A stretch of 63,998 bases of DNA, filler included, from Sandaracinaceae bacterium (GTDB lineage: Bacteria > Myxococcota_A > Polyangia > Polyangiales > JADJQN01), in the NCBI GenBank assembly GCA_947483975.1. It is 11 parts of 11 records of this genome, joined end to end, with 100 filler letters (N's around TTAATTAATTAA, not from the genome) between each part and the next. Parts side by side here need not be neighbours in the genome. Positions count along the whole stretch, not along the records: positions 12,304 to 18,341 come from CANKOL010000318.1; 10 more parts are not named here. One strand, 5' to 3'. Every line of letters starts with the position of its first letter. Position 1 is the first letter of the stretch. Under the pieces are notes generated by a model that ran no database searches, was not told the origin of the DNA, and was given only the letters and a program-made list of their open reading frames with translations. The position numbers and the translations under genes are program-made. Below, one piece after another: positions 1 through 63,998 of this stretch.

Positions 1-149
1 CCTCCGGCAGCCACTCACGCAGGTCAGGCGGCAGAAGCAGTCGCTGATCGATGTCGTACGGCAGGTAGCCCTTCGCCATGCGCCATCAAATACGGCCCGC
101 GATCCAGATGTCGATCCCCGGCGCGACTATTTGCCCGACACGCACCTAG
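1..149 (-). mobile_element. Left end of an IS1182-family insertion sequence (transposase N-terminus at 79..1, runs off the window)
   Basis: Hand translation from ATG at 79 gives MAKGYLPYDIDQRLLLPPDLREWLPE, matching the typical IS1182 transposase start (PY..DQ.LLLPP.L..WLPE). The upstream end reads CTAGGTGCGTGTCGGGCAAATAG, a plausible terminal inverted repeat. Not in the ORF track. Confidence 0.8.
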
Positions 150-283
150 TCGCCCCACGGGTTGCACTGCCACTTCTGGGGCTCCACGCGGATGCGCTCC
201 CACGCGGCCCGTGCGGAGTCGCCTGCGTCTGCCAGCCCGGCTGCCAGGAGCGCATCGAGCATCTCGCGGCTGAAGGTTTCCAC
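146..283 (-). pseudogene. Small hypothetical gene, probably truncated at the IS end
   Basis: GTG at 283 gives VETFSREMLDALL...WERIRVEPQKWQCNPWGD, and the TAG stop falls exactly in the CTAG at the IS boundary. Confidence 0.45.
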
Positions 284-374
284 GCGAGCGCAGCGTACAG
301 GGTGACGGCGGTGCTGCGCACGTTGCCCCGGTCGGCTCGCGCACGACGGCCTCAGCGCGCGAACCCTCGAGGAC

Positions 375-569
375 GTGGCCGGGCTCGACATCGTGCTGCC
401 CGTCCGCTCGAGCAGCGTCGCCCGAAATCCAATTGTCGTCGCCCGGCTCCCCGACGGCGGCCTGATCTCCTACCGCAAGCCGGACGGGATGTACCTGCAC
501 ACGCTGGCCACGCCCGAGGCGTTCCTTCGCAAGCTGCGGCAACTCGGCTTCGAGCCGGACGCCGAGTAG
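375..569 (+). CDS. Small hypothetical protein or C-terminal gene remnant
   Basis: GC3-rich codons and protein-like sequence (GGLISYRKPDGMYLHTLATPEAFLRKLRQLG); weak start context. Confidence 0.45.
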   Translation: MAGLDIVLPVRSSSVARNPIVVARLPDGGLISYRKPDGMYLHTLATPEAFLRKLRQLGFEPDAE

Positions 570-602
570 TCGACGCTGCGCACGCCGCGCTACGCTCCCC
601 CG

Positions 603-854
603 ATGAAGACAGCCCTCAGCGCGCTGTTGGCGCTCGCCCTGATCGGGTGCAGCCCCGAGACGCCCGCGCCGCCGCACGACGCGGGCATCGACTCGCGTGA
701 CGGCTTCTGCGTCGGGCTCGGGTACAGCAGCAACTGCGAGACCCACCCGTGCTGCGAGGGGGTCTGCTGTGCGCCGGCCCCCGTCGACCGCGGTGGCACC
801 GTCTGGCCGTCGTGCATGAGCTCGCCGCCCATCGGCGGCCACTGCTTCCTCTGA
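603..854 (+). CDS. Small Cys-rich lipoprotein
   Basis: Signal peptide MKTALSALLALALIGC with lipobox; 8 further Cys in the mature part. Confidence 0.7.
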   Translation: MKTALSALLALALIGCSPETPAPPHDAGIDSRDGFCVGLGYSSNCETHPCCEGVCCAPAPVDRGGTVWPSCMSSPPIGGHCFL

Positions 855-1080
855 CGTAGAGCACGACGAACATGCGAGCTGGCAGTGGCGCCGGATCGCG
901 CGTCGCGTCGCCCCGCCCTACCCCGCGCGTCTCCATTTCGCTCCTCATCAGCAAGCCGACGTGCGAGAACGGCCGTCGGCGGGCGGGGCGCGTTTGCCAC
1001 GTCAGTCCAGAGCGGCGCTCATCGTCGGGTTCACCGCAGCACGACCAACATCCCACCCGCGCCAAACGTAGAGGCGCACC

Positions 1081-3981
1081 ATGGCGAGCAAGATGCGGCC
1101 CAAAGAAGGCATTGAGACAATCCTCGGGGCGCTGTTCAGTGACGAGCTGCGCCGCCTCTGCGGCAAACGAGGCATCGCCCTCGGGCGCAGCGACTTGGAT
1201 CGCCGCGAACGCCTCGCCAAGGACTACCGCACGAGCGTAGACGAGCTGATCGACGATCTCAGGCGCAACGATCTCGTCCAGGTGCTGAGCGGATTGGAGT
1301 TCGAGGTCGAGGGGCGACGGTACTGTCTCGGTCGGCTCTACCAAGCGCGGCTCGAGGAACTGTGCGACGCGGCGACTGCCGTATTCGTCGAGGAATGGGG
1401 GCCGAACGACGACGGCGATGGCCCGGTGCCCGGCAGTCCCATCGACGTCTACCTCGTGGATGGGGACGACGACGACGACGACGATCTCGACGAGGAAGCC
1501 GACGAGACCGGCGACTCCTTCGCGGACGAGACCGACGCAGGGGGGCCTCCTCTCCTGGTCAGCTCGGCGGATGACGAAGACGACCTACTCACGGACATCG
1601 ACGGCGACGCCGGCTTCGACTCGCACTTCCCCACCGTCGAGCACATCGATCCCGCCGCGAGCAGCCCCGACCAGCGGCACGACGCGAGCCTCACGGACTT
1701 CCAGCGCGACGCGGTCGCGGCGCTCGATCGGCACTTCGCTCAGCCCGGTCGCCGCGGCCTTCTTTGCTTGCCCACCGGCGGCGGCAAGACGCGCACGTCC
1801 CTCGACTGGCTGCTCTCGCGGTTCGTCGCGCGAGGCGAGCGCATCCTCTGGGTGACGCATCGTGTGGACCTGCTCGACCAGGCGCACGACGAGATCCGCG
1901 GGCTCGCGTGGCTGCTCCGCAGCTCGCGTCCCAGCGGCTTCACGGTCTCCCGATATCAAGGGCGGCACGACGACCTCAGCGGCGATATCGTGCTCGCGTC
2001 CGCCGCGACGCTCGCGCGCCGCCTGCCTTCTCGGCAGGCGCTGTCGAGCGGGAGGCCCCTCGGGGTCGTCGTGTATGACGAGGCGCATCGCGCGGTCGCG
2101 AAGGGGACCTGGCGCGCGATCAGCAAGCTCCTCGGCCGCAACGAAGTCGCATTCCTCGGCCTGACGGCGACACCGTTCCGCACGGAGGTAGGTGGCACCG
2201 CGCTCCTCGAAGAACAGCTCGGCGGAGCGGTCTACCAGCGGACCTTCAAGGAGCTGGTCGACATCGGCTTCCTCGCGCGGCCCGTGTTCATTCGACAGCA
2301 GCTCCGCTCCACCGAGGGGTTCAAGGTCACGTCCAAGGAGCGTGCGGAGATCGCACGGCTGAAGGACCTGACGCCGGGCTTCCTGGGTCGCCTCGCGAGA
2401 GAGCCGCGGCGCAATCGCGAGATCCTCGAGCACTGGCTCGGCAGGCGGCAGGAATACGGCAAGACGCTCGCCTTCGCGTGCAACGTCGAGCACGCGGACG
2501 CGATGGCGAAGATGTTCAAGGGCAAGGGCGTTCGGGCTGAGTCGCTGCACAGCGACCTCCCGGCGATCGACCGCGCCCGTCGCCTCGCCGCGTTCCGTGA
2601 CGGGGCGATCGAGGTCCTCATCAACGTCGGGATCCTGACGGAGGGCGCAAACATCCCCGACACGAAGACCGTGCTGATGGCCCGGCCGACGATGAGCACG
2701 TCGCTCTACATGCAGATGATCGGGCGCGGCGCGCGCGGTCCGAAAACGGTGCCGGGCAAGACGCAGTTCTACGTCATCGACTGCGTCGACAACTTCGCGC
2801 AGCACGGTCTTCCGCTCGCCGGTCAGGAGGTCGCCGCTCGACTCGAGGCCGACGTCCTGCGTCCGCGCCAGGCTGCGCCGCGAGTGCGCACGCCGTCCGA
2901 AGCGCGGGACGAGCGCCGCGAGCTCGCGATGGCGGCGGCTTGGCTGGCGGCGCGCGGCTTCGATCCGCGCGCTTACACGTTCTGGGGGGAGCTGCGCTGG
3001 GAGAGCTCTGGCGGCCCCGCCTCGGTGGCCGTGTTCACCGAGACGATCGCGCCCGTCGAGGAGGCGGTGCGTCTCACCGAGGACGCGATCACGACCGGTC
3101 ACTGGCACCTGGCGCGCGACCGTGGGCCGTATCTCGAATCGCTCGGTGCGCTGCGCGCCGTGGACTGGGCGCGCGTGATCGGTGACTGCCAGCGGACGCG
3201 CATCGCGCCGCAGTTGCTGGCCGTGCCCGAGCTCTCGCTGACCTCCGAGGATCTCGGCGTGGCGACCGCGCTTCATGCGCTCGCGACGGAGATAAGAACG
3301 CGCGGCTTCGATGTCGCGATGCTCTCCACCGATCGCGCCTGGGCCGAGAGCGAGCCACTGCGCGCACGGTTCGCGTCGCCGATCGAACTTCGACAAGAGG
3401 TGATGAACCTCGCGAGCGCGCAAGTGCAGGCGCCCGCCGTCCCCGATGCGACGCAGAGCGCGGCGCCGTCGCAGGCCGCGGCGGTCGACGCGTTCGCCGA
3501 GCTTTCGCTGTCCATGGCGCGAGCGGACGGCGTCGTGGATCACGCCGAGCGTCTCGCGATTCTGCGGGCCCTCGAGCGACTGTTCGGCGGTGGACGCGCT
3601 GGCATCGTGCCCGACGTGGAAGGCGTGCTCGCGGGCAAGGAAGCCCTGCCGGTACTCGACGACACGCGGGCTTGTGGCGTCCTCCGCGAGACGCTCGACT
3701 GGCCGTCGCGGCTCGTCGCGTTCGATCTCCTGTTCCGCGTGGCGCTCGCCGATGGCCGCCTGGCCGAAGAAGAGCGACTCCTCCTTCAGGTCTGCGCGGA
3801 GGGCCTCGAGCTGCCCCGCGAGGAGCTGACGGATCGCCTCCAGTGGTACCGCTCGCCCGAGCCGACGGCGCCCGCGCCAGCAGTCGCTGGATACAAGACG
3901 TGCCCGTCGTGCAGCGCGACCGGCGAAGAGTCGGGCAACTTCTGCGGCTACTGCGGGACGTCGATGAGCGCGACGCGGTGA
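1081..3981 (+). CDS. SF2 DEAH-box helicase (ResIII/RadD-like) fused to C-terminal TerB-like domain and zinc ribbon
   Basis: Q motif LTDFQRDAV, Walker A LPTGGGKT, DEAH, TAT, LTEGANIP, QMIGRGAR. TerB-type motifs MARADGVVDHAER and VALADGRLAEEER. C-terminal CPSC...CGYC. Acidic linker in the N-terminal region. Confidence 0.9.
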   Translation: MASKMRPKEGIETILGALFSDELRRLCGKRGIALGRSDLDRRERLAKDYRTSVDELIDDLRRNDLVQVLSGLEFEVEGRRYCLGRLYQARLEELCDAATAVFVEEWGPNDDGDGPVPGSPIDVYLVDGDDDDDDDLDEEADETGDSFADETDAGGPPLLVSSADDEDDLLTDIDGDAGFDSHFPTVEHIDPAASSPDQRHDASLTDFQRDAVAALDRHFAQPGRRGLLCLPTGGGKTRTSLDWLLSRFVARGERILWVTHRVDLLDQAHDEIRGLAWLLRSSRPSGFTVSRYQGRHDDLSGDIVLASAATLARRLPSRQALSSGRPLGVVVYDEAHRAVAKGTWRAISKLLGRNEVAFLGLTATPFRTEVGGTALLEEQLGGAVYQRTFKELVDIGFLARPVFIRQQLRSTEGFKVTSKERAEIARLKDLTPGFLGRLAREPRRNREILEHWLGRRQEYGKTLAFACNVEHADAMAKMFKGKGVRAESLHSDLPAIDRARRLAAFRDGAIEVLINVGILTEGANIPDTKTVLMARPTMSTSLYMQMIGRGARGPKTVPGKTQFYVIDCVDNFAQHGLPLAGQEVAARLEADVLRPRQAAPRVRTPSEARDERRELAMAAAWLAARGFDPRAYTFWGELRWESSGGPASVAVFTETIAPVEEAVRLTEDAITTGHWHLARDRGPYLESLGALRAVDWARVIGDCQRTRIAPQLLAVPELSLTSEDLGVATALHALATEIRTRGFDVAMLSTDRAWAESEPLRARFASPIELRQEVMNLASAQVQAPAVPDATQSAAPSQAAAVDAFAELSLSMARADGVVDHAERLAILRALERLFGGGRAGIVPDVEGVLAGKEALPVLDDTRACGVLRETLDWPSRLVAFDLLFRVALADGRLAEEERLLLQVCAEGLELPREELTDRLQWYRSPEPTAPAPAVAGYKTCPSCSATGEESGNFCGYCGTSMSATR

Positions 3982-3991
3982 CGAGGCGGGT

Positions 3992-4756
3992 TCAGCCGCC
4001 GGTCACCCACGCCCGCGAGGGGCCGTAGATCCAGCCATCCAAACCCTGACCAGCCGCCGGCCCCACGAGCCGCGGTAGTTGAGGATCGACGATGCCGAGG
4101 TGCGCGAGCGCCACCAAGGCGCAGATAGCGGCGTCGAGCTCGTCTTCTCCCAAGCCGCGTCCGGCGTCGGGCAGGCGCACGTCCAGCAGGGCACGAACGC
4201 GATCCACCACCTCTCCCTTCGACTTCATCAAGGCGGGGTACGCCTCGATGATCTCGCGTCGCGGATCGCGCGGCGCATCCCACGGCAGCACGCGAAAGCC
4301 CTCGCTCTCGCGCCAGCGCCGCGTGAGCACCATCGCGACGGTCGCGTTGTTGCCGAGCTTGTCGAACGACGCCGAGAGCGGCTTCTTCCGCTCGTGCTCG
4401 GCGTGGATGAATCGGTCGCAGGCTCTATACGCGAGCTCGTTGTCGATCTCCCGGTCCGACGACGGAGGCGAGGTCGGCGCGCGCTCCAGCAAGCGCACGA
4501 ACGCGGCAGGAAACGAGAGCGGTGCGTCGATCGCGAGGACCACGTCGCCTCGATCGAGGGCGTCCGCGGGCGCCTCCGGCCAGGCCGTGCGGACGAGTTC
4601 CAGCACGTTGAGCCGCTCGCGACCCCGCAAGGTGAAGGCCGCTGGCCTGCCGACGTAGCGCCAGGTCTCGTCGTCCCCGACCTCGATGACCGCGACGGCC
4701 TGCTTCTTCCCGAGCCAGCCGCCGACATCCCAGCCGATCGCGAGGCCGCGCGTCAT
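3992..4756 (-). CDS. DUF429-family protein (predicted RNase H-fold nuclease)
   Basis: Start MTRGLAIGWDVGGW; motifs AIDAPLSFP, EAYPA, DELDAAICAL; ATGA overlap with the upstream HNH gene. Confidence 0.8.
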   Translation of the reverse strand: MTRGLAIGWDVGGWLGKKQAVAVIEVGDDETWRYVGRPAAFTLRGRERLNVLELVRTAWPEAPADALDRGDVVLAIDAPLSFPAAFVRLLERAPTSPPSSDREIDNELAYRACDRFIHAEHERKKPLSASFDKLGNNATVAMVLTRRWRESEGFRVLPWDAPRDPRREIIEAYPALMKSKGEVVDRVRALLDVRLPDAGRGLGEDELDAAICALVALAHLGIVDPQLPRLVGPAAGQGLDGWIYGPSRAWVTGG

Positions 4757-5538
4757 GTCGCAGGTGCTCTCGGCTTCTCGAACACCTTCTCCCGATGCCA
4801 CCCCAGATACGCCCGATGCGCGCTCGCAAGCCCGTGGACCCTCCGCGCGCCGCTCAATCCCAAGATCGCCCGCTCGTCGCCGCCGAGCCGCTCGGAGACG
4901 ATGACCGCGCCGTCGTCGCCCACCGTGATCCACCCGCCGTCGAACGCGGCGTCCATGTGCGGCGCGAGGAGCAGGCCGTTGAACACGTCGAGGCGCTCGG
5001 CGTCGGTGTCGCACGCCGCCCACGGCTTGATGTGGCTCGCGCGCAGCAGCTCGACGGTGCGCAGGCCGGTCATCGCGCACTTGCTCTCCCAGAAGTCGAG
5101 CAGGCCGGCGCGGAACACGTCCTGGCCGACGCGCTGGATCACGAGGCGCTCGGCCTCGGTGGCGCGCGGTAGCGCGGCGGTCTGCTTCTCGAAGAGGTGC
5201 AGCAGCTCGTCGGGCAAGGTCTTGCTGAGCTGGAACGCGCGGCGCACGAGGCGGTGCAGCGCGGGGATGTCGACGACGGTGCGGCCGGCGGCGGCACCGG
5301 GCGGCAGCGGCGCGACCATGGGCGTGCCGTACTCGCCGAGCGCGCGCGCGACGTGGAGCTGGGAGAACGCGGCGAGGAACACGGCGTCGCCGAACACGGT
5401 GAGCCAGAGCCGCAGCGGCGCTTGCGTGCTCGCGAAGGCGAGCCAGTCGCCCTCGCGCGGGAGGTCGCGGTCGAAGCCGTTGTCGACGGCGAGCTTCTCG
5501 AGGCGCGTGATGGTCGCGGGGGAGAGGGAGCTGGTCAC
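4753..5538 (-). CDS. HNH endonuclease (HNH_2, restriction-endonuclease-like)
   Basis: QRVGQDVFR, CAMTG, ASHIKPW, NGLLL, HMDAAFDGGWI. GTG at 5538 preferred over 5700 because the upstream extension looks non-coding. Confidence 0.88.
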   Translation of the reverse strand: MTSSLSPATITRLEKLAVDNGFDRDLPREGDWLAFASTQAPLRLWLTVFGDAVFLAAFSQLHVARALGEYGTPMVAPLPPGAAAGRTVVDIPALHRLVRRAFQLSKTLPDELLHLFEKQTAALPRATEAERLVIQRVGQDVFRAGLLDFWESKCAMTGLRTVELLRASHIKPWAACDTDAERLDVFNGLLLAPHMDAAFDGGWITVGDDGAVIVSERLGGDERAILGLSGARRVHGLASAHRAYLGWHREKVFEKPRAPAT

Positions 5539-5656
5539 AAGGGTCGCCCTCCATGCGGCCGCACTTCGGCGGACCGCGCGTCTCGCTCGATGGCGGCTGA
5601 TTCTCTCCGCACCGCGGAGACAATCGGAGCCCGCGCGATCGGAGCGGGCGCCATTT

Positions 5657-5867
5657 GTGTCACCACCGCTGACACTTTCTTTGCGCCCCTTCGCTCCCAC
5701 GCCGTCTCCATCGCTCGACCTCTCGCGCGCGGTTCCCGGCCCATCCTAAAGGACACTTTCAGCACTTCTAAAGGACAAGGAGCCCGTGCTGTCCTTTAGA
5801 AAACCTGCGTGATCGTCGGCGGTTACGGCCCGCGAACCCGCTCGGACGACGTGGGTCATGTCCGTTT
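5657..5867. promoter_or_regulatory. Cluster of GACA/TGTC-cored repeats (res-site-like or operator array)
   Basis: CTAAAGGACA at 5746-5755 and within TTCTAAAGGACA at 5766-5777; perfect inverted copy TGTCCTTTAGAA at 5790-5801; GTGTCA-N7-TGACAC at 5657-5675; TGTCCGTTT near 5859. Confidence 0.45.
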
Positions 5868-5962
5868 CCCCTCGGCCAGGCGGTAGCGCCGCCAGCGACG
5901 TTCACCTTCATGGGTGACCGCGGCGCTCTCGCGACGCGCGACGACACCTGAGCGCCCGGCGG

Positions 5963-6058
5963 TCACTTCTTCCGCCCCGTCGACCGCTTGGCGGTCTTCG
6001 GCTTCTCGGCCTTCTCCGCGCGAGGCGCATCGAAGGCCGCCGCTGCGCTCCGCCGCTC
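5963..6058 (-). CDS. C-terminal fragment of a protein with a Lys-rich tail (contig edge)
   Basis: ERRSAAAAFDAPRAEKAEKPKTAKRSTGRKK* open to the contig end. Confidence 0.45.
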   Translation of the reverse strand, partial: ERRSAAAAFDAPRAEKAEKPKTAKRSTGRKK

Positions 6059-6158
6059 NNNNNNNNNNNNNNNNNNNNNNNNNNNNNNNNNNNNNNNNNN
6101 NNTTAATTAATTAANNNNNNNNNNNNNNNNNNNNNNNNNNNNNNNNNNNNNNNNNNNN
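6059..6158. other. Artificial contig linker (first of 10)
   Basis: N-run + TTAATTAATTAA + N-run, 100 nt. Others at 12204-12303, 18342-18441, 24426-24525, 30507-30606, 36584-36683, 42629-42728, 48668-48767, 54697-54796, 60725-60824. Confidence 0.99.
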
Positions 6159-6180
6159 GCCGCCGGAGTCCGCCGCGCGC

Positions 6181-7530
6181 TCAGCGCAGCCAGCCCGCGA
6201 GCCAAGCGACGACGAGCGCCGTCGCGCTGAGCCCGGCGAGCGCGAGCCCCCAAGCGGCCGCGCGGCCCTTCCGTGCGGGGAGCGTCCCGGTCGTCGTGGG
6301 AGTCGTCGCCGCTGCCTTCGTTGCGGCCGCGGTCTTCGTCTCCGCCGCTGCCTTCGTCACGGCCGCGGTCTTCGTCTCCGCCGCAGCGTTCGTCTCCGCC
6401 GCGGTCTTCGCGTCCGCCGCGGTCTGCGCCTCCGTCGCGGCTTCCGTCGCCGTCGCCTCGGGCAACGCTCCGCCGTCGAGGCGCTCGAGCACCACCGGCG
6501 GCCCGAGCTCGAGCGCCTGCGCGCCGCGCTCGCGCGAGCGCCGGTGCGCGACGAGCTCTGCGCTGAAATTGTCGGTCAGAAACGTCCCGAAGCGGAGCGG
6601 CGACGCGACGAGCCGCGCCTTGCTCGCGTAGCCGTCGAGCGCCCGCTGAAAGTCCGCGGCGGTCGCGAAGCGGTCTCCGGCGTGCGCAGCGAGCGCGCGC
6701 GACACCACCGCTTGCAGGAGCGCGAACTCCGGCAGCCCGCGCTCGGGCAGCGCCGGCACGACCCCCGCGCGCGCCTGCGCGAGCATCTCCGCCTCGCTGC
6801 CGCGGATCATGCGCCGCCCCGCGCAGAGCTCCCACAGCAGGATGCCCGCGGCGAACACGTCCGCGCGCGCATCGACGGGCTCGCCGCGCGCGTGCTCGGG
6901 CGACATATAGGCGCTCTTGCCCGCGAGCTTCGAGACGGGCGCGAGCTCCTCGCCGCTCGCGTCGCCCGCGTCGTCGTCGAGCTCCGCGGCGCCGGCTTCG
7001 ACGTGCGCGACGGAGAGCGCGCGCGCGATGCCGAAGTCGCAGAGCTTCACCTCGCCCTCGAGCGAGATCAGCACGTTCGACGGCGACACATCGCGGTGCA
7101 CGAGCCCGAGCGGCGCGCCGTCATCCGTCTTCGCGCGGTGCGCGTACGAGAGCGCCCCGAGCACCTCGCGCACGATGAAGATCGCGAACTCCGCCGGGAG
7201 CGCGGTCTTGGTCCGCGAGAGCTGCCGCAGCAGCGCGTGCAGGTCGAAGCCCTCGACGTACTCCATCGCGATGAAGAGCTGGTCGCCCTCGCGCCCGAGC
7301 TCGTAGACCTGCACGACGTTGCCGTGCCGCAGCCGCGCGGCGAGCTTCGCCTCGGCGATCAGCATCTGCGCGAACGCCGGATCGCCCGCGAGCTCTGGCA
7401 GGATCTGCTTGACGACGACGAGCCGCGCGGCGCCGAGCTCGGTGACGGCGCGCGCGAGGAAGATCTCCGCCATGCCTCCCTTGCCGACGCGATCGAACAG
7501 CAAGTAGCGCCCAAAACGGCGTGGCAGCAT
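6181..7530 (-). CDS. Ser/Thr protein kinase with C-terminal TM helix
   Basis: GKGGMAEI, HRDVSPSN, DFG, YMSPE; Ala/Thr/Lys repeat linker before the TM. Confidence 0.93.
   Translation of the reverse strand: MLPRRFGRYLLFDRVGKGGMAEIFLARAVTELGAARLVVVKQILPELAGDPAFAQMLIAEAKLAARLRHGNVVQVYELGREGDQLFIAMEYVEGFDLHALLRQLSRTKTALPAEFAIFIVREVLGALSYAHRAKTDDGAPLGLVHRDVSPSNVLISLEGEVKLCDFGIARALSVAHVEAGAAELDDDAGDASGEELAPVSKLAGKSAYMSPEHARGEPVDARADVFAAGILLWELCAGRRMIRGSEAEMLAQARAGVVPALPERGLPEFALLQAVVSRALAAHAGDRFATAADFQRALDGYASKARLVASPLRFGTFLTDNFSAELVAHRRSRERGAQALELGPPVVLERLDGGALPEATATEAATEAQTAADAKTAAETNAAAETKTAAVTKAAAETKTAAATKAAATTPTTTGTLPARKGRAAAWGLALAGLSATALVVAWLAGWLR
6310..6445 (-). repeat. Intragenic ~18-bp degenerate tandem repeats (AAAETKT-like)
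   Basis: GCCGCGGTCTTCG recurs; protein reads TAADAKTAAETNAAAETKTAAVTKAAAETKTAAATK. Confidence 0.7.
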
Positions 7531-7541
7531 CGCGCGTTCGC

Positions 7542-8318
7542 TCAGATCCCGACGGTCCAGCCCGCGTCGACCGTCAGCACATGTCCCGTCAGAAACGACG
7601 AGGCGTCGCTCGCCAGATAGAGCGCGGCGCCGCTGATGTCCTCGGGCTGCCCGACGCGCTTCAGCGCCGTGCGCTCCATGACCGTCTTCATCACGGCCTC
7701 GTTCTGCGTCAGCGCGCTCGCGAACTTGGTCTCGACGAGCCCAGGCGCGATGGCGTTGACGCGGATGCCGGCGCCGCCGAGCTCCATCGCGAGCGTCTTG
7801 GTCATCGAGATGACGGCCGCCTTCGTCATGCCGTACATCCCTTGCAGCGGCGCGCCCATGAAGCCGACGACGCTCGCGACGTTGACGATCGCGCCCGGCG
7901 CCTTGCGCGAATAGAGGTGCTTGACGACCTCGCGCGTCGCCGTGAAGTAGCCCTTCACGTTGACGTCGAAGGTCTTGTCCCAGGCGCCCCAGTCGAGGTT
8001 CATCATCGGGCCGAAGTACGGGTTCGTCGCGGCGTTGTTGACGAGCACATCGACCTGCCCGAAGTGCGCGACCGCGCGGCTGACGAGCTCGGCGATCTGC
8101 GCCTCGTGCCCGGTGTGCGCGGCGACCGCGAGCGCCTGCCCGCCCTCGGCCTCGATCTCGGCGACGACGCGCGCGAGGCCCTCGACCTTGCGCGCCGCGA
8201 GCACGACCTTGGCGCCGTGGCGCGCGAACGACTTGGCGATCGACTCGCCGATGCCACGGCTCGCGCCGGTGACGATGGCGACCTTGCCCTCGAGGTGAAT
8301 CTGCGGCGTGCCGTTCAT
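7542..8318 (-). CDS. Short-chain dehydrogenase/reductase
   Basis: TGASRGIG, NNAA, YGMTK, NAIAPG. Confidence 0.93.
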   Translation of the reverse strand: MNGTPQIHLEGKVAIVTGASRGIGESIAKSFARHGAKVVLAARKVEGLARVVAEIEAEGGQALAVAAHTGHEAQIAELVSRAVAHFGQVDVLVNNAATNPYFGPMMNLDWGAWDKTFDVNVKGYFTATREVVKHLYSRKAPGAIVNVASVVGFMGAPLQGMYGMTKAAVISMTKTLAMELGGAGIRVNAIAPGLVETKFASALTQNEAVMKTVMERTALKRVGQPEDISGAALYLASDASSFLTGHVLTVDAGWTVGI

Positions 8319-8346
8319 GGTCGTTCCTCTGGGCTCGGGGTCTCGG

Positions 8347-8808
8347 CTACATCTCGTTGTCGAGCACGCGCACGCCGTGCGCACGCTTGGACTCTTCGGT
8401 CGCGGTCCGGAGGCGCTCGTAGAGCGCCATCACGTCGGTCTTCACGCCGTAGATGACGACCGCGGGCATCGAGCGGTCCATGGCCTTCAGGATGATGTTC
8501 CCGGTGCCGACGAGGCGCTGACCGAAGGGACGCTCCACCTCGAAGTGGTTGATCCGATAGATGTCGGTCTGGTCCATCCGCTTCGAGAACATCCCGCGCT
8601 CGATCACGACGCGCTGGGTCGTGATCTTGTAGTGCACCGCGCGTGAGCGGAAGAAGTAGTAGATGCAGCCGAAGCCGAGCGTGAAGATGCAGACGAGCCA
8701 CGCGCCGATGCTCGGGCAGAGCGCGGGGTTGCCCTCGAAGAGGGTCTGCTCGGGGCCGAGGGGTGCGGGATTGTTTGGGGCGCCGGGGGTCATTGCGGCG
8801 CCGAGCAT
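8347..8808 (-). CDS. Bacterial PH-domain (bPH_2) membrane protein
   Basis: TM segment, then YKITTQRVVIERG and QRLVGTGNI. Confidence 0.8.
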   Translation of the reverse strand: MLGAAMTPGAPNNPAPLGPEQTLFEGNPALCPSIGAWLVCIFTLGFGCIYYFFRSRAVHYKITTQRVVIERGMFSKRMDQTDIYRINHFEVERPFGQRLVGTGNIILKAMDRSMPAVVIYGVKTDVMALYERLRTATEESKRAHGVRVLDNEM

Positions 8809-8895
8809 CGCATGATCAGGCTCCGTTGGGAGGGGCTGCGTGCGAGATCGCGTCGGCCGGTCGAGAGCGGGTGTGCGCCGCGACGGCGGCCGCCC

Positions 8896-10185
8896 TCAAG
8901 CCTGCGCCGCGAGCTCGTGGGCGTGCAGCGCGAGCCCCTCGACGATCGAGTGAAAGCTCTTGAATTCCTCGACCCGCGCGTGCGCGAACCGCGCGGCGAG
9001 GGCCTGCGCGAGCACCGGCACCTTGGCCGTGCCGCCGGTGCAGCAGACGACGTCGATCTGCGCGGCGGTCAGCCCCGCCGCGGCGAGCGTCTCGTCGAGG
9101 CGCTCGAGGATGCGCGACACGGCGCGCTCGCTCGCCTGCTCGAAGTCTCGCCGAGTGACGGGCTCTCGGATGGCGATGGTCGGGTACTCGAACACGAGCT
9201 CACAGCGCTCGTCCGTGCTCAGCGCTCGCTTCGCGCGCTCGATCGACTCGAAGACGTGAAAGCCGAGCCCATCTTCGATCAGCGTGAAGAGCTGATCGAG
9301 CTTCTCCGCGTCGTCGGGGCCGAGGGACCAGGCCTGGATGTTGCGCAGGAAGACCATCACCTCCTGGCGGCGCAGGATCGAGAGATCCGCGGGCGAGCAG
9401 AGGCGCTCCATCAGCGCCGGCGGCATCCGCAGCTCGTTGCTGCCGAAGGGCACGCGATACACGACGTCCGCGCCGAAGTGCCGCGCGACCTTGGTGCGCA
9501 TCAGCCCCGCGTCGAGCGCGTCACCCGCGACGCCGATGCCGCCGATCGCGAGCACGTCCGCCGGCTGAAGCTCGCCGGGCGCCAGCCGCAGCACCGTGAA
9601 GTCCGAGGTGCCGCCGCCGAAGTCGGCGACCAGCGCGAGGCTGCCGCTCGCGGCGAGGCGGCGATACTCGCGCGCCGCGGCGACGGGCTCCGCGAGGAAG
9701 CGCACCTCCTCGAAGCCCGCCGTCCGCGCCGCGCGCTCGAGGCGCTGCTCGGCGAAGAGGTCGTCCGCGGGTAGATCGGAGAAGCGCGCCGGGCGCCCGA
9801 GCACGACGTTGCGCACGTCCGCGCCGAAGAAGCGGTTCGCCCGCGCGCGCATCTCGCGCAGCATCGCGCCGATCAGGTCCTCGAGGCTCATAGGCCGATC
9901 GTCGATCGAGGTGCCGACGAACGAGCGCGACGGGAGGTGCTTCTTCACCGAGCGAATCAGGCGCCCGTGCAGCCCGCCCTCGACGTACTGCCGGATCGCG
10001 TCGAGCCCGAAGTGCACGCGCTCGGCGTTGGGGAAGAAGAGCACGCTCCGCAGGATCGTCGGATCCGGCGCGAGCGGGTCGAGCGGGACGGGCGCGTGAA
10101 TGCCCGCGGCGTTGGCGGCGGCGAGCAGCGAATTGCTCGTGCCGAAGTCGATCGCGTACCAGGTGGGGAGGAACGCGGGCGTCAT
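8896..10185 (-). CDS. Hsp70-family protein (YegD-like)
   Basis: IDFGTSNS, VLGRPARF, EPVAAA, DFGGGTSD, TGGTAKVP. Confidence 0.9.
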   Translation of the reverse strand: MTPAFLPTWYAIDFGTSNSLLAAANAAGIHAPVPLDPLAPDPTILRSVLFFPNAERVHFGLDAIRQYVEGGLHGRLIRSVKKHLPSRSFVGTSIDDRPMSLEDLIGAMLREMRARANRFFGADVRNVVLGRPARFSDLPADDLFAEQRLERAARTAGFEEVRFLAEPVAAAREYRRLAASGSLALVADFGGGTSDFTVLRLAPGELQPADVLAIGGIGVAGDALDAGLMRTKVARHFGADVVYRVPFGSNELRMPPALMERLCSPADLSILRRQEVMVFLRNIQAWSLGPDDAEKLDQLFTLIEDGLGFHVFESIERAKRALSTDERCELVFEYPTIAIREPVTRRDFEQASERAVSRILERLDETLAAAGLTAAQIDVVCCTGGTAKVPVLAQALAARFAHARVEEFKSFHSIVEGLALHAHELAAQA

Positions 10186-10233
10186 CTGCGGGCCCCATTA
10201 GCGCGCCCGCGCCGCCCGCGCCCGTTCGCCGAG

Positions 10234-12203
10234 CTACTCCGCGGCGTCCGCGCGCGCCGCGCCGCGCTCGATGAGGCGTAGCTCCGTGCCGCGCCCGCTG
10301 AGCACGAGCATGTCGCCGCGCAGCGCCTTGCCGGACAGCACCAGCTCCGCGAGCGGAGACTCGACGAGGCGCCCGACGGTGCGCCGCATCGGGCGCGCGC
10401 CGAGCTCCGGGTCGAAGCCGCCCGCCGCGGCGAGCGCCTCGAGCGCGCTCGGCTCGACGACGAGCGTGACGCCGTGCTCCTTCGTCAGGATCTTCGCGAC
10501 CTGCGCGAGCATGCGCGCGGCGATCGCCTGCACCTCGCTCGCGCCGAGCGGCCCGAACCAGAGCGGCTCGTCGATGCGGTTCCAGAGCTCAGGCGGCAGC
10601 GCGCGCCGTGCGGAGGCGAGGGCGCGCTCACCCTCGTCGGGCGCGCGGGCGGCGCTCGGCTCCGCGCCGCCGAAGCCGATCGAGCGCGACGGCTTCTCGC
10701 GCGACTGCGCGACGCCGAGGTTGGAGGTCATCACGACGACGGTGTTCGTGAAGTCGACGGTGCGCCCGCGCCCGTCGGTCATGCGCCCCTCGTCGAGGAG
10801 CGGCAGGAGCGCGAGGAGCACCTCGGGGTGCGCCTTCTCGATCTCGTCGAGGAGCACCAGCTGATACGGGCGCCGCCGCACGGCCTCCGTCAGCTGCCCG
10901 CCCTCGTCGTGCCCGAGGTAGCCGGGCGGCGCCCCGAGCAGGCGCGCGATGGAGTGCGGCTCGGCGTACTCGCTCATGTCGAGGCGCGTGAGATCGCTCG
11001 ACGCGAACAGCACCTCGCTGATCGCCTTCGCGGTCTCCGTCTTGCCGACGCCCGTCGGGCCGAGCAGCAGGAACGTGCCGAGCGGGCGCTTGCCGCGGAA
11101 GCCCGCCGCGCCCTTGCGGAGCGCGTCCGCGATGCGCGCGATCGACGCGCGCTGCCCGACGACGCGCTCAGCGACGAGCTCTTCGAGCGCGAGCAGTCGC
11201 TCTCGATCGCGCAGCATCAGCCGCTCGAGCGGCACATGCGCTTGCTCGCTGACGACGCGCGCGACGGCCTCGAGATCGACGACGCGCCCGCCGCGACGCC
11301 GCGTGCGCGCGCCGGCGAGATCGAGCAGCCCGAGCGCCTTGTCGGGGAGCTGTCGCTCCGGCAGAAAGCGCACCGAGAGCGCGACCGCCTGCTCGATCGC
11401 CTCGGGCGCGTAGGCGACGCCGTGATGCAGCTCGTAGCGCGGCACGAGCCCGCGCAGGATGCGCACGCAGTCCTCGGGGGTCGGCTCGCCGATCTCGATG
11501 CGCGAGAAGCGCCGCGCGAGCGCCGGGTCCTTCTCGAAGTGCTTGCGGTACTCGGCGTCCGTCGTCGCGCCGATGCACGGCAGCTCGCCGCGCGCGAGGG
11601 ACGCCTTCAGCTCGCTCGCGAGGTCGTCGGGCCCGCCGTTGTCGCCCGCGACGATCGCGTGGATCTCGTCGAGGAAGAGCAGCACTCGCCCCTCCGCGCG
11701 CGCGACCTCCGCGCGCAGCTTCGCGAGGCGCTCCGCGAGCGCGCCGCGCACGCCAGTCCCGGAGACGAGCGCGCCGGCCGAGACCTCGAGCAGGATGCGA
11801 TCGCTCGGCAGCCCCGTCGCGCCCGAGGCGAGCCGCAGCGCGAGCCCTTCGACCACCGCCGTCTTGCCGACGCCCGGCGGTCCGACGAGGAGCGGGTTGT
11901 TCGAGCGGCGTCGCGCGAGGACGTCGAGCAGCTTCTCGATCTCTGCGTCGCGCCCGATCACCGGGTCGATCGCGCCCGCCTCGGCGAGCGCCGTCAGGTT
12001 GCGCGAGAGCGCGACGAGCGTCGGGAACTGCCGCTCATCGAGCGCAAAGCGCGACCCGGGGAGGGCGGCGTTGGGCGCGCTCGGGGCGCCGCGCGGCGCG
12101 TCTTCCGGCGTCGATTGCTCGCGCGGCGGCGTCGTCGCGGCGGGCTTCGTCGTCGTCGTCGTCAGGCGCGCGGTCGAGCGCGGCGGGGTGATGTGCGGGC
12201 CGC
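10234..12203 (-). CDS. Clp/Hsp100 AAA+ ATPase (ClpA/C-like), 5' truncated
   Basis: Two Walker A motifs (GPPGVGKT, GPTGVGKT), DEIH, GAPPGYLG, DEIEKAH, GARP. Confidence 0.93.
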
Positions 12204-12304
12204 NNNNNNNNNNNNNNNNNNNNNNNNNNNNNNNNNNNNNNNNNNNNTTAATTAATTAANNNNNNNNNNNNNNNNNNNNNNNNNNNNNNNNNNNNNNNNN
12301 NNNC

Positions 12305-13000
12305 CCCGCGCTCGAAGGCGCAGCGCGCGCGACGAGCGCCGCGCGGGACAGCGCGGTCGGGCACGCGGCCGCCCGCAACAGCGCGCTCGAACAGCTCCAC
12401 GCCGCTGAAGCGCTGCTCTCTCGGTACGAGCTCGAGCACGCCGAGCTCGAGGCGCGCTACGGCGTCGTCGGCAAGCTCTCGGAGGTCGCCGAGGGCGGGA
12501 ACGCGCACAAGCTCAGCTTTCAGCGCTACGTGCTCGCGACCCTCCTCGACGACGTGCTCCTCACCTCGACGCAGCGCCTCCGCGAGATGAGCCGCGGCCG
12601 CTATGAGCTCCAGCGGCGCGCCGGCACCGAAGGACACGAGCGCAAAGGCGGGCTCGCGCTCGACGTGATGGACCACCACACCGGGGTCGCGCGCCCCGTC
12701 AACACGCTCTCCGGCGGCGAGAGCTTCCTCGCCTCGCTGTGCCTCGCGCTCGGGCTCGCCGACGTGCTGCAGAGCTACGCGGGCGGCGTGCGCCTCGACA
12801 CGATCTTCGTCGACGAGGGCTTCGGCACGCTCGATCAAGAGGTGCTCGACCAGGCGATCGACACGCTGATCGGGCTGCAGGCGGGCGGGCGCCTCGTCGG
12901 CGTCATCTCGCATGTGGAGGAGTTCCGCGCGCGCGTCGACGCGCGGCTCGAGATCCTGTGCGGCGAGCGCGGCTCGACGGCGCGCTTCGTCGTCGGCTGA
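12305..13000 (+). CDS. sbcC: SbcC SMC-family ATPase, C-terminal fragment
   Basis: LSGGE signature, FVDEGFGTLD, GVISHV. Confidence 0.88.
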   Translation, partial: PALEGAARATSAARDSAVGHAAARNSALEQLHAAEALLSRYELEHAELEARYGVVGKLSEVAEGGNAHKLSFQRYVLATLLDDVLLTSTQRLREMSRGRYELQRRAGTEGHERKGGLALDVMDHHTGVARPVNTLSGGESFLASLCLALGLADVLQSYAGGVRLDTIFVDEGFGTLDQEVLDQAIDTLIGLQAGGRLVGVISHVEEFRARVDARLEILCGERGSTARFVVG

Positions 13001-13107
13001 GCGCCACGCGCGCGGGAGGAGCGCGCGAGCCACTCGACGCGGGCGCACACATTCTTCCGCAGGAGCGCGACGCGGCGCTAAGCTCTCGACTCCAAAGGAG
13101 GCTCGCG

Positions 13108-13206
13108 ATGGCCAAGGGACAAGAGAAGGTCAAGAAGGACAACAAGCCCAAGCTCAGCACCAAGGAGAAGCAGCAGAAGAAGAAGGAGAAGAAGGCCTCC
13201 AAGTGA
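13108..13206 (+). CDS. 32-aa Lys-rich small protein
   Basis: AAGGAGG RBS upstream; MAKGQEKVKKDNKPKLSTKEKQQKKKEKKASK; Lys codons all AAG. Confidence 0.75.
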   Translation: MAKGQEKVKKDNKPKLSTKEKQQKKKEKKASK

Positions 13207-13338
13207 GCGAGCGGGCGATGACCACCTAGCCCCCGGTAGCGCCGCCGCTCGGCGCCTCACGGTCACGCGCCGCGCCACGATGGTGTGCGGCGCGGAGCCG
13301 AGGCGCAGAGCGCGCGGCGGGTGGGGCTGGCGGCGGAG

Positions 13339-15372
13339 TCAGCGCGGACGCTTGGCAGGCCGCGCCTCAGTCGGCGCAACAGTCCGCGCAGCAGGGCGCC
13401 CAGCAGGGCGCGCATCAGGGCGCGCATCGGTCCGCGCATCAGTCCGCGCAGCAGGGCGCGGTTTGGCACCCGCGGGGCGATTGGTGCCACAGACCTTGCG
13501 CTTGTCGTGGATCGACAGCGAGCCCTTCCCCGTCGCGGGCGGCAGCAAGCAGTGCGGCGCGGTGCCGATCAAGTCGCGGCGCCCCGCGCTGATCAGCGCC
13601 TCGCGCGCGAGGTCGTGGTGCGCGGGGTCCCAATAGAGCAGCAGCGCCTTCTGCCTACGCTTGTCGCGCATCTCGCGCGCCGTGTAGACGGGCTCCGCGG
13701 TGAACGGGTCGAACCCCGTGTAATACATGCTCGTCGCCATCGACATCGGCGTCGGGATGAAGTCCTGCACTTGGCGCGGGCGAACTCCCTGCTTCTTCAG
13801 GTAGAGCGCGAGCTCGATCATCGACTCGAGCGTCGAGCCCGGGTGTCCGCTGATGTAATAGGGGATCAGCTGCTGGTCTTTGCCCGCCTGCGCGCTCGCG
13901 CGGTTGAACATCCCCGCGAAGCGATCGTAGCTCTCGACGCCGGGCTTCTTCATCTTGGCGAGGACGTCCTCGTCGATGTGCTCCGGCGCGACGGATAGCT
14001 GCCCTCCCGTGTGATGGCGGGCGAGCTGCTCGACGAACTCGGGGCTCCGCTCGGCCAGGTCGTAGCGCACGCCGCTCGCGATGAAGACCTTCTTGATCCC
14101 CTTCTCGACGCGCACCTTCTGCAGGAGATCGACGAGCGGCTTGTGATCCGTGACGAGGTTCTCGCAGACGCCCGGGTGCACACACGAGAGTCGCCGACAC
14201 GCCTTCTCGATGCGCTCGTCCTTGCAGTGCATCTGATACATGTTCGCCGTCGGGCCGCCGACGTCGCTGATCACCCCGTGGAAGCCGTCCATGCGCCGCA
14301 ACGAGCGCACCTCGCGGAGCACGCTCTCGGCGGAGCGCGACTGAATCACGCGCCCCTCGTGCTCGGTGATCGAGCAGAACGTGCAGCCTCCGAAACAGCC
14401 GCGCATCGTGACGATGCTGTGCTTCACCGTCTCGTAGGCGGGGATGCGCTCGGCGTAGGACCAGTGGGGGAGTCGCGTGAACGGGAGATCGTAGAGTCCG
14501 TCCATGAACTCGGTCTCGAGGGGCTTCGCGGGCGGGTTGAAATACACCGCCTGCGCGCCGTGCGGTTGCACGAGGGGGCGCCCGTTGCCCGGGTTCGTCT
14601 CGTACTGAAAGACGTGCGACATCTCGCGAAACGCGTCGCGCCCTTCGGGCGTCGCGGGGCTCACCTCTTCGTAGGAGGGCAGAAAGAGCACGTGCCCGTC
14701 GGACACGAAGCGCGAGCGGGGCAGGGACTCCCACTCTCCCTTGTTGCGGATATGCGCCGTGCCGCGGACGTCGCGGAGCGCGCCAATCTTCTCTCCGTTC
14801 GCGAGCCTGTCGGCGATCTCCCAGATGGGCCGCTCGCCCATGCCGAACACCAGCAAATCGGCTTTGGCGTCGAGCAGAATGGCGCGCCGCACTTGCTCGG
14901 ACCAGTAGTCGAAGTGCGCGATTCGGCGGAGCGAAGCCTCGATTCCGCCGAGCACGACGGGCACGCCGGGGAGCGCCTGCCGGACGAGATTGGCATACAC
15001 GATGGACGCGCGATTCGGGCGCATTCCCGTGCTGCCGCCGGGCGAGTACTGGTCTTCACCGCGCGTCTTCTTCTGCGCCGTGAGCTTGTTGAGCATCGAG
15101 TCGAGGTTGCCCGCCGTGATGCCGACGAAGAGGCGCGGCGCGCCGAGGCGGAGCACGTCCTCCGTCGTGTCCCAGCGCGGCTGCGAGATCATGCCGACGC
15201 GGTAGCCGCGCCCCGTGAGAAAGCGCCCGATCAGCGCCGCGCCGAACGCCGGGTGATCGACGTAGGCGTCGCCGTTGATGAGCAAGATGTCGAGCGCGTC
15301 CCAGCCGCGCGCGCGCATCTCCTCGCGGGTCGTCGGCAGAAACGCGTGCAAATCACGCAGAGGCGCGCTCAT
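13339..15372 (-). CDS. YgiQ-family (UPF0313) radical SAM protein
   Basis: GDAYVDHP, GGIEASLRR, CFGGCTFC cluster motif, APEH, QVQDFIPTPM; C-terminal 12-bp repeats (ARTD/ARPD). Confidence 0.93.
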   Translation of the reverse strand: MSAPLRDLHAFLPTTREEMRARGWDALDILLINGDAYVDHPAFGAALIGRFLTGRGYRVGMISQPRWDTTEDVLRLGAPRLFVGITAGNLDSMLNKLTAQKKTRGEDQYSPGGSTGMRPNRASIVYANLVRQALPGVPVVLGGIEASLRRIAHFDYWSEQVRRAILLDAKADLLVFGMGERPIWEIADRLANGEKIGALRDVRGTAHIRNKGEWESLPRSRFVSDGHVLFLPSYEEVSPATPEGRDAFREMSHVFQYETNPGNGRPLVQPHGAQAVYFNPPAKPLETEFMDGLYDLPFTRLPHWSYAERIPAYETVKHSIVTMRGCFGGCTFCSITEHEGRVIQSRSAESVLREVRSLRRMDGFHGVISDVGGPTANMYQMHCKDERIEKACRRLSCVHPGVCENLVTDHKPLVDLLQKVRVEKGIKKVFIASGVRYDLAERSPEFVEQLARHHTGGQLSVAPEHIDEDVLAKMKKPGVESYDRFAGMFNRASAQAGKDQQLIPYYISGHPGSTLESMIELALYLKKQGVRPRQVQDFIPTPMSMATSMYYTGFDPFTAEPVYTAREMRDKRRQKALLLYWDPAHHDLAREALISAGRRDLIGTAPHCLLPPATGKGSLSIHDKRKVCGTNRPAGAKPRPAARTDARTDARPDARPAGRPAARTVAPTEARPAKRPR

Positions 15373-15695
15373 TCGCCGAGCCACTCGCAGCCGCAGCCGG
15401 ACGCGGAGCCCTGACAGGCGTGCATCGACGGGCACGCCATCGTGCTCGACAGACACGGCACCTCAGGGCGGCGCGCGCCGTCGGCGTGCTCGACGCAGCG
15501 CGTCCCGGCGTCGCAGTCGCGGTCCACTCGGCACGTCGCGTCCGCGGCGCCGGTGCAGAGGCAAGTGCTCCCGACGGGCGCTGGCGCGACGACGCCGACG
15601 GCTTCGCTGCCGCTCAGCCCATAGGATTCGTGGCAACTCGGGAGCGCGGCGAGGAGCGGGACGCTCCAGGCGAGAGTCGAAGTAGGGCGCAGCAT
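15369..15695 (-). CDS. Cys-rich putative lipoprotein
   Basis: LAALPSC lipobox-like; 10 further Cys; ATGA overlap with the ygiQ-like gene. Confidence 0.65.
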   Translation of the reverse strand: MLRPTSTLAWSVPLLAALPSCHESYGLSGSEAVGVVAPAPVGSTCLCTGAADATCRVDRDCDAGTRCVEHADGARRPEVPCLSSTMACPSMHACQGSASGCGCEWLGE

Positions 15696-15805
15696 CGCGC
15701 CAGGATGCGCTGTCGCGCGGCAACGCTCAACGCCCCCCGGACGGGCGCCGACGGTGCTAGCGTGCGCGCCCCTCTGCGCGGCCCGCGCCTCGCCTGAACC
15801 GTCGA

Positions 15806-17818
15806 ATGCCCCCTCACTCTCCCTACGCGCGCAAGCCCGGCGCGCTCACGCTCGACGCGCTCGAGCGACGCTTCGAGCAGCTCGCGGGCGACCATCCGCA
15901 CCTCGACGTCACGCGGCTGAAGGACGCGCTCGGCCTCAAGAGCGAGTACCTCGCGGCGCGCATGGTCGCGGGGCTCGACACGAACGGCGACGGCGTCGTC
16001 AGCCGCGACGAGTTCCTCGAGGGCGTCCGCGCGCTCGTCTACGGCACGGACCGCGATCGGCTGAGGTTCGCGTTTCGCCTGCACGATCACGACGGCGACG
16101 GCTTCCTCTCGCTCGACGAGCTCGAGCGGATGATCGACATCGGGCTCGCGGAGGACTCGGTCGAAGAGCACACGACGCAGTCGCCCGAGGTCCTCGCGGC
16201 GGCGCTGTTGCGCGCGGCGGATCGGGACGGGGACGGGCGGGTGTCCTTCGCGGAGCTCGAGCAGCTCGTCAGCGCGCGCCCCGAGCTGCTGCGCGAGATG
16301 GCGCGCGCAGAGGCGCTCTGGATGGCGCCGAACCGCGACCTCCTCGCGCGGCTCTCCGCGCCCTCGAGCGCGCCCGAGGCCGTGCACCCCGCGCGGCGCT
16401 GGCTCGAGAATCACTGGCGCTCGGTCGCGTTCGTGGGGCTCTGCGCGCTCGTCAACGTCGCGCTCTTCGCGAAGGCGCTGCTCGCGTCGCCCGACGCCGG
16501 GCACACCGAGCGCCTGATGCAGCTAGGGCGCGCGACGGGCGCCGCGATGAGCTTCGACGCCGTGCTGCTCCTCGTGCCGGTGATGCGACGGCTGCTGACG
16601 CGCGTGCGCGCGAGCTGGCTCGGGCGGCTGCTGCCCGTGGACGAGGCGGTGGGCTTTCACAAGCTGCTCGGGCACACGCTCGTCGCGCTGACGCTCGCGC
16701 ACGTCGCCGCGTTCGCCATCACCTGGCACGCCGGGCACCCGGCGGGCTCGCTCACGCAGCTGTTCTTCGGGACGCAGCGCGGGCTGACCGGCACCCTGCT
16801 GCTCGCGGTGTTCGCCGTGATTTGGGTCGCTGCGCTCCGCTGGATCCGCCGCACTCAGCACTTCGAGATCTTCTACTTCACGCACTTGCTCTACGCGCCG
16901 TGGATGGTGCTGCTGATCGTGCACGCGCCGCACGTGCTCGCCTGGCTCGGGCTGCCGCTCCTCGGCTTCGGCGTCGAGCGGGTGCTGCGGCTCGTGCGCC
17001 GCGCGCGTCGGAGCGAGCTGCTGAAGCTCGAGCCGCTGCGCTCGCGCGTGACGTTGCTCGAGATCGCGCGCCCCGCGGGCTTCACGTTCTCGGCGACGGA
17101 CTACGTGTTCGTGCGCATCCCCGCGGTGGCCAAGCACGAGTGGCATCCGTTCACGCTCAGCAGCGCGCCCGAGCGCGACACGCTCACGCTGCACGTGCGC
17201 ACGCTCGGCAACTGGACGGCTGCTCTGCGCGCGCTCGCCGACGCGCGACAGGCGGAGCGCGACGACTCGCCGCTCGCCGTCTACGTCGATGGGCCCTACG
17301 GCTCGCCGAGCGCGCACGTCTTCCGGTCGCGCTTCGCGGTGTTCATCGGCGCGGGCATCGGCGTCACGCCGTTCGCGAGCGTGCTCGAGAGCCTCGTCTC
17401 CCGGGCAGAGGGCGACGAGCGCAGCGCGCTCGAGAAGGCGCACTTCTTCTGGCTCAGCCAGGACCTGCGCTCCTTCGAGTGGTTCCGCGACCTGCTCGCG
17501 GAGGTCGAGCGGCGGGATCGGCGCGGCTTGCTCGCGCTGCACCTGCACATGACCGCGGGGCGCACGGGCGCGACGGCGTTCGGGCTGGAGCTCGCGCGGG
17601 AGCTGGCGCACTCGCACGGGCACGGAGACCTCGCGACGGGCTTGCACGCGAAGACTCAGATGAGCGCCCCCGACTGGCGCGCGGAGCTCCGGGCGATCCA
17701 GCGGGCGCACGCGCCGCACGAGGTCGACGTCTACTTCTGCGGGCCGCACGGGCTCGGCGTGAAGCTCCGGCGCCTCTGCGCCGAGCTGAAGCTGTCGTTT
17801 CGCGAGGAGCAGTTCTGA
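15806..17818 (+). CDS. EF-hand NADPH oxidase (NOX5/RBOH-like flavocytochrome)
   Basis: Three EF-hand loops (DTNGDGVVSRDE, DHDGDGFLSLDE, DRDGDGRVSFAE). Six TM with paired His in TM3 (FHK...LAH) and TM5 (FTH...IVH). HPFTLSS (FAD), DGPYG, GAGIGVTPF, CGP, and C-terminal EQF. Confidence 0.92.
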   Translation: MPPHSPYARKPGALTLDALERRFEQLAGDHPHLDVTRLKDALGLKSEYLAARMVAGLDTNGDGVVSRDEFLEGVRALVYGTDRDRLRFAFRLHDHDGDGFLSLDELERMIDIGLAEDSVEEHTTQSPEVLAAALLRAADRDGDGRVSFAELEQLVSARPELLREMARAEALWMAPNRDLLARLSAPSSAPEAVHPARRWLENHWRSVAFVGLCALVNVALFAKALLASPDAGHTERLMQLGRATGAAMSFDAVLLLVPVMRRLLTRVRASWLGRLLPVDEAVGFHKLLGHTLVALTLAHVAAFAITWHAGHPAGSLTQLFFGTQRGLTGTLLLAVFAVIWVAALRWIRRTQHFEIFYFTHLLYAPWMVLLIVHAPHVLAWLGLPLLGFGVERVLRLVRRARRSELLKLEPLRSRVTLLEIARPAGFTFSATDYVFVRIPAVAKHEWHPFTLSSAPERDTLTLHVRTLGNWTAALRALADARQAERDDSPLAVYVDGPYGSPSAHVFRSRFAVFIGAGIGVTPFASVLESLVSRAEGDERSALEKAHFFWLSQDLRSFEWFRDLLAEVERRDRRGLLALHLHMTAGRTGATAFGLELARELAHSHGHGDLATGLHAKTQMSAPDWRAELRAIQRAHAPHEVDVYFCGPHGLGVKLRRLCAELKLSFREEQF

Positions 17819-18341
17819 TGGCGCGAACGGAGCAGTTCGAGCGAGTCGAGCGCGGGAGTCGCCAGCTCCCGAGCGCGCTGTCGAGCGCGGGAGTCTACGC
17901 GAGCCTCTGCGCGGCGTTCCTTTCGCTGAGCGCGTGCTCGGATACGCACGCTGGCGCGGACGTGGACGGCGGCTCGGGGGCGTGCGCGACGTGCCATATG
18001 CCCGAGTATTTGGGCGCGCGGCGCCACGCCGGCGTGAAGCCGACGACGTGCGGTGTGTGCCATTCGCGGGAGCGCTGGACACCGCACATCAAGCAGCACC
18101 GCTGGCCTCTGACTGGCGCGCACGCCGAGGTGGATTGCGTCAAGTGCCACACGGGCGCTGCGCCGAAGTACGAGGACACCGCGAGCGAGTGTGTGGACTG
18201 TCACCTCGACACCTTCGAGCATGAGACGTTCACGGAGCACCTCGGCTATTCGCGCGAGTGCGCCCGCTGCCACACGACGACCGCGTGGCTGCCCGCGACG
18301 TGGAACGGCCGCGCGATCGACCCCGCCGAGCACGCCGCGCG
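17818..18341 (+). CDS. Multiheme cytochrome c lipoprotein (at least 5 hemes; 3' truncated)
   Basis: TGATG overlap with the NOX stop; LSLSAC lipobox; CATCH, CGVCH, CVKCH, CVDCH, CARCH; WPLTGAH motif. Confidence 0.85.
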
Positions 18342-18441
18342 NNNNNNNNNNNNNNNNNNNNNNNNNNNNNNNNNNNNNNNNNNNNTTAATTAATTAANNN
18401 NNNNNNNNNNNNNNNNNNNNNNNNNNNNNNNNNNNNNNNNN

Positions 18442-18657
18442 GAGCGCGCTGGCAAACGAGGCCGCGCCCTTCGCCGGCACCGCCGCAGCCTTGCTCTTCG
18501 CGGGCGCCGGCTTCACGCCCGCGAGCGCCTTCGCGAACGGCGACGCGAGCCGCTCGGGGATCTTCTGCGCGGGCCGCGCGGGCGCGTCGTCCGCGTCTAC
18601 GTCGTCAACGATCCTCGGTCCGCCCTGCGTCGTCGGCTTGCTCTTCTTGCGGGTCAC
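18442..18657 (-). CDS. Hypothetical protein N-terminus (truncated)
   Basis: MTRKKSKP...SPFAKALAGVK open to the contig edge. Confidence 0.5.
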
Positions 18658-18747
18658 CCGAGCACCGTATCAAGCGCACGGGAGCGACGCACGCGCCGTC
18701 ACGCGCTCCCGGCGCTCGTCGAACAGCGCGCCGCGCGCGCGCCCACC

Positions 18748-20553
18748 TCAGCGCCCGCGCAGGATCGTGCCGCGATCGCCGACGATCCACACGTTCGCCG
18801 CGTCGATGCCGTCGACCGCGTGCAGCGTCTCCGTCGTCCCGGTGTCCTGCCGCGTCCAGCGCGTGCCGTCGTACTTGATGACCGTGCCGCCCTCGCCGAC
18901 GGCCCAGATCGCGTCCGACGAGGCGGCCCAGACGTCCTCGAGCGCGCCAGTCCCCGCCGGCGCGGCCTCGTTCGTCCAGGTGATCACGGGAGTCGGCCCC
19001 TCGAAGTAGTCGGGCTGATGATCGTAGTGACAGCGCACGATCATCGGCGCCCCCGCCATCGTCGAGCCGACCGCGACCGCCTCGAACGACGCCTCGTTCA
19101 CGGTGTCCGTGTCGAGATTGTCGTACTCGGTCTGAAAGACCGTCACGCCGTGATAGTCAGTCGTCGAGCCGCCCATATCCCACGCTCGAGTGAACGCGCC
19201 GCTCTGCCCATAGAGCACTCGCCCGACGTTGCGCGCGATGAAGACGTTGGCGTCGTCGAAGCCCGCGATCCCATAGAAATTGCCTAGTTCTGACGTCTCG
19301 ATGGTCCACGCGGTGCCGTCGAAGCGCGCGATTCTACCGCTCGAAGACACGGCCCAAGCGATGGTGGATGGAGTCCACGCGTCGATGATGCGAGTCGGGT
19401 CCGCGCTCGCCGAGCGCGCCTCGGGGACCCACATCCCCTGCCAAGTCTGCGAGGTGCCGACCGTGGACTGCGTCCAGCGATATCCGTCGTACGAGAGCAT
19501 CAGGCTCGACGCGCCGCCGACCCAAACGTGCTGTCGATCCGTCCCGCCGACGCTGAAGAACGTGCGCCCCGTCGTCGGCAGAGACTCCATGGCGAACGCG
19601 ACTCCGTCCCAGGAGAGCACCGCGTTGACGGGCCCGACGACGTAGACGCGCGTCGCGTCCGCGACCCACACATCGTTGAACTTCCGCGTGACCGCCAGCG
19701 ACGGCGGCGTGACGGGCTCCCACGTCGCGACGGGCAAGCCCGCGCTGCAATCCACCGCGAGGTACGCCACCGGCCCGGCCGCGACGCCGTGTCCGCCGGA
19801 CACCGTGCACGTCAGTCCCGCAGGCTGCGCGGTGACGTCCACCGAATACGCGCTCGCCGCGGCGAGCAGCGTCGTGAACGTGAACGGGCCATTCGCGCTC
19901 AGCGTGAGCGTCTCTGCGCCGTTGAGCGTCACGCCGACGGAGCCTCCCGTCAGCCCCGTGACGCGCCCGCCGATCGGATACGGCCCCGGCCCGGCGTCCG
20001 GGCGCTCGCCCGCGTCGTCGCCTCCGCCCCCGCCTCCATCGACGACCGCGCCATCGCGCGGCGCCGGGCCCGCGTCGCGCTCGAACTCCCCGCTCGCGCA
20101 GACGGGGCGCCCGCTCGCGTCACCGCACGAGAGCCCCGCGAGGCAGTCGAGCACCGAGGTGCATGGCGCGCCGAGGTCCCCGCCGCCCGCGTTCGCGCAC
20201 TCGAGCCCACCGCTGGCGCTCGCGCAGACGAGGCCCATCGCGCAGTCCGCGGACGACTCACACGGATCGTGCGCGCCGCCCGTGCCCTCGGGCTCACAGA
20301 CGCGCGCCGGGCTGCAATAGAGCCCTCCCGCGCACTCCGCGCTCAGCTGACACGAGTCGCCGTTGAGCGAGGTGCCCGTCGGCTCACAGCTTCCCGCACG
20401 ACACGTCAGCCCGAGGCGGCAGTCGGGGTCCCCCGCGCAGACATGACCGACGCCGCCGAGCGTCTTGGCGGGGGTGCTGCCACAGCCGCTCAGCGCGAGG
20501 AGCGCGAGCGCAGAGGCGACGACGACGCGGACGCTCAGGGACGAAAAGCGCAT
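18748..20553 (-). CDS. Cys-rich lipoprotein with Ig-like and beta-propeller-like repeats
   Basis: LSGC lipobox; four C-x4-5-C-x5-C repeats; IGGRVTGL...QPAGLTCTV domain; VW...VWxVG repeats. Confidence 0.85.
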   Translation of the reverse strand: MRFSSLSVRVVVASALALLALSGCGSTPAKTLGGVGHVCAGDPDCRLGLTCRAGSCEPTGTSLNGDSCQLSAECAGGLYCSPARVCEPEGTGGAHDPCESSADCAMGLVCASASGGLECANAGGGDLGAPCTSVLDCLAGLSCGDASGRPVCASGEFERDAGPAPRDGAVVDGGGGGGDDAGERPDAGPGPYPIGGRVTGLTGGSVGVTLNGAETLTLSANGPFTFTTLLAAASAYSVDVTAQPAGLTCTVSGGHGVAAGPVAYLAVDCSAGLPVATWEPVTPPSLAVTRKFNDVWVADATRVYVVGPVNAVLSWDGVAFAMESLPTTGRTFFSVGGTDRQHVWVGGASSLMLSYDGYRWTQSTVGTSQTWQGMWVPEARSASADPTRIIDAWTPSTIAWAVSSSGRIARFDGTAWTIETSELGNFYGIAGFDDANVFIARNVGRVLYGQSGAFTRAWDMGGSTTDYHGVTVFQTEYDNLDTDTVNEASFEAVAVGSTMAGAPMIVRCHYDHQPDYFEGPTPVITWTNEAAPAGTGALEDVWAASSDAIWAVGEGGTVIKYDGTRWTRQDTGTTETLHAVDGIDAANVWIVGDRGTILRGR

Positions 20554-20611
20554 GCGCCATGCTACTGCACGGCGCCCGCGCGGAACAGCCGTTCTCGGCG
20601 CCGCCCGCGCC

Positions 20612-21748
20612 TCAGAGCGCCGTGAATTGCGGCATCGACGAGAAGCGCTGCAGGTGAAAGTCCTCGTCGCCGAAGAGCGCGCCGAGCGCCTGCATGCGCT
20701 TGAAGTAGAGCCCGAGATCGTGCTCGTCCGTGACGCCGATGCCGCCGTGAAGCTGCGTGCCCTCGCGCACGACGAAGTGCCCGCTCGAGGTCAGCTGCGC
20801 CTTCGCCTTCGAGATCTCGTACGCGCGCTCGTCGGCGGGCGCCGTCGTCTTGATCGAGGCGAGGATGCTCGTCGACTTCGCGAGCTCCGTCTCGATGAAC
20901 ATATCGACCGCGCGGTGCTGAAGCGCCTGAAAAGTCCCGATCTTCACGCCGAATTGCTCGCGCGTGCGGAGGTACTCGACGGTCATCCAGAGCACGGTGC
21001 GCATGATCCCCGCGCCCTCCGCGCAGGCGGCTGCGGCGCCGAGATCCATCACCTCGTCGAGCACGTCGGCGGCGGTGCCCGCGCTGCCGAGCAGCTCCGC
21101 CGTCGCGCCGTCGAGCTTCACGATCGCGGCGTGCCGCCCGTCCATCGTCTGGACGCGCTGCGTGTGCACGCCACTCGCGCCCTTGGCGACGGTGAAGAGC
21201 GAGAGCCCGCCGCGCTCGCCCGGCTCGCCCGAGGTGCGCGCGCTGACGACGAGGTGATCTGCGGCGTGCCCGTTGAGCACGAAGTACTTCTCGCCGGTGA
21301 GCGCCCAGCCGGCCCCGCGCTGCTCTGCGCGCGTGTCGACGCACGTGACGTCGTAGCGACTCCCGCGCTCGAGCGCCGCGAGGGCGAGCGAGGTGTCGCC
21401 CGCGATCATTGGCCCGAGCAGCCGCTCTTGCTGCTCCGCGGTGCCCGTCCGCAGGATGGCGATGCCCGCGAGGAGCACGCTCTCGACGAAGGGCTCCGGC
21501 ACGAGCGCCGTGCCGAGCTGATCGACGATCAGCAGCACCTCGGCGAAGGTGCCGCCGAAGCCGCCGACGCTCTCGGGGAAGGGCAGCGACATCCAGCCGA
21601 GGTCGCCCATCTTCTTCCACGCGGCGCGGTCCCAGCCCGTCTCGTCCTCGCGCAGCTTGCGCGCGCGCCCGATCGGCGACTCCTTCTTGACGAAGGTCTG
21701 CGCGGTCTCGACCAACATCTTCTGATCGTTGCTCAGCTCGAAGTCCAT
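20612..21748 (-). CDS. Acyl-CoA dehydrogenase (small subunit of a pair, PimD-like)
   Basis: REQFGVKIGTFQALQHR, QLHGGIG. Confidence 0.92.
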   Translation of the reverse strand: MDFELSNDQKMLVETAQTFVKKESPIGRARKLREDETGWDRAAWKKMGDLGWMSLPFPESVGGFGGTFAEVLLIVDQLGTALVPEPFVESVLLAGIAILRTGTAEQQERLLGPMIAGDTSLALAALERGSRYDVTCVDTRAEQRGAGWALTGEKYFVLNGHAADHLVVSARTSGEPGERGGLSLFTVAKGASGVHTQRVQTMDGRHAAIVKLDGATAELLGSAGTAADVLDEVMDLGAAAACAEGAGIMRTVLWMTVEYLRTREQFGVKIGTFQALQHRAVDMFIETELAKSTSILASIKTTAPADERAYEISKAKAQLTSSGHFVVREGTQLHGGIGVTDEHDLGLYFKRMQALGALFGDEDFHLQRFSSMPQFTAL

Positions 21749-21758
21749 GTCCGATTCC

Positions 21759-22943
21759 TCACTTCGACGGAAGGCCGAGGATCATCTTCGCGATGACGTT
21801 CCGCTGGATCTCGTTGGAGCCGCCGTAGATCGTGGACGCGCGGATGTAGTTGAACGTCGAGCCGACGAACTCCTGGTCCGCGGGCACGACGCCCGGCTCG
21901 TTGAACCACGTGAGCGACGCCGGCCCCATCACGTCCATCGCGAGCTCGAACATCTGCTGAATCACCTCCGAGCCGCGGATCTTGAGGATCGACGACTCGG
22001 GGCCAGGCGCGTGCCCAAGCTGCGCGCCCGCGAGCGCGCGGAAATTCGCCATCTCGATGGAGCGCAGCTTCACCTCCATCTTCGCGATGCGCAGGCGAAT
22101 CGCCGGGTCGTCGAGCAAGCGCTTGCCGCTCGCCGTCGTCTCCAGCGCGATCTTCTTCACGCGCCGCAGCACGCGCGACGACTGCCCGACGGCGGCGATC
22201 AGCGTGCGCTCGTGCCCGAGCAGCGCCTTCGCGAGCGTCCAGCCGCCGTGGAGCGGTCCGACGAGGTTCTCCTTCGGGACGACGACGTTCTCGAACCACG
22301 TCTCGCAGAACGCCGGCGTGCCGCCCGTCGTGAGGAACGGCCTCACCTCGATGCCCGGCGTCTTCATGTCGATCAGCAAGAAGCTGATCCCCTGCTGCTT
22401 CTTCGAGGTCGTGTCCGTGCGGACGAGCGTGAAGATCCAGTCGGCGTACTGCGCGTACGTCGTCCAAGTCTTCTGCCCGTTGACGACGAAATTCCCCTGC
22501 CCATCGTCGTCGGCGCGCATCTGCAAAGACGCGAGATCCGAGCCCGCGTTCGGCTCGGAGTAGCCCTGACACCAGACCTCCTCGCCCGCGAAGATCTTCG
22601 GCAGAAAGCGCGCCTTCTGCGCCGGCGAGCCGAACTGGATGATCAGCGGCCCGACCATCATCAGCCCGAACGGCGAGAGCATCGGCGTGCCCGAGAGCTC
22701 GAGCTCTTGGCTGAAGATGAACCGCTGCGTCGCGTCCCAGCCGGGCCCGCCGACGGCCTGCGGCCACTGCGGCGCGACCCAGCCCTTCGCGGCCAGCAGC
22801 TTGTGCCAGCGCATGACGTCCGTGTGCTCGAAGTGACCGTCCACCTTCGCGATGGTCGCGAGGTCTTCCGGCAGGGCCTGGGCGATCCACGCGCGAACCT
22901 CTTCGCGGAAGGCCAGGTGCTCGGGGCTGAACGACATATCCAT
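21759..22943 (-). CDS. Acyl-CoA dehydrogenase (PimC-like)
   Basis: WCQGYSEPNAGSDLASL, NGQKTWT, IYGGSNEIQR. Confidence 0.93.
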   Translation of the reverse strand: MDMSFSPEHLAFREEVRAWIAQALPEDLATIAKVDGHFEHTDVMRWHKLLAAKGWVAPQWPQAVGGPGWDATQRFIFSQELELSGTPMLSPFGLMMVGPLIIQFGSPAQKARFLPKIFAGEEVWCQGYSEPNAGSDLASLQMRADDDGQGNFVVNGQKTWTTYAQYADWIFTLVRTDTTSKKQQGISFLLIDMKTPGIEVRPFLTTGGTPAFCETWFENVVVPKENLVGPLHGGWTLAKALLGHERTLIAAVGQSSRVLRRVKKIALETTASGKRLLDDPAIRLRIAKMEVKLRSIEMANFRALAGAQLGHAPGPESSILKIRGSEVIQQMFELAMDVMGPASLTWFNEPGVVPADQEFVGSTFNYIRASTIYGGSNEIQRNVIAKMILGLPSK

Positions 22944-23046
22944 CGGTCGTCTCCTGAATGGCGATTCAGACGCGGCCCCGGTCTACCACAGAGGGAGGGG
23001 CCGCCGAAGCGCAAATTTCGGGAGGAGCGACCGCGCGCGCCGCGCC

Positions 23047-23751
23047 TCAGTCGGCGAGGCCGACGAACATCGTCTGCACGTCGTCGTCGTCGTCGACCGC
23101 GCCGAGGAACGCCTCGACCTCCGCGCGCTGCGCCGGATCGTCGAGCTTCACGGGGTTCTTCGCGCGCCAGATCAGCGCGGCGGAGGTGACCGTCCACTTC
23201 CGCGCGGTGAGCGCCTTGTTCACCGTGTCGACGTCGCTCGGCTCCGTGAAGAAGCGCGTCTGACCGTCGTCGCCGGCCTCGAGATCCTGCGCACCCGCCT
23301 CGATCGCGGCCTCCTCCGCGTCGACGCCGGGACCGGGCGGAGTCGCCTCGATCGCGCCGAGCCGCGCGAAGTCCCAGGACACAGAGCCGCTCGAGCCGAG
23401 CTGACCCTTGCGGAACAGCAGGCGCATGTTCGGCGCGGTGCGGTTCTTGTTGTCGGTGAGGCACTCGACGATGACGGGCACCTGATACGGCGCATAGCCC
23501 TCGTAGGTGATCGTCTCGTACTGCACGGTCTCGTCGAGCAAGCCCGCGCCCTTCTTGATCGCGCGCTCGAGCGTGTCGCGCGTCATCGAGCTCTTCTTCG
23601 CGGCCTCGACGGCCATGCGCAGGCGCGGATTGGACGCAGGGTCAGGGCCGCCTCGCGCCGCGACCATGATCTCCTTCGCCAGCTTGGTGAAGAGCTTGCC
23701 CTTCGCCGCTGACGCTTCCGACCGACCCTTTTGCTTCCATTGGGCGCCCAT
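23047..23751 (-). CDS. YebC/PmpR family protein
   Basis: MGAQWK, DPASNPRLR, YEGYAP, TDNKNRT, DDDDVQ. Confidence 0.92.
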   Translation of the reverse strand: MGAQWKQKGRSEASAAKGKLFTKLAKEIMVAARGGPDPASNPRLRMAVEAAKKSSMTRDTLERAIKKGAGLLDETVQYETITYEGYAPYQVPVIVECLTDNKNRTAPNMRLLFRKGQLGSSGSVSWDFARLGAIEATPPGPGVDAEEAAIEAGAQDLEAGDDGQTRFFTEPSDVDTVNKALTARKWTVTSAALIWRAKNPVKLDDPAQRAEVEAFLGAVDDDDDVQTMFVGLAD

Positions 23752-23809
23752 AGGAACAGCCTCGTAGCGCATCTTCGTTCGGAAGGGCAGTAGGGATATG
23801 CTCGCGGCC

Positions 23810-24425
23810 ATGTCGTCTTCGCGCGCTTCGCTCTCGCTGTCGTTCGCGCTCTGCGTCGTGTTGCCGGGCGCCGTCGCGCTCTGCGCTTGCTCGGAAGGAA
23901 CGGGCACGACGCCGCGACGCGGACGCACCGACCTGGGCACGCCCGACGTGGACGGCGGCACGACGCCCCTCGACTTCGGGCCCGCGCCGGACTTCGGCCC
24001 TCCGCCGGACTTCGGCCCTCCGCGCCCGGGGGACGCCGACAACGACGGCATTCCCGACGCCGCCGAGGCAGCCCACGGCACCGATCCGAACAACGCCGAC
24101 ACCGACGGCGACGGCTTCTCCGACGGCGTCGAGGTCCTCGCGGGCACCGACCCGACGAGCGCGGCGAGCTTCATCCCGCCCACCGATTTCTACGTCGTGC
24201 TCCCCTACGAGGACCCCGCGCAGGTGCGCGAGCTCGAGTTCACCGCGCGCCTCGGCAAGGGCGATGTCTTCTTCCTCGTCGACACCACCGGCTCGATGGG
24301 GCTCGCCATCGGCAACGTGCGCACCTCGCTCTCGACCGTGATCGTGCCCGCGCTCTCGGCGGCGATCGCGGACGTCGTGATGGGCGTCGGCGATTATCGC
24401 GACTTCCCCGTCGACCCCTACGGCA
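23810..24425 (+). CDS. Lipoprotein with Ca-binding (TSP3-like) repeats and VWA domain, truncated
   Basis: LCAC lipobox; DADNDG and DTDGDG repeats; FLVDTTGSM MIDAS-like motif. Confidence 0.8.
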
Positions 24426-24525
24426 NNNNNNNNNNNNNNNNNNNNNNNNNNNNNNNNNNNNNNNNNNNNTTAATTAATTAANNNNNNNNNNNNNNNNNNN
24501 NNNNNNNNNNNNNNNNNNNNNNNNN

Positions 24526-24753
24526 CGCCGAGTCGAGATCGCCGAGAAAGAGCGCGATCGTCGTCACCGCGCGCCCGCGCCGCAGCGCCGTGTACGCCGC
24601 CAACATCAGCCGCAGGTACGCCCGCAGCTCCTCCTCGAGCACGTGCGGCCTGTCGATCAGCGGCCAGAGCTGGAGGAGCGCGTCCTCGGGCTTGCCCGCG
24701 TCGAGCGCCGCCTGAGCCCGCCGCATCGCCTCACGTTTGTCGACAATCGCCAT
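24526..24753 (-). CDS. Helical (TPR-like) protein N-terminus, truncated
   Basis: ATG with AAGGG RBS; amphipathic helices. Confidence 0.6.
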
Positions 24754-24879
24754 CGCCCTTTGGGAGCGTGCCTCGCGGCCCAGGAAGTCACAAGCGAGCG
24801 CGCGGACTCCCCCAAGAATTTTACTGTCAGCACAAAGGCAACGTCCCTATCGGGGGGCGTCGGCGCTGCAGAATGCGGT

Positions 24880-24893
24880 TTGACTACGATCAT
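24880..24893 (+). promoter_or_regulatory. FNR/CRP-like box
   Basis: TTGAC-TACG-ATCAT, 8/10 match to TTGAT-N4-ATCAA, ~85 nt upstream of the decaheme gene start. Confidence 0.45.
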
Positions 24894-24978
24894 CCCGTCG
24901 AGCCGCGCCGCGTCGATCTGGCTTGCTTGGCGCCTCTGGGTATGGTCTTACGCGCCTAACCAATCTGGAGGGTCGTTT

Positions 24979-27900
24979 ATGACCAAGTTTCGAACGCGAG
25001 TTTCTATTGTCCTGGCCGTCGGGGCGGTGCTTGCAGCCTGTGAGGGGCCGGCTGGCGCCCCCGGAGGCCCTTGCACCGTCTCCGTACCTGACGGCGGTGG
25101 AGCCACAACGATCGCTTGCCCGGGCCAAGACCCGGTAACCATTCCCGCGCCGCGCGACGGCACGGGCTGCACCGTCGCCGCCGTCGATGGCGGGCGCACC
25201 GTCACCTGCGGTGGCGACACCGTGACGATTCCGGACGTCGAGCCGTGCACCATCACGGACGACGGCGCCGGCACCAAGACGATCACCTGCCCGGGCCAGG
25301 ACCCGGTCACGGTCAGCGACGGTTCGCCCTGCTCGGTCTCGCAGGACGTCGACGCGGGCACCACGATGGTCACCTGCCCCGGCGCACCGCCGGTCACGAT
25401 CCCGGCGCCCGCCACCGCGTCCTGCACGGTTGCCGACAACGGCGACGGCACCGCGACGGTCAACTGCTCGGACGGCACGCACGTCGTCATCTCGGCGACC
25501 GGCACCGCGCTCACCCGCTTCGAGACGACCCCGGGCCTCGTGCTCAACGTCACGAACGTCGGCGGCGCGACCGGCGCGGACGGCTCCTTCGCGGCTGGCG
25601 ACTTCATCGAGGTCACCTACACCCTCGCCGACCGCGCGGGTCGCCCCGTGGCGCTCGCGGCGCTCGACTCGGCGGCCGTGTGGTTCGCAGGCCCGACCTC
25701 GAACTACCAGCACATCATCCCGGTCGGCAACGTCAAGACGCTGACCGACGTGAAGACCGCCTCCGTGCTCAACACGGACGGCTCCTACACCTACACGTTC
25801 ACCACCGCGATCCCCGCGGCCTTCGGCACCCCGCTCAACGACAGCGCAGCCTACGGCGCGGTCGACGGCGAGCTCACGGGCCCGCTGACCCCCGGCACGT
25901 ACACGGTCGCGATGGCCGTCTACAAGAACTTCTACGTCGACGGCGTCCGCGTCCGTGACGCGGCGAACCTCACGCACGACGTGCTCTTCGGCGGCGCGAC
26001 GGCGCTCGAGCCCCGCGCGGTCGTCGGCCTCGACAACTGCAACAGCTGCCACCAGTCGATCGAGGGCCACGGCGCTCGCTACGACAGCCCGGCGCTCTGC
26101 GTCACCTGCCACACCTCCGGCGCCGAGACGCCCGAGCATGACGCGCCGATCGACTTCCGCGTCATGATCCACAGCCTCCACAACGGCATTCACCTTCCGT
26201 CGGTCAACGGCGTCAGCGTCGACGCGGCTGGCGCGCGCGTGTACGCGACGACCGGCACGCCGAACATCGTCCACGGCACGGACTTCTCGGGCGTCATCTT
26301 CCCGATGATGCCGAACTTCCAGATCGCGATGCCGAAGAACGCGGGCTTCTCCGCGCTCACGACGACGACGGCCGCGGGTCAGACCACCCCGAACCAGCAG
26401 ACGGCGAACAACAACATCCGCAAGGGCATCACCGCCTGTGCGGTCTGCCACGGCGACCCCGACGGCACCGGCCCGCTCACCGCCCCCGCGCAGGGTGACG
26501 CCGCGTTCACCGCGCCGATCCGCCGCGCCTGTGGCTCCTGCCACGACGACATCAACTGGGCCCGCCCGTACCAGCAGAACGGCCAGACCATGGCCGCGAA
26601 CCGCCTGGACAGCTCGTGCACGGGCTGCCACGCAGAGGGCGGCGATCCGGCCGGCTTCGACTCACTCTCCGTTCGCGACGCGCACTCGCACCCGATGACC
26701 ACGGCCGCCGTGGACCCCCAGAACGTGATGACCATCACCGCGGTCACCGGCGGCTCGGGCACCGGCGGCGCCTTCGCCAACGGCGACTCCCCGACGGTCT
26801 CCTTCACGGTGACCGACCCCGCTGGCGCCAACTACGGCATCAACAACTACGACGCGTTCTCCCTTGGGTTCACCGGTCCGACGACCGCTCGTCAGATCGT
26901 CTTCGCGGGCGGTCAGACGGCCGCTCCGATGGACTTCACGGGACGCCTCCAGGTCGCCGCGAGCGGCGCGAACGGCACGATGGGCAAGGTCTTCCCGACC
27001 GCGACCACGACGTCCGACGCCCTCACGGTGCACTTCACCACGTCGACGGCCTTCACGGTCGGCGCGCTCGCGGCCGGCTCCCTCGGCACCGGCAGCCTCG
27101 CGGGCGCCGCCAGCGCGAACCGCAGCGGCACGAGCTTCGCCAACTTCGCCCTCTCGGCGACGGTGGTGGCGCAGGCGCTCACGGTCAACTTCACGGACGC
27201 GACTCACTTCACCGTGACCGGCTCCGTCTCCGGCGCCATGGGCGGCGGCACCCTCCCGAACTCGATCAACGCGCTGACCCGCTTCACGTCGACCGATAGC
27301 TCGGTCAAGTTCAACGTGACGGTCGGCACGGCGGCCTTCGTCGCCGGCGACAACGCGTACATCACGGTCTTCAAGGGCAGCGCGGCCGACCCGGTCGCCT
27401 TCGCGGTCGTCGCGGGCCGCACGGCCTTCGCGGCTGGCGACCGTTTCTACTACGACTACTGGGCGCCCGCGGCCACCTACACGACCAAGATCCCGATGGA
27501 TCTGACCATGGAGCGCCTCGGCCTCGGTGACGGCGTCACCGTCGGCCAGACCTTCACGGCGGCGAACCTCCCGGTCTGGTACGGCCGCCAGGCGCTCTAC
27601 GAGCGCACGGCAGTCTCGGCCACGACCACGACGCTCACCGCGGCCAACCGCCTCCTCGCCACCTGGCTCTACGTCGGGACGGCGACGGGCTTCGCGGCGA
27701 ACGACTACGTCGTCGTCGACGCGGGCACGGCGAACGAGGAGTACGCGCAGGTCTCGGCGGTCAACACGACCAACAAGACCCTGACGCTCGCGCGTCAGCG
27801 CGGCCTCCGCTTCGTGCACGCGGTCGGCGCCACCCTGACGAAGGTGACCCTGACCCTCCGTCGCGAGGGCACGGACTACACGCTCGCCCCGACCACCGGC

Positions 27901-28653
27901 GTCCTCACGCTCGTGGCCGCCTCGGCGAACCCGTTCGTCCTCAACTACCGCACCGACGGCCGCTTCGGCTGGAAGCGCGCCCCGGGCGACACCGTCCAGA
28001 ACACGTACTACGCCCCGCCGGACCTCCTCGAGGGGACCAACGAGTCGTGGGGCGATTGGCGCGGCAAGCCGTACGTCGCCGGCACCTACACGGTTGCGCT
28101 CTGGGGCAACACGAACGTCGAGTTCGCGCGCAACGGCGAGCACCAGGTCTACCGCGGCACGGCGCGGTCGGCTCAGCGCGACGTGCTCTACGGCGCGGCC
28201 ACGACGGTCGCTCCGTACGCGATCATCGAGACCACCTCGACGAACGACCCCTGCGCGTCGTGCCACGGTGACCTCCGCTTCCACGGCGGCGGACGCCGCG
28301 GCAGCTTCACCTGCATGGTCTGTCACGCCACGCCTGGCGCCCAGGTCAACTTCGGGACGCTCGCGCATGAGTTCCATGCGGCGACGCTCCCGGTGATGCC
28401 CAACGGCGCAGGCGCCTGCACGAGCTGCCACGGCAGCAGCACGACGTGGTCGGCTCCGACCAGTCACACCTCGCCGGCCGCCGGCAGCCTCCCGGCGCAC
28501 CGCTGGGGCCAGACCTGCGAGGGCTGCCACTCGGCTGCTCCCGCGGTCGCGCACATCGAGACCATGACCGTCGAGGGCGGTGGCGAGTCCTGCGAGACCT
28601 GCCACGGCGCGACGGGCGAGTTCCCGGTCAGCGTGATGCACATGGCGCGGTAG
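24979..28653 (+). CDS. Large decaheme cytochrome c lipoprotein, MtrC/OmcA-like (1224 aa)
   Basis: GGAGG RBS; LAAC lipobox; 10 CxxCH in two groups of five (CNSCH, CVTCH, CAVCH, CGSCH, CTGCH / CASCH, CMVCH, CTSCH, CEGCH, CETCH); DGSYTYTF and IDFRVMIHSLH motifs. Confidence 0.9.
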   Translation: MTKFRTRVSIVLAVGAVLAACEGPAGAPGGPCTVSVPDGGGATTIACPGQDPVTIPAPRDGTGCTVAAVDGGRTVTCGGDTVTIPDVEPCTITDDGAGTKTITCPGQDPVTVSDGSPCSVSQDVDAGTTMVTCPGAPPVTIPAPATASCTVADNGDGTATVNCSDGTHVVISATGTALTRFETTPGLVLNVTNVGGATGADGSFAAGDFIEVTYTLADRAGRPVALAALDSAAVWFAGPTSNYQHIIPVGNVKTLTDVKTASVLNTDGSYTYTFTTAIPAAFGTPLNDSAAYGAVDGELTGPLTPGTYTVAMAVYKNFYVDGVRVRDAANLTHDVLFGGATALEPRAVVGLDNCNSCHQSIEGHGARYDSPALCVTCHTSGAETPEHDAPIDFRVMIHSLHNGIHLPSVNGVSVDAAGARVYATTGTPNIVHGTDFSGVIFPMMPNFQIAMPKNAGFSALTTTTAAGQTTPNQQTANNNIRKGITACAVCHGDPDGTGPLTAPAQGDAAFTAPIRRACGSCHDDINWARPYQQNGQTMAANRLDSSCTGCHAEGGDPAGFDSLSVRDAHSHPMTTAAVDPQNVMTITAVTGGSGTGGAFANGDSPTVSFTVTDPAGANYGINNYDAFSLGFTGPTTARQIVFAGGQTAAPMDFTGRLQVAASGANGTMGKVFPTATTTSDALTVHFTTSTAFTVGALAAGSLGTGSLAGAASANRSGTSFANFALSATVVAQALTVNFTDATHFTVTGSVSGAMGGGTLPNSINALTRFTSTDSSVKFNVTVGTAAFVAGDNAYITVFKGSAADPVAFAVVAGRTAFAAGDRFYYDYWAPAATYTTKIPMDLTMERLGLGDGVTVGQTFTAANLPVWYGRQALYERTAVSATTTTLTAANRLLATWLYVGTATGFAANDYVVVDAGTANEEYAQVSAVNTTNKTLTLARQRGLRFVHAVGATLTKVTLTLRREGTDYTLAPTTGVLTLVAASANPFVLNYRTDGRFGWKRAPGDTVQNTYYAPPDLLEGTNESWGDWRGKPYVAGTYTVALWGNTNVEFARNGEHQVYRGTARSAQRDVLYGAATTVAPYAIIETTSTNDPCASCHGDLRFHGGGRRGSFTCMVCHATPGAQVNFGTLAHEFHAATLPVMPNGAGACTSCHGSSTTWSAPTSHTSPAAGSLPAHRWGQTCEGCHSAAPAVAHIETMTVEGGGESCETCHGATGEFPVSVMHMAR

Positions 28654-28719
28654 TTCGCGCACCCTCACCTAGCTGGCCTGGCCCTCGTGGTCGGGCCCGC
28701 TGAGTGAGGACCCACGGCA

Positions 28720-28903
28720 CGGGCGTCCGAGAGGGCGCCCGTCGTCGTTTGAGGCTGCGGGCGTCCCCTGGGGGCGCCCGTCGTCGTTTGAGGCTGCGGG
28801 CGTCCGTGAGGGCGCCCGTCGTCGTTTGAGGCTGCGGGCGTCCCCTGGGGGCGCCCGTCGTCGTTTGAGGCCTCGGGCGTCCGAGAGGGCGCCCGTCGTC
28901 GTT
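28720..28903. repeat. Tandem array of five 38/39-bp palindromic (REP/BIME-like) units
   Basis: Unit CGGGCGTCC-[GAGA/CCTGG/GTGA]-GGGCGCCCG-TCGTCGTTTGAGGCTG starting at 28720, 28758, 28797, 28835 and 28874 (last partial); lies between convergent genes. Confidence 0.9.
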
Positions 28904-30435
28904 CAGGGGGTGTTGGTCGGGAAGCGCGGCGCGACGCCGACGCGCGCGGTCGTCGGCGGCAGGGAGGCGCGCTTCTCTCCGGCGGCGTCGTCGATGATGT
29001 CGAGGGCGCGGCGGGCGCGGGCGTCGCGGTCGAAGAGCGCCCGCTCGTCCACGACCTGCACCGTGTGCAGGCGCGAGAGGTACTCGAGGTGCAGCTCGCC
29101 CTCGCTCGGCAGCATGAACACGCCGTAGAGCTTGGCGAGGGTGCGCAGGCGCTCGATCGTCTCGAGCGGGACGTGGCACTCGGCGTGCGTCAGCAGGTAG
29201 AGGATCGGGCTGCGCTTCTCGCGCCGCGAGAGGCGCTGCAGGTCGTCGGCGAGGAGCGTGAAGACCTTGGCGTAGTTGCGCCCGCGCTCGCCCTTGAAGC
29301 AGAGGACGTACGGCACGCTGATGCCGCCCCCGCCGCCGCGCCCGGGGCGCGCGTGCTGCGCGTCGTAGAGGCGCGAGTCGAAGAAGCGCAGCCACACCTC
29401 CTCGCCGCGGAGCAGGAGCTTCTTCGTCAGGGTCAGCGCCAGCCCGCGCGCGAAGGTGGCGCGCTGCCCGCGCATCGACGCGCTCGCGTCCACGCAGAGG
29501 TAGTGAAGCTGCCGCTCCTGATCGTGCTGCTTCTCGCGCGCGTAATAGAAGACCTCGTTCTCGGCGAAGCGCCGGTCGAAGAGGTCCGGGTCGAACGCGA
29601 GCTCTGAGAGCACGAGCGAGTCGAGCGTGCCGCGCCGCTCGACGCCCGCGTAGCCGTCGACGCTGAAGGTCTGCTGCCCGCCCGCGCGCTTCGTCTCGAG
29701 GATGCTCGGCAAGAGATCGAGCGAGAAGTTCACGACGTCGTTCGCCTGCGGGCTCTCGAAGACCTGCAGGAGGTCGAGCATCGAGAGCGCGCTCATCGCG
29801 CCCGCCTCCGCGCCGAACATCCCGAGCAGGCGCAGCGTGTCGAGGTCGATCTGCTCGACCGCCGTGATGAGCCGCAGGCGCTCCTTGACGAGGTGCTCGA
29901 GGAAGTCGAACGACGGGTCGCGGGCGCTGCTGCCCGTCGGGCTCAGCAGCGTCGGCAGCTCCGGCTCGAGCTCGCGGTAGACCTCCGGGTCGAGCGGCAG
30001 GAGCGCCGCGGGCGCGCGCCTCCCAGGGCCGAGGTGCCGCTCCCAGATCGGGCCGAGCACGCGCAGCAACAGCACCGCGAGCAGGTCGTCGCCGAGCCTC
30101 CACTGACGCGCGCGCTCGAAGACCTCGCTCGCCGCGACCTCGCGCAGCGTCTCCGCCCAGAGCTCCAGCAGCGGCGCCGCCTGCCCGAGCGGCCCGCTCG
30201 CCCGCGCGACGAAGGGGCGCAGGCCGATCGGCGCCGAGCGCGGGTCGGCGATCGCGAGCATCCCGAGGTCGTGCACCGCGAAGAACGGCACGCCGAGCCC
30301 GACCTTGGCGAGCGAGTTGCGCCACTGCGCGGCGCGCAAGATCGCCATCGGGTTCTCCATGCGCACGCAGGAGAGCGCGAGCGTGGCGATCTCTCGCCCC
30401 GCGGGCGTCTTGGCGAGCTCACGTCCGAGCGGCAT
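28903..30435 (-). CDS. VWA domain protein (ViaA/CoxE-like)
   Basis: LCVDASASM MIDAS motif; RRGTLDSLVLSELA. Confidence 0.8.
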   Translation of the reverse strand: MPLGRELAKTPAGREIATLALSCVRMENPMAILRAAQWRNSLAKVGLGVPFFAVHDLGMLAIADPRSAPIGLRPFVARASGPLGQAAPLLELWAETLREVAASEVFERARQWRLGDDLLAVLLLRVLGPIWERHLGPGRRAPAALLPLDPEVYRELEPELPTLLSPTGSSARDPSFDFLEHLVKERLRLITAVEQIDLDTLRLLGMFGAEAGAMSALSMLDLLQVFESPQANDVVNFSLDLLPSILETKRAGGQQTFSVDGYAGVERRGTLDSLVLSELAFDPDLFDRRFAENEVFYYAREKQHDQERQLHYLCVDASASMRGQRATFARGLALTLTKKLLLRGEEVWLRFFDSRLYDAQHARPGRGGGGGISVPYVLCFKGERGRNYAKVFTLLADDLQRLSRREKRSPILYLLTHAECHVPLETIERLRTLAKLYGVFMLPSEGELHLEYLSRLHTVQVVDERALFDRDARARRALDIIDDAAGEKRASLPPTTARVGVAPRFPTNTP

Positions 30436-30438
30436 GGC

Positions 30439-30506
30439 TCAGCGCGGCGGCAGGCGGCGCTTGCCGCGGCGCGGGCTGCGGAGCACGACGAGCGCGAGCG
30501 CGCCGA
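30439..30506 (-). CDS. C-terminal fragment (hydrophobic stretch + Arg-rich tail)
   Basis: GALALVVLRSPRRGKRRLPPR* ending 3 nt before the VWA start. Confidence 0.4.
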
Positions 30507-30607
30507 NNNNNNNNNNNNNNNNNNNNNNNNNNNNNNNNNNNNNNNNNNNNTTAATTAATTAANNNNNNNNNNNNNNNNNNNNNNNNNNNNNNNNNNNNNN
30601 NNNNNNC

Positions 30608-31954
30608 GCGGCCCTCGACGCCGACGCCGGCCCCTCCGCTGCGCCCTCCGCCACCGTCGGGCCCGCCCCCGCCTCGGCTCCCCCGCCTGCTCCCGAACCC
30701 GGCACGACCGCCGCCGCCTCGAGCGTCGTCAAGACCATCCTCGGCCTGCTCGTGCTGCTCGCGCTCGCGTATCTCGGCGGGCACCCGCGCGTGCGGCGCC
30801 TCGAGCGCACGCTCGGCATCTCCCAGGTCGTCACCGCGGGCTTCCCGTTCGTCGCGCTCGGCCTGATCGCGCGCCTGCCCTCGGTCGGCGTGCTCGATGA
30901 CCGCGTGCTCGCCGAGGTGACGCCGCTCCTGCAGCTCGGCCTCGGCTGGGTCGGCTTTCTCACGGGCTATCAGTTCGAGGTGCGCAGCCTCGACGAGTTC
31001 CCGCGGGGCACGGCGGCGTTCGTCAGCGCGATGACCTCGGTGCCCTTCGTCGTCGTCGTCGTCACCTGCGGCGGCTTGCTGCTCGCGTTCGGCCAGCCCT
31101 GGCAGGACGCGGTCTTTCTGCGCGACGCGATCGTCCTCGGGACCGCGGCGACCATCACCGCGCCCATCGCGAGCGCGCTCGCGCGGGAGCGCGGCGTCGC
31201 GCCCGGCACGCAAGCGGTCCTGACGCGCCTCGGGCTCCTCGACGACATCGCGGGCGTCGTCGGGCTCCTGTTCCTCGGCGCGTACTTCCGCCCCGCGACG
31301 CCGGACATCGCGTGGGCGCTGCCCGGCACCGCGTGGCTCTTCGTCACGCTCGGCCTCGGCGCGTCGGTGGGCATCGTCATCTACTTGGTGCTCCGACGAC
31401 CCGCGACGAACGTCGAGCAGATCGCGCTCGTCGTCGGCTCCATCGCGTTCAGCGCCGGGCTCGCGGGCTTTCTGCGCCTGTCGCCCGTCGTCGTCTGCTT
31501 CCTCGCGGGGCTCCTGATCGGGAACCTGCCGGGCGACTACCGCCCCAACGTCAAGAAGGTCCTGCGCCTCCTCGAGCGCCCCGTGTACCTCGTGTTCCTC
31601 GTCTTCGCTGGCGCGCTCTGGAACGTCGGCGACTGGCGCGGCTGGGCGCTCGTGCCGGTGTTCGTCGTCGCGCGCCTCGGGGGGCGCGCGCTCGGGCTGC
31701 GCGCCGCAGAGCGCACCGAGGGCGCGAGCGAGCTTGCGCACGGTCGCTCCGGCGTCGTCGCCGCGCCGATGGGCGCGCTCTCGATCGCCATCGTCATCTC
31801 GTTCCAAGAGCTCTTCGCGGGGCGCGCCGTGCCGTGGATCGTGACGGCCGTCATCGGCGGCGCCATCGTCACCGAGGTCGTCGTGCAGGTCGCGCTCTTC
31901 GGCCGTCGCCGGGGCGAGCCGCCCGCGGACACGCTGAGCGACGAGGTGCCCTGA
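30608..31954 (+). CDS. Cation:proton antiporter-like membrane protein (5' truncated)
   Basis: ~12 TM; LGLGWVGFLTG, LLDD. Confidence 0.75.
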   Translation, partial: AALDADAGPSAAPSATVGPAPASAPPPAPEPGTTAAASSVVKTILGLLVLLALAYLGGHPRVRRLERTLGISQVVTAGFPFVALGLIARLPSVGVLDDRVLAEVTPLLQLGLGWVGFLTGYQFEVRSLDEFPRGTAAFVSAMTSVPFVVVVVTCGGLLLAFGQPWQDAVFLRDAIVLGTAATITAPIASALARERGVAPGTQAVLTRLGLLDDIAGVVGLLFLGAYFRPATPDIAWALPGTAWLFVTLGLGASVGIVIYLVLRRPATNVEQIALVVGSIAFSAGLAGFLRLSPVVVCFLAGLLIGNLPGDYRPNVKKVLRLLERPVYLVFLVFAGALWNVGDWRGWALVPVFVVARLGGRALGLRAAERTEGASELAHGRSGVVAAPMGALSIAIVISFQELFAGRAVPWIVTAVIGGAIVTEVVVQVALFGRRRGEPPADTLSDEVP

Positions 31955-33303
31955 TGGTGCTTCGACTCGTGATCCTCGCCGCGCTCTGCGGCCTTATGCA
32001 GGCGGCGCGCTCGTTCGCGCCCATCGATCACGGCGCGGCGCAGGTCGGCGCCGGCACGCTCGCCTTCGGCTTCGTCCTGCTCGCGTCGTTCTTCATGGGG
32101 CGGGTGTTCAAGTCGCTCCGCCTCCCGCGCCTCACCGGCTACATCGCGACAGGGCTGATCGTCGGGCCGAGCGTGCTCGGCTTGCTGACGCCCACGATGG
32201 TCACCGACCTCAAGCTCTTCAACGGCGTCGCCATCGCGTTGATCGCGCTCACCGCCGGCGGCGAGCTCGACTTCCGCGCGATTCGGCCGCTCCTGCGCAC
32301 CATCGCGTGGATCACGCTCGTGGCCGTGATGGGCACGACGCTGCTGCTGACCGGCGTCGTCTTTCTGTTGCGCGGGCAGCTGCCGTTCATGGCCGAGCTG
32401 CCCCTCGTGCCCGCGCTCGCCGTCGCGTTCGTGCTCGGCGTGACGGTGGTCGCGCAGTCTCCCGCGGTCGTCGTCGCGCTCCGCGACGAGATGGACTCGG
32501 AGGGGCCCGTGTCGCGCACCGCGCTCGGCGTCGTCGTGCTCGCCGACCTCGTCGTCATCGTGTTCTTCGCGCTGGCGTCCGCGTCCGCGAAGTCCGTGCT
32601 AGGCGGCGACGCCGACGTGCTGCGAACGATCCGGCAGCTCGGCTGGGAGCTCTTCGGCTCGCTCGGCATCGGCGTGGTCGTCGGCGTGCTCCTCGCGATC
32701 TACCTGCGCAAGGTGCAGGGCAGCGCGGCGCTCTTCATCTTGGTCGTGTGCTTCGGCGTCGCGGAGATCGGCTCGCGCGTGCACCTCGATCCGCTGCTCG
32801 TCGCCCTCGCGGCGGGCGTGCTCGTGCGCAACGTGACGGAGCTCGGGGACCGCCTCGTGCGCGAGATCGAGGGCGCGGCGCTCCCCGTCTACGTCGTCTT
32901 CTTCGCCGTCGCCGGCGCGACGATTCACCTCGAGCTGCTCCCGCTCGTCTGGATACCCGCGCTCGCGATCATCGGCACGCGCGCCTTTGGGCTGCTCGCG
33001 GGGACCCGGCTCGCCGCGCGTCTCGCCGGCGCGCCGCCCGAGGTCGGCCGCTACGCGGGCTTCGGCTTGCTGCCGCAGGCGGGGCTCGCGCTCGCGCTGG
33101 CGCTGCTCTTCGCGAGGACGTTCCCGTCGTTCGGGGAGGGCGCCTCCGCGCTGACGCTCGCGGTCGTCGCGCTCAACGAGATCATCGCGCCGGTGTTCTT
33201 CCGCGTAGCGCTCGTGCGCTCGGGCGAGGCGGGGCAGCGCCGCGCTCGCGAGGTCTCGCTCGGCGAGGCAGAGGTCGCGCAGAACGGCGCCGCAGGCCCG
33301 TAG
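31954..33303 (+). CDS. Cation:proton antiporter (CPA2-like)
   Basis: TGATG overlap; LPRLTGY, GPSVLG, FFAVAGA, LLPQAGLA. Confidence 0.85.
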   Translation: MVLRLVILAALCGLMQAARSFAPIDHGAAQVGAGTLAFGFVLLASFFMGRVFKSLRLPRLTGYIATGLIVGPSVLGLLTPTMVTDLKLFNGVAIALIALTAGGELDFRAIRPLLRTIAWITLVAVMGTTLLLTGVVFLLRGQLPFMAELPLVPALAVAFVLGVTVVAQSPAVVVALRDEMDSEGPVSRTALGVVVLADLVVIVFFALASASAKSVLGGDADVLRTIRQLGWELFGSLGIGVVVGVLLAIYLRKVQGSAALFILVVCFGVAEIGSRVHLDPLLVALAAGVLVRNVTELGDRLVREIEGAALPVYVVFFAVAGATIHLELLPLVWIPALAIIGTRAFGLLAGTRLAARLAGAPPEVGRYAGFGLLPQAGLALALALLFARTFPSFGEGASALTLAVVALNEIIAPVFFRVALVRSGEAGQRRAREVSLGEAEVAQNGAAGP

Positions 33304-33353
33304 TTACCGGCACGAAATCCAGGCGAAACGCCGCTCGCCCGCATTCGTGTTAG

Positions 33354-33740
<387 letters not shown>

Positions 33741-33874
33741 GCGCCCTCCGCGCCAGCTTCTTACCCCGCCGAAACCGGCCCGAAACCTTCCGCGCGTAGT
33801 GATCGCCTGCTTCTCCGGGCAGCGCTACGCACCGTTCCACCTCCGTTCCCACCCCCGTTTTCCATGGAGTCCGC

Positions 33875-35293
<1,419 letters not shown>

Positions 35294-35499
35294 GCGAGAA
35301 AAGAGCGGGGCGGTGCCGTCGCGTCTCGTTTGACGCCGCGACGCCGCCTCAGGTAGCATCTGCGGGCTCGATCGCGCGTCTCCCGGAGGCCGTGACCGGG
35401 CCCGCGCTCGTCGGGCGTGGGTCGCGTATCCCGTAATCATCCCGGCTCCGCGCTCGAACCGTCGCGCGCAGTCGGCCGCGCCCAGAGACACCCGCGACC

Positions 35500-36369
35500 A
35501 TGCTCCCGAGCAAAGCCCGTGTCGCAGCCGCAGTCCTTCGGGTCCTGCCGCGGAACCGCCTCAGCCGTCAGCTCGGTCGTCTCGCCGATCTGCCGGTTCC
35601 GGCGGCCGCGCTCGATCGCTGCGTGAACGCCTATCTGAAGGCGTACGACATCGACCTCCGCGACTACGAGCAGCCGGACGGCGGCTATCCATCCTTCGAC
35701 GCGTTCTTCACGCGGCAGCTCCTCGCGGGCAAGCGACCGCTCGATGCAGACGAGGACGCGCTCCTCTCGCCGTCCGACGGCAGGCTCGAGGACTTCGGCA
35801 CCATCGAGCGCGGCGCGAAGCTGTTCGTGAAGGGCAAGCGCTACGACGTCGGCGAGCTGCTCGGCGACCGCCAAGCGGCAGAGCGCTTCGACGGCGGGCT
35901 CTTCGCGGTCGTCTACCTGTCGCCGCGCGACTATCACCGCGTGCACGCGCCCGTGACCGGCCGCGTGAGCTCGGCGCGCTACGTCGCGGGGACGCTGTAT
36001 CCCGTGAATTCCATCGGTCTCCAGCACGTCCCGAATCTCTTCGCCGTCAACGAGCGCGTCGCGGTCCATCAGCAGACGGAGCGCTTCGGAGAGGTTGTCT
36101 CGGTGATGGTCGGCGCGATCGTCGTCGGGCGCATCGGCATCACGTTCGACGAGAGCCTCGTCACGAACGTCGGTCGGCCGGCGGTCGTCCGTGAGTACGG
36201 CGCGACCGGCCCGCAGCTCGCGCGCGGCCAGGAGCTCGGGGTGTTTCACATTGGCTCGACCGTCGTGCTCTTCACCACGGGCGCGGCCGGGCTGCGCTTC
36301 GTGCGTGGGGCGGGGGACGTCGTGCGTATGGGCGAGGCGCTCGCGCGGCGTCCGGGAGGGCACGCGTGA
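35500..36369 (+). CDS. psd: Phosphatidylserine decarboxylase
   Basis: FFTR, YLSPRDYHR, NER, FHIGST cleavage motif. Confidence 0.92.
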   Translation: MLPSKARVAAAVLRVLPRNRLSRQLGRLADLPVPAAALDRCVNAYLKAYDIDLRDYEQPDGGYPSFDAFFTRQLLAGKRPLDADEDALLSPSDGRLEDFGTIERGAKLFVKGKRYDVGELLGDRQAAERFDGGLFAVVYLSPRDYHRVHAPVTGRVSSARYVAGTLYPVNSIGLQHVPNLFAVNERVAVHQQTERFGEVVSVMVGAIVVGRIGITFDESLVTNVGRPAVVREYGATGPQLARGQELGVFHIGSTVVLFTTGAAGLRFVRGAGDVVRMGEALARRPGGHA

Positions 36370-36583
36370 GCGACGAAGATCCGGATCGCCGACAGCGTCG
36401 GAAGACGGTCCAAGCGCGGCGCCTGCGGGTGCCTGTCGATGAAGTCCCTCGTCAGCGCGCGATCTCGTCCGAGGCGACCCTCGACGACGCGGACCTCGTG
36501 GAGATCGCCGTCGAAGCGCCGCCGCCGCCGACTCCGCGTGCGCCGCCAGCGCCGCCAGCGCCGCTCGCAGTGGAGGCCGCTGC
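36366..36583 (+). CDS. Hypothetical protein N-terminus, truncated
   Basis: GTGA overlap with psd; Pro-rich. Confidence 0.55.
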
Positions 36584-36683
36584 NNNNNNNNNNNNNNNNN
36601 NNNNNNNNNNNNNNNNNNNNNNNNNNNTTAATTAATTAANNNNNNNNNNNNNNNNNNNNNNNNNNNNNNNNNNNNNNNNNNNN

Positions 36684-38180
36684 CGCGAGGCGCGCGAGCG
36701 CGTCGGCGTCGAGCGGCAGTCGCCCCGCGTCCGCGTGACCGTTCCACGCGAGCTCCGCGACGCCCATGCCGAACGCCGAGAGCACGCCCGCGAGCGGATG
36801 CGCGACGACGCGCCGCATCCCGAGCAAGCGCGCGACCTCGCAGGCGTGCTGCCCGCCCGCGCCGCCGAACACGACGAGCGCGTGCTCTCGCGCGTCGTGC
36901 CCGCGCGCGATCGACACGCGGCGGATCGCCTCCGCCATGCTCTCGTTCGCGATGCGGAAGAACCCCGCGGCGAGCGCTTCCGGCGTCGTGTCGGCCTCTG
37001 CGGCGAGGGACGCGAGCTTCGCCTCGGCGCGTCCGCGCGCGAGCGGAAACGGAAAGCGGTCCCCGGCGAGCCTGCCGAGCGCGAGGTCGACGTCCGTGAT
37101 CGTCAGCTGCGCGGCGCCGGGATTCCCATAGCAAATCGGCCCTGGACGCGCGCCCGCGCTCTCGGGCCCGACGCGCAGCCGCCCCGACTCCACGCGGCAG
37201 ATCGAGCCTCCGCCCGCCGCCACGGTGTGGATCGCCATCACCGGAGCGCGGAGCGGCACGCCCGCGATCTCCGCCTCGTAGACGCGCTCCGGCGCACCCT
37301 CGTACCGCGACACATCCGTCGAGGTCCCGCCCATGTCGAAGCCGATCGCGCGCGCTGCGCCGACCGCGCGCGCGACGTGCCCGAGCGCGACGACGCCCGC
37401 CGCCGGCCCCGAGAGCACCGCGTCCCGCCCGCGAAACCGCGCGACGTCGGCGAGGCCTCCGCCCGACTGCATCAGCCGCAGCGTGCTCCCCGGCAGCGCC
37501 GCCGAGAGCCCCTCGAGGTACGCGCGCAGGCGCGGCGTGAGGTACGCGTCGGCCACGGTCGTCTGCCCGCGGGCCACCAACCCGATCGCGCGGTCGACCT
37601 CGTGCGAGCAGCCGACGTGCGCGAAGCCGACCGACCGCGCGACCTCCGCGACCTCCCGCTCGATCGACGCGCCCGGCTCTTGGTACGCGTGCAGCACGAG
37701 CACCGCGAGGCTCTCGACCCCGCCCGCGCGCAGCGCTTCGAGCCCAGTGACGAGCGCCGCGCGGTCCGGACGCACGCCCGCGCTCCCGTCGAGGGCGCCG
37801 CGCGCGTCGATCTCGAGCACCGCCTCGGGGAGCGGCGCGGGGCGCACGATGTCGAGCGCGAACAGGTCCGGGCGCGTCTGATCGCCGATCCGCAGCACAT
37901 CCCCGAAGCCGCGCGTGACGACGAGCCCGACCCGCGCGCCGCTCCGCTCGAGCAGCGCGTTCGTCGCGAGCGTCGTCCCCATCCGCACATCGCAAGGCGG
38001 GATCGGCGCGCCCGGCGCGAGCCCCATCAGCTGCCGGATGGCGATGAGCGGCGCCTCGTCCGACGACGGCACCTTCGCGACGCGAAGGTCAGCGCGCGCG
38101 CCGGCTTGCGAGCCCCGCGGCGCCCAGCCGAGGCAGTCCGTGAACGTGCCGCCGCGATCGATCCAGAACTGCCAGCGCAC
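36684..38180 (-). CDS. Hydantoinase/5-oxoprolinase, 3' truncated
   Basis: [47 protein letters not shown]. Confidence 0.93.
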
Positions 38181-38192
38181 GACGGGCCAGGC

Positions 38193-38873
38193 TCAGTACG
38201 CGGGGAGCGGCTCTCCGCGCACGCTGTGGAGCACGTTCGCGTACTGATCGGCGTTCCACGAGACCATGTCCGGCACGCCAGTGCGCGTCGCGTCGAGCCG
38301 CTGAACCCAGCTGATCTGCGTGACGTCGGGGGCGAGCTGCAGCAGCTCGATCGTGCCCGCCATGCGCCGCACGAAGCTCGAGCCCCACGTCTTTTGGTAC
38401 GCGACGATCACGCGCGTCGGGTCGGCGACCGAGCCCTCGACGGCGCTCTCCCGCCACGTCATGTCGAACGTGACGGTGACGACGTCCTCGATCACGTAGC
38501 GGCAGCGGAAGCTGACGTCGTACTCGGGCTCGACGTCGTGCGTCGTCGTGAACGACGTGAGGTTGCGGCGATCGACGACGACGTTCGGGTCCTGAAACGC
38601 CGTCCAGACGAGCGCGATCGGCGCCTTCACGTAGGCGTAGGCGTGCAGAAACGAGCCACCCGCGTCCGTGCCGGTGCGGATCGACAGCACCTCGGGGAAC
38701 TCGTCCGTCGGCGTCGGCACCGGCAGCGGGGCGGTGTTCGCCTCGATCGGCGTCAGGCCCGCGGGGAACTGCGTCGCGACGGTGTCCTGACAGCCGCAGA
38801 GGGTCGCCAAGCCGACGACGGCGAGGCCGAGGGCGGCGAAGCACGCCGTCCGACTCGACCTCCGCGGGGCCAT
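38193..38873 (-). CDS. Lipoprotein, possible SRPBCC/START fold
   Basis: LCGC lipobox; alternative start at 38891. Confidence 0.7.
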   Translation of the reverse strand: MAPRRSSRTACFAALGLAVVGLATLCGCQDTVATQFPAGLTPIEANTAPLPVPTPTDEFPEVLSIRTGTDAGGSFLHAYAYVKAPIALVWTAFQDPNVVVDRRNLTSFTTTHDVEPEYDVSFRCRYVIEDVVTVTFDMTWRESAVEGSVADPTRVIVAYQKTWGSSFVRRMAGTIELLQLAPDVTQISWVQRLDATRTGVPDMVSWNADQYANVLHSVRGEPLPAY

Positions 38874-38989
38874 GGGAACTACGAAACCCATCGTGGGCCC
38901 AGTATACACTGAGCGACGCGCGCCCGACGACTTCGCTGTGCGCCTACGCGTGCTCGCGGCAGCGACGCAGCGCGGCAAGACGCCGCGGC

Positions 38990-39514
38990 TCAAGCGACGT
39001 AGGCGCGCGCCCGACGGCGCTCGCGCTCGACCACTGGCTCCATCGCGCGCTGCGCGTCGCTCTCCTCGACGAGCGTCACATCGTCGTGCTCCGGGTGCTC
39101 GGCGGCGACCTCGAGGAAGACCTCCATCGCACGCACCGGCCCGATCAGCCCGAGCACGCGCCCCGGCAGCACGAGCACGCTCGCGCGCACCCGCGCCTGC
39201 GTCAGCGTCGTCAGCATCTTCGAGGTCGCGTCGCGGAGCACCCGCTCGTCGAAGCGCGAGCGCGGCCCGAGCCCGAACAAGAACAGCTTCTCGAACGAGA
39301 GCCGCGGGCGCGCGGGCACCAACACGCTCTCGCCCGCTCGCCCGCTGATGCGCCCTCGCAGGATCAAGCGCGACACGAACCCAGAGAGCCGCCAGTCGAC
39401 GAGCCCGAGCGCCCCGGACAGCGGCCGCTCGTCCTCGAAGAACGGGATCGAGAGCGCCTCGCTGCGGAGCGCGTCGAGGCGGCGCAGATCCGCCGGCACG
39501 AAGTGCACGTCCAC
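38990..39514 (-). CDS. Stand-alone M17 leucyl aminopeptidase N-terminal-domain protein
   Basis: DERPLSGALGLVDWRL, GLG motif; no catalytic domain. Confidence 0.75.
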   Translation of the reverse strand: MDVHFVPADLRRLDALRSEALSIPFFEDERPLSGALGLVDWRLSGFVSRLILRGRISGRAGESVLVPARPRLSFEKLFLFGLGPRSRFDERVLRDATSKMLTTLTQARVRASVLVLPGRVLGLIGPVRAMEVFLEVAAEHPEHDDVTLVEESDAQRAMEPVVERERRRARAYVA

Positions 39515-39517
39515 GCG

Positions 39518-39928
39518 CTAGGCCTTGCCTGCCTCGGTCGCGATGCGGTCGAGCACGCCGTTGACGAAGCCCGCGCTCGACTCGTTGCCGAAGCGCTTCG
39601 CGAGCTCCACCGCCTCGTTGATCGTCACGCGCCGCGGCACGTCCGCCATCGAGAGCAGCTCGTAGGTGCCGAGGCGCAGGATGTTGCGGTCGACGCGCGC
39701 CATGCGCTCGAGGCGCCAGTGCTGGCTGACCTTGCGGATCGTGTCGTCGATGCGCTCGGCCTCTCGACCGAAGCCGAGCACGAGCCCATTGGCGAACTCC
39801 TCCCCGTCGCGCGTCGCGCCGAGGTGCTCCCAATAGAGCGAGACGGCGCGCTCCGCGGTCACGCCCGAGAGGTCCATCTGGTAGAGCATCTGGAGCGCGG
39901 CTTCGCGCCCCTTGCGTCGGGTTCCCAT
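39518..39928 (-). CDS. nusB: Transcription antitermination factor NusB
   Basis: RRKGREAALQMLY, DRNILR, INEAVELAK, FVNGVLD. Confidence 0.96.
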   Translation of the reverse strand: MGTRRKGREAALQMLYQMDLSGVTAERAVSLYWEHLGATRDGEEFANGLVLGFGREAERIDDTIRKVSQHWRLERMARVDRNILRLGTYELLSMADVPRRVTINEAVELAKRFGNESSAGFVNGVLDRIATEAGKA

Positions 39929-39937
39929 GCGCGCGGC

Positions 39938-40417
39938 TCAGAAGCCGTCGGCCGAGAACGACGCGCCGAGGCTCGCCATCTCGATCGCCGCGAGCGCCGC
40001 TTCCCAGCCCTTGTTGCCGGCCTTCGTGCCCGCGCGCTCGATCGCCTGCTCGATGGTGTCGGTCGTCAGGACGCCGAAGATCACCGGCACTCCCGTCGCG
40101 AGCATCACCTGCGCGCAGCCCTTCGTGACCTCGCCGGCGACCGCCTCGAAGTGCGGCGTCGAGCCGCGGATCACTGCGCCGAGCGCGATGACCGCGGCGT
40201 ACTTCCCGCTCTTGGCGAGGCGCTGCACCGCGAGGGGAAGCTCGTACGCGCCCGGCGTGCGCGCGATGACGATGCGCTCCTCGCCGACGCCATGGCGGCG
40301 AAGCCCGTCGAGCGCGCCCTCGACCAGGCGGTCGGTGATGAAGTGGTTGAAGCGCCCGACCACGAGCGCGAAGTGCGCGTGCTCCGGCGCGGCGAAGGTG
40401 CCCTCGTACGTACGCAT
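39938..40417 (-). CDS. ribH: 6,7-dimethyl-8-ribityllumazine synthase
   Basis: [31 protein letters not shown]. Confidence 0.96.
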
Positions 40418-40471
40418 AGCTGCTCTCTCCTCTGTCGGGTTTCGGTCGATGGCTCGCGCCGGGCGCGAGGT

Positions 40472-41626
40472 TCAGTGGGTGGTCGGCGCGTCGCCGACGG
40501 CGGGGCTCGCCTCGTCGCCGAGCAGCACCTGCTCGATGATCTCGAGGCCGTAGGCGTCGACGCCCGCGACGCGGCGCGGGCGGTTGGTCAGCAGCCGGAT
40601 GCGCTTCAGGCCGAGGTCGGCGAGCACCTGCGCGCCGATGCCGAACTCGCGCAGCACGAGGCCGTTCTCTTCGACGGGCGCCGCGGGGAGCTCCTGCCCC
40701 GTGTGGTAGGCGAGGTCGCGCGCGATGTCGACGCGCCCCGGCACGAAGAGCAGCACGCCCGCGCCCTCCGCCTCGATGCGCGCGACGGCGTCCGCCGCGA
40801 CGACGCGCTGCCCGCCGCGCGCGCCGAACACATCCCCGAGCACGCTCCCGGTGTGCACGCGCACGAGCGTCCCGCGCGCCTCGTCGAGGTCGCCCAGCTG
40901 CAGCGCGAGGAACTGCCGGCTCTCGACGGCCGACTCGTACGCGAAGGCCTTCCACACGCGCCCGCTCGCCATCGGGACCTCGCCCGAGAGCACGCGCGTC
41001 ACGAGGCGCTCGGTCTGCAGGCGATACTGGATCAGCTCGGCGATCGAGAGGATCCGCAGGCCGTGCTTCTCGGCGAACTCCTTGCACTCCGGCATCCGCG
41101 CCATCGTGCCGTCGTCGTTCATGATCTCGCAGATCACGCCCGACGCATCGAGCCCCGCGAGGCGCGCGAGGTCGACGGAGCCCTCGGTGTGCCCCGTGCG
41201 CTGCAGCACGCCGCCCGGGCGCGCGCGCAGCGGGAAGATGTGCCCGGGGCTGACGAGGTCCGACGGACGCGCGTCCTTCGCGACGGCGGTGCGCACCGTG
41301 TGCGAGCGGTCCGCGGCGCTGATGCCGGTCGTGACGCCGTGCCGCGCCTCGATGCTGATGGTGAACGCGGTCGTGCGCGACGAGCGGTTCTCGTCGACCA
41401 TCATCGGCAGGTCCAGCTGCCGGACCTTCTCCTCGCTCAGCGTCAGGCAGATCAGGCCGCGCGCGTACTTGGCCATGAAGTTCACGGCCTCGGGCGTGAC
41501 CTTCTCGGCCGCCATGCAGAGGTCGCCCTCGTTCTCGCGGTCCTCGTCGTCGACGAGGATGACGAGGCGACCCGCGCGGATGTCCTCGAGCGCCCGGTGT
41601 ACACGTTCGATCGAGTCTGCGCGCAT
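40472..41626 (-). CDS. ribB: DHBP synthase RibB fused to a degenerate GTP cyclohydrolase II domain (RibBX type)
   Basis: DDEDRENEGD, TTGISA, GHTE, CEIMNDDG; the C-terminal RVHTGSVLGDVFG lacks the Zn-binding Cys residues. Confidence 0.92.
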   Translation of the reverse strand: MRADSIERVHRALEDIRAGRLVILVDDEDRENEGDLCMAAEKVTPEAVNFMAKYARGLICLTLSEEKVRQLDLPMMVDENRSSRTTAFTISIEARHGVTTGISAADRSHTVRTAVAKDARPSDLVSPGHIFPLRARPGGVLQRTGHTEGSVDLARLAGLDASGVICEIMNDDGTMARMPECKEFAEKHGLRILSIAELIQYRLQTERLVTRVLSGEVPMASGRVWKAFAYESAVESRQFLALQLGDLDEARGTLVRVHTGSVLGDVFGARGGQRVVAADAVARIEAEGAGVLLFVPGRVDIARDLAYHTGQELPAAPVEENGLVLREFGIGAQVLADLGLKRIRLLTNRPRRVAGVDAYGLEIIEQVLLGDEASPAVGDAPTTH

Positions 41627-41698
41627 CGCGTTGTCAGCCTTCCCGGTCCCACGAGCTTCGAGAGAGGTCAGCCGCGCGCGAACCGCCCGGCGAGCGGC

Positions 41699-42367
41699 CT
41701 AGAGATAGCCGGTGCGCGAGAGTAGGTCCAGCATCGCCGCGTCGCCAGTTCCAGTCGGTAGCTCCGACGGCAGCCCATCGACGCCCGCGCGCCCGAGCAG
41801 CCGCGCGACGTACTTGCCGAGCACGTCCACCTCGAGGTTCACGCTGCGCCCGAGCGGCCCGCGGTCGAGGTGCGTCGCCGCGCGCGTGTACTGCACGAGC
41901 ACGACGTCGAAGCGCGTCCCCTGCGCGCCGTTGACCGTCAGCGAGACGCCGTCGACGGTGATGCTCCCCTTCGGCGCGAGGAACGGCGCGAGGCGCTCGG
42001 GCACCTCGTACACGACCTTCAGCGCCTCGCCGAGGGGCTCCATCGCGACGACCTTGCCGACGCCGTCGACGTGCCCCGAGACGAGGTGCCCGCCGAGCCT
42101 GTCGCCGAGGCGCAGCGCGCGCTCGAGGTGCACGGGCTGCCCTGCCGTCGCGCCGCTCAGCGTCGTCTTGGCGAGGGTCTCTGCCGACGCGTCGCAGGTG
42201 TAGCCGCCCGGCAGGAGCCTCGTGACGGTCAGGCACACGCCGTCGGTCGCGATCGACTCGCCGAGCTCGAGCGGCGAGAACGTGCACGCGATGTCGAAGC
42301 GCGCGCCGAGCGCCCCGCGGTCGACGCGTCGAATGGTGCCGAGCTCTGCGACCAAGCCTGAGAACAT
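41699..42367 (-). CDS. ribE: Riboflavin synthase alpha chain
   Basis: MFSGLV, GVCLTV, GGHLVSGHVDG, KGSITVDGVSLTVN. Confidence 0.95.
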   Translation of the reverse strand: MFSGLVAELGTIRRVDRGALGARFDIACTFSPLELGESIATDGVCLTVTRLLPGGYTCDASAETLAKTTLSGATAGQPVHLERALRLGDRLGGHLVSGHVDGVGKVVAMEPLGEALKVVYEVPERLAPFLAPKGSITVDGVSLTVNGAQGTRFDVVLVQYTRAATHLDRGPLGRSVNLEVDVLGKYVARLLGRAGVDGLPSELPTGTGDAAMLDLLSRTGYL

Positions 42368-42407
42368 CGCGCCTATCTAGCGTGCGGGGCGCCGGGCGGC
42401 GAGGCGC

Positions 42408-42628
42408 TCACGCACGCTGCGCGCGCCGCGGCTCGTCGTCCCACGGCGACGGGCGCGGGACGTCGCCCGTGATCAGCACATCGTCGCCGAGGCGCTTGAT
42501 GCTCACGTCGGTCAGCCGGAGCGCGTTCGTGATGCTGTCGACGCCGCGCCCGCGCGCGAGCGGCACGGCGTCCGCGTCGCCGAGCAGCACCGGCGCGACG
42601 AACACCGCGACGCAGTCCACGAAGCCCC
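42408..42628 (-). CDS. ribD: RibD reductase domain, C-terminal fragment
   Basis: FVAPVLLG...LGDDVLITG; position upstream of ribE. Confidence 0.75.
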
Positions 42629-42728
42629 NNNNNNNNNNNNNNNNNNNNNNNNNNNNNNNNNNNNNNNNNNNNTTAATTAATTAANNNNNNNNNNNNNNNN
42701 NNNNNNNNNNNNNNNNNNNNNNNNNNNN

Positions 42729-42835
42729 CCGGCGTCGCGCGCGCCCCCGTCGTCGAGCATCAGGTCCGCGGAGAGCGGCTCCGCGAGGCAGTTTCCAACG
42801 ACCGACGCGATCAATACGAGTGCGAGCTTGCCCAT
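42729..42835 (-). CDS. Putative exported protein N-terminus, truncated
   Basis: GGAGGA RBS then MGKLALVLIASVVGNCLAEP; open to the contig edge. Confidence 0.5.
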
Positions 42836-42946
42836 GTTTCCTCCACCTTCTGCGGAGTAGGTGGAGGGCTCGGGCCGCGATTATGAGCGACGCGCGAAGA
42901 TCGTGCGGCGCGTCAGGGTCTCCGCGCCTCGACGCGTCGCGGCGCC

Positions 42947-43357
42947 TCAGCGCTGGTTGCGCTGATACTCCGCCGGCACGACGCACGTCCCCGTCGCGCG
43001 ACAGACGACGACGGGCGGGCTGAGCACGTTCGCCGCGCTCGGCGCGACGCCGGGCTCCCCGCGGACGTTCTCGATCACCTTGCGCGCCTCGAAGCGCATC
43101 TTGCGGCTCGACTTGCCCATCGAGACGAGCTCGCCCTCGACCTCGAGGTAGTCGCCCGCGCGCACCGGCGCGAGAAACTCGACGCTGTCGTAGGCGCGGA
43201 ACAAGCCCTCATCGCCGTCGAGGCGGATCAGCAGCTCCGTCGCGACGTCGCCGAAGAGCTGCAGGCACTTCGCGCCGTCGACGAGCTCGCCCGCGTAGTG
43301 CGCGTCGTGCGCGCCGATGCGCAGCCGGAGGACGACCTTCAGGTTTTGCTCACTCAT
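42947..43357 (-). CDS. kal: 3-aminobutyryl-CoA ammonia-lyase (hotdog fold)
   Basis: [37 protein letters not shown]. Confidence 0.9.
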
Positions 43358-44141
43358 GCGCTGTTCCCGCCTTTCCTGGAAATGCCGAGGCTCGCTGCCG
43401 GTCGATCATGCGCGTCATCAAGTAAGCGGCGACGTGCTTCGGCAGCGTCCCCGGGCCGAAGCCCGCGTCGAAGCCCAGCTCGAGCGCGAGCTTGTGATCC
43501 ACGCGCGGTCCGCCGAAGACGAGCAAGAAGCGCTCGCGCACGCCCTCCCGCTTCATCAGCTCGACGAGCGCGCGGGCGTTCTCTTTGTGCGAGTTGCGCT
43601 GCGTGATCACCTGGCTGACGAGGATCGCGTCGGCGCCGACGGCGAGCGCGCGCGCGAGCAGCGCCTCGTTCTCCACCTGCGCGCCGAGGTTGTGCGTGTC
43701 GAACCACTTGTACGACTCGAGGCCCTTGTCGCCCGCGTAGCCCTTCATGTTCAGGATCGCGTCGATGCCGACGGTGTGCGCGTCGGAGCCCGTGCACGCG
43801 CCGACGACGACGACCTTGCGGCCGATGCGCTCCTCGATGCGGTGCTCGATCTCTTTCTTGTCGAGGTCCGGGATGTCGACCTCGGGCACCTCGATCTTCG
43901 AGAGATCGACGTGATGCACGCTGTGCCCATAGACGACGAAGTACGTGAAGCCCGGGCCGCACTCCTCCATCGCCGTGACGAGCGCTTCCTTCAGCCCGTG
44001 CGCCTCGGCGAATTGCCGCGCGGCCTCCTTGGCGATCGCGCTCGGCGGCACCTGCAGCGTGAAGCTCATCTGCACCATGCCGTCGCCGTCGCGATCGCCA
44101 TAGGCGCGGAGCAGGTGCGGACTCGTCGGGTGTCCCATCAT
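43350..44141 (-). CDS. kamE: Lysine 5,6-aminomutase beta subunit (B12-binding)
   Basis: [48 protein letters not shown] overlap with kamD. Confidence 0.92.
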
Positions 44142-45706
44142 GCCCTCCCTTCGAGCGCGTCGAGCAGCGGATTGACGTACTCGGCCGCGCGCGCCGTCAC
44201 GCCGGCGAGCCCCTTGCCGCCGTCGCGGGCGCGCTTGACTTCCGCGAAGGCGCCGCGCGCGATCGCGTCCCAGATGCCCTCGCGCTGCACCTCGACGAGC
44301 ATCGCGTGCGCGTTGGCGAGGACCTCCTGCGCGCGGCGCTCGATGATGCCGTCCTTCTTGAACTCGAGCTCTTCGCCGAGGTGCTTGGCCGCGCTGAAGA
44401 TGTAGCGCGCGCTCTTCAGCGACAGATACCGATCCATCAAGAGGGGATTGTGGATCGCCTCGGTGAACATCCCGAGCAGCTCGATCGACTGATTCGTCGT
44501 GACGCCGACGAGGTTGTAGAGCGCGTCGTGCACGTGGCTGTGGAAGATGTCGCCCGTCTTGTGCTTGGTCGGCGGCATCCACTTGATCGGGTGCTTCGGG
44601 AACAGCTGCCGCACGAGCTGCGCCTGCGAGAGCTCGAGGAGGAACGAGTCCTCGATCCACGGGTTGATCTCGTACGCGTGCCCGAGCCCGAGCTGCTCGT
44701 CGGCGACGCCCGCGCGGTGCGCGAACGCCTCGTTGATGAACTGCGACGAGAGCACCGTGTGCGCGGCCTCGACGGCGTCGGCGGTGGTGAGGTAGTTGTC
44801 TTCGCCGGTGTTCACGACGATCTTCGCGCGCGCGATCAAGCGGCGCGAGAAGTACTGATCGACGAACGTCCGCTCCATGTTGATGTCGCGGAACAGAATC
44901 CCGTACATCGAGTCGTTGAGCAGCATATCGAGGCGCTCGACGGCCGCCATCCACGCGATCTCGCTCATGCAGAGGCCCGACGAGTAGTTCGTCTGCATCA
45001 CGTAGCGAGAGAGCTCCGCGCCCGCCGCGTCGAGGGCCTCGCGCACGATCTTGAAGTTCGCCTGCGTCGCGTAGGTGCCGCCGTAGCCCTCGGTCGTCGG
45101 GCCGTGCGGGACGTAGTCGAGGAGCGACTGCGCCGTCGCGCGGATCACCGCGACGACGTCCGCGCCGCCGTGCGCCGCGCTCTTGGCCTGCACCGCGTCG
45201 TCGTAGATGTTGCCCGTCGCGACGATCACGTACTTGTGCGGCGTCGGCCCCATCGCGAGGCGCTCGCGCTTGCCGTCGCGCTCGTGCACGGCCGCGTCGA
45301 TGCGGGCGAGCGCGGCGAGCGTCGGCGCCGCGAGGGCCGCCTGGATCTGCGCGAGCGTCTCGGGGCCCGAGGGATCGACGGGCGCCGCGCCGTACGCGAG
45401 GCGCTCGGCGGCCTCTTGCAGCGAGGGCGCGCCCCGCAGAAGCTCGCGCCCGAGGAAGAACGCGATGCCGCGCCCGAGCAGCTTCTGCGCGTGCACCCGC
45501 TCGACGAGCAGGTTCACGAGCGGCGCGCCCTGGTCGTCGGCCCCGTCGATGCCGTACGCCCGCGCGACCGTGCGCTCGACGCCGACGGTCGTGTGCCGAT
45601 CGATGAAGCCCTGCACCTCGTCGGCGATCTCTGCTGCGAGCCGCCGACAATCTGCGACCACCGACTCGTCCATGGGTACGCGCGCCATCGGGGGCCGTTC
45701 TAACAT
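44138..45706 (-). CDS. kamD: Lysine 5,6-aminomutase alpha subunit
   Basis: HTTVGVER, YVIVATGNIYDD, QSLLDYVP, NYSSGLCMSE, NTGEDNY. Confidence 0.93.
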   Translation of the reverse strand: MLERPPMARVPMDESVVADCRRLAAEIADEVQGFIDRHTTVGVERTVARAYGIDGADDQGAPLVNLLVERVHAQKLLGRGIAFFLGRELLRGAPSLQEAAERLAYGAAPVDPSGPETLAQIQAALAAPTLAALARIDAAVHERDGKRERLAMGPTPHKYVIVATGNIYDDAVQAKSAAHGGADVVAVIRATAQSLLDYVPHGPTTEGYGGTYATQANFKIVREALDAAGAELSRYVMQTNYSSGLCMSEIAWMAAVERLDMLLNDSMYGILFRDINMERTFVDQYFSRRLIARAKIVVNTGEDNYLTTADAVEAAHTVLSSQFINEAFAHRAGVADEQLGLGHAYEINPWIEDSFLLELSQAQLVRQLFPKHPIKWMPPTKHKTGDIFHSHVHDALYNLVGVTTNQSIELLGMFTEAIHNPLLMDRYLSLKSARYIFSAAKHLGEELEFKKDGIIERRAQEVLANAHAMLVEVQREGIWDAIARGAFAEVKRARDGGKGLAGVTARAAEYVNPLLDALEGRA

Positions 45707-45754
45707 GAGCGCTCGTTCGCGCCCGTGCGCGCCTTTCGGGGTACCATCGCGGCC

Positions 45755-46306
45755 ATGTCAACGCGGGACACGAAGCGGGGCTACGAGGCCCTCGGTGGCG
45801 ACGATGAGAAGACCGTCGTCCGCGCGGAGCCCGTCCAGGCGGTCGAGAAGGTCGAGAAGGTCGAGAAAGCCGAGCGCAAGCCGCCCCTCGACGTGCAGAT
45901 CACGCGCGTGCGCGGCGGCCCCGGTCGCGCGATCGGCGATGAGGCGGCGGGCCTCGGCCCGGTCTTCGAGATCTGGACGCGCAACACGATCTACCTGTGC
46001 GACGTCGCGTTCGTCTGCGTCGAGGTGCGCGACCGCGCGACCGGCCGCCCCGAGGCGCGGCACGCCGTGCTCGGCGCGAAGCTGCTCGGCGGACACAAGC
46101 GCTACGCCAAGACGCTGCACCTCGTGCGTCCGCTCCCGCTGCCGGGCACGCAGGCCGTGTTCCTGCGGAACAACGTGCGCCGCGACGCGCAGGCATACAC
46201 GAGCGCCGTCGAGCGCGTCGTCTTCAACTATCACGCGGTCGCGCTCGAGCTGAGCACCGACCCGCAAGACGCCTGGGCGGATGTCACGAACATGAATCTG
46301 CGCTGA
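45755..46306 (+). CDS. Hypothetical protein
   Basis: GC3-rich ORF; FEIWTRNTIY and TSAVER motifs. Confidence 0.7.
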   Translation: MSTRDTKRGYEALGGDDEKTVVRAEPVQAVEKVEKVEKAERKPPLDVQITRVRGGPGRAIGDEAAGLGPVFEIWTRNTIYLCDVAFVCVEVRDRATGRPEARHAVLGAKLLGGHKRYAKTLHLVRPLPLPGTQAVFLRNNVRRDAQAYTSAVERVVFNYHAVALELSTDPQDAWADVTNMNLR

Positions 46307-46342
46307 AGGCGGGCGTTGCGTGTCTGCTAGCATCGGCCGTCC

Positions 46343-48100
46343 ATGCATGTCGTCGTAGCCACTGCCACGACCGCGCTCGAGCGCGCGCTCGCGCGGCCGC
46401 TCGAGGCAGCCGGTCACGAGGTCATCCGCGTGCGGACGGGCGCGGAGCTCGCGGCGAAGCTCGCGGGGCATCCGAGGCCGTCGGCGGCGTTCGTCGCGCG
46501 GAGGCTGCAGGGCGGCGACGCGCTCGCCCTCGCGCTCGCGGGGGACGTCCCGCTCGTGCTCGTGTCGGCGGACGAGGAGGACCGCGACGCCGCGCACGCC
46601 GCGCGGCTCGCGGGCTTTCTGCGCGTGCCGTTCGCGCCGTCCGAGGTGCTCGCGTCGCTCGGCGTCTCGACCCGCACCAAGCGCGTCGTCTTGCTCGCCG
46701 ACGACAGCGACCTCGTGCACCGGCACACGACGCCGATCCTCGAGGAGGCGGGCTACGAGGTCGTGCACGCCTACGACGGCGACCAAGCGCTCGCGCTGCT
46801 GCCGGAGGTGCGCCCCGACCTCGTCATCACCGACGTCGAGATGCCGGGCAAGGATGGCTACGAGGTCTGCGCCGCGATCAAGCGGCACGAGGGCACGCAG
46901 CACCTGCCCGTCATCATCTGCTCGTCCCTCGGCGAGGCGACGGATCTCGAGCGCGGCTTCGACGTCGGCGCAGACGACTACCTGGTCAAGCCCGTCGTGC
47001 CGGAGGAGCTCGTCTCGAGGGCGCGCGCGCTGCTCGCGGGGATCGAGCTCGCGGGGCGTGAGCGCGTGCTCGTCGTCGACGACTCTCCCGCGATCCGGCA
47101 CCTCGTCGGCGACGCGCTCTCTCGGCAGGGCTTCGCGGTGACGACGGCGTTCGACGGGCTCGACGGCTGGGAGCGCGCGCTCTCGTCGGTACCGCCGTTC
47201 GACCTCGTCGTCACCGACTACGATATGCCGCGCATGACGGGCTTCGAGCTCGTGCACGCGCTGAAGAACGACGACCGCCTGCGCAGCACGCCGGTGCTGA
47301 TGCTGACGGCGCGCGACACCAAGCGCGACCAAGCGCAGATGCGCGCGGCGGGGCTCAACGCCTATCTCGTCAAGCCGTTCGGCGCGGACAAGTGCGTCGC
47401 GCTCGTCGAGCGGATGCTCGCGGAGCGGCGCCTCCGCGCCTACAAAGAGGCCTCGCGGCTCTACATCAGCGACGGCGCGGTGCGCGCCGCCGAGGCGCAG
47501 GCGGAGAGCAATCAGCTCTTCGCGTATCGCGCGCACGAGCTGGAGCTCTCGGTGCTCTTCAGCGACATCGTCGGCTTCACGTCGATGTCGAGCGTGCTCC
47601 CGGCGCCGCAGGTCGTGGAGCTGCTCAACGGCTTCTTCGACGCGATGTGCCCGATCATCAAGACGCGCGGCGGCGACATCGACAAGTTCATCGGCGACGC
47701 GATCATGGCGCTCTTCGAGGAGTCCGCGCAGTTCGACGAGCCGCACCCGCTGCGCTGCGTGCGCGCCGCGTGGGAGATGCAGCGCGCGCTCGACGTCTTC
47801 AACGCGAGCCTCGGGCGCGAGCCGCCGCTGCAGATTCGCATCGGCGTCAACACGGGGCCCGCCGTGCGCGGCGACATCGGGAGTCGCTACGTGCGGCGCG
47901 ACTACACCGCGATCGGCGACACCGTGAATCGCGCGCAGCGCTACGAGGCGAACGCGCCCCGCGGCGGCGTGCTGATCAGCGCCGAGACGTACGCGCGCGT
48001 GAAGGCCTCGGTCACCTGTGAGACAGTCACCGGGCTGAAGCTCAAGGGCATCGAGACTCCGATCACGGCGTACGTCGTGACGGGAATCGTGGGAGGCTGA
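46343..48100 (+). CDS. Class III adenylate/guanylate cyclase with three N-terminal receiver domains
   Basis: One degenerate REC plus two intact REC (ITDVEMP, VTDYDMP); FSDIVGFT, DKFIGD, GDTVNRAQR. Confidence 0.92.
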   Translation: MHVVVATATTALERALARPLEAAGHEVIRVRTGAELAAKLAGHPRPSAAFVARRLQGGDALALALAGDVPLVLVSADEEDRDAAHAARLAGFLRVPFAPSEVLASLGVSTRTKRVVLLADDSDLVHRHTTPILEEAGYEVVHAYDGDQALALLPEVRPDLVITDVEMPGKDGYEVCAAIKRHEGTQHLPVIICSSLGEATDLERGFDVGADDYLVKPVVPEELVSRARALLAGIELAGRERVLVVDDSPAIRHLVGDALSRQGFAVTTAFDGLDGWERALSSVPPFDLVVTDYDMPRMTGFELVHALKNDDRLRSTPVLMLTARDTKRDQAQMRAAGLNAYLVKPFGADKCVALVERMLAERRLRAYKEASRLYISDGAVRAAEAQAESNQLFAYRAHELELSVLFSDIVGFTSMSSVLPAPQVVELLNGFFDAMCPIIKTRGGDIDKFIGDAIMALFEESAQFDEPHPLRCVRAAWEMQRALDVFNASLGREPPLQIRIGVNTGPAVRGDIGSRYVRRDYTAIGDTVNRAQRYEANAPRGGVLISAETYARVKASVTCETVTGLKLKGIETPITAYVVTGIVGG

Positions 48101-48104
48101 GCGC

Positions 48105-48667
48105 GTGGCGGCCCGTATCCGTGTGCTGGTCGTGGATGACAGCGCCTTCATGCGCGCGGCGGTCTCTCGCGCGCTCGGGGCGGACCCGCGCCTCGAGGTG
48201 GTCGGGCAAGCGCGCGATGGGCAAGACGCCGTCGAGCGCGCGCGCGTGCTGCTGCCCGACGTCGTGACGATGGACTTCAACATGCCGCGGTTGAACGGCG
48301 CGGAGGCGATCCGCGCGATCTTCGCCGAGCGCCCCGTGCCCGTCGTGATGCTGAGCGCGCACACGACGACGGGCGCGCGAGAGACGGTGGAGGCGCTCTC
48401 GGCGGGCGCCGTGGACTTCGTGGCGAAGCCGGCGGGCGAGGTCAGCGTCGACCTCAGCGGCGTGCAGGAGCAGCTGATCGAGAAGGTGATCGCGGCGGCG
48501 AGCGCGCGGCTGACTTGGCCGACGCCGTTCGCGCCGAACGTCGAGGCGACGACGGGCGGGCGGGCGAGCCTGGAGCGCGCTGGTATGGAGCGCGCGACCT
48601 TGAATTTGCGGGGGAAGGACCTCGCCGCCATCGTCGCCGCCGCGGACGCGCGCATCGCGGCGACGGA
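48105..48667 (+). CDS. CheB-like response regulator, N-terminal REC (truncated)
   Basis: IRVLVVDDSAFMR, DVVTMDFNMP, GAVDFVAKP; the methylesterase domain is not visible. Confidence 0.75.
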
Positions 48668-48903
48668 NNNNNNNNNNNNNNNNNNNNNNNNNNNNNNNNN
48701 NNNNNNNNNNNTTAATTAATTAANNNNNNNNNNNNNNNNNNNNNNNNNNNNNNNNNNNNNNNNNNNNGTGCTGTCCCGGCGCCATCAACCTCCAGCGTCC
48801 CGCTGTGACGACCCCGGTGGCGCGGAGGGCCTCGCCTCACCAACTTGCCCGTCCCAGTTCCCGTGTCGCGCAGCGCCTGCGCTTCGGCGGTCAGGTGAGA
48901 GCC

Positions 48904-49614
48904 TCATGGCGCGGCAGCCGGCACCGGGCGCTCCTGTTGATGGGGGCGGATCCGCCCATCCTCCATCTCGTAGAGCACATCGAACACCTCGAGCGCTCGG
49001 TGGTCGTGGGTGACCACCAAGACCGCAGCGCCGCGGTCGTGCGCGACTTTTCGGAATAGCTCCATGACGCTTCGGCTGCGAACGCTGTCGAGTGCGGCGG
49101 TCGGTTCGTCCGCGAGGATCAGCGAAGGTTCGTTCGCCAAGGCTCTAGCGATGGCCACGCGCTGCTGCTCGCCGCCGCTGAGCATCTCGGGGTACGAGCG
49201 CTCCCGTCCGGCAACATCGAGGTACTCGAGGAGCTCACGAGCACGCTTTCTGCCATCGCTCTTGCCACCGAACTCGCAGGCGATCTCCACGTTCTCCCTC
49301 GCCGTGAGGAACGACGTGAGATTCGCCTTCTGGAACACGAAGCCAAGGTGACGCCTGCGCAGCGCGGCAAGGTCTGCCAGCGGAACGCCGTCCTTCACGA
49401 CGAGGCGCCCCCCGAAAAACACCTCACCCGTATCGGCCGGCGAGACGAAGCCCAAGGCCTTGATGAGGGTGGACTTGCCTGAACCGCTCGGCCCAAGCAA
49501 TGCGGCGACCGTCCCGCGGGCGATCGTCAGGCTGACGTGGTCCAAAGCCTTCACCGCGGCCGGCCCAGTTCCGTACGTTTTGCTCAGGTCCACGGCGCGG
49601 ACTGCGTCTTCCAT
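48904..49614 (-). CDS. ABC transporter ATP-binding protein (LolD/MacB-like)
   Basis: GPSGSGKS, LSGGEQQR, ADEPT, VTHD. Confidence 0.93.
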   Translation of the reverse strand: MEDAVRAVDLSKTYGTGPAAVKALDHVSLTIARGTVAALLGPSGSGKSTLIKALGFVSPADTGEVFFGGRLVVKDGVPLADLAALRRRHLGFVFQKANLTSFLTARENVEIACEFGGKSDGRKRARELLEYLDVAGRERSYPEMLSGGEQQRVAIARALANEPSLILADEPTAALDSVRSRSVMELFRKVAHDRGAAVLVVTHDHRALEVFDVLYEMEDGRIRPHQQERPVPAAAP

Positions 49615-49616
49615 CG

Positions 49617-50828
49617 TCAGCCCTCCAGCGCGGTCGACGGGTCGATGCGCATCACGTGCGTGAGACCGAGGATGCTGGCGAGGGTGACGATGCCCATCGT
49701 CGCGACCGGCGCCACGAGCGAGATGGTCTCCGTGATGAGAACCCGACGAGGGAACATCGGGAAGACAAGCTCGCCCATCGCGAAGGCAACCGCATAGCCC
49801 AGCGCACCCAGCAGCCACGCCTGCTGCAGGATCAGGCCAAGGAGGCGGGTTCGCGGCGCACCCATGAGCTTGAGCACGGCGAGATCGTGCGTCTTCTCGA
49901 GCGTGAGGTTGTACATGACCATCATGATGATCACGGCAGCCGTGAGTGTGAGGATCACGGTGAAGAGCCCGATCTGCATCCGTGCGCGCTGGACGACGCC
50001 ACCGAGGAGCAGTGCCTCCTCCTCGTCCTGCGAGTAGACGCTGACGTCGCCCCAGCTCCGCATGACCTCCCGCACTTCGGCGATCCGATGCGGGTCCGCT
50101 TGGACAAGCACCGCAGCCACGGGGGGCGAAGCAAGCGCAGGCGCACGCCAGCGCGAATCGGTCGCGAGGTCCTCGAGAGCGGGCTGCCCGCGGCCGAGGT
50201 CCGTGCGGCGCAAGCGTGCCACCACGCGCTGACGTTCGAGCACCGCCGCCTCAGCAGGCTGGTCGAAGGCGATGAGCTCGGCATCCGCGACGCTCACGAA
50301 GGCGACGGATTCGCCACCGGAGGTAAGTGCGTTCTTCGTGAGCCCCACCACACGGTACTGCTCGCCTGCGAGTGCGAGCGACTCCCCGATGCCGAGCCCG
50401 AGGGAGGCGTCGACGATCATCTCTCCGTGCGGTTGCTGCAAACGTCGCCCACGCACGAGCGGCAACGAGCGTCCCGGATCGTCTGGCCAGCCGAGCCCGA
50501 CGAGGGCGATGCGCATGACGGCGCCGCGGTGCTCTCGCTGAATGAGCTGATATGTGTACGGCCGTGCTGTGCGCACACCGGGCACTGCCGCGGCTCGTGC
50601 CTCGACGCTTGGGTCGAGCCGCGAACCTTCCGCGAACGGTCCACGAGTGTCGCGCTGGACGAGCCACAGGTCGGCGTGCATCGCGCGGGTCAGGATCGTC
50701 GCGTCATCCACCATTCCCGCGTAGATGCCTTGCATCGCGACGACGACGCTGAGGAGAAGGCCAAGCCCAGCGGCTGTGCCGACGAACCGGGCGAGGTGCC
50801 TGCGGACGTCTCGGAGCGCCAGGTTCAC
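49617..50828 (-). CDS. ABC permease (FtsX/MacB family)
   Basis: NLALRDVRRH start, periplasmic domain, LKLMGA. Confidence 0.9.
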   Translation of the reverse strand: MNLALRDVRRHLARFVGTAAGLGLLLSVVVAMQGIYAGMVDDATILTRAMHADLWLVQRDTRGPFAEGSRLDPSVEARAAAVPGVRTARPYTYQLIQREHRGAVMRIALVGLGWPDDPGRSLPLVRGRRLQQPHGEMIVDASLGLGIGESLALAGEQYRVVGLTKNALTSGGESVAFVSVADAELIAFDQPAEAAVLERQRVVARLRRTDLGRGQPALEDLATDSRWRAPALASPPVAAVLVQADPHRIAEVREVMRSWGDVSVYSQDEEEALLLGGVVQRARMQIGLFTVILTLTAAVIIMMVMYNLTLEKTHDLAVLKLMGAPRTRLLGLILQQAWLLGALGYAVAFAMGELVFPMFPRRVLITETISLVAPVATMGIVTLASILGLTHVMRIDPSTALEG

Positions 50829-52006
50829 TGTGCCACCCAGCGCCGCCCGAGCGGCAGGGTTGCGGCCGCACCGGGCGCAGCCAGGACGGCCTCGCCCTCC
50901 GCGAGTCCCTCGAGAACCTCGACCTGGTCGTTTCCCGTGAGGCCGAACCGTGGACGGACCAGCGCGACTCTGCCGCCGCGATCGGCGTACACGAAGGCAC
51001 CCGTTGCGTCGTGGTGGACCATGCGGACCGGAACTCGTAGGGCACGGTCCCGGCGTCCGACTTCGACCCGCACGTCGGCGCGCTGGCCGATGGCAACGCG
51101 CCGCTCCAGTCGCTCGGGCGTGACCTCGACCAGAAGCTCGTGCGTCTGCCGGTCCGCCTCCCACGAGATTCTGCTTACGCGGCCCGCGACTGACGCAGCC
51201 GTGCCTGGAAAGAAGATCGCGGCGGGCTGATCCGCGGCGAGCAGCGGCAGCATCGTCTCGTCCACCGCGGCGTTGACGTACACGCGGTTCGTGTCGACGA
51301 TTCGCAACACGGTCGAGCCGATGGTGACCGTGTCGCCGGGCTCGCGCAGCCTGCGCGTCACGAGTCCATCGAAGGGTGCCAGCAGTGTGGCGCGCACCAT
51401 GGCGACCCGTCGCTGCTCGGCGCCGCCTGCCGCGACGTCGATGCCGCGTGTCGCCTCCGAACGCTGCGCGAGAACGCGATCGAGCTCGGCGCGAGCCACA
51501 CGGAGGCGGTCGCTCGTCTCATCGCGCTGCTGCCCCGGAACCGCCCCCGCGTTGAACAGCGCGAGCGTCCGCGTCGCCTCTCGTTCTGCGGTCGCGAGGA
51601 GCGCCCGCGCACGCTCCTCCTCCGCAGCAAGTCGCTGCAACGAGGCGCGCGCCGCACCGATGCCGGTCTGTGCGGAGCGCAGGTCAGCTTGGGCCTGATC
51701 CGTCTCGAGCCGCGCAAGTTCCTGGCCGAGGGTGACGCGGGCTCCTTCATCGACCAGAACCTCGCTGAGCCTTCCCACGAGGTCGAACCCCACGGCAGCT
51801 TCGCGCTGGCTCTCGATGGTCCCGCGTCCGAACGCTTCCTGCGTGATGGTGCCGCGATCGATCCGAGCGACCTCCACGCTGACGGGCGACCAGACGCGGA
51901 ACCACAAGACGAGCAGCACGACCCCGACGAGTACGACGACCCACAGGCCGCGGCGCACGATGCCGAGCGCTCGACGGAAGACGGTCGAAGCAGCCATGGG
52001 CCTCAC
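50825..52006 (-). CDS. Membrane fusion (periplasmic adaptor) protein
   Basis: N-terminal TM, VDEGARV..GQ.LARL, coiled coil, APFDG. Confidence 0.9.
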   Translation of the reverse strand: MRPMAASTVFRRALGIVRRGLWVVVLVGVVLLVLWFRVWSPVSVEVARIDRGTITQEAFGRGTIESQREAAVGFDLVGRLSEVLVDEGARVTLGQELARLETDQAQADLRSAQTGIGAARASLQRLAAEEERARALLATAEREATRTLALFNAGAVPGQQRDETSDRLRVARAELDRVLAQRSEATRGIDVAAGGAEQRRVAMVRATLLAPFDGLVTRRLREPGDTVTIGSTVLRIVDTNRVYVNAAVDETMLPLLAADQPAAIFFPGTAASVAGRVSRISWEADRQTHELLVEVTPERLERRVAIGQRADVRVEVGRRDRALRVPVRMVHHDATGAFVYADRGGRVALVRPRFGLTGNDQVEVLEGLAEGEAVLAAPGAAATLPLGRRWVAQ

Positions 52007-52551
52007 CGCGCGTCTCGCTCGCGAATGGGCGACTCCCCGCCCAGGAACGGCACCATCCGCCTGAGCACTCCACCTTTGCGAACCTGCTGGAGCATCACGC
52101 CACCCACGTGAAGGAGCACGAGGCCGAGCAGCGCGAACACGAGCGCCTCGTGCGCCTGACGGGACGCGAGCGCTTCCAACGCCGGAGCTTCATTGAGCTG
52201 CCCGCGCAGGTAGTCTGGCCACGCGCTTAGCGCTCCGGTGACGAATCCACTCGCGCCGATGGCGAAGGTCACCGCATAGAGGAGCGCGTGAATCACGCCG
52301 ACCCCTCGGCGGTGAAGCTCGGAGACAGGCAGCGGTGTCACTGCAGGCCCGCGGCGCCGGACGACGAGACGCGCGACGGTGAGCAGCATCAGCGTCGCCC
52401 CACCGAGCGTGTGCATCCGCGAGATGAGCAGCCGCCCGCTCGAGTCAGCCGGAAGGTCCGTCATGACGAACCCTGCCGTCGCCAGTCCGAAAATGAGTGC
52501 CGCGGCGAGCCAGTGGAGCGCGACGCTTGTGTTCGACCAACGCTCACGCAT
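52003..52551 (-). CDS. Cytochrome b561 family protein
   Basis: LHW, MHTLGG, IHALLY, AHE...LLHVGG; 4 TM. Confidence 0.88.
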   Translation of the reverse strand: MRERWSNTSVALHWLAAALIFGLATAGFVMTDLPADSSGRLLISRMHTLGGATLMLLTVARLVVRRRGPAVTPLPVSELHRRGVGVIHALLYAVTFAIGASGFVTGALSAWPDYLRGQLNEAPALEALASRQAHEALVFALLGLVLLHVGGVMLQQVRKGGVLRRMVPFLGGESPIRERDAR

Positions 52552-52969
52552 GGCGGCCTCCCTCGAACAAGCGGGGCAAGAGGAGCGCCTGCGCTACCCA
52601 GAACCCCGAGCGGAGGGTCATCGCGATCAGCGTCCGCGTCTCATGGGAACCGCCCGAGAGCACGTGAACCCCGAACGCCGCGAAGACGAGCAGCGTCGAT
52701 ATCGCGAGCCCTCGCGCCACCCAGATGCTCCACCTGCGACCGAGCAGCGTGGCGAGCCCTCCGGCGACGTAGGCGAACCCGGCGCCAAAGTTGAACATCA
52801 AAACGAACGGGACGACGTTCCCGGCCTCTGCTCGCGCGTCGGGCCCACCCCAAAGTACGTTCCCACCCTCGAGCAATGTGGCGACGCCGAATACGACGGC
52901 CAGGCCACCGAGGAGCCAGCGCCCAGCAGCGGGGCGCGACCTGGGTCGAGCGACAGTTGCGGTGCTCAT
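52544..52969 (-). CDS. 4-TM hypothetical membrane protein
   Basis: VPFVLMFNFGAGFAYV, AMTLRS; overlaps both neighbours. Confidence 0.8.
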   Translation of the reverse strand: MSTATVARPRSRPAAGRWLLGGLAVVFGVATLLEGGNVLWGGPDARAEAGNVVPFVLMFNFGAGFAYVAGGLATLLGRRWSIWVARGLAISTLLVFAAFGVHVLSGGSHETRTLIAMTLRSGFWVAQALLLPRLFEGGRHA

Positions 52970-53391
52970 GTTGCAGCCGTCCCGTCGCCCCAGTGCTTCA
53001 GCGCCAGCACGCCGGTGAGCACGACCGAGGCCGTCATCGCCACGGCGCCGAGCAGCACGAAGATCGGCGAGAGGCCGAGATACACCTCGCCGAGGATCCC
53101 GGTGGGCATGAGGAGCCCCGCGAGGCCGAGCCCCGCGGCCGCGTTGCGCGCCCTGTCACTCGCCGAAGCGAGACGCGCGAGCACGAACCCCAGCGCGAGG
53201 TTGAGCAGCGCGAAGAGGTTCCCGTGTACATGCGCGAGGCGCGCCTCGAAGTGCTTACCAACCGAGTAGCTGGCGACCCAGGCTTCCTTGTCTGGCGCGA
53301 AGTCACGCAGGTAGATGAGGAGGAACCCGTAGAGCATGAAGCCCGCCATCACGAGCAGGCCCACGCCGACGTTGTAGCGACCGGTCTTCAT
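52966..53391 (-). CDS. 4-TM membrane protein with HVH motif
   Basis: MKTGRYNVG...RLAHVHGNLFALLN; overlaps both neighbours. Confidence 0.8.
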   Translation of the reverse strand: MKTGRYNVGVGLLVMAGFMLYGFLLIYLRDFAPDKEAWVASYSVGKHFEARLAHVHGNLFALLNLALGFVLARLASASDRARNAAAGLGLAGLLMPTGILGEVYLGLSPIFVLLGAVAMTASVVLTGVLALKHWGDGTAAT

Positions 53392-53825
53392 TGGTGATGC
53401 TCCTCTCCGCGTCCGAGGTGATGAACGAGCAGCACGAGATCGGTCCCGGTGTCTGGCTCCACTGCGTGTGGGACGTTTGGCGCAAGGACGACCGCGTGCG
53501 TGGGATCGAGGCGCAGTCGCTCGGCCCCGGCCACCACGGTACCGCTGCCCTGAAGGGCCATGATCGTCACCGGCACCTCGGAGTGGTGTGTTGGCAGCAC
53601 GGTGCCACCCCGAAGCACGATGCTCGCGAGCTTCAAAGCGGGCTCGTCCACGAGCACCCGAACTTCGCGCGGCTCGCCCGCGCTCGGCGTGCCGGGGAGT
53701 TCGACGACGCGACTTGCTGGTCCACCGAGTGTCGCCGCGTGGTGTTGCGCCGCGGACTGCGTGGCACAGCCTCCAAGCGACAGCGCAGCGACCGCGAAGG
53801 TGGTGGTGAGAATCAAACGCTTCAT
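53388..53825 (-). CDS. Cupin-domain lipoprotein
   Basis: LGGC lipobox; LPTHHS...PNVPHAV; HH-rich C-terminus. Confidence 0.8.
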   Translation of the reverse strand: MKRLILTTTFAVAALSLGGCATQSAAQHHAATLGGPASRVVELPGTPSAGEPREVRVLVDEPALKLASIVLRGGTVLPTHHSEVPVTIMALQGSGTVVAGAERLRLDPTHAVVLAPNVPHAVEPDTGTDLVLLVHHLGRGEEHHQ

Positions 53826-54442
53826 GGGGACCTCTTTCTGCTCGACGTGGGAGCGACAGCGGGCGAACGGAGGAGCGCGAGCAGGCTGCCCAGAACTGCG
53901 CGCGCTTCGACATCTCGCTGCCGAGCCTTCGAGGGAGAGAGCGCCAGCATCTGCACCGTACCCATCACGATGGGGGCGAGCGTCTCTGCGGGCAGATCGG
54001 CGCGCAGATCTCCTGCGGCCTGGCCCTCGCGCACGCACTCGAGCACGAACGCGCGTGTTTTCTGTACGCAGGCCGCAAGGCGCGTGGAGCCGCTCTTTGG
54101 CAGCGCCAGGAGGAACTGCTCCGAGAGAACGAGCCGCAGGATACCGAGCTGATTACCTACGGCCGTGCTTCGGGCCTCGATGAAGCGTTCGAGGCGCTCG
54201 ACGGGGGGAAGCGTCGACGGTGGGTACGCGGACTCGAGAACGACTTCGACGCGCGCCACGACAGCGTCGAGCAGCGCTTCGAGCGATGCGAAGTGCCTGA
54301 AGATCGCACCGGTCGAGAGCCCGACCTGCGCCGCGAGGCTGCGGGTGCTCAAGGCCGCGATGCCCTTCGTCGCGATGATGTGCAGCGCGGCGTCGGTCAG
54401 CTCGAGCTGTCGATCTTCGGATGTGCGGCGAAGCGCTCCCAT
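53822..54442 (-). CDS. TetR/AcrR family transcriptional regulator
   Basis: HTH STRSLAAQVGLSTGAIFRHF. Confidence 0.92.
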   Translation of the reverse strand: MGALRRTSEDRQLELTDAALHIIATKGIAALSTRSLAAQVGLSTGAIFRHFASLEALLDAVVARVEVVLESAYPPSTLPPVERLERFIEARSTAVGNQLGILRLVLSEQFLLALPKSGSTRLAACVQKTRAFVLECVREGQAAGDLRADLPAETLAPIVMGTVQMLALSPSKARQRDVEARAVLGSLLALLRSPAVAPTSSRKRSP

Positions 54443-54451
54443 GCACAGGAT

Positions 54452-54465
54452 AGTAAGCACTTACT
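54452..54465. promoter_or_regulatory. Palindromic operator, probably TetR autoregulatory
   Basis: AGTAAG-CA-CTTACT, ~10 nt upstream of the tetR start. Confidence 0.6.
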
Positions 54466-54797
54466 TGCTTCCGCGCAAGCGGGTGCGCGCAAGCACCGGG
54501 ATCTCCGCCGTATTTTGGTGCGCGCTGGGGGTGCAACAGAAGTGGTTAGGGGATGGGGGAGAGGGATCCCGGAACCGGGCTGCTTTCCCACCCTGGCTTC
54601 CACCATCCCCTCACGCCCGACGCTGCCTCCTGTGCTCGCGGATGAACCGCGGGCCGCGAGGAGAGCAGCCATGCGTACCACGTCCACCAACACCACNNNN
54701 NNNNNNNNNNNNNNNNNNNNNNNNNNNNNNNNNNNNNNNNTTAATTAATTAANNNNNNNNNNNNNNNNNNNNNNNNNNNNNNNNNNNNNNNNNNNNC

Positions 54798-55700
54798 TCC
54801 GATCGCCTCGTCATCTACCTCGAGGGCGGCGGCGCCTGCTTCAACGAGGTCACCTGCGCGACGGTGGCGAACCCCGACGGCTTCAGCCGCTCGAGCTTCG
54901 CGGGCGGGCCGAACGGCGGCATCTTCCGCCGCAGCGACGCGACGAATCCCTTCCGCGACTGGAACCTGGTCTATGTGCCGTATTGCACTGGCGACATCTT
55001 CGCCGGGAACAACCCGCTTCCGCAGACGATCGGCGGAATTGAGAAGGTGTTCGTCGGCTACGTCAACATGGGGCAATTCCTCGATCGCGTGGTGCCGACT
55101 TTCCCCTCCGCGTCGATGGTCGTGCTGACGGGCGAGAGCGCCGGCGGCTTCGGCTCTTCATACAACTACGAGCGCACGCAGCGGGCTTTCGGCGACGTCC
55201 CCGTGCACCTGCTCGACGACTCCGGGCCGATCATGTCCCCGACGTACCTGCACGAGTGTATGCAGGACATCCTGCGCGACACCTGGAACCTGAATGCCAC
55301 GCTGCCGACGGAGTGCACGGACTGCTTCACGCGCGGCACGGGGTTGTCTGCGGCGCTGCCTTGGGTGATCGCGCAACACCCGGACCGCCGCTTCGCCCTG
55401 ATCTCTTCGACCCGCGACTCGGTCATCCGCTTCTTCATGGGCTTTGGGATGAGCGCCGACTGCAGCCTCGCCGACAACTTCCCGAGCGGGCAATACACCG
55501 CGGGCTTGCTCGAGCTACGCGACGTGACGCTCGGCGGCGCGAGCAACTTCCACACTTGGTACATCGACGCAGGCGATCACACCTGGCTCAACCGCGCGCC
55601 CGCCGACTACATCCCTCCGGGTACGCCGCCCGTGCCGCTGCGCGACTTCGTGCAGCAGTTCATCGATGGTGACGCCGCGTGGTCCAACGTCGGCCCCTGA
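54798..55700 (+). CDS. Pectinacetylesterase-family hydrolase, 5' truncated
   Basis: [25 protein letters not shown]. Confidence 0.85.
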
Positions 55701-55726
55701 CTCCCACCCACAGAACGGGCGCACTC

Positions 55727-56536
55727 ATGCTCACCGACGGCTCTCCCTTCCTCTGTCTACTGCCCCTCTTCGCGTTGGTCGTGCTCCTCGGGATGCGCGG
55801 CTTTCGCACGGTGCAGCAGTACCAAGTGGGTGTCCTGTTTCGCTTCGGGCGCGTCATCGGGACGCGTGAACCGGGGCTGACCTGGGTGATTCCGGGCGTC
55901 GATCAGCTCCGCAAGGTCACGACTCAGATCGTCACTCTGCCGATTCCGTCGCAGAAGCTCATCACGCGCGACAACGTGTCGATCGACGTCGCGGCGGTCG
56001 CGTACTTCCGCGTGACAGACCCGGTCAAGAGCCTAGTCGCGATTCAAGACCTGGTGTCGGCGGTCGGACAGATCGCGCAGACGACGGTGCGCAACACCAT
56101 CGGTCAGTTCACGCTCGATCACGTGCTCAGCGACATGGTGACCATCAACAGTCGCCTCAAAGAGAGCATCGACGTGCAGACCGAGGTCTGGGGCGCCGTC
56201 GTGACGCTCGTGGAGCTCAAGGACATCACGCTCCCGGACAGCATGCAGCGCGCGATGGCGAAGGAGGCCGAGGCCGAGCGCGAGAAGCGCGCGAAGGTGA
56301 TCGCGGCGGAGGGCGAGTTCCTCGCCGCCGAGCGCCTCGGGCAGGCCGCCGACATCATGCAGGCGCACCCGATCGCGCTGCAGCTGCGCAACCTGCAGAC
56401 GCTCCTCGAGATCTCGGTGGAGAAGAACTCGACCATCATCTTCCCGAGCAATTTCTTCACCTCCATCGCCGACGTGCAGCGCTTCATGGGCTCGGAGCGC
56501 GCGAGCGGCGACGTCGCGCCGCGCATCGAGAAGTGA
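55727..56536 (+). CDS. SPFH/stomatin (slipin) family protein
   Basis: [27 protein letters not shown]. Confidence 0.92.
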
Positions 56537-56543
56537 CGCGACC

Positions 56544-56840
56544 ATGAGTGACGCCGAGGAGACGCGCGTCGAGCGCGACGACGAGACACACGACGACGGC
56601 GACGAGGGCACTGCGGGGGTCGTCGTGCCGTGGGAGCGGCTCAGCCCGGCGGCGCTGCGCGGCGTGATCGAGGAGTTCATCACGCGCGAGGGCACGGAGT
56701 ACGGCGCGGACGACGTCGCCCTCGAGCGCAAGCTCGCGCAGGTGCAGCGGCAGCTCGAGAGCGCGGAGGTCGTCGTGCTCTTCGACGCGCGCGCGGAGAC
56801 GGTGAACTTGGTGCGTGCGGCGGAGTTGCCGAAGCCCTAG
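56544..56840 (+). CDS. YheU family protein
   Basis: PWERLS...IEEFITREGTEYG. Confidence 0.85.
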   Translation: MSDAEETRVERDDETHDDGDEGTAGVVVPWERLSPAALRGVIEEFITREGTEYGADDVALERKLAQVQRQLESAEVVVLFDARAETVNLVRAAELPKP

Positions 56841-56850
56841 GTTCGCGCGA

Positions 56851-57756
56851 ATGGCTTCCGCTGGACACGAGACGGTCTTGAAGATGCTCAAGGCGGCGCT
56901 GCCGCCCGGGCGCGCGATGCCGACGCCGAAGCAGGTGCGCGCGCTCCTCGACGCGCTCGGTGCGCCGGCGCCGCGCGGCGTCGCGGTGCGCAAGCTCGAG
57001 GTCGGTGGGCTCGAGGCAGAGTGGCTCGTGCCCGACGGCGCGCCGAGCGACGCGCGCATCGTGTACCTGCATGGAGGCGGCTACGTCGCGGGGTCGCGCG
57101 TCTCGCATCGCAGCCTCGTCGGGCGCATCGCGCGCGCGGCGCGGCTCCCCGCGCTGCTCGTCGACTATCGCCTCGCGCCGGAGCATCCGTTTCCTGCCGC
57201 GCTCGAGGACGCGCTCGACACGCTGCGCTTCGCGCACGAGCACGCGCCGGATGGTGCGCGCAGCGAGGCGAGGCGGCTGTTTCTGTGCGGCGACTCGGCG
57301 GGCGGGGGGCTCGCGCTCTCTGCGGCGCTCGTCGCGCGCGACGAGGGCGAGGTGCCGATTCACGCGATCGCGACGATGAGCGCGTGGACGGATCTCGCGG
57401 TGACGGGGCAGAGCGTGACGACGCGCGCGGGGCTCGATCCGTACTTGGCGGCGGAGCACTTGGTGCCCGGCGCGAGCCTCTACATCGGCGACGCGGACCC
57501 GCGCGATCCACGCCTCTCGCCGCTCTACGGCGACCTCAGGGGCTTGCCACCGCTGCTGATGCACGTCGGCGATCACGAGGTCTTGCTCGACGACACGCTG
57601 CGCTTCGCAGAGAAGGCGCGCGCCGCGGGAGTCGACGTGATCGCGGAGGTCTGGCCCGAGATGTTCCACGTCTGGCACGCGTTCTACGGCGCGCTCGACG
57701 AGGCGCGGGACGCCGTCGGCAAGCTCGGCGAGTTCTTCGGGCATCGTGCGCTCTGA
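56851..57756 (+). CDS. HSL-family alpha/beta hydrolase
   Basis: HGGG, DYRLAPEHPFP, GDSAGG, MFHVW. Confidence 0.92.
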   Translation: MASAGHETVLKMLKAALPPGRAMPTPKQVRALLDALGAPAPRGVAVRKLEVGGLEAEWLVPDGAPSDARIVYLHGGGYVAGSRVSHRSLVGRIARAARLPALLVDYRLAPEHPFPAALEDALDTLRFAHEHAPDGARSEARRLFLCGDSAGGGLALSAALVARDEGEVPIHAIATMSAWTDLAVTGQSVTTRAGLDPYLAAEHLVPGASLYIGDADPRDPRLSPLYGDLRGLPPLLMHVGDHEVLLDDTLRFAEKARAAGVDVIAEVWPEMFHVWHAFYGALDEARDAVGKLGEFFGHRAL

Positions 57757-57813
57757 GCGTGGCCGTCGGAGCCCGACTGCCGCGTTCGGCGGGGCACTGC
57801 GCGCGCGACGCGC

Positions 57814-59892
57814 CTACGGCGCCGGAGCGAGGGCCGCGTCGAGCACGACGATCGCCGAGGTGCGCTCGCCGAGGCCGTAGCGGTCTCGGGCGGAGGCCCG
57901 AGAGAAGACCGCCCAGAGGCAGCGCCCCACCGCCGCGTCGTTCGGCGGTTCGTCGTCGGCCACTCCGGTGTGGACGCGGCCTGCCTGGAGGAAGAGTCGC
58001 ACGGTCGCCGTCGTGGCTAGGCCGCGCACGCGACACGACTCGAACGCGGGTCGCGCGCTGTTGAGCGTCTGGTCGAAGAGCGCCCACTCGATGTCGTCGG
58101 CACCGATGGGAGTGCGGAACCCGATGCTGACGCCCGCGGCCCCCGGCGTCGGCACGTCGATCATGCCCGCGGAGGGCGCCGCGTCGAAGTGCGCGTTGAG
58201 AAAGAGCGTCCCTCCCGCACCGTGACCGAAGCGCGCGCCGACAGCCGCCTCGGAGAGGCGCGCCCAGAGGCAGCGGCTCGCCGCGGCGTCGTGCGGCTCG
58301 GTCGCTGTAGGAGTGCCGCCGTTCATGTAGCCGGTCTCGGGCTCCACTGTGACGAACAGGCTCGCGTGCGTCGCGCGACCCGGCGCTCGGCAGCGCTGAA
58401 AGCTCGGCAGCGCGCGGGCGACGACCGCATCGAAGGCGACGAGGTCGATCTCCGCGGAGTGCTCGGGATGCGGCGCGTCGACGCGCACTCCCGAGGTCGA
58501 AGGGGCTGCGGTGTCAGCGCGGAGCGGCCCCTCGACCGGCGAGCGCGGGGACTCTGCTTTGGGCGTGGTCGCCGAGGGAAACGCGGGCGCGGCGCCGAAG
58601 GGAATGCTCAGCGGCGGGGGCGGCTCCTCGGCGCTCGCAGGCTCCTCCGCGAAGGCATCGAGGACGTAGAGGCCCGCGACGATCCCGACCGCCGCGAGGA
58701 AGCCGACGACCACGAGCGACACCAGGGCGGCGATCCAAACACCGCGATGGCGGAGGGGGGCTCGAGGAGCTGGCGAAACGGGAGACTCCTGCGATGCGGG
58801 AATCACCGGAAGCGCTGGAAGCGCGGCCGCTGGCGTGGACTGCGCGGGGCGCTGCGCGTTCGCGCCGCGGCGGGCGGCGAGCGTCTTCGGCTGCGCGGCT
58901 CTCGGGATGAACGTCAGCGTCTGCTCGAGCGCGGGCAAGACGCGCGTCACCGCCGAGGAATCTGGGTCGGCGTCGAGGAGCGCGCGCGCGAAGGCGCCCG
59001 CGTCTTGGAAGCGCTCGTCCGGGTCCACCGAGAGCCCGCGCGCGACCGCCTCGATGAGCGCGGGCGGGAGCGGACCATGAGGAGACGTGACGACGTTCGC
59101 GGGGTCGCGGCGCAGGACGGCGGCGAGCCAGTCGCCGACGGGGATCTGCCCGTAGGGACGCTCGCCCGTGAGCATCGCGAAGAGCGTCACCGCCACGGCG
59201 TAGAGGTCCGCGCGCGCGTCGGCGCGCTTCGAGTCGATGACCTGCTCGGGGGCCATGAAATGCGGCGTGCCGAGCTGCGTGCCGGTGCGCGTCAGGCGTC
59301 GCGCGGGCTCTGCGATCAGCAGCCGACCGATGCCGAAGTCGAGGATCTTCACGAGGGACTGCGGCGCGTCTGGCGCGTCCGCGAGGAAGATGTTCGCGGG
59401 CTTGATGTCCCGATGGATCACGCCCGCGGCGTGCGCGACGGCGAGCCCGTCGAGCAGCTGCACCGTGAGGTCGACGGCGCGCGAGGGCAGGAAGGGGCCC
59501 TCGCGCAGCGCGTTCGCGAGGGTGTCGCCGGCGAGCAGCTCGAGCGCGACGTACACGGTGCGCCCGGTGAAGGACGCCTCGAGCACGCGGACGATGTGCG
59601 GGTTGCCCGCGCGCACCGTGACCTCCGCCTCGCGCACGAAGCGGCTGAGCAGGTCCTCGTCGGTGACGAGCTCCGCGTGCAGCAGCTTGAGCGCCACTCG
59701 CACGCCAGTGCGCTCATCCACGGCGACGTGCACGACACCGAAGCCGCCGGCGCCGAGCAGCTTGCCGACGCGATACGGCCCCACGAGCGAGCCGAACGGG
59801 CCCTCCCCGACGGCGCGCTTGGTCCGCGGGCAGAGCGCCTCCGTCGCGAAGTGCTGCCCGCCACAGCCGAGACAGCTCGCGGCAGACGACAT
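57814..59892 (-). CDS. Membrane Ser/Thr protein kinase
   Basis: N-terminal CxxC..H..C; GAGGFG, HRDIKPAN, DFG, MAPE; TM; two repeated Cys-paired C-terminal domains. Confidence 0.92.
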   Translation of the reverse strand: MSSAASCLGCGGQHFATEALCPRTKRAVGEGPFGSLVGPYRVGKLLGAGGFGVVHVAVDERTGVRVALKLLHAELVTDEDLLSRFVREAEVTVRAGNPHIVRVLEASFTGRTVYVALELLAGDTLANALREGPFLPSRAVDLTVQLLDGLAVAHAAGVIHRDIKPANIFLADAPDAPQSLVKILDFGIGRLLIAEPARRLTRTGTQLGTPHFMAPEQVIDSKRADARADLYAVAVTLFAMLTGERPYGQIPVGDWLAAVLRRDPANVVTSPHGPLPPALIEAVARGLSVDPDERFQDAGAFARALLDADPDSSAVTRVLPALEQTLTFIPRAAQPKTLAARRGANAQRPAQSTPAAALPALPVIPASQESPVSPAPRAPLRHRGVWIAALVSLVVVGFLAAVGIVAGLYVLDAFAEEPASAEEPPPPLSIPFGAAPAFPSATTPKAESPRSPVEGPLRADTAAPSTSGVRVDAPHPEHSAEIDLVAFDAVVARALPSFQRCRAPGRATHASLFVTVEPETGYMNGGTPTATEPHDAAASRCLWARLSEAAVGARFGHGAGGTLFLNAHFDAAPSAGMIDVPTPGAAGVSIGFRTPIGADDIEWALFDQTLNSARPAFESCRVRGLATTATVRLFLQAGRVHTGVADDEPPNDAAVGRCLWAVFSRASARDRYGLGERTSAIVVLDAALAPAP

Positions 59893-59992
59893 GCGGCATC
59901 GTATTCGGAGGAGGTCCGACGACTCAAGCCTCGTCGTCAGCCGCGCGCCGAGCGCTAGCCACCGTGCCGTCTCTTCTGTAGAACGAGGGTCC

Positions 59993-60724
59993 GTGCCCAG
60001 CGCCCCTTCCGTCGAGAACCTGCCTGACGAGTCCCTGCGCTTCGCGAAGTACGAGGGGCTCGGCAACGACTTCATCGTCCTCGACGCCGAGACGCCCGAC
60101 GCGCTCGACGCGAGCCTCGCGGCGCCCGCGGTCGTCGCCGCGCTCTGCGATCGGCACCGCGGGATCGGCGCGGACGGAGTGCTGCTCGCGGGCGTGCGCG
60201 ACGGCGTCCCGTTCATGCGCGTGCTGAACGCCGACGGCAGCGAGCCAGAGATGTGCGGCAATGGGCTGCGCTGCGTCGCGCTGCACCTCGCGCGCACGGG
60301 GAGGCTCGCGGGGCGCATGGGCGAGCTCACGTTCGACACGGGCGCGGGGCCGCACGGCGTGTGGGTGCGCGAGGCGGGCGAGGCGGGCGTCATCGAGGTG
60401 CAGATGCGCGCGCCGTCGCTCGCGCCGCGCGAGGTGCCGGTGCTCGCGGACGCGCCGCTCGTCGAGGGGCCGTTCACCGTCGACGGGCGCGTGCTGCGCG
60501 TCACCGCGGTGTCGATGGGCAACCCGCACGTCGTGATCTTCGGCGCGCTGACGGACGAGCTTCGCCTCGCGCTCGGGCCGCTGCTCGCGGTCGACCCGCG
60601 CTTCCCGGAGGGCGTGAACGTCGGGTTCGCGACGCTCGCGGACGACGGGCTGCGGCTGCGCGTCTTCGAGCGCGGCGTCGGCTGGACGCAAGCGTGCGGC
60701 ACGGGCGCGTGCGCTGCGGCGGTC
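59993..60724 (+). CDS. dapF: Diaminopimelate epimerase, 3' truncated
   Basis: KYEGLGNDF, GIGADG, EMCGNG, SMGNPH, ERGVG.T.ACGTG; start uncertain. Confidence 0.93.
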
Positions 60725-60824
60725 NNNNNNNNNNNNNNNNNNNNNNNNNNNNNNNNNNNNNNNNNNNNTTAATTAATTAANNNNNNNNNNNNNNNNNNNN
60801 NNNNNNNNNNNNNNNNNNNNNNNN

Positions 60825-62192
60825 CGAGCGCCGTACGACGCTCGGCGCGTCGTCGCTGAACTCGTACGGGGCCGGCGCAGGCGCGCCGGGCTGCGCGGCG
60901 GGCGGGCTCGCGAGGGACGGCAGCGCGCCCGAGAGCGTCGTCATCCGCTCGGCCTCCGCCGCGAGATACTGGTCGTTGGTCGCCGCCGCGCGATTGCGCG
61001 CCTCGGTCGCCGCGCTGTCGAGCGACGCGCGCGCCGCCTCGAGCTCCCCGCCGCGCGCGAGGGCGATCGCCTGGATCTGCGTCGCGGCGGCCATCATCCG
61101 CGCCGCGTCGCGCTCGACCTCCTCGTTGCGCCCAGTGGTGAGCTCCGCATCGCTCGCGGTGGACTTCGCGCCGAGGAACACGCGCCGCTCGAGCCGACCT
61201 GCGCCGACGACCGCGTCATCGAAGCTCATCACGGCGTCGATCAGCTCGACGTTCGCGCCCGCGCGGCGCCCCTCGGCGGTCAGCCGCACGAGCAGGTCGC
61301 GGGTGTCGCCCTCGCTGACGTCGCCGAGCGACACGCTGACGCTGCCGTTGCTCTGCGAGATGACCTGCCCGACGACGCTGTCGATGCGCACGCCGGGGCC
61401 CGGCGTCAGCGTCACGACCGCGTTGCGGCCCACGACGCGCTGCAGGCGCAGGACCTCGTCGCGGAACACCGACGCGACCGCGCTGCTGTTCTCGATGTAG
61501 TGGAAGTGCCCGCCCGAGAGCTGCGCGATCTGCCCCATGATCGTCTCGTCGTAGTCGACCCCGAGGCCGAGCGAGGTGATCGCGATGTGATGCTCCCCGG
61601 CCGCCTGCGCGAGCGCGGCGATCGGCCCGGCGTCGTTCGGCACGCCATCGCCGAGCAGGACCAGGCGGTTGACGCCGCCCTCTTGGAAGTTGCGCAGCAG
61701 CTCCTCGAGGCCGACGCGCAGGCCGTTCGCCATATCCGTCGTGCCGCGCGCCTCCATGCCGCCGAGCTTCCTGCGGGCGTCGGCGCGCGTCTCGTCGTCG
61801 AGCACGACGCTCGGCACCAGCAGCTGCGTCTGCGAGTGAAAGACGACGACCGCGAGCCGGTCGCCGTCCGCGAGCTGCTCGAGGAGCGCGAGGCTCGCCG
61901 TCCGCGCGTCGGCGATCGCGCGCCCGTCCATCGAGCCCGAGGTGTCGACGACGAGCGCGAGGTTGATCGCCGGGCGCGCGAGGTTCGTCAGCGGGTGCGT
62001 CGCGATCCGCAGCCGCGAGAGCACCGTGCTCGCCTGCCCCGAGGCGACGAAGTGATTGCCGAGCGCGCCCTCCATCACGATCGCCCCAGGGTCCGGGACC
62101 GGCGTCGCGACGCCCGAGCCTCCGCACGCGCTGAGCGCGAACACCACAGCCGCCACGGCCCACGAAACTCTCCCCCCACGTGCAGCGCCCAT
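60825..62192 (-). CDS. VWA-domain lipoprotein (YfbK-like), 3' truncated
   Basis: AGGAGG RBS; LSAC lipobox; VVDTSGSM; LLGDG. Confidence 0.88.
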
Positions 62193-62328
62193 GTCGCGAT
62201 CCTCCTGTTGCGGTCTGTGGAGGCGTCGGACGAGCGGCCGCGCGGTTTGATCTATCCGTCGCGCTCAGAGGGGTGAGATCCGTCGCCATCAGCGTCGCCC
62301 CGCGGCAAGCTCGGCTGCTCCAGCGCCC

Positions 62329-62372
62329 AAAAAAAACGGAAGGCGGCGCACCCGTTGGGTACACCGCCTTCC
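62329..62372 (-). terminator. Rho-independent terminator
   Basis: Minus strand GGAAGGCGG...CCGCCTTCC stem with inner pairing, followed by G and T8. Confidence 0.85.
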
Positions 62373-62373
62373 A

Positions 62374-62553
62374 CCACCGCAGCGTCATGCTGGGCAGTTT
62401 GGCCCCTGACCGGGTGGGCCCAGCCGCCATAGCTCGAGGGACCTAGATCGCCTCGAGCGTTGCGGCCTCAGCTGAGGCAGACCTCGGTCGAGAAGCCCTT
62501 GGTACTATGCATCTGGTTCATGCCTCCCCCGGCAGTAGCCGGCGCCCTGGGGT
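62374..62553 (-). ncRNA. ssrS: Probable 6S RNA
   Basis: ~180 nt ending at the terminator. UGAACCA...AAGGGCU on the 5' arm pairs with GGGCCCACC...GGUCA on the 3' arm around an asymmetric central bubble, as in deltaproteobacterial 6S RNAs. Ends approximate. Confidence 0.7.
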
Positions 62554-62796
62554 TTCCGGTCGAAGCCGACGAAGCTGTCGGCCGGTCTCTCGGCAGGGCG
62601 TTTCTTGATGGCGCTCGACCCCTCGTGAGAGAGAGCGGGCGACGTTCTGCGTGAGCGAATCTCCGTCGTCGCAGCCGCCCTCCGACGCCTCGCCGGGCGG
62701 GCACTTACGCTGACTCGGACTTCGGATAATTCCGGAGCGCGAGGCTCATCGATCACGGGTGCTTGCTCGTCTTTCACCTGAACTCCGAGCTACCCC

Positions 62797-62825
62797 AGCA
62801 TAATCCCGAGTTCTTTGCGGACCAA
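62797..62825 (-). promoter_or_regulatory. Sigma70-like promoter facing the 6S RNA
   Basis: TTGGTC (62825-62820), 17-nt spacer, TATGCT (62802-62797). Confidence 0.45.
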
Positions 62826-62897
62826 CGATTTTGTCGTGAACTCCCCGCAAAAAGACGCTCGCTAGAACGTTTGTGTGTGCGCGCCGTCCAACCCCGC

Positions 62898-63998
62898 GTG
62901 TCGCCCCACACCCACGCTCGACTGGCACGCATCGCGACGCTGTTCTTGCTGCTCTCGGCTGCGACGCGCGCGCACGCAGAGCCGGTGTTGCGCATCGTCG
63001 CCGTGGCGCCGAGCGGCGCGACGGTGACTGCGCACGCGGTCCAAGCGCGGGTCGGCGAGGAGGTCGTCCTCTCGCTCGAGCTGCGCGACGGGGGACGCGC
63101 GCTGCCGCTCCCCGACGGGACGCGCGTCGTGTGGCTGCGCGTCGAGCCTCGGATGTTTCACGTCGCGCTGCCGCCGGCGAACCCGGGCCGGCAGACGTAC
63201 AGCAACAGCGTGCTCTTCGGGCCGCATCACGGGGATTGGCTCGGCTTCGACACGATCGAGTACGACGAGCGCCCGCTCGAGGCTGGCGCCGAGGTCAGCT
63301 TCGACGGCGCCCGCGTGCGCCTGCGCGGCGCGCGCACGGCGGACCCGCAGCGCGATGCGCTCGGCGCCGCGGGGTCGATGTGGCTCGCCGCCGAGGCGCG
63401 CCTCCCGGATGGGCGCAAGCTGCACACCGCGGGCGCGCGCGACGTGGACCGCCTGGGGCTCTCGCCGAGCGTGCAGCGCGTCAGCTTCCGCGAGGGCGAC
63501 GACTTCATCGGCTGGCTCTCGACGTACGAGCACGTGCCCGATGTCTTCGGGTCGTCGGGTGGGCGCGGGGCGACGCATCAGTCGGACCGCTACGTCGGCG
63601 CGGATTGCATGGACCTGATGACGGGCGCGGCGCGCGCGATGGGGCGCACGGACCTGGCGCACGCCAGCGTCTCGGCGCTCCCGACGCTCGCGGCGCCGGT
63701 CAGCGACGTGCTCGCGATCGGCGAGGACGCGGTCGTGCGGGACGAGCGCGGGGTGCCCGTCGTGCTCCGCTGGGGCGTCGACGTGCAGCGCGGCGACCTG
63801 ATCGCGCTCGACTACGGCGACGACCCGGAGAACTCGCTGCCGCGCGCCTGGGACCACGTCGGCGCGCTGGTCGGCGACGCCGCCGAGGGCGCGCGCGGCG
63901 TGTTCGACGCGAGCGACGCCTACCGCAACATGACGGGCCGCGGCGTGCGCGACGTCGCGCTCGGGCGCGAGCTACCGCTGCGCGTGCGCATCTGGCGC
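62898..63998 (+). CDS. Secreted protein with NlpC/P60-like Cys/His motifs (runs off the window)
   Basis: Signal peptide ending AHA-EP; YVGADCMDL and WDHVGAL; GC3-rich frame, absent from the ORF track, consistent with no stop inside the window. Confidence 0.7.
   Translation, partial: MSPHTHARLARIATLFLLLSAATRAHAEPVLRIVAVAPSGATVTAHAVQARVGEEVVLSLELRDGGRALPLPDGTRVVWLRVEPRMFHVALPPANPGRQTYSNSVLFGPHHGDWLGFDTIEYDERPLEAGAEVSFDGARVRLRGARTADPQRDALGAAGSMWLAAEARLPDGRKLHTAGARDVDRLGLSPSVQRVSFREGDDFIGWLSTYEHVPDVFGSSGGRGATHQSDRYVGADCMDLMTGAARAMGRTDLAHASVSALPTLAAPVSDVLAIGEDAVVRDERGVPVVLRWGVDVQRGDLIALDYGDDPENSLPRAWDHVGALVGDAAEGARGVFDASDAYRNMTGRGVRDVALGRELPLRVRIWR

What the first reader, a model, noticed from the sequence alone, without database searches (positions are those of the whole stretch)
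15806..18341. Ca2+-gated NOX5-like oxidase translationally coupled to a multiheme cytochrome c lipoprotein
Seen: a complete NOX architecture (3 EF-hands, 6 TM with 4 heme His, FAD and NADPH motifs) whose stop overlaps the ATG of a lipoprotein with at least 5 CxxCH. Known: EF-hand NOX5/RBOH enzymes are mainly eukaryotic, with few bacterial examples such as cyanobacterial NOX5, and they pass electrons from NADPH across the membrane to O2. Inference: here the outer heme may feed a periplasmic multiheme wire, giving a calcium-triggered electron-export pathway, or the cytochrome may scavenge superoxide. I know of no described NOX-multiheme operon. This is the best candidate for a new system in the window.
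Basis: partly seen in the sequence, partly recalled or inferred. Interest (0 to 1): 0.78.

Follow-up and report, generated by a model that had tools for sequence, protein, structure and literature searches.

The report
Calcium-gated NOX paired with haem cytochrome
A bacterial relative of the calcium-switched human enzyme NOX5 is fused at the gene level to its own periplasmic multi-haem cytochrome and has lost a key oxygen-binding residue, so it probably hands electrons to a protein rather than to oxygen.

Summary
Window 15806-17818 (+) encodes a 670-aa NOX5-type protein: three canonical EF-hands, a six-helix ferric-reductase domain with four haem histidines, and FAD and NADPH domains. Its TGA shares one base with the ATG of a lipoprotein carrying five CxxCH motifs (TGATG, not ATGA). 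That second gene is cut at 18341 by a contig end, because the window is a string of ~6-kb MAG contigs.

The pair is not unique to this genome. Among 80 NOX loci from species-representative genomes, 39 have the homologous 5- or 8-haem cytochrome directly downstream. With the window they form one Myxococcota clade (40 of 79 tree rows). Flanking genes are not conserved, so the unit is a two-gene cassette.

New here:
- Every cytochrome-linked NOX has replaced the O2-pocket histidine (csNOX5 His317, NOX2 His-119), mostly with Phe.
- Every one has gained an invariant Gly-His in loop C.
- All 36 His-bearing NOX lack the cytochrome.

Best reading (about 0.55): a Ca2+-gated NAD(P)H:cytochrome c transmembrane electron exporter. 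The main rival is a superoxide maker whose cytochrome acts downstream of superoxide. No biochemistry or RNA evidence was available, and complex prediction gave no verdict. I rate it a new variant of a known kind that bears on the open question of what bacterial NOX enzymes reduce.

The parts
12304..18341 (.). The MAG contig (G000:C318, 6038 b) that carries the finding; both ends are assembly breaks
   Evidence: N44-TTAATTAATTAA-N44 spacers at 12204-12303 and 18342-18441; mapping to C318
15806..17818 (+). NOX5-type gene, 670 aa (P0001), stop TGA at 17816-17818
15977..16012 (+). EF-hand loop 1 (residues 58-69, DTNGDGVVSRDE)
   Evidence: Pfam EF-hand matches. Ca-ligand positions 1, 5, 6 and 12 are kept in 88-98% of 40 clade members; position 3 (Asn) in only 55%
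16085..16120 (+). EF-hand loop 2 (residues 94-105, DHDGDGFLSLDE)
16220..16255 (+). EF-hand loop 3 (residues 139-150, DRDGDGRVSFAE)
16403..17005 (+). Six-helix ferric-reductase (haem b) domain, residues ~200-400. Inner haem His H285 and H360; outer haem His H299 and H373
   Evidence: Pfam Ferric_reduct; the four His are invariant in 9, 37 and 119 relatives
16529..16531 (+). Arg242, equivalent of csNOX5 Arg256 (O2-pocket arginine), retained
   Evidence: Arg in 36 of 40 clade members
16712..16714 (+). Phe303, at the position of the O2-pocket His (csNOX5 His317, NOX2 His-119)
   Evidence: The phmmer alignment to human NOX5 puts it opposite His. A constant offset of 24 to csNOX5 numbering was checked on a Cylindrospermum locus. 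Non-His in 40 of 40 cytochrome-linked NOX and in 119 of 119 database relatives
16733..16738 (+). Gly310-His311 in loop C, a clade-specific invariant pair
   Evidence: His311 is present in 40 of 40 cytochrome-linked NOX and in 0 of 36 His-type NOX, and in 119 of 119 database relatives
17021..17311 (+). FAD-binding domain (residues 406-502, includes HPFT)
   Evidence: Pfam FAD_binding_8
17339..17782 (+). NAD(P)H-binding domain (residues 512-659, GAGIGVTPF); the protein ends in invariant Phe670
   Evidence: Pfam NAD_binding_6; invariants
17804..17809 (+). GAGGAG, a Shine-Dalgarno-like hexamer 8 nt before the cytochrome ATG, inside the NOX coding sequence
   Evidence: read from the sequence; function inferred
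17818..18341 (+). Multihaem cytochrome c lipoprotein gene, 5' part only (174 aa, P0002). The ATG shares its A with the NOX stop codon
17818..17937 (+). Signal peptide and lipobox (L-S-A-C, Cys40)
   Evidence: read from the sequence; the Cys is conserved in at least 90% of 31 aligned homologues
17983..18273 (+). Five-haem module (CxxCH at residues 56-60, 78-82, 107-111, 125-129, 148-152). Conserved free His at H70, H94 and H102
   Evidence: all 15 Cys/His of the motifs are invariant in 31 sequences

Best explanation
This is a two-gene cassette for a calcium-gated, NAD(P)H-driven electron export step across the inner membrane.

Proposed path: cytoplasmic NAD(P)H reduces FAD in the C-terminal dehydrogenase domain. 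Electrons then pass one at a time through the inner and outer b haems of the six-helix domain. At the periplasmic face they go to the co-translated lipoprotein cytochrome c (five haems in the part seen here; 5 or 8 in complete relatives) instead of, or in preference to, O2. The three EF-hands would switch the flow on when cytoplasmic Ca2+ rises, as in NOX5. The reduced cytochrome would then supply a periplasmic or surface acceptor that is not encoded in the cassette.

Shown here: the domain and cofactor-ligand inventory; the one-base gene overlap; conservation of the pair across a whole clade; the loss of the O2-pocket His and the coordinated remodelling of the outer-haem face in exactly that clade.

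Inferred: direct haem b to haem c transfer, Ca2+ gating, the direction of flow, and the final acceptor.
For: 1. Architecture and ligands are as described.

2. The pair is conserved. Of 80 NOX loci from species-representative genomes, 39 have a homologous cytochrome on the same strand, with its first CxxCH 84-168 nt after the NOX stop. With heuristic start choices, 31 of 40 cytochrome starts lie within -4 to +5 nt of the NOX stop and 17 of 40 have the same one-base overlap.

3. Pfam scans of 100 flanking ORFs from 25 of the 39 paired loci, plus 15 from four unpaired loci, show no third conserved gene.

4. On the tree of 79 NOX, the 40 cytochrome-linked rows are one side of a branch (SH-aLRT 96). 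They sit inside a 43-row non-His group (SH-aLRT 99) nested among His-type Myxococcota NOX.

5. The residue aligned with csNOX5 His317 is non-His in 40 of 40 linked NOX (F 27, L 6, I 3, Y 2, V 1, T 1) and His in all 36 NOX without the cytochrome. It is non-His in 119 of 119 further database relatives.

6. Ten of the 18 alignment columns that separate the two groups lie at the outer-haem face: 228, 241, 243, 303, 306, 310, 311, 325, 371, 374.

7. Independent metagenome contigs agree. The 5 informative loci with Phe303 plus Gly-His all carry the cytochrome; the 2 without that signature do not.

8. Literature, read as passages:
- Arg256, His313 and His317 form the proposed O2 cavity, and the R256S and H317R mutants are at least 5-fold slower (PMC8129163).
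- His-119 is one of four positions that separate ROS-making NOX from metalloreductases (PMC3591440).
- SpNOX lacks this centre, reduces cytochrome c directly and anaerobically, and its authors propose an unknown protein acceptor (PMC5676040; PMC11031084; PMC11564096).

9. Extracytoplasmic loop lengths equal those of the cyanobacterial clade, whose solved member is described as having free access to the distal haem.

10. The genome has cytochrome c assembly genes.
Against: - There is no biochemical or expression evidence.
- The His loss and the cytochrome gain each map to a single branch. The perfect correlation is therefore one evolutionary event, not many independent ones.
- His loss seems not to be sufficient. 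Four loci from species-representative genomes (L054, L055, L096 and G004) and one metagenome contig (L110) lack both the His and the cytochrome.
- The pocket Arg (36 of 40) and the Thr-Gly NOX signature (38 of 40) are retained.
- A new invariant His311 sits nearby and could rebuild an O2 site.
- H317R only slows csNOX5, and SpNOX reduces O2 without the canonical pocket. O2 reduction is therefore not excluded.
- No downstream acceptor is encoded next to the pair.
- The window's own cytochrome is incomplete.
Confidence: 0.55

Rival explanations
1. The enzyme is still a Ca2+-activated superoxide generator. The cytochrome works downstream of superoxide: it oxidises O2.- back to O2 (periplasmic protection or electron recapture) or senses it.
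For: Cytochrome c reduction by superoxide is the standard NOX assay. Arg242 and Thr328-Gly329 are retained. SpNOX makes O2-dependent turnover without the canonical pocket. DNA of this organism is held by lake-water and freshwater metagenome runs. I assume from general knowledge, not from a call, that such water is oxygenated.
Against: A scavenger role gives no reason for the loss of the O2-pocket His and Asn306 and the coordinated remodelling of the outer-haem face in exactly the clade that has the cytochrome. The 36 His-type NOX, presumed better superoxide makers, have no such partner. From general knowledge, bacteria normally use periplasmic superoxide dismutase for this job.
Confidence: 0.22
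2. The cytochrome is a relay that moves the site of O2 or metal reduction away from the inner membrane. The pair would then be a ROS generator or an assimilatory ferric reductase acting near the outer membrane or cell surface.
For: Absence of His-119 is the published mark of metalloreductase-type FRD proteins. Complete homologues carry a 60-100-residue Pro/Thr-rich linker and a conserved C-terminal motif after the haem module. None of the 31 aligned lipoproteins has Lys at +2 after the lipid Cys. That Lys at +2 is the inner-membrane retention signal in Myxococcus is recalled, not checked in a call.
Against: No outer-membrane conduit, siderophore or metal-uptake genes are conserved beside the pair. 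This reading is a special case of the best explanation and differs only in the final acceptor.
Confidence: 0.15
3. The adjacency is conserved synteny without functional coupling. The cytochrome belongs to the general periplasmic cytochrome pool and the NOX works alone.
For: The same haem module occurs in multi-cytochrome gene clusters not linked to NOX in related genomes, for example G002:C3, G016:C10, G024:C2 and G048:C4. Three NOX genes next to or related to the pair look interrupted.
Against: The pair is kept while all flanking genes differ. The genes abut or overlap by a few bases in most loci. The NOX-linked cytochromes are the top-scoring subgroup of the profile search: all eight other-genome hits at 174 bits or more are NOX-linked, though G018's NOX-linked copy scores lower at 145 bits. 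The presence of the cytochrome is matched one-to-one by a NOX signature, non-His303 plus Gly310-His311.
Confidence: 0.06

Closest known systems
NOX5 (human NOX5; Cylindrospermum stagnale csNOX5)
   Same: Same domain order: EF-hands, six-helix bis-haem domain, FAD and NADPH domains. E 1.9e-101 to human NOX5 chains and 1.3e-70 / 4.8e-35 to the csNOX5 DH and TM domains. Same four haem His, pocket Arg, Thr-Gly signature and short outer loops.
   Different: The O2-pocket His (His317 / His-119) is Phe, Asn306 is lost, and a new invariant Gly-His sits in loop C. A dedicated cytochrome c gene overlaps the stop codon. None of the 17 cyanobacterial loci surveyed has such a partner.
SpNOX (Streptococcus pneumoniae NOX)
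   Same: A bacterial NOX that lacks the canonical O2 centre, has an exposed outer haem and reduces cytochrome c directly in vitro. A natural protein acceptor has been proposed but not identified (passages).
   Different: SpNOX has no EF-hands. No partner gene for SpNOX is named in the passages read. Here the candidate acceptor is encoded in the same cassette.
MsrQ-MsrP (YedZ-YedY)
   Same: A ferric-reductase-domain membrane protein passes electrons from its outer haem to a periplasmic partner protein (passages). It works like this.
   Different: Per the passages read, MsrQ takes electrons from the quinone pool rather than from a fused NAD(P)H dehydrogenase domain. It has Arg in place of the first haem His, and its partner is a molybdoenzyme rather than a cytochrome c. 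The window protein keeps all four His, so it is not a family member.
FRE/STEAP-type metalloreductases
   Same: NAD(P)H-driven transmembrane electron export to a non-O2 acceptor, with no His-119.
   Different: The window protein groups inside the NOX5-like clade and keeps the Thr-Gly signature and EF-hands. The acceptor proposed here is a protein.
Cytochrome c7/c3-type multihaem cytochromes (Pfam PF14522), such as Geobacter PpcA
   Same: Short, densely packed CxxCH modules with conserved free His; periplasmic electron carriers (the PpcA role is recalled).
   Different: Five haems on a lipid anchor followed by a Pro/Thr-rich tail. No solved structure matches by sequence profile better than E 1e-4, and the fold model was too poor to compare.

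Membership tests
NOX5-type (EF-hand) NADPH oxidase | N-terminal EF-hand domain with canonical Ca2+-binding loops | tested here: met
   Pfam EF-hand_7/1/6/5/8. There are three 12-residue loops. Positions 1, 5, 6 and 12 are kept in 88-98% of 40 clade members. Position 3 is kept in 95% for loop 2, 78% for loop 3 and 55% for loop 1.
NOX5-type (EF-hand) NADPH oxidase | Six-helix ferric-reductase domain with two His pairs (spacings 14 in TM3, 13 in TM5) | tested here: met
   H285/H299 and H360/H373 are invariant. Pfam Ferric_reduct 45.3 bits against a cut-off of 28.
NOX5-type (EF-hand) NADPH oxidase | FAD- and NADPH-binding dehydrogenase domain | tested here: met
   FAD_binding_8 67.7 bits and NAD_binding_6 73.2 bits. 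E 1.3e-70 to the csNOX5 DH domain 5o0x.
ROS-generating NOX (signature of Zhang et al. 2013; O2 centre of Magnani et al. 2017) | His four residues after the outer-haem ligand in TM3 (NOX2 His-119, csNOX5 His317) | tested here: not met
   Phe303. Non-His in 40 of 40 clade members and in 119 of 119 database relatives.
ROS-generating NOX (signature of Zhang et al. 2013; O2 centre of Magnani et al. 2017) | Pocket arginine (csNOX5 Arg256) and the Thr-178/Gly-179 dipeptide | tested here: met
   Arg242 and Thr328-Gly329. Arg is present in 36 of 40 and TG in 38 of 40 clade members.
ROS-generating NOX | Ca2+-dependent superoxide production | not testable with these tools
   Needs an enzyme assay.
Cytochrome c7/c3-like multihaem cytochrome c (PF14522) | Several CxxCH haem-attachment motifs with free His for bis-His ligation; profile match | tested here: met
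   Five invariant CxxCH. H94 and H102 are invariant and H70 is at least 90% conserved. Pfam 41.1 bits against a cut-off of 24.8.
Cytochrome c7/c3-like multihaem cytochrome c (PF14522) | Fold similarity to a solved multihaem cytochrome | tested here: inconclusive
   AlphaFold2 model mean pLDDT 55.7, too poor for a fold search. Best PDB profile match is NrfH at E 1.4e-4, motif-level only.
Bacterial lipoprotein | Signal peptide ending in a lipobox [LVI][ASTVI][GAS]C | tested here: met
   L-S-A-C with Cys40. The Cys column is at least 90% conserved. This is a motif reading only; no dedicated predictor was run.
MsrQ/YedZ | First canonical haem His replaced by Arg; no dehydrogenase domain | tested here: not met
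   All four His are present and a full DH domain is fused. Family definition from PMC3591440.

The most novel reading that the evidence does not exclude
This clade is the first natural case of a NOX-family enzyme with a dedicated protein electron acceptor. A NOX5-type oxidase would have reverted from O2 to a lipoprotein multihaem cytochrome c, giving bacteria a Ca2+-switched, NADPH-fuelled route for exporting electrons to the periplasm or cell surface. The clade-specific His311 in loop C and the conserved C-terminal tail motif of the cytochrome would be the docking elements.
Probability: 0.45. Interest if true: 0.85.

Novelty: new variant of a known kind. Interest (0 to 1): 0.72.

Why it matters
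[quoted passage not shown] Structural papers on SpNOX conclude that O2 may not be the real acceptor and that an unknown protein partner may exist (passages).

This cassette names a concrete candidate partner, encoded with a one-base overlap. It also supplies a sequence signature (non-His at 303 plus Gly310-His311) that predicts the partner's presence in every locus examined here. The hypothesis can therefore be tested directly with two recombinant proteins and two point mutants.

If the hand-over is real, three things follow:
- It would show how the O2 specificity of NOX enzymes can be switched off in evolution.
- It would add a Ca2+-regulated, NADPH-driven entry point to periplasmic cytochrome networks. 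These are usually fed from the quinone pool (recalled).
- It would give a function to a family that is common in soil and freshwater Myxococcota MAGs: 429 database clusters at E <= 1e-30, so far annotated only as 'EF-hand domain-containing protein' or 'predicted ferric reductase'.

Tried and rejected
- Complex prediction of the NOX membrane domain (residues 190-405, alignment A3) with the mature cytochrome (41-174, alignment A2): 'no answer', score 0.00 against a mark of 0.32, controls not run. This is no evidence either way.
- AlphaFold2 of the cytochrome with a 31-row alignment: mean pLDDT 55.7, pTM 0.32. It was too poor for a fold search, so none was run.
- Profile search of solved structures with A2: nothing better than E 1.4e-4 (NrfH, motif-level); several hits were zinc fingers.
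- Sequencing runs: no RNA holder was listed, so co-transcription could not be examined.
- Search for a fused NOX-cytochrome protein: none among the best 120 of 429 relatives. All are 646-775 aa and none lists a cytochrome Pfam family. Longer and shorter length classes were not searched.
- Search for a third conserved gene: none.
- Loop-length differences between the clades: none.
- Earlier notes of this scan: nothing for this place or these words.
- My first two GC3-based gene callers missed the cytochrome ORFs, because Cys/His-rich composition scores badly. I replaced them with tblastn plus CxxCH scans.
- A tblastn-based reading of residue 303 in L112 gave Val. Inspection showed the canonical His (H-A-V-G-H ... 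W-N-F), so L112 counts as His-type.
- Reverse electron flow (cytochrome to NADP+) was considered and rejected on thermodynamic grounds (general knowledge).
Full report
WHAT IS THERE

The window is not one stretch of chromosome. It is made of pieces of about 6 kb joined by N44-TTAATTAATTAA-N44 spacers. The finding lies on the piece 12304..18341, which is contig C318 (6038 b) of a draft genome of 5.29 Mb in 524 contigs, 81% complete.

That contig carries four features:
- the 3' end of sbcC (12530..13000, +)
- a YgiQ-family radical SAM gene (13339..15456, -)
- the NOX gene (15806..17818, +), after a 349-nt divergent spacer
- the start of a cytochrome gene (17818..>18341, +)

The NOX protein (670 aa) matches Pfam EF-hand families, Ferric_reduct, FAD_binding_8 and NAD_binding_6, all above their cut-offs. 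It matches human NOX5 chains at E 1.9e-101 and the two crystallised csNOX5 domains at 1.3e-70 and 4.8e-35.

Three 12-residue EF loops (58-69, 94-105, 139-150) have the canonical Asp/Asn/Gly/Glu pattern. The four haem histidines are H285/H299 and H360/H373, spaced 14 and 13 residues.

The TGA of the NOX gene (17816-17818) shares its last base with the ATG of the next ORF. A GAGGAG hexamer lies 8 nt upstream of that ATG.

The second ORF encodes a signal peptide with lipobox L-S-A-C (Cys40) and five CxxCH motifs. It matches Pfam Cytochrome_C7 at 41.1 bits against a cut-off of 24.8. It is cut after residue 174 by the contig end. No continuation was found elsewhere in the assembly with this query.

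The overlap is one base, not four. Coordinate 18341 is an assembly break, not a gene end.

IS THE PAIR CONSERVED?

Related genomes. Among 61 genomes of the same order (the window's own included), 12 have a NOX at E <= 1e-20. The three genomes of the same genus or family (90-94% complete) gave no match with this query. tblastn showed the homologous cytochrome immediately downstream in 8 of the 9 other genomes whose NOX is at least 51% identical. It showed none next to three 34-40% identical paralogues.

Wider survey. A scan of one genome per species returned 289 relatives, of which the best 80 loci were kept. They are mostly Myxococcota MAGs, with record titles naming Polyangiales, Polyangiaceae, Sandaracinaceae and Labilithrix. 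The set also includes 17 cyanobacterial loci and a five-locus sister group on the tree: three Spirochaetota by record title and two titled only 'bacterium'. Some of these loci are the same contigs as, so the two sets are not independent.
- 39 loci have a 5- or 8-haem cytochrome on the same strand, with its first CxxCH 84-168 nt after the NOX stop. Two of these are cut by contig ends.
- 39 loci have none.
- 2 loci end inside the NOX gene and were dropped.

Gene spacing. With heuristic start choices, 31 of 40 cytochrome starts (window included) lie within -4 to +5 nt of the NOX stop, and 17 have the same one-base overlap. The other 9 starts are probably over-extended.

Flanks. I scanned 100 flanking ORFs from 25 paired loci, and 15 more from four unpaired loci. 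No third conserved gene appeared. The gene after the cytochrome is often on the opposite strand. The conserved unit is a two-gene cassette.

Metagenome contigs. Fourteen loci were returned and seven have the NOX 3' end plus at least 600 nt downstream. Five of the seven carry the cytochrome. L108 and L109 are near-identical and carry a two-haem derivative. The other two carry none.

THE NEW POINT: THE ACCEPTOR SITE IS REMODELLED IN EXACTLY THIS CLADE

What the literature says (passages read):
- The proposed O2 cavity of csNOX5 is formed by Arg256, the haem ligand His313 and His317. The R256S and H317R mutants are at least five-fold slower (PMC8129163).
- The equivalent NOX2 His-119 is one of four positions that separate ROS-making NOX from metalloreductases (PMC3591440).
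- All described NOX oxygen centres use two His, an Arg and a haem propionate (PMC11564096).

What the window protein has. Arg242 is kept, but Phe303 stands where that His should be. The phmmer alignment to human NOX5 shows this directly. A Cylindrospermum locus in my alignment reproduces the csNOX5 numbering with a constant offset of 24.

Across the 79 usable NOX sequences:
- All 40 cytochrome-linked proteins have a non-His residue at position 303 (F 27, L 6, I 3, Y 2, V 1, T 1).
- All 36 His-bearing proteins lack the cytochrome.
- Three have neither: L054 and L055 (Arg) and L096 (Ala).
- G004 (Arg) and the metagenome locus L110 (Thr) fall in that last class too.

Other separating positions. 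Eighteen alignment columns separate the two large groups, and ten lie at the periplasmic haem face. They include:
- the residues flanking the pocket Arg (241, 243)
- Asn306 of the canonical HxxxHxxN motif
- residues next to the outer TM5 ligand (371, 374)
- a Gly310-His311 pair in loop C, present in 40 of 40 linked proteins and in none of the others

In 119 further database relatives of 52-77% identity, His303 occurs 0 times and His311 occurs 119 times. Loop lengths do not differ between the clades.

HOW MUCH WEIGHT DOES THE CORRELATION CARRY?

On a maximum-likelihood tree (IQ-TREE quick search, LG+G4), the 40 linked proteins are one side of a branch (SH-aLRT 96). The 43 non-His proteins are also one side of a branch (SH-aLRT 99). 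Both are nested among His-type Myxococcota NOX, with cyanobacteria and spirochaetes on the other side. Each trait needs only one change.

The co-occurrence is thus a single historical event followed by long retention, not repeated independent association. What it shows is that the cassette and the altered pocket have been kept together through the diversification of a large clade with roughly 50% pairwise identity, while everything around them changed. It does not show which came first. The sister lineages without either feature suggest that His loss preceded, or survived the loss of, the cytochrome.

THE CYTOCHROME

An alignment of 31 homologues gives the following picture:
- a lipobox Cys
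- about 15-35 variable residues
- a module of about 100 residues with five invariant CxxCH
- free His that are invariant (H94, H102) or nearly so (H70)
- a Pro/Thr-rich linker of roughly 60-100 residues
- a short conserved C-terminal motif, approximately P-D-V-x-T-G-A-S-R-R

Eight of 36 complete genes instead continue into a second module with three more haems, and these end in G-T-R-S-R-R. The window's closest complete relative, L025, has a Thr-rich tail. A low-complexity tail of this kind is a plausible reason for the assembly break.

The haem module also occurs in multi-cytochrome clusters not linked to NOX in related genomes. The NOX-linked copies are the top-scoring subgroup: all eight other-genome hits at 174 bits or more are NOX-linked. 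One linked copy (G018) scores lower, at 145 bits. The window's genome has cytochrome c assembly genes.

MECHANISM

The topology follows from homology with NOX5. The EF-hands and dehydrogenase domain are cytoplasmic. The outer haem, residue 303 and loop C are at the periplasmic face, where a Sec-exported, lipid-anchored cytochrome c can reach them.

The most economical reading is NAD(P)H to FAD to haem b (inner) to haem b (outer) to cytochrome c, gated by Ca2+ binding to the EF-hands.

Precedents from passages read:
- SpNOX lacks the O2 centre and reduces cytochrome c directly and anaerobically.
- MsrQ hands electrons to periplasmic MsrP.
- Three groups have proposed that bacterial NOX may have protein acceptors.

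I put this reading at about 0.55.

The main rival (about 0.22) is that the enzyme still makes superoxide and the cytochrome acts on it. The retained Arg, the Thr-Gly signature, the new His311 and the only partial effect of H317R in csNOX5 keep this open.

A variant (about 0.15) has the cytochrome carry electrons to a distal O2 or metal acceptor. Mere synteny without coupling is unlikely (about 0.06).

WHAT COULD NOT BE DONE

- Complex prediction returned no verdict.
- The cytochrome model was too poor to compare folds.
- No RNA run holds the sequence.
- No supplementary files were consulted.
- Papers were read only as the passages cited. Magnani et al. 2017 was not read; its results are cited through PMC8129163.

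NOVELTY

Four full-text searches found no paper describing a NOX-multihaem cytochrome gene pair or the His-to-Phe clade. Database names for these proteins are generic: 'EF-hand domain-containing protein', 'predicted ferric reductase', 'NADPH oxidase 5'.

The components are known families and the logic has precedents. I therefore rate it a new variant of a known kind, of real interest to the NOX and extracellular-electron-transfer fields because it turns an open question into a two-protein experiment.

Noticed in passing
window 6059-6158, 12204-12303, 18342-18441, 24426-24525 and six more sites: The window is a concatenation of about 6-kb MAG contigs joined by N44-TTAATTAATTAA-N44 spacers. Any feature that appears to run across these sites is an artefact.
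   Followed up: yes
window 13108-13206 (+): A possible 32-aa, very lysine-rich ORF (MAKGQEKVKKDNKPK...) lies between sbcC and the YgiQ radical SAM gene. It was seen only as the tail of a longer mechanical ORF.
   Followed up: no
L025-L099 cytochrome genes (alignment A2): After a variable Pro/Thr-rich linker, the 5-haem forms end in a conserved motif (about PDVxTGASRR). The 8-haem forms end in GTRSRR. A conserved C-terminal peptide on a flexible tether suggests a docking or sorting role.
   Followed up: partly
L108:4932-5306 and L109 (metagenome contigs): The NOX-linked lipoprotein here has only two CxxCH. Haem motif 2 runs straight into the sequence that normally follows haem 5, so this looks like an internal deletion derivative that is still kept next to the NOX.
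   Followed up: partly
L096:3290-4195: A NOX with Ala at position 303 and no cytochrome has an ApbE-family flavin transferase gene about 470 nt downstream. This hints at a different, flavinylated periplasmic acceptor in that lineage.
   Followed up: no
L045:2525-4957 (-): A His-type NOX (51% identical, no downstream cytochrome) sits divergently next to an 811-aa MtrC/MtrF-like multihaem cytochrome with 10 CxxCH. A further 9-CxxCH ORF lies upstream.
   Followed up: no
G002:C3:1524533-1530168; G016:C10:1381566-1388228; G024:C2:191936-197730; G048:C4:388319-394197: Related genomes hold clusters of large cytochromes built from repeats of the same haem module, not linked to NOX. They are candidate downstream electron carriers. 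Only the NOX-linked copy was found in the window's own 81%-complete genome.
   Followed up: partly
G038:C2:166338-168312; G004:C4:536860-538918; G042:C16:31407-32864: Three NOX genes in related genomes appear interrupted: split into two frames in G038 and G004, and one in-frame TAA in G042. These may be pseudogenes or assembly errors.
   Followed up: no
L054, L055 and G004 NOX: The sister lineage of the cytochrome-linked clade has Arg at position 303. In L054 and L055 it has also lost the pocket Arg242 (Gly or Asp). This is a second, different remodelling of the same site, without a cytochrome.
   Followed up: partly
window 15400-18341: Near-identical DNA is held by 10 lake-water or freshwater metagenome runs (at least half of the sampled words) from four coded studies. 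Two of the runs may be the source sample.
   Followed up: partly
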